From: Nitrospinota bacterium
GTDB taxonomy: Bacteria > UBA8248
Direction: 5' to 3'
Assembly: GCA_036231405.1 (NCBI GenBank)
Contig: JAZAHK010000047.1
Coordinates: 1-12,376, forward strand
Length of the DNA stretch: 12,376 nt
In this document: positions 1 to 12,376 of the stretch, piece by piece
Position numbering within the stretch: the first letter of the stretch is position 1
Layout: every line of letters begins with the position of its first letter
Program-made: the position numbers and the translations under genes
The notes under the pieces: generated by a model
The model's database searches: none
Seen by the model: only the letters and a program-made list of their open reading frames with translations
Told to the model about the DNA's origin: nothing

Positions 1-153
1 GTTATGACAATCGTTCTTTTTGTAATTCACACTTCTTTTTGGGAAGATATGGGATTTTTGTTGCATAAAATTTTATTTCTTTCTTTCGAAATAACAATTT
101 CCGCTATTTTATATTTCATTTTAATTTTCTTTCTGAAAATTAAATCAGAATAG
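1..153 (+). CDS. 3' end of an integral membrane protein gene (partial), possibly lipid II flippase MurJ/MviN
   Basis: Frame 1 is open from base 1 to TAG at 151-153: VMTIVLFVIHTSFWEDMGFLLHKILFLSFEITISAILYFILIFFLKIKSE*. The hydrophobic helices end in 'I..SAILYF.L.FFLKIK.E', which resembles the last transmembrane helix of MurJ. Only 50 residues are visible, so the family call is weak. Confidence 0.5.
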   Translation, partial: VMTIVLFVIHTSFWEDMGFLLHKILFLSFEITISAILYFILIFFLKIKSE

Positions 154-178
154 AGTTTTTTAAAAGGTTTGTTAATTT

Positions 179-1108
179 ATGAAATTATCTTCCAGAAATC
201 TCTCTTTAATAAATGATTTTAGAGATTACTTGTACCTAGAAAGAAAGCTATCAGACAATACTATTCAGAGTTATTTGACAGACATTATCTCATTTGTATT
301 TTTCCTAGATGACAAGAAAACTAAATTGGACAATATCTCTAATCAAATCCTTACGGACTGGTTAACATTCCTTCGAAATTCAGGAAATTCAGATTCAACT
401 GTAAGAAGAAAAATATCTAGCGTGAAATCATTTTCAAAATTTTTATTGAAAGAAAAAATAGTAAAGAAAAATTTTACATCCGATCTAATCTCTTCAAAAG
501 TTTGGTCGAAAGTACCTAGAGTCCTAAATGATTCAGAAGTTTTGTCGTTAATTTTTGCACCGAAAAATCATAACCTTAAACGTGGTGCAATGAAGTACGA
601 AGATGAGAGAGACAGTTGTATTTTTGAATTTATGTATAGTACAGGTCTAAGAGCATCTGAGCTTGTATCAATGAAAATGCAACAATTAAATTTGAAAGAC
701 AACTACTGTATTTTTGAAGGAAAAGGTGAGAAAACCAGATTAGTCCCTATAGGTGATTTCGCTAGAGAAAGTTTAATTAAATATATTGAAAACATAAGGC
801 CTTTATTGTTAAAAAAAAAGAATAATCAAACTGATTATCTTTTTGTTACGAGAAGAGGCAAAGGAATGACGCGTCAAAGTCTTTGGAATAGAATAAAGTT
901 CTGGTCTACGAAAGCAGGGATTTCTAAAAATGTCAGTCCTCATACTCTTCGTCATAGTTTTGCTACGCATCTTCTTAAATTTGGATCTGATTTGAGGACT
1001 GTGCAAGTTTTGCTCGGGCATACGGATATATCTACAACTGAAATTTACACTCATATAGATAATCAAGATATAAAAAAATATTTAGATTCTAACCATCCGA
1101 GAGGATAG
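179..1108 (+). CDS. xerD: Site-specific tyrosine recombinase XerD
   Basis: Full catalytic set: TGLRASEL (R), GKGEK (K), SPHTLRHSFATHLL (H-x-x-R), LLGH (H), STTEIYTH (Y). The XerD-type MTRQSLWNRIK motif, the C-terminal HPRG and the N-terminal core-binding motif (ERKLSDNTIQSY) are present. SD-like AAAAGG at 162-167. Confidence 0.93.
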   Translation: MKLSSRNLSLINDFRDYLYLERKLSDNTIQSYLTDIISFVFFLDDKKTKLDNISNQILTDWLTFLRNSGNSDSTVRRKISSVKSFSKFLLKEKIVKKNFTSDLISSKVWSKVPRVLNDSEVLSLIFAPKNHNLKRGAMKYEDERDSCIFEFMYSTGLRASELVSMKMQQLNLKDNYCIFEGKGEKTRLVPIGDFARESLIKYIENIRPLLLKKKNNQTDYLFVTRRGKGMTRQSLWNRIKFWSTKAGISKNVSPHTLRHSFATHLLKFGSDLRTVQVLLGHTDISTTEIYTHIDNQDIKKYLDSNHPRG

Positions 1109-1115
1109 CGAAATT

Positions 1116-1141
1116 ATAGCGAAAATTGAAATTTTCTCTAT
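1116..1141. repeat. Inverted repeat (12-bp arms, 1 mismatch, 2-bp spacer) abutting the -35 box; candidate operator or weak hairpin
   Basis: ATAGCGAAAATT-GA-AATTTTCTCTAT. The reverse complement of the right arm is ATAGAGAAAATT, 11/12 identical to the left arm. ATAGCGAAA also occurs 11 bp earlier (1105-1113). Confidence 0.45.
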
Positions 1142-1169
1142 TGACTCGCATATTTAGTAAGAGTAGGAT
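1141..1169 (+). promoter_or_regulatory. Putative sigma70 promoter for phoH and downstream genes
   Basis: -35 TTGACT (1141-1146), 17-bp spacer, -10 TAGGAT (1164-1169) in the 91-bp xerD-phoH gap. It is followed by a strong SD GAGGTG (1186-1191) 8 nt before the TTG start. Confidence 0.6.
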
Positions 1170-1199
1170 TTTTATTTTTTTTAGAGAGGTGTTCGAATA

Positions 1200-2156
1200 T
1201 TGGTTAGTTTGAAGTCAGAAAACTATTTCACGGAATCTCATAAATTTATGGAATTTGTGGGAACTAAAGATTCTTCGCTTAAGGCCATTGAGAATGCTTT
1301 TAATGTAAATATTAGGATTTCTTCAGATTCTTTCATTTCTGAAGGTTCTGCTGATGATGCGCAGAGATCTATATCTTTTATAGACGAAATGATTGAGGTT
1401 TTAGATGAAGGGAATATTGTTGATAGTGCAACTATAGAGAATTTTGCAAATATTTTTAAAAATAATAAAAATACGACTATTAAAGAGTTATTATTAGACA
1501 GGATTGTAATCCCAGTAAATAACAGGATTATTCATCCTAGAAATCAAATGCAGAGAAAATATATAAGAGAAATGAAAAAGAAAGATATAGTTTTTGGCAT
1601 AGGTCCAGCAGGTACTGGTAAAACTTTTCTTGCCATGGCATACGCAATCAATAGGTTTTTACAAAAATCATGCTCGAAAATTATATTAACAAGGCCAGTA
1701 GTTGAAGCAGGAGAGAATTTAGGTTTTCTTCCGGGTGACTTGCATGAAAAACTAAGTCCTTTTCTAAGACCATTGTTTGATGCTCTAAATGATATTCTCG
1801 ATATAGAAAGAGTGGCACGACTTATGGAAAGGGGAGAGATTGAAATTGCTCCATTAGCATATATGAGAGGACGCACACTAAATAATGCATTTGTTATTCT
1901 AGATGAGGCTCAAAATACTACGGCCGAGCAAATGAAAATGTTTTTAACGAGAATAGGAAATAGCACAACAGCCGTCGTAACTGGAGATATCACTCAAACT
2001 GATCTCCCTAATCATAAAAAGAGCGGCTTGATTGAAGCAGCGGATGTTTTGAACGAGATATCAGACATTGGCTTCGTAAAATTTTCTAGCGAAGATGTTG
2101 TAAGGACTGAAATAGTTCAAAAGATAGTTACTGCATATGAAAATTTTAAAAAATAA
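1200..2156 (+). CDS. phoH: PhoH-family ATPase (YbeZ/PhoH-like)
   Basis: Walker A GPAGTGKTFLA, RPVVEAGENLGFLPGD, LAYMRGRTL, Walker B ILDEAQN, GDITQTDL and DVVR motifs. TTG start with a strong SD. Typical linkage with ybeY. Confidence 0.93.
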   Translation: MVSLKSENYFTESHKFMEFVGTKDSSLKAIENAFNVNIRISSDSFISEGSADDAQRSISFIDEMIEVLDEGNIVDSATIENFANIFKNNKNTTIKELLLDRIVIPVNNRIIHPRNQMQRKYIREMKKKDIVFGIGPAGTGKTFLAMAYAINRFLQKSCSKIILTRPVVEAGENLGFLPGDLHEKLSPFLRPLFDALNDILDIERVARLMERGEIEIAPLAYMRGRTLNNAFVILDEAQNTTAEQMKMFLTRIGNSTTAVVTGDITQTDLPNHKKSGLIEAADVLNEISDIGFVKFSSEDVVRTEIVQKIVTAYENFKK

Positions 2157-2173
2157 AAGGTTTATATCGAGCC

Positions 2174-4510
2174 ATGTCTTCTCAAATGAAATTTTCTAAA
2201 AAAAATTCAAATAAAAAATCTATCAAACAGTTGATCAGACACAAACTCTCTGGATTGTCTAAAAACGCAAAGAAATTTATGTCTTCTAAAATATTCGTAT
2301 GTTTTCTAACAATTTTACTCGCCTCGATTCTTTCTTTTTTGTTAATTTTTAAATGGTCTCCATCCTCTTCAAGTTATAAAGTTGGAGATGTCGTTCGTGG
2401 TAACATCAAGGCTCCATATGACCTGGAAGTGGTAGATGAAATTGCAACTAGAAATAGGATGCAAATCAATAGAGAAAAGATTCTGCCTCGCTACGATATT
2501 GATCTTTCTTTGATTTCAGACATTTCTGCTAGAATTAAAAATGCTTTTGATACTCTTCATCAACAAATCCTTTCTTCTCAGAATACTTTTTTAAAAGAAA
2601 AAAAATTAAAGGTGGAAAATTCGATTTCTAAAGATTTCTTTGTTAATGAGGTGGTTCATTTACCTTCCTATTTAAAAGCAGAGATAATATTTGAGAAAAA
2701 TTTAGGGGGAAATTTTCCTCCTAAACTCCTTTTTTTCTTTAGGAAAAATATATTTTCATTCTCAATAGCAGAGAATATGAAGAAAATTGTTAAACAAGCA
2801 CTTCCCAGAGAGATCGTTAGTGATAGACAACTATATGTTTCGCATTTAGTTAAAGGGATATTTGTTAAAGATATTGCTACAGGTGACAGAGTCAAAATTT
2901 CTTCATCTATAAAACCGGTTGAACTTAGAGAACTAGAAAAAATTGTTCTTGTTAATGTTGAGAATATAGAAAATCAGTATCCCAAAGAATTGCATGTTTT
3001 GTTAGCAAAACAAATTGTAAAAATGGCACGTCCAACTTTATCGTTCAATAGCCGCGCAACACTTAAAGAACAAAAAAAGGTATTAAATTTAACACGCAAA
3101 ATAAAGAAAAAGATTAAAGAAGGTGAAATGATAGTCCGAGATGGAGAAAGGCTGAATGAAAATCAATTGAAAATTTTAGAAAAATTACGTGATATAAATA
3201 GAACAGACTATTCCCTAGATTATTTTTTAGGAACAATGATAATAATTTCATTGTTCTTTGTTTTATGTTGGTTTGCAGTCAAGAGGTTTAATCTTTTAAA
3301 TTATAAAGAAGTAAAGCAAGTCATTTTGTTTGTTTTGCTAGTAATCTTGAATCTGTTGATTTTGAAATTCGGGGTTGTGATTGCACGTGGTCTGCAATCT
3401 AACTTCGAAGAATTTCATATTTCTGCTTTTTATAACTTGATTCCTTTTGCATCCATACCATTGATTTCACTTTTTCTTCAAGGTCGCAGAGAAGCAATCT
3501 TTATAACTATAATCAATTCTGTGATAGTTATGTTAATTCTTCCTGGGAATATTACCTATCCCTTAATGGTCCTCGCTCCTGGCATTGTAACTGCGTCTAA
3601 TTGGAAAAATTACACGTCCAGATCGACTATATTATATGTTGCAGTCGTCGTTGGAATGTTGAATGTTACAATAAATTCAGGCATTTATTTGCAAAAAGGA
3701 TTTTATGAATTTTTGAATAACTGGGATGTTATTCTTTTTACTTTTTTCGGTGGCTTAGGGAACATTATAATTGTCTCCTTCTTAATTCCAATTTTAGAGT
3801 CTCTTTTTAAGTTAACTACCGATATGAAATTATTAGAATTGTCTGATCAAAATCACCCACTACTCAAAGACATGATCTTAAGAGCTCCTGGAACTTATCA
3901 TCATAGCATTATGGTTGCGAATCTTGCAGAAGAGGCAGCTGATAAAGTTGAAGCTAGTGCGTTATTGGTTAGAGTTGGTGCTTTTTTTCATGACATAGGG
4001 AAAACTATCAAGTCTGAATATTTTATTGAAAACCAAATGTCAGAAAATAGACATGATAAATTAACACCTAACATGAGCGCTTTGATATTAATAAGCCATG
4101 TTAAAGAAGGAATTGAACTAGCAAAAAAACACAAATTGCCAAACGAAGTTATTGACTTAATTTCTCAACATCATGGAACATCAGTCATAAGATTTTTCTA
4201 TGATAAGGCGCTTAAATTACTAGAATCAAGAGAAGTCAGAATAGAAAGTTTTTGTTATCCTGGTCCAAGACCAAAAACAAAAGAAGCGGCGATTCTCATG
4301 CTTGCTGATATGGTTGAAGCTAGTGCTAAGACTCTTGCTGAACCATCGCCAGGACAACTGTCTAGTTTAGTTTCAAGGACAATACAGACAGTTGTTCAAG
4401 ATGCACAACTTGAAGAATGTACTCTTACCCTTTCAGATTTAGGTGCTATACAGGACTCTTTTCTTAGAGTTCTTGCTGGATTTTATCAACAACGTTTAAA
4501 TTACCCATAA
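2174..4510 (+). CDS. Membrane-bound 7TM-HD phosphohydrolase (PgpH/YqfF-like; putative cyclic-di-AMP phosphodiesterase)
   Basis: N-terminal TM helix, a large extracytoplasmic domain (VGDVVRGNIKAP...IKEGEMIVRDGE), about 7 hydrophobic helices, then an HD domain with APGTYHHS, HDIGK, YFIENQ, HVKEG, QHHGT and YPGPRPKTKEAAILMLAD.VEA. It sits between phoH and ybeY, as is typical for this family. Confidence 0.88.
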   Translation: MSSQMKFSKKNSNKKSIKQLIRHKLSGLSKNAKKFMSSKIFVCFLTILLASILSFLLIFKWSPSSSSYKVGDVVRGNIKAPYDLEVVDEIATRNRMQINREKILPRYDIDLSLISDISARIKNAFDTLHQQILSSQNTFLKEKKLKVENSISKDFFVNEVVHLPSYLKAEIIFEKNLGGNFPPKLLFFFRKNIFSFSIAENMKKIVKQALPREIVSDRQLYVSHLVKGIFVKDIATGDRVKISSSIKPVELRELEKIVLVNVENIENQYPKELHVLLAKQIVKMARPTLSFNSRATLKEQKKVLNLTRKIKKKIKEGEMIVRDGERLNENQLKILEKLRDINRTDYSLDYFLGTMIIISLFFVLCWFAVKRFNLLNYKEVKQVILFVLLVILNLLILKFGVVIARGLQSNFEEFHISAFYNLIPFASIPLISLFLQGRREAIFITIINSVIVMLILPGNITYPLMVLAPGIVTASNWKNYTSRSTILYVAVVVGMLNVTINSGIYLQKGFYEFLNNWDVILFTFFGGLGNIIIVSFLIPILESLFKLTTDMKLLELSDQNHPLLKDMILRAPGTYHHSIMVANLAEEAADKVEASALLVRVGAFFHDIGKTIKSEYFIENQMSENRHDKLTPNMSALILISHVKEGIELAKKHKLPNEVIDLISQHHGTSVIRFFYDKALKLLESREVRIESFCYPGPRPKTKEAAILMLADMVEASAKTLAEPSPGQLSSLVSRTIQTVVQDAQLEECTLTLSDLGAIQDSFLRVLAGFYQQRLNYP

Positions 4511-4541
4511 AAAATCGACACTAAAAAAGGTTCAAAAATAA

Positions 4542-5003
4542 ATGGGAATAACCATATCAAACAGACAAAGACTCCTGAAAATAGACAGGAAAAGACTCCA
4601 CAGAAACGCTAGATTTTGGTTAAATTTCTTAAATTCTAATGAGAATTTGATTTCGTTAGTTTTTGTTCGTGACAATAGTATGAGAACTTTGAATTTTCAA
4701 TTTAGAGGAATAGATGAGACAACTGACGTACTTGCATTTCCGGATTTTTTTAGAGGAAACAAGTCTATAGACAATAAAACTATCGCCCATGCAATTAATG
4801 AATCTTTTATAGGTGATGTGATTATTTCTACCGATGAAGTTAAAAGATTGTTTATTGAAGAAAAAAAAAACGTACACGATCTAATAGATGAACTTTTTTT
4901 GCACGGAATTCTTCATCTTTATGAATATGGTCATCAAACAAAAAAAGAAAAAATAAAGATGAGAAAAATAGAAAAGAAATTATATAAAACTAGGCCTAAA
5001 TAG
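4542..5003 (+). CDS. ybeY: rRNA maturation factor / endoribonuclease YbeY
   Basis: LNFQFRG...TDVLAFP, IGDVIIS and the H-x3-H-x5-H metal motif HGILHLYEYGH. Length 153 aa; downstream of phoH and the HD gene. Confidence 0.88.
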   Translation: MGITISNRQRLLKIDRKRLHRNARFWLNFLNSNENLISLVFVRDNSMRTLNFQFRGIDETTDVLAFPDFFRGNKSIDNKTIAHAINESFIGDVIISTDEVKRLFIEEKKNVHDLIDELFLHGILHLYEYGHQTKKEKIKMRKIEKKLYKTRPK

Positions 5004-5026
5004 CATTTTTATAAAAGGATTTTAAT

Positions 5027-5533
5027 TTGTTCAGATTATGGGCGCCATGGAGAATGAAATATATTGAGGAAGGTAAAGACGATTCAAAAAAAGTATCCTC
5101 TAAATCTAGTGGTTGCGCATTTTGTACTATAGTTAATAAAAAAGACAGTGTGGATAATCTAATTTTAAAAAGAGGGGAATATTGTTATATTGTTCTTAAT
5201 AAATATCCATATAGCAATGGGCATTTAATGGTTGTTCCTTTTAGACATATACGAGATTTGGAAGAATTGGAACCTAAAGAATATAACGAAATATTTTCTT
5301 TCGTTCAGCATTCGGTTTCCATATTAAAAAAAAGCTTTATGGCAGACGGATTCAATATAGGGTTCAACATAGGAGAAACAGCTGGAGCAGGTATAGCAAA
5401 ACATTTGCATATGCATGTTGTACCGAGATGGAATGGAGATCATAATTTAATGTCTGTAATTTCAGAGACTAGAGTTTTACCAGAATCACTTCAAACTTCT
5501 TATTCAACTCTATCTGGACATTTCACTAGTTAG
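5027..5533 (+). CDS. HIT-family nucleotide hydrolase (bacterial Fhit-like; Ap4A hydrolase/phosphorylase type)
   Basis: LWAPWRMKYI N-terminus, CAFC, LNKYPYSNGHLMVVP, GFNIGFNIGETAGAGI and the histidine triad HLHMHVVPRWNGD. TTG start with SD AAAAGGA (5013-5019). Confidence 0.9.
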   Translation: MFRLWAPWRMKYIEEGKDDSKKVSSKSSGCAFCTIVNKKDSVDNLILKRGEYCYIVLNKYPYSNGHLMVVPFRHIRDLEELEPKEYNEIFSFVQHSVSILKKSFMADGFNIGFNIGETAGAGIAKHLHMHVVPRWNGDHNLMSVISETRVLPESLQTSYSTLSGHFTS

Positions 5534-5544
5534 GGGGACTTTAG

Positions 5545-5817
5545 ATGGGTGGATTTAGGCTAGTTCTAGGATTTGTTCTTGCAATAGCAATTGCCTTATT
5601 TGGGGTTAAAAATTTTCATCTTGTTATGGTCCAATATTATTTTGGCAAGAGTCAGTTTCCATTGTTCTTTATTTTGATCATTACTTTTTCGTTTGGATTC
5701 TTTATCTGCTGGTTTGCTAGTCTTTCAGAAAGATTTAGAACTAAACGATTAGTAAGATTTCTTGAGAGAAGAATCTCTTCTTTGGGAGGAGAGATAAGAA
5801 CTGATGAATTTAAGTGA
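5545..5817 (+). CDS. lapA: LapA-family (DUF1049/YciS-like) small inner-membrane protein
   Basis: 90 aa with two hydrophobic helices and the pattern F..KN...V.V.YYFG....PLFFILIITF.FGFFI, followed by a basic amphipathic tail (RFRTKRLVRFLERRI). SD GGGGA just upstream. Confidence 0.75.
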   Translation: MGGFRLVLGFVLAIAIALFGVKNFHLVMVQYYFGKSQFPLFFILIITFSFGFFICWFASLSERFRTKRLVRFLERRISSLGGEIRTDEFK

Positions 5818-5850
5818 AAAATAAAATTCTTCTTTTCCGCCTACTAGTGT

Positions 5851-5872
5851 CAATCAAGTGATTTCTTGATTG
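5851..5872. repeat. Perfect 8-6-8 inverted repeat in the lapA-mutS gap
   Basis: CAATCAAG-TGATTT-CTTGATTG. No clear U-tract follows, so the function (operator or hairpin) is unresolved. Confidence 0.4.
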
Positions 5873-5913
5873 TTGGAAATCATTATCTTGCTTTCTGCCA
5901 TGGGTACTAATTA

Positions 5914-8589
5914 ATGGATACGAAAGAAAAAAAAGATAAAGAAACTAAGAATTTATCTCCTGCAATGAAGCAGTATATGGAATTGAAGAAAAAATACTGC
6001 AATGAATTTCTTTTTTTTCAGATGGGAGATTTTTATGAAATGTTTTATGAAGACGCTAAGTCAGCATCTGAGATTTTAGGAATTACATTAACTTCCAGAA
6101 ATAAAGATTCGGATGGCCCCATCCCAATGTGTGGTGTTCCACGCCATTCTAGTGATTCTTATTGTGCCAGGTTATTAGAAGAAGGTTTTAAGGTTGCTAT
6201 TTGTGATCAAGTAGAAAATGCATCTGAAAGCAAAGGAATTGTAAAAAGAGAGGTTGTAAGAGTGCTTTCTCCAGGAACTTCCATAGTTGGAGATCATTTA
6301 ACTGAAAGCAAAGAGTCACAGTTTCTATTTTCTCTTTCCGTTTCTGGCAAAGACAATGAATTCTTATGTTGGGGCCTATCCTGGGTTGACGTAACTACTG
6401 GAGCTTTTTATGCGATTGAAATAGACGATGATTTATTTGAAAGAAGATTCTTCTCTGAACTAGAAAGACTCAGACCGAAAGAAATATTACTTCAAAATAA
6501 GGGGAAAATATCCAGTAGCGTTTTGAGTATTTTAGAGATATTTGATGTCAGAATAGAGAATTTGCCAGACGACCAAATTGATGATGGAGACTCTTATGAA
6601 TATATCAGAAAGAATTTTGGAAGCGAAAAAGTATTTAAAAAAATAGACACTAAAAGTCCTATGTTTATTGCCGCAGGAAACTTAATAAAATATCTTAAAA
6701 ATAATCGACTTGGAGACCTTCCTCATTTAAAAACCATTGTTTTTCCTGATTCTGATGAAATGATGTTCCTAGATGCAGTAACTCAGACAAATTTAGAGTT
6801 AGTTTATCCATCTGATAAAAATAGAAAAAGCATAACATTGTTCAATGTATTAGATTACACATCTACAGCATTGGGAGGTAGGCTACTTAAAGATTGGATA
6901 CTTTCCCCTTTGCTTAAACTAAGAAAAATTAAAGAGAGAACCGACGCAGTAGAAGAATTTAAAAATAAAAGAACCGAAAGAAAGTTATTGATTGAAAATC
7001 TTTCTAATATAAAAGATTTAGAACGTATTCAAGGAAGAATAGGGCTTCAAAATTCTAATGCAAGAGACATGAAGGCCCTTTCAGATTCAATTTCTTTTCT
7101 TCCTAAAATAGAAGGAATTTTGAAAACATTTAAATCTAGGGAAATTAAAAAAATAATTTCTGATTGGGATTCGCTTAAAGATATAGAAAAATTACTTTCA
7201 TCTTCATTAAATGAAGAACTTCCTCTTTCTATTAAGGATGGGGAGATGTTTGCGGATGGTGTAAATAAAGAATTAGATGAATTAAGAAAAATTATAAAAA
7301 ATGGAAAATCTTGGCTAAAAAACTATGAAGCCGTAAAGAAGGAAGAAACAAATCTACCATTAAAAATTGGCTATAATCGAGTTTTTGGATATTACATAGA
7401 TTTGCCAAGACGTTTTTCTAGCAAAGTTCCTGAAGATTTTTCAAGAAAACAGACTCTAGTGTCTTCAGAAAGGTTTGTTACGAAAGAATTGAAAGAAATT
7501 GAAGAAAAATTAGAATATTCAGAGGAAAAATCTAAAGAGTTAGAATTCATAATGTTTGGTGAGTTGAGAAATAAAATCGCTAAAAACTCAAAAAGGATTC
7601 TAAATATATCGAAAAAGATTGCACAAATGGATGTTATGCTCTCTTTGGCTAAAGTAGCAGATCAAAACGATTATGTAAGAGCAAATATCAATAATACTGG
7701 AGATATAGAAATTGTACAGGGGAGGCATCCTGTTCTAGATACTGATTTTTCCACAACATTTGTTCCTAATGACCTAATTATGAATTCTAGCAGGAAAATC
7801 ATGATTGTTACAGGTCCTAATATGTCAGGAAAATCCACTTTCTTAAGGCAAACAGCATTAATAATACTCATGGCACAGATGGGAAGTTTTGTACCTGCAA
7901 AATCTGCGAAAATTGGGATAGCTGATCGTATTTTTACAAGAGTAGGGGCTCACGATCTTTTATCTGAAGGAAAAAGTACTTTTATGGTAGAAATGTTAGA
8001 GACTTCTGAAATATTGAATGAAGCATCTGCAAATAGTTTTATAGTTTTTGATGAAGTAGGACGTGGAACAAGTACCTATGATGGAGTAAGTATTGCATGG
8101 GCAATTGTTGAGTTCTTGCACAATAATAAAAATCGTCAAGCGAGGACTTTGTTTGCCACTCACTATCATGAGTTATCCGTTTTGGAAAAGAAATTAAGTA
8201 AGGTGATTAATTTGACAGTAGATGTTCGTGAACAAGATCAAGAGGTTGTATTCTTAAGAAAAGTAATCGATGGGATATGTAACAAAAGTTACGGATTACA
8301 TGTTGGAAAACTAGCTGGATTGCCCGATGAGATTTTAATTAGAGCTTATGAATTAATGGAAAATTTTGAACTTTCTAATAAAGGTCAAGATAAATTGAGT
8401 GAGGGTTTAGAAATACAGAAGAACAAAAAAAAAGAGAAAATTGAATTAGCTAATGGTCCTAATTTCAGAGATTTGATAGATGAAATTTCATTACTAGATC
8501 CCGATTCCATGTCTCCAAAAGATGCTCTTGATACTATTTACAAATTCAAAAAAATCTTCAAAAAAACATCTACTGAAAAATATTTTTAA
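5914..8589 (+). CDS. mutS: DNA mismatch repair protein MutS (MutS1)
   Basis: SPAMKQY, mismatch-binding FQMGDFYEMFYEDA (F-x-E), PMCGVP, Walker A TGPNMSGKSTFLRQ, STFMVEM, Walker B DEVGRGTST, ATHYHEL, SYGLHVGKLAGLP, and the C-terminal LDPDSMSPKDAL oligomerisation element. Confidence 0.97.
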   Translation: MDTKEKKDKETKNLSPAMKQYMELKKKYCNEFLFFQMGDFYEMFYEDAKSASEILGITLTSRNKDSDGPIPMCGVPRHSSDSYCARLLEEGFKVAICDQVENASESKGIVKREVVRVLSPGTSIVGDHLTESKESQFLFSLSVSGKDNEFLCWGLSWVDVTTGAFYAIEIDDDLFERRFFSELERLRPKEILLQNKGKISSSVLSILEIFDVRIENLPDDQIDDGDSYEYIRKNFGSEKVFKKIDTKSPMFIAAGNLIKYLKNNRLGDLPHLKTIVFPDSDEMMFLDAVTQTNLELVYPSDKNRKSITLFNVLDYTSTALGGRLLKDWILSPLLKLRKIKERTDAVEEFKNKRTERKLLIENLSNIKDLERIQGRIGLQNSNARDMKALSDSISFLPKIEGILKTFKSREIKKIISDWDSLKDIEKLLSSSLNEELPLSIKDGEMFADGVNKELDELRKIIKNGKSWLKNYEAVKKEETNLPLKIGYNRVFGYYIDLPRRFSSKVPEDFSRKQTLVSSERFVTKELKEIEEKLEYSEEKSKELEFIMFGELRNKIAKNSKRILNISKKIAQMDVMLSLAKVADQNDYVRANINNTGDIEIVQGRHPVLDTDFSTTFVPNDLIMNSSRKIMIVTGPNMSGKSTFLRQTALIILMAQMGSFVPAKSAKIGIADRIFTRVGAHDLLSEGKSTFMVEMLETSEILNEASANSFIVFDEVGRGTSTYDGVSIAWAIVEFLHNNKNRQARTLFATHYHELSVLEKKLSKVINLTVDVREQDQEVVFLRKVIDGICNKSYGLHVGKLAGLPDEILIRAYELMENFELSNKGQDKLSEGLEIQKNKKKEKIELANGPNFRDLIDEISLLDPDSMSPKDALDTIYKFKKIFKKTSTEKYF

Positions 8590-8603
8590 GAAGGATATTT
8601 GAA

Positions 8604-9230
8604 ATGTATTCCCCTAAAGAATTATTGAAAATGAAAATTTTTGCAATAGTTTTAATAAATCTTTTTTTTATAAATTTTGCTTATGCTGCTAATACTAAGG
8701 TTGGCAAAGAAAAACCTGAAAAAATAAATACGGATCCTATTCTTAAAGATATTTTAGTAATTAAAAAAAATAAAAAAATGTTAATTTTTATATCTTCTGA
8801 AAATACTGTAACCGAAGAGTTTTGGGAAATTGTAAGAAAGGGTGTAAAAACCCGTTTTGTTTACGAACTTGAATTATATAAGAAGGTCCCGTATTTCTTC
8901 GATTCAATGGTCTTAGAAAAAGAGATTGCCCACGAAGTAAAATTTGATCCAATTAAAAAAGTTTTCGTGTGTAAAAGTCGAAATGGTGCTGAAGATTATT
9001 TTTTGAAATTTACAAAGGAAAGTTCAGAAATTTCGGATTGGATGTCACAAATTAATGGTATCGACTTGATTGATTCTGATAAACTTGATCCGTCACAACT
9101 ATATTACATTAAAGTTCGTGTTAAATTTAACTCCTTGAATTTTGCTTTCCCTTTTAATTATTTTTTGTCATTTACTACAAAAGAAACTGATTGGTTTTAT
9201 TCCACTTATTTTGCTAATGAAGGTATGTGA
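8604..9230 (+). CDS. DUF4390-like exported protein (NtrYX-module accessory protein)
   Basis: Signal peptide ending AYA|A (alternative start ATG at 8631). Pattern G....FVYELELY....YFFD......HEVKFDPI and C-terminal YYIKVRVK...FPFNY...ETDW. It overlaps the start of an NtrY-like kinase gene, the usual position of DUF4390 genes. Confidence 0.72.
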   Translation: MYSPKELLKMKIFAIVLINLFFINFAYAANTKVGKEKPEKINTDPILKDILVIKKNKKMLIFISSENTVTEEFWEIVRKGVKTRFVYELELYKKVPYFFDSMVLEKEIAHEVKFDPIKKVFVCKSRNGAEDYFLKFTKESSEISDWMSQINGIDLIDSDKLDPSQLYYIKVRVKFNSLNFAFPFNYFLSFTTKETDWFYSTYFANEGM

Positions 9231-11527
9231 TGTACTCCTCTAACTTTACCTATGATACTGAAGAAGAAATACTCACCAGGAGAAGAAAAAATGTTCTTAG
9301 AGCGGTATTAGGATTAATTGGAATAAGCGTAATTCTATTAACTGGATGGATATATTTTAAGGAATTAGATCCTGGCACCCCTCTTTTAAATAACGTAGTT
9401 GTCTTTTCCCTAATAAATCTAAATATCATACTACTAATGGTACTGATCGTATTAGTAGTGAGAAATCTTGTTCATTTGTATTCGTCAGCTAGGTCTCCAT
9501 CTGGAAGAGGACGTCTTCAATTAAGACTAATTCTTGCATTTGTAATGATTGCACTTTTGCCTACTTTAGGTCTTTTCATAGTTGCAAGTGGTTTAATTGA
9601 TAAAAGTTTTAACACTTTTTTTAATCCTAAAGTAGAAAATGCCTTGAAAGGTTCTTTTGATGTCGCAAATGAATACTACCGCGCTTCTGAAGGAATGCTC
9701 TTGCTAAAAGGAAGAGAACTTGGAGAAGAAATAGAAAGTCATTCATGGAGCACTCCAGAATCATTCTCTTATTTCAAACAATTCCTTAACTCTAAAATTG
9801 AATTAATTGACGCATCTAGTGCTAGTTTGTATGACAAATCAAGAAAAATGATCGTTTCTGTAAGAAGAAAAGAAACGTTATCAGTTGGCGATGATAAGAA
9901 TAAAATACAACAAATTCTTCCTCCCGACTTTGACTTTATAGATAAAGTTTTAGAAGGGAAATCTATGTCTACACTAGAGAATTCAGAAGATGGAGATATT
10001 GTTTATGCAGTAGTGCCTATTAAAGGAACTTCTGGTGTTGTTGGGTATTTAGTTGTGTCCAAATTAATTTCAAAAAGATTAGTGGCTAAAGTAGAAGGAT
10101 TAATGAAAGCTTATGACCAGTTTTTTGAACTAAAATTATCAAAAAATCCGATAAAAGCAAGTTACATCATTACATTTCTTTTAGTCTCCCTGTTGATTTT
10201 ATTTTCAGCTATTTGGTTCGGATTCCATTTTGCAAGAGGGATAACTGTCCCTATCGAAAAATTAGCAGAAGGGACTCTTGCAGTTTCCGAAGGTGATTTG
10301 GGTTATCGTGTTGAAACAAAGGCAGAAGGTGAAATAGGAACACTTGTAGAAGCATTCAATAGAATGACAAAAGAATTGCAAACAAATAAAAAAGAGATCG
10401 AAGAGAAAACTGAAAATCTAACAAAATCTAACCTTGAAATCGACAGAAGACGTGTATACATGGAAGCAATGCTTGATAATGTCCGTACAGGTGTTATTTC
10501 AGTCAATAGGAGAGGTCAGGTAACTATCCTGAACCAATTTGCCTCGGAAATATTGAACATTATTCCAAAAGAAGTCATAGGTAAACATTTCAACGAAATT
10601 TTTAAAAATGAATATTTAGAATTAATTAGAAGTTTGATTCGTTCTAGTGACTCAGTAAACAATTTGAATTTTTCTAAACAAATAGAATTGCTTATAGATG
10701 GTCAAATGCTTGTGTTTTATGCAAGTCTTACATTTCTAAAAAGTAAGGATGGAAGCAGGCTAGGAACTGTGCTAGTTTTTGATGACCTCACTGACCTTAT
10801 TAGAACGCAAAAGGTTGCAGCATGGAGGGAAGTTGCGCAGGGCATTGCCCATGAAATCAAAAACCCTTTGACGCCTATTCAACTATCTGCACAAAGAATG
10901 AGAGCAAAATACAATCAAAACACATCTGATTTTCCTCAAATTTTAGAAATCTGTACAGATACCATAGTCAATCAGGTTAAAGTTCTAATGGAAATGATAG
11001 ATGAGTTTAGTAGTTTCGCAAGAATGCCAGAACCAAGATTAAGGTTATGCAAGACAGATGAACTGATCCATAATGTGATAAGCCTTTATCGTGATCGAAG
11101 AGAAGATATTAAAATCAAATCAAATATTCCTAACTCATTACCGTCTTTAATGGCTGATCCAGAACAAGTGCAAAGAGTTTTTATTAATTTGCTTGAGAAC
11201 GCATTTGAGTCTATGAAAAATGGTGGAGAAATTCAATTTAATGTTTCTTCTGATAATGAGAAGGAAAAATTGATCTTTGAAATAAAAGATGAAGGCAAAG
11301 GAATCTTGGCAAAAGAAAAAGAACATATATTTTCTCCTTATTTCACAACGAAAGCGAGCGGTTCTGGTTTAGGGCTTGCTATCTGTCATAGGATTATTTC
11401 AGATCATAATGGAATGATATCTGTAAAAGACAATCATCCAATAGGTTCGACTTTTGAAATACAATTGCCTTCTAAGAAAGATTTTTTACCTGCAGGTAAT
11501 TCTGAAAGGTTTATAAATGTTGGGTAA
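9227..11527 (+). CDS. ntrY: NtrY-like membrane sensor histidine kinase (TM-periplasmic-HAMP-PAS-HisKA-HATPase)
   Basis: Three N-terminal TM helices, a periplasmic domain, a fourth TM, HAMP (GITVPIEKLAEG...EIGTLVEAFNRMT) and PAS (MLDNVRTGVISVN). H-box AAWREVAQGIAHEIKNPLTPIQLSAQR (His codon 10850-10852), N box INLLENA, G1 DEGKGI, F box IFSPYFTTK, G2 GSGLGLAI. The start may be GTG 9227 or ATG 9230. Confidence 0.9.
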   Translation: MMYSSNFTYDTEEEILTRRRKNVLRAVLGLIGISVILLTGWIYFKELDPGTPLLNNVVVFSLINLNIILLMVLIVLVVRNLVHLYSSARSPSGRGRLQLRLILAFVMIALLPTLGLFIVASGLIDKSFNTFFNPKVENALKGSFDVANEYYRASEGMLLLKGRELGEEIESHSWSTPESFSYFKQFLNSKIELIDASSASLYDKSRKMIVSVRRKETLSVGDDKNKIQQILPPDFDFIDKVLEGKSMSTLENSEDGDIVYAVVPIKGTSGVVGYLVVSKLISKRLVAKVEGLMKAYDQFFELKLSKNPIKASYIITFLLVSLLILFSAIWFGFHFARGITVPIEKLAEGTLAVSEGDLGYRVETKAEGEIGTLVEAFNRMTKELQTNKKEIEEKTENLTKSNLEIDRRRVYMEAMLDNVRTGVISVNRRGQVTILNQFASEILNIIPKEVIGKHFNEIFKNEYLELIRSLIRSSDSVNNLNFSKQIELLIDGQMLVFYASLTFLKSKDGSRLGTVLVFDDLTDLIRTQKVAAWREVAQGIAHEIKNPLTPIQLSAQRMRAKYNQNTSDFPQILEICTDTIVNQVKVLMEMIDEFSSFARMPEPRLRLCKTDELIHNVISLYRDRREDIKIKSNIPNSLPSLMADPEQVQRVFINLLENAFESMKNGGEIQFNVSSDNEKEKLIFEIKDEGKGILAKEKEHIFSPYFTTKASGSGLGLAICHRIISDHNGMISVKDNHPIGSTFEIQLPSKKDFLPAGNSERFINVG

Positions 11528-12376
11528 TGGTTCTGTTCTTATCATTGATGATGAAACTGCTATTACTTCTAGTTTAGAAGCTATTCTGACAGACGAAGGT
11601 TACAAAGTTTACAAAGCGAATTCAGGTGAGAAAGGAATTGAATTAGCCCTTTCTGAATCTCCAGATGTAATTCTTGCTGATGTTTGGATGCCTGGTATTG
11701 ATGGGATTCAGACACTGCAAGTTTTGAAAGAATCAGAATTGCACTCAGAAGTAATACTTATGTCCGGTCATGCAAATATTGAAACCGCAGTAAAAGCTAC
11801 AAAAATAGGAGCGTTTGATTTTATAGAAAAACCGCTGTCTATGGAAACAGTTATAAAAGTTATAGCGGAAGCAATTGAATCAAAAGAATATAAATGGTCT
11901 GAGAAAGAAGGTTCTTCTAAAGGAAAAAACACTTCTCTTAAAATTCCAAAATTAAGTAACAAAAAAAAACAACAAAAAAATAAAACAACACAGAAAACAA
12001 TTTCTAGAAGCGTTGTTTTATATGGAAGAGGCCTACATTCTGGACTAAAAACAGGATTGATACTGGAACCACTGCCGCCAGATAGTGGTATCCATTTTGG
12101 AAGTTTAACTAATCCAGAAACAATTCCAGCGGATGTATTATTTGTCGATAATACGAATCATTCTACCAATCTAAAACATGGTTCTGTAATTGCGAGAACA
12201 ATCGAACATTTAATGAGTGCACTTTACGCATACGGAATTACAAATTTGTTAATAAAAATTGGTGCAGAAGTTCCAATTATGGATGGCTCATCCATTGTTT
12301 TCTGTCAAGAAATTGAAAAAGCTTTAATAATAGAACAGAACAAATCAATAAACCATATAGTTATAGATAAGACTTA
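11517..12376 (+). CDS. lpxC: Response-regulator receiver domain fused to UDP-3-O-acyl-N-acetylglucosamine deacetylase LpxC (partial, runs off the window; absent from the ORF track)
   Basis: ATG at 11517 (SD AAAGGT 11505-11510; 11-nt overlap with the kinase gene) opens 286 stop-free codons. Residues 1-~121 form a REC domain: MLGNGSVLIIDDE...DVILADVWMPGIDG...ILMSGHANIETAVKATKIGAFDFIEKPLS. Residues ~122-158 are a Lys-rich linker. From residue 159 (11991) it is LpxC: QKTISRSVVLYGRGLHSG...LPPDSGIHF...RTIEHLMSALYAYGITNLLI...EVPIMDGSS. Confidence 0.92.
   Translation, partial: MLGNGSVLIIDDETAITSSLEAILTDEGYKVYKANSGEKGIELALSESPDVILADVWMPGIDGIQTLQVLKESELHSEVILMSGHANIETAVKATKIGAFDFIEKPLSMETVIKVIAEAIESKEYKWSEKEGSSKGKNTSLKIPKLSNKKKQQKNKTTQKTISRSVVLYGRGLHSGLKTGLILEPLPPDSGIHFGSLTNPETIPADVLFVDNTNHSTNLKHGSVIARTIEHLMSALYAYGITNLLIKIGAEVPIMDGSSIVFCQEIEKALIIEQNKSINHIVIDKT

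What the first reader, a model, noticed from the sequence alone, without database searches (positions are those of the whole stretch)
11517..12376. Receiver domain fused in-frame to LpxC: a phosphorylatable lipid A committed-step enzyme
Seen in sequence: one frame with no stop joins a REC domain that keeps all canonical residues (D11/D12, phosphoacceptor D55 at 11679, S83, F102, K105-P106) to an LpxC N-terminal half with GLHSG (H174), the catalytic/zinc TIEHL motif (E230/H231) and EVPIMDGS. The linker has no in-frame ATG/GTG/TTG, and its only out-of-frame ATG (11894) stops after two codons, so lpxC has no independent start. A homopolymer error would therefore not easily explain the join. Established: LpxC catalyses the committed step of the Raetz lipid A pathway, and in E. 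coli it is controlled by FtsH/LapB proteolysis. Inference: here LpxC activity, oligomerisation or stability may be switched by aspartate phosphorylation. I know of no experimental characterisation of this architecture, but I cannot check databases.
Basis: partly seen in the sequence, partly recalled or inferred. Interest (0 to 1): 0.92.

Follow-up and report, generated by a model that had tools for sequence, protein, structure and literature searches.

The report
Receiver domain fused to LpxC enzyme
This marine bacterium's only gene for LpxC, the enzyme that commits a cell to making outer-membrane lipid A, is fused to a phosphorylation-sensing receiver domain, probably putting the enzyme under direct, still untested, control of a sensor kinase.

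Summary
Window 11517-12376 is one open frame: an intact receiver (REC) domain, a 42-residue linker and the first 127 positions of LpxC. The contig ends inside the gene.

Three congeneric genomes and a 97%-identical database protein give the full 432-residue protein, with the C-terminal zinc and catalytic motifs and a stop. An independent metagenome contig crosses the A-rich linker without an indel. This is the only LpxC found in the genome.

The gene is the stripped-down form of a family in which a whole NtrX-type response regulator (REC, decayed AAA+, Fis HTH) is fused to LpxC. It follows a DUF4390 (PlrP-like) gene and an NtrY-like kinase.

In the window's phylum, 50 of 51 species genomes have one LpxC, in a fused-length frame wherever the contig allows. 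The fused LpxC domains form one clade that also holds MAGs labelled Thermoanaerobaculia, Binataceae, Terriglobia and Thermodesulfobacteriota. The AAA+/HTH module was lost about eight times, while REC and LpxC catalytic residues stayed invariant.

Direct phospho-control of LpxC is the best reading, but it is inferred. Eight literature searches found no description. This scan has noted the family before on other DNA.

The parts
8604..9230 (+). DUF4390 (PlrP-like) protein, 208 aa, with an N-terminal hydrophobic signal-like segment. Likely a periplasmic third component of the NtrYX-type system.
   Evidence: Pfam DUF4390, E 7.3e-18. Translation. It overlaps the kinase start by 4 nt, as plrP and plrS do in Bordetella (PMC13001219, passages read).
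9227..11527 (+). NtrY-like sensor histidine kinase, 766 aa (NtrY_N, HAMP, PAS, HisKA, HATPase_c).
   Evidence: Pfam hits (NtrY_N 2.9e-14, HAMP 1.2e-13, HisKA 2.8e-09, HATPase_c 9e-23). Its stop at 11525-11527 lies 11 nt inside the REC-LpxC frame.
11517..12376 (+). REC-LpxC fusion gene, the first 286 of an expected 432 codons. It is cut by the contig end.
   Evidence: Full-length orthologues are L004:1057-2355:-, L003:1057-2355:- and L005:1501-2799:+. P0125 is 97% identical.
11535..11864 (+). Receiver (REC) domain, residues 7-116. The phospho-acceptor D55 codon is at 11679-11681.
   Evidence: Pfam Response_reg, E 7.4e-29. D11, D12, D55, S83, K105 and P106 are conserved in 32/32 short and 136-139/139 long family members. 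The best solved relatives are NtrC-family and NtrX receivers.
11865..11990 (+). Linker, residues 117-158. It is Lys-rich and fast-evolving, with A6/A9/A7 homopolymers and no start codon.
   Evidence: One search gives the starts and homopolymers. One search gives 53-55% amino-acid identity to congeners, against 90-93% in the flanking domains. One search shows the linkers of separate short-form lineages are unrelated. AF2 pLDDT is 56-73 here.
11991..12371 (+). N-terminal half of the LpxC deacetylase domain (profile positions 1-127 of 268). The catalytic Glu and zinc-ligand His (E230/H231) are at 12204-12209.
   Evidence: The orthologue aligns with Aquifex aeolicus LpxC 2ier over residues 159-429 (E 1.2e-51).

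Best explanation
The window encodes the 5' two-thirds of a 432-residue protein. An NtrX-type receiver domain is tethered by a flexible, roughly 40-residue linker to a complete, catalytically competent LpxC.

It is the third gene of a translationally coupled unit: a DUF4390/PlrP-like periplasmic protein, an NtrY-like sensor kinase, then REC-LpxC. It is the organism's only LpxC.

It descends from a fusion of a whole NtrX response regulator (REC, AAA+ without GAFTGA, Fis HTH) to LpxC. That fusion arose once. This genus later lost the AAA+ and DNA-binding parts by internal deletion.

The most likely mechanism is as follows. The NtrY-like kinase/phosphatase sets the phosphorylation state of D55. 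[quoted passage not shown]

Shown here: the gene structure, the operon context, single-copy status, a single origin of the fused LpxC domains, repeated domain loss, and purifying selection on REC.

Inferred: that phosphotransfer happens and that it changes LpxC function. Which property changes is not resolved. It could be catalysis by intramolecular occlusion as in CheB, dimerisation, proteolytic stability, or recruitment to the membrane kinase.
For: 1. The gene is real and complete in relatives. Orthologues of 432 aa occur in 3 of 3 congeneric genomes at 85-88% identity. P0125 is 97% identical over 286 aa with no gap. A foreign contig bridges the linker with 0 gaps.

2. LpxC is competent. The orthologue aligns with Aquifex LpxC over residues 159-429 (E 1.2e-51). 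E230, H231, T343, H389, K390, D393, D397 and H416 are invariant in 32/32 short forms and 137-139/139 long forms.

3. It is the sole copy. PF03331 gives 1 match in the own genome. In the phylum, 50 of 51 species genomes have LpxC at a single locus; two rows per genome appear only where a contig end or frame break splits the gene. LpxB is present, so the pathway exists.

4. REC is kept functional. The D-D-D-S/T-K set is essentially invariant. Within the genus, REC dN/dS is 0.011-0.054 in 5 of 6 pairs (not computable in the sixth, where dS saturated), LpxC is 0.010-0.072 and the linker is 0.074-0.371 (dS is near saturation).

5. A cognate kinase is adjacent. The NtrY-like kinase overlaps the start by 11 nt, and DUF4390 overlaps the kinase by 4 nt. 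The same mutS-DUF4390-kinase-fusion-purM order holds in G009, G027 and G048. An NtrY-like kinase also lies directly upstream in two Binataceae MAGs.

6. Family history. All 120 listed long hits carry REC, an AAA+ family and LpxC. Linker length is bimodal: 40-73 aa in 33 sequences and 275-368 aa in 139, with none between. Fused LpxC domains form one clade with support 1.0 and a long stem against about 65 free LpxCs. Short forms are polyphyletic, with a Fitch minimum of 8 changes. The short form P0137 (= G048) still carries the last HTH helix of its long relative P0046, while 20 of the 23 genomes of its genus have frames of 719-743 aa.

7. No other NtrX-like output was seen. The only strong sigma54-type AAA+ protein in the genome is GAF-AAA+-HTH, without REC.

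8. The functional link is known elsewhere.
- Loss of NtrYX raises lpxC mRNA 8.8-fold and raises LPS in R. sphaeroides (PMC7240162, passages).
- NtrYX represses lpxC in Caulobacter as well (PMC12444477, section 10 passage).
- The D. vulgaris regulator DVU2934 has lpxC as its single target (PMC3333781, passages).

9. The orthologue ends 3 residues after the LpxC fold. It therefore has no C-terminal tail of the kind that E. coli FtsH uses. That role is recalled, and supported only by a reference title seen.
Against: - No experiment or expression data bear on phosphorylation or on its effect. The one RNA contig that matched covers only the kinase 3' end.
- REC retention is not absolute. Of 48 representatives at 50% identity in the high-scoring fused group, 37 have a Pfam REC. 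Most of the other 11 look like 5'-truncated gene calls. P0201 and P0203, about 290 aa each and starting with M, may be true REC-less descendants. P0195 has END in place of the DDE acid pocket.
- One long form (G036) has no kinase next to it.
- The direction of change rests on partial evidence: midpoint rooting, Dollo-type reasoning and one clear HTH remnant. In the outgroup-rooted LpxC tree the earliest fused branches (Binataceae, Thermoanaerobaculia) are short forms, so plain parsimony there does not prove a long ancestor.
- LpxC is a monomer in the solved structures I know of (recalled). A dimerisation switch therefore has no precedent.
- In the window itself the C-terminal half of the enzyme cannot be seen.
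Confidence: 0.6

Rival explanations
1. The receiver domain is a passive module, a tether or scaffold. It docks LpxC to the membrane-bound NtrY-like kinase, or makes it dimeric, and it guarantees co-expression. The phosphorylation state does not tune the enzyme. The fusion persists because it localises or stabilises LpxC.
For: - LpxC needs no partner for catalysis in the solved structures (recalled).
- The linkers are long, disordered and non-homologous between lineages. That fits a tether.
- The review reports that the LapB homologue Ght of N. meningitidis was suggested to localise LpxC to the inner membrane (PMC12444477, passage).
Against: A passive tether would not need the complete phospho-acceptor chemistry. 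D11, D12, D55, S/T83 and K105 are kept in 32/32 short and 136-139/139 long forms. REC dN/dS is as low as that of LpxC.
Confidence: 0.2
2. LpxC is the input, not the output. Occupancy of the enzyme by substrate or product alters how well the attached REC takes or loses phosphate. The fusion then reports lipid A flux back to the NtrY system. In short forms REC acts as a phosphate sink competing with another regulator.
For: - In long forms the same polypeptide carries a Fis-type HTH, so a transcriptional output exists there.
- NtrY acts mainly as a phosphatase in Caulobacter (bioRxiv 10.1101/2021.04.17.440287, passages). PlrS does so in Bordetella (PMC13001219, passages).
Against: - The HTH and AAA+ were discarded about 8 times while LpxC was always kept.
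- The AAA+ of long forms in this family has lost GAFTGA and the Walker B acidic pair.
- No other NtrX-like REC-AAA+ regulator was found in the window's genome. The genome is only 91.9% complete, and other REC proteins were not surveyed.
Confidence: 0.1
3. The join is an artefact: a homopolymer indel in the A-rich linker, or a chimeric contig, has merged a single-domain response regulator gene with a separate lpxC.
For: The linker has A6, A9 and A7 runs. The assembly is a fragmented MAG of 48 contigs. Only assembled contigs, not raw reads, could be laid on the stretch.
Against: - The same frame and length are seen in 3 of 3 congeners.
- P0125 shows 0 gaps. An independent contig shows 0 gaps across 11576-12067.
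- There are 27 further short-form database proteins.
- No start codon is available for a separate lpxC.
Confidence: 0.02
4. The fused LpxC domain is catalytically dead and serves only as a ligand-binding or regulatory domain. Lipid A synthesis either uses another enzyme or is absent.
For: None found. I considered it because the window shows only the N-terminal half of the enzyme.
Against: - All zinc and catalytic residues are invariant across the family.
- No second PF03331 match occurs in the own genome, nor in 49 other genomes of the phylum.
- LpxB is present.
Confidence: 0.03

Closest known systems
NtrY/NtrX (PlrS/PlrR) two-component systems, including the DUF4390/PlrP third component
   Same: - An NtrY-type kinase (NtrY_N, HAMP, PAS, HisKA, HATPase) is preceded by an overlapping DUF4390 gene (PMC13001219).
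- The REC domain is most similar to NtrC-family and NtrX receivers.
- Long relatives have the whole NtrX layout, with an AAA+ that lacks GAFTGA and a Fis HTH.
- NtrYX is already linked to lpxC expression and LPS level in alphaproteobacteria.
   Different: The regulator is covalently joined to LpxC. In the window's genus the AAA+ and DNA-binding domains are gone, so the only visible output is the enzyme itself. None of the NtrYX or LpxC papers I read mentions such a fusion.
Response regulators with enzymatic outputs, above all CheB (REC plus methylesterase), and also PleD and RpfG
   Same: The layout is an N-terminal REC, a flexible linker and a C-terminal enzyme. This is the standard design in which phosphorylation relieves or imposes control on a catalytic domain. 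The CheB occlusion mechanism is recalled, not tested here.
   Different: The output domain is a zinc deacetylase of an essential biosynthetic pathway, not a signalling enzyme. No inhibitory REC-enzyme interface could be shown.
Known controls of LpxC: FtsH/LapB proteolysis in E. coli, Lon in some alphaproteobacteria, and transcriptional control by NtrYX, ChvGI and DVU2934
   Same: [quoted passage not shown]
   Different: The regulator sits in the same polypeptide. The orthologue has no C-terminal tail beyond the LpxC fold.
LpxC-FabZ (LpxC plus FabA-like hotdog) bifunctional proteins
   Same: This is another natural LpxC fusion. One example was seen in G037: 434 aa, LpxC 330 bits plus FabA 131 bits.
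   Different: There the partner is C-terminal and is a metabolic enzyme that shares the acyl-ACP pool. Here the partner is N-terminal and is a signalling domain. No FabA domain is present.

Membership tests
LpxC (PF03331, UDP-3-O-acyl-N-acetylglucosamine deacetylase) | Sequence match to the family profile above the curated cut-off | tested here: met
   The window scores 114.3 bits against a cut-off of 27, but only over profile positions 1-127 of 268. The orthologue G001 scores 268.6 bits over positions 1-266.
LpxC (PF03331, UDP-3-O-acyl-N-acetylglucosamine deacetylase) | Zinc ligands (His of the EH motif; His and Asp of HKxxD) and catalytic Glu, Thr and His | tested here: met
   E230 and H231 are in the window. 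T343, H389, K390, D393, D397 and H416 can be seen only in orthologues and in P0125, because the contig ends. They are invariant in 32/32 short and 137-139/139 long forms. The residue roles are recalled from the Aquifex and E. coli literature.
LpxC (PF03331, UDP-3-O-acyl-N-acetylglucosamine deacetylase) | Deacetylase activity on UDP-3-O-acyl-GlcNAc | not testable with these tools
   Inferred from it being the single LpxC of the genome and from the presence of LpxB.
Response regulator receiver domain (PF00072) | Profile match plus the acidic pocket, phospho-acceptor Asp, Ser/Thr and Lys | tested here: met
   100.6 bits against a cut-off of 30.2. D11, D12, D55, S83 and K105 are present and conserved family-wide.
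Response regulator receiver domain (PF00072) | Phosphotransfer from a cognate histidine kinase | not testable with these tools
   There is only context: the NtrY-like kinase overlaps the start codon.
NtrX / PlrR response regulators | Encoded directly after an NtrY-type kinase (with DUF4390 upstream in the PlrP subset) | tested here: met
   for the window. for relatives.
NtrX / PlrR response regulators | REC, then AAA+ without GAFTGA, then a Fis-type HTH | tested here: not met
   The window protein and its 432-aa orthologues have only REC and LpxC. Long relatives do meet this feature. The window protein is therefore a derivative of NtrX, not a member by architecture.
CheB-like enzymatic response regulators | N-terminal REC joined by a linker to a catalytic domain | tested here: met
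   (REC 6-125, low-confidence linker, LpxC 156-430 in the AF2 model).
CheB-like enzymatic response regulators | The unphosphorylated REC packs against and blocks the active site | not testable with these tools
   No model coordinates or interface read-out were available to me.
LpxC-FabZ bifunctional proteins | A FabA/FabZ hotdog domain C-terminal to LpxC | tested here: not met
   The orthologues end 3 residues after the LpxC fold, and Pfam finds no FabA domain.

The most novel reading that the evidence does not exclude
A three-component NtrYX-type system (periplasmic DUF4390 protein, NtrY-like kinase, receiver) has as its conserved and, in this genus, only output the direct post-translational switching of LpxC. 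On this reading the transcription-factor half of NtrX was dispensable and was shed about eight or more times. The REC-LpxC pair is the selected unit. It would be the so far missing LpxC control device in the diderm phyla that carry the fusion, whose LpxC has no C-terminal tail of the E. coli kind. It would also explain mechanistically why NtrYX and lpxC are linked in proteobacteria.
Probability: 0.45. Interest if true: 0.85.

Novelty: new variant of a known kind. Interest (0 to 1): 0.72.

Why it matters
[quoted passage not shown] It is essential, it is an antibiotic target, and too much or too little of it is harmful to the cell.

Outside enterobacteria its control is poorly understood. The 2025 review of lipid A regulation that I read in passages lists only proteolysis and indirect transcriptional effects.

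A receiver domain welded to the sole LpxC of a whole phylum of marine bacteria, and of members of several other phyla, would be a new kind of control on this step: a two-component signal acting on the enzyme itself. Labels in the protein databases name the window's relatives Nitrospinota or Nitrospinae.

It is directly testable with one recombinant protein. It also acts as a natural fusion clue for the unexplained NtrYX-lpxC link in alphaproteobacteria and the DVU2934-lpxC link in Desulfovibrio. Finally, it gives an example of a response regulator repeatedly discarding its DNA-binding output while keeping an enzyme.

Tried and rejected
- Complex prediction with the REC domain (1-124) against the LpxC domain (157-432), both from alignment A1, returned 'no answer' (score 0.00, controls not run). 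It is no evidence either way.
- The AF2 model of the 432-aa orthologue gave pLDDT 88.4 and pTM 0.83. The high pTM may hint at a defined inter-domain arrangement. I could not obtain coordinates or PAE, so I draw nothing from it.
- I looked for the missing C-terminal half of LpxC elsewhere in the assembly, with the Pfam family and with the G001 protein. It was not found.
- RNA evidence: the single RNA run that matched covers only 11324-11524, the kinase 3' end. Nothing is known about expression of the fusion.
- The LapB search with PF18073 gave no match in this 91.9%-complete genome. The 28-position model also matches Gram-positive control genomes, so the result is uninformative.
- No separate NtrX-like regulator was found in the own genome. 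Only a GAF-AAA+-HTH protein and weak AAA+ matches appeared. Other REC proteins were not surveyed.
- In the LpxC-domain tree, my frame-picking script took a wrong frame for L027. It also labelled L026 and L033 as 'free' although they carry N-terminal extensions of 211 and 277 aa. I left these rows in, and they do not change the clade.
- The window's own truncated protein (P0001) was left out of the trees.
- Every fourth long form plus all short forms were used, 67 of 171 sequences.


Full report
**1. What is in the window**

The window is an entire 12,376-bp contig of a 2.09-Mb, 48-contig, 91.9%-complete genome with 31.9% G+C. All the genes discussed lie on the + strand:
- an integrase gene, then phoH, a 7TM-HD receptor gene, ybeY and a HIT-family gene;
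- a 90-aa LapA-domain gene, then mutS;
- a DUF4390 gene (8604-9230);
- an NtrY-like histidine kinase gene (9227-11527);
- the frame of the finding (11517-12376).

That frame starts at an ATG 11 nt before the kinase stop. It runs 286 codons to the contig end without a stop. Pfam finds Response_reg at residues 7-116 (E 7.4e-29). It finds LpxC at residues 159-285, equal to profile positions 1-127 of 268 (E 9.1e-33).

Between residue 109 and residue 181 there is no in-frame ATG, GTG or TTG. The out-of-frame ATG at 11894 dies after two codons. An out-of-frame TTG at 11875 opens only 26 codons.

**2. Is the join real, and is the enzyme whole?**

The linker contains A6, A9 and A7 runs, so an indel error had to be excluded. 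Three lines of evidence exclude it.
- All three other genomes of the genus (G001-G003) carry the same gene at 85-88% identity. It is a 432-codon frame with the same linker length and is followed by purM.
- A database protein from another assembly, P0125 (432 aa), is 278/286 identical to the window protein with no gap.
- A 494-nt contig from an independent public run lies on 11576-12067 with 7 substitutions and 0 gaps. It bridges the end of REC, the whole linker and the start of LpxC. These were assembled contigs, not raw reads.

The 432-aa orthologues contain the C-terminal half of the enzyme. They align with Aquifex aeolicus LpxC (2ier) over residues 159-429 (E 1.2e-51). The ARTF, HKxxD...D and GH motifs are matched, and the proteins end 3 residues after the fold. 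The missing half of the window's own gene is not elsewhere in the assembly; the contig simply ends.

PF03331 has one match in the genome, and LpxB is present. This fused gene is therefore the organism's LpxC as far as a 91.9%-complete genome can show.

**3. The family behind it**

*Long forms.* A search for longer relatives returned 514 proteins. All 120 listed (623-773 aa) carry Response_reg, a sigma54-type AAA+ family and/or its lid, and LpxC. Some also carry HTH_8. Their source names are 'UDP-3-O-acyl-GlcNAc deacetylase' or 'NtrX', and their labels are Nitrospinota, Nitrospinae, Tectomicrobia or plain 'bacterium'.

Reading one of them (G009, 710 aa) gives the layout REC, AAA+, AAA lid, Fis-type HTH, LpxC. 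Its middle part matches NtrC4, NtrC1, ZraR and Brucella NtrX (E 1e-15 to 5e-13). However, the GAFTGA segment is deleted and the Walker B Asp-Glu reads Gly-Gly. A class-level relative (G027) has a better preserved AAA+ (105 bits) and a scored HTH_8. The long form is thus a whole NtrX fused to LpxC.

*Short forms.* A search at similar lengths listed 120 proteins, all with REC and LpxC. Twenty-seven of them, plus the window's own protein, lack any AAA+ family and are 405-459 aa long. In a joint alignment of 172 sequences the stretch between REC and LpxC is 40-73 aa in 33 sequences. It is 275-368 aa in 139, with nothing in between.

**4. Distribution**

The window's phylum holds 51 species genomes. 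Fifty of them have LpxC, always at one locus. By the length of the open frame:
- 11 are short forms: 4 in the window's genus, 5 in genus g2, plus G006 and G048;
- 38 are long forms or long forms cut by a contig end;
- one (G043) is a 70-aa fragment that cannot be classified.

For the 17 extra genomes of genus g8 I saw only the frame lengths, not the REC match itself.

The order mutS, DUF4390, NtrY-like kinase, fusion, purM, purN holds in G009, G027 and G048.

It found contiguous REC-LpxC genes in:
- a MAG titled Deltaproteobacteria (447 aa);
- MAGs titled Thermoanaerobaculales or Thermoanaerobaculia (432 aa in L025);
- Candidatus Binataceae (422 and 425 aa, each directly behind an NtrY-like kinase);
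- Terriglobia (425 aa).

It also found a long form in a MAG titled Thermodesulfobacteriota (734 aa, kinase upstream).

I built a tree of 147 LpxC domains. The fused ones form a single clade with support 1.0 on a long stem, apart from about 65 free LpxCs. Three rows were mislabelled by my script, as told under Tried and rejected. The fusion therefore arose once, or at least within one lpxC lineage.

In an exhaustive search of 1.84 billion cluster representatives, scores fall from about 200 bits to about 190 bits where LpxC moves to the N-terminus of the hit. Of 48 representatives above or near that step, 48 have LpxC, 37 have REC, 21 have the AAA lid and 7 have HTH_8. Most of those without REC begin inside the AAA+, lid or REC regions and look like truncated gene calls. 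P0201 and P0203 may be genuine REC-less forms.

**5. Repeated loss of the DNA-binding half**

On a REC+LpxC tree of 171 sequences the short forms fall into about eight separate groups nested among long forms. The Fitch minimum is 8 changes, with a long root under midpoint rooting. Six of these placements have local support of 0.87 or more, and two are weak.

The linkers of the separate short lineages are unrelated in sequence and differ in length.

In one case the direction of change can be seen directly. P0137 is the protein of G048, in a genus where 20 of 23 genomes have frames of 719-743 aa. It retains the last helix of the Fis HTH of its long relative P0046, immediately before LpxC. About 250 residues between REC and that helix are gone.

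One caveat applies. In the outgroup-rooted LpxC tree the earliest fused branches are short forms. A long ancestor therefore rests on the argument that a complete NtrX layout is easily lost and unlikely to be regained by insertion.

**6. Selection on the two kept domains**

Across 32 short and 139 long forms, the phospho-acceptor chemistry of REC is conserved. D55, K105 and P106 are invariant. D11 and D12 are invariant apart from 2 truncated rows and one Asn. Position 83 is always Ser or Thr. The LpxC residues E230, H231, T343, H389, K390, D393, D397 and H416 are invariant apart from 2 truncated rows.

| Segment (within the genus) | dN/dS |
|---|---|
| REC | 0.011-0.054 (5 of 6 pairs; the sixth not computable) |
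| LpxC, N-terminal half | 0.010-0.033 |
| LpxC, C-terminal half | 0.058-0.072 |
| Linker | 0.074-0.371 |

dS is at or near saturation, so these ratios are rough. Even so, the receiver is constrained as tightly as the essential enzyme it is attached to.

**7. How it probably works**

Several facts are shown.
- A kinase with the NtrY N-terminal region, HAMP, PAS, HisKA and ATPase domains is translationally coupled to REC-LpxC.
- That kinase is preceded by a DUF4390 protein with a signal-like N-terminus.
- The only strong sigma54-type AAA+ protein elsewhere in the genome is GAF-AAA+-HTH. No other NtrX-like partner was seen.

The literature gives context.
- DUF4390/PlrP is a periplasmic third component that restrains the phosphatase activity of the NtrY homologue PlrS (PMC13001219, passages).
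- Caulobacter NtrY acts mainly as an NtrX phosphatase (bioRxiv 10.1101/2021.04.17.440287, passages).
- Loss of NtrYX raises lpxC mRNA 8.8-fold and raises LPS in R. sphaeroides, with no NtrX site at lpxC (PMC7240162, passages).
- The 2025 review of lipid A regulation lists NtrYX and ChvGI only as broad transcriptional inputs. It has no occurrence of 'fusion', 'fused', 'receiver' or 'response regulator' (PMC12444477).
- The D. vulgaris regulator DVU2934 has lpxC as its single target. In S. fumaroxidans lpxC lies next to the orthologous regulator operon (PMC3333781, passages).

My inference is this. The NtrY-like kinase/phosphatase, modulated by the DUF4390 protein, sets D55 phosphorylation. The receiver's state then alters LpxC.

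I cannot say which property changes. The layout of REC, flexible linker and enzyme is that of CheB. The receiver belongs to the NtrC/NtrX class, which signals through dimer rearrangement (recalled). The orthologue lacks any C-terminal tail beyond the LpxC fold.

I put 0.6 on phosphorylation-dependent control of LpxC function of some kind. I put 0.2 on a passive tether or scaffold, 0.1 on LpxC acting as the input, and very little on an artefact or a dead enzyme.

**8. Comparison with what is known, and novelty**

By architecture the window protein is not an NtrX, because it has no AAA+ and no HTH. It is a derivative of one. It is an LpxC by every sequence criterion that can be checked.

It works like the enzymatic response regulators such as CheB, PleD and RpfG, but with an output domain that I found in none of the papers searched. 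Eight full-text searches returned no description of a REC-LpxC or NtrX-LpxC protein. Those searches do not cover most subscription journals or database annotations such as InterPro architectures.

The proteins themselves are plentiful in public databases under plain LpxC or NtrX names.

This scan's own notebook holds 21 earlier notes on the same family in other genomes. They agree with what I found independently. I did not use them as evidence.

I class the finding as a new variant of a known kind. The new elements are the output (the committed-step enzyme of lipid A synthesis) and the evolutionary pattern (repeated shedding of the transcription-factor half).

**9. Verdict**

Interest is 0.72.

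Noticed in passing
window 5545-5817 (+): A 90-aa protein with a LapA domain (lipopolysaccharide assembly protein A; Pfam E 3.1e-14) lies just upstream of mutS, four genes before REC-LpxC. No LapB-like gene is next to it. In E. coli, lapA is paired with lapB, the adaptor for LpxC proteolysis (recalled).
   Followed up: partly
window 179-5533 (+): The upstream genes are a XerC/D-type integrase (179-1108), PhoH (1200-2156), a 7TM receptor with an intracellular HD hydrolase (2174-4510), YbeY (4542-5003) and a HIT-family protein (5027-5533). All are on the same strand and closely spaced.
   Followed up: no
L033 (MAG titled Thermodesulfobacteriota), 2596-3828: This is a 410-aa frame that begins inside the AAA lid and continues through the HTH into LpxC. 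A separate 399-aa frame lies upstream. It may be a frameshifted or split long form.
   Followed up: no
P0201, P0203, P0195: Two proteins of about 290 aa score with the fused LpxC group, start with Met and have LpxC at residue 9-11. They may have lost REC. P0195 (695 aa) has END in place of the DDE acid pocket of the receiver and may be a pseudo-receiver.
   Followed up: no
G051:C19:33661-34399: In an 8-Mb genome of genus g8, far larger than its relatives, the LpxC match is split between two frames (profile positions 1-203 and 199-244). This suggests a frameshift or an assembly problem.
   Followed up: no
L021 (G036, another phylum), 2315-5672 (-): A 731-aa long-form NtrX-LpxC has GreA and a TrmB-type methyltransferase upstream instead of a kinase. 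It is an orphan fusion whose kinase, if there is one, is encoded elsewhere.
   Followed up: no
L023 (G037), 1149-2453 (-): A 434-aa LpxC plus FabA-like hotdog fusion. This is the other natural LpxC fusion type.
   Followed up: partly
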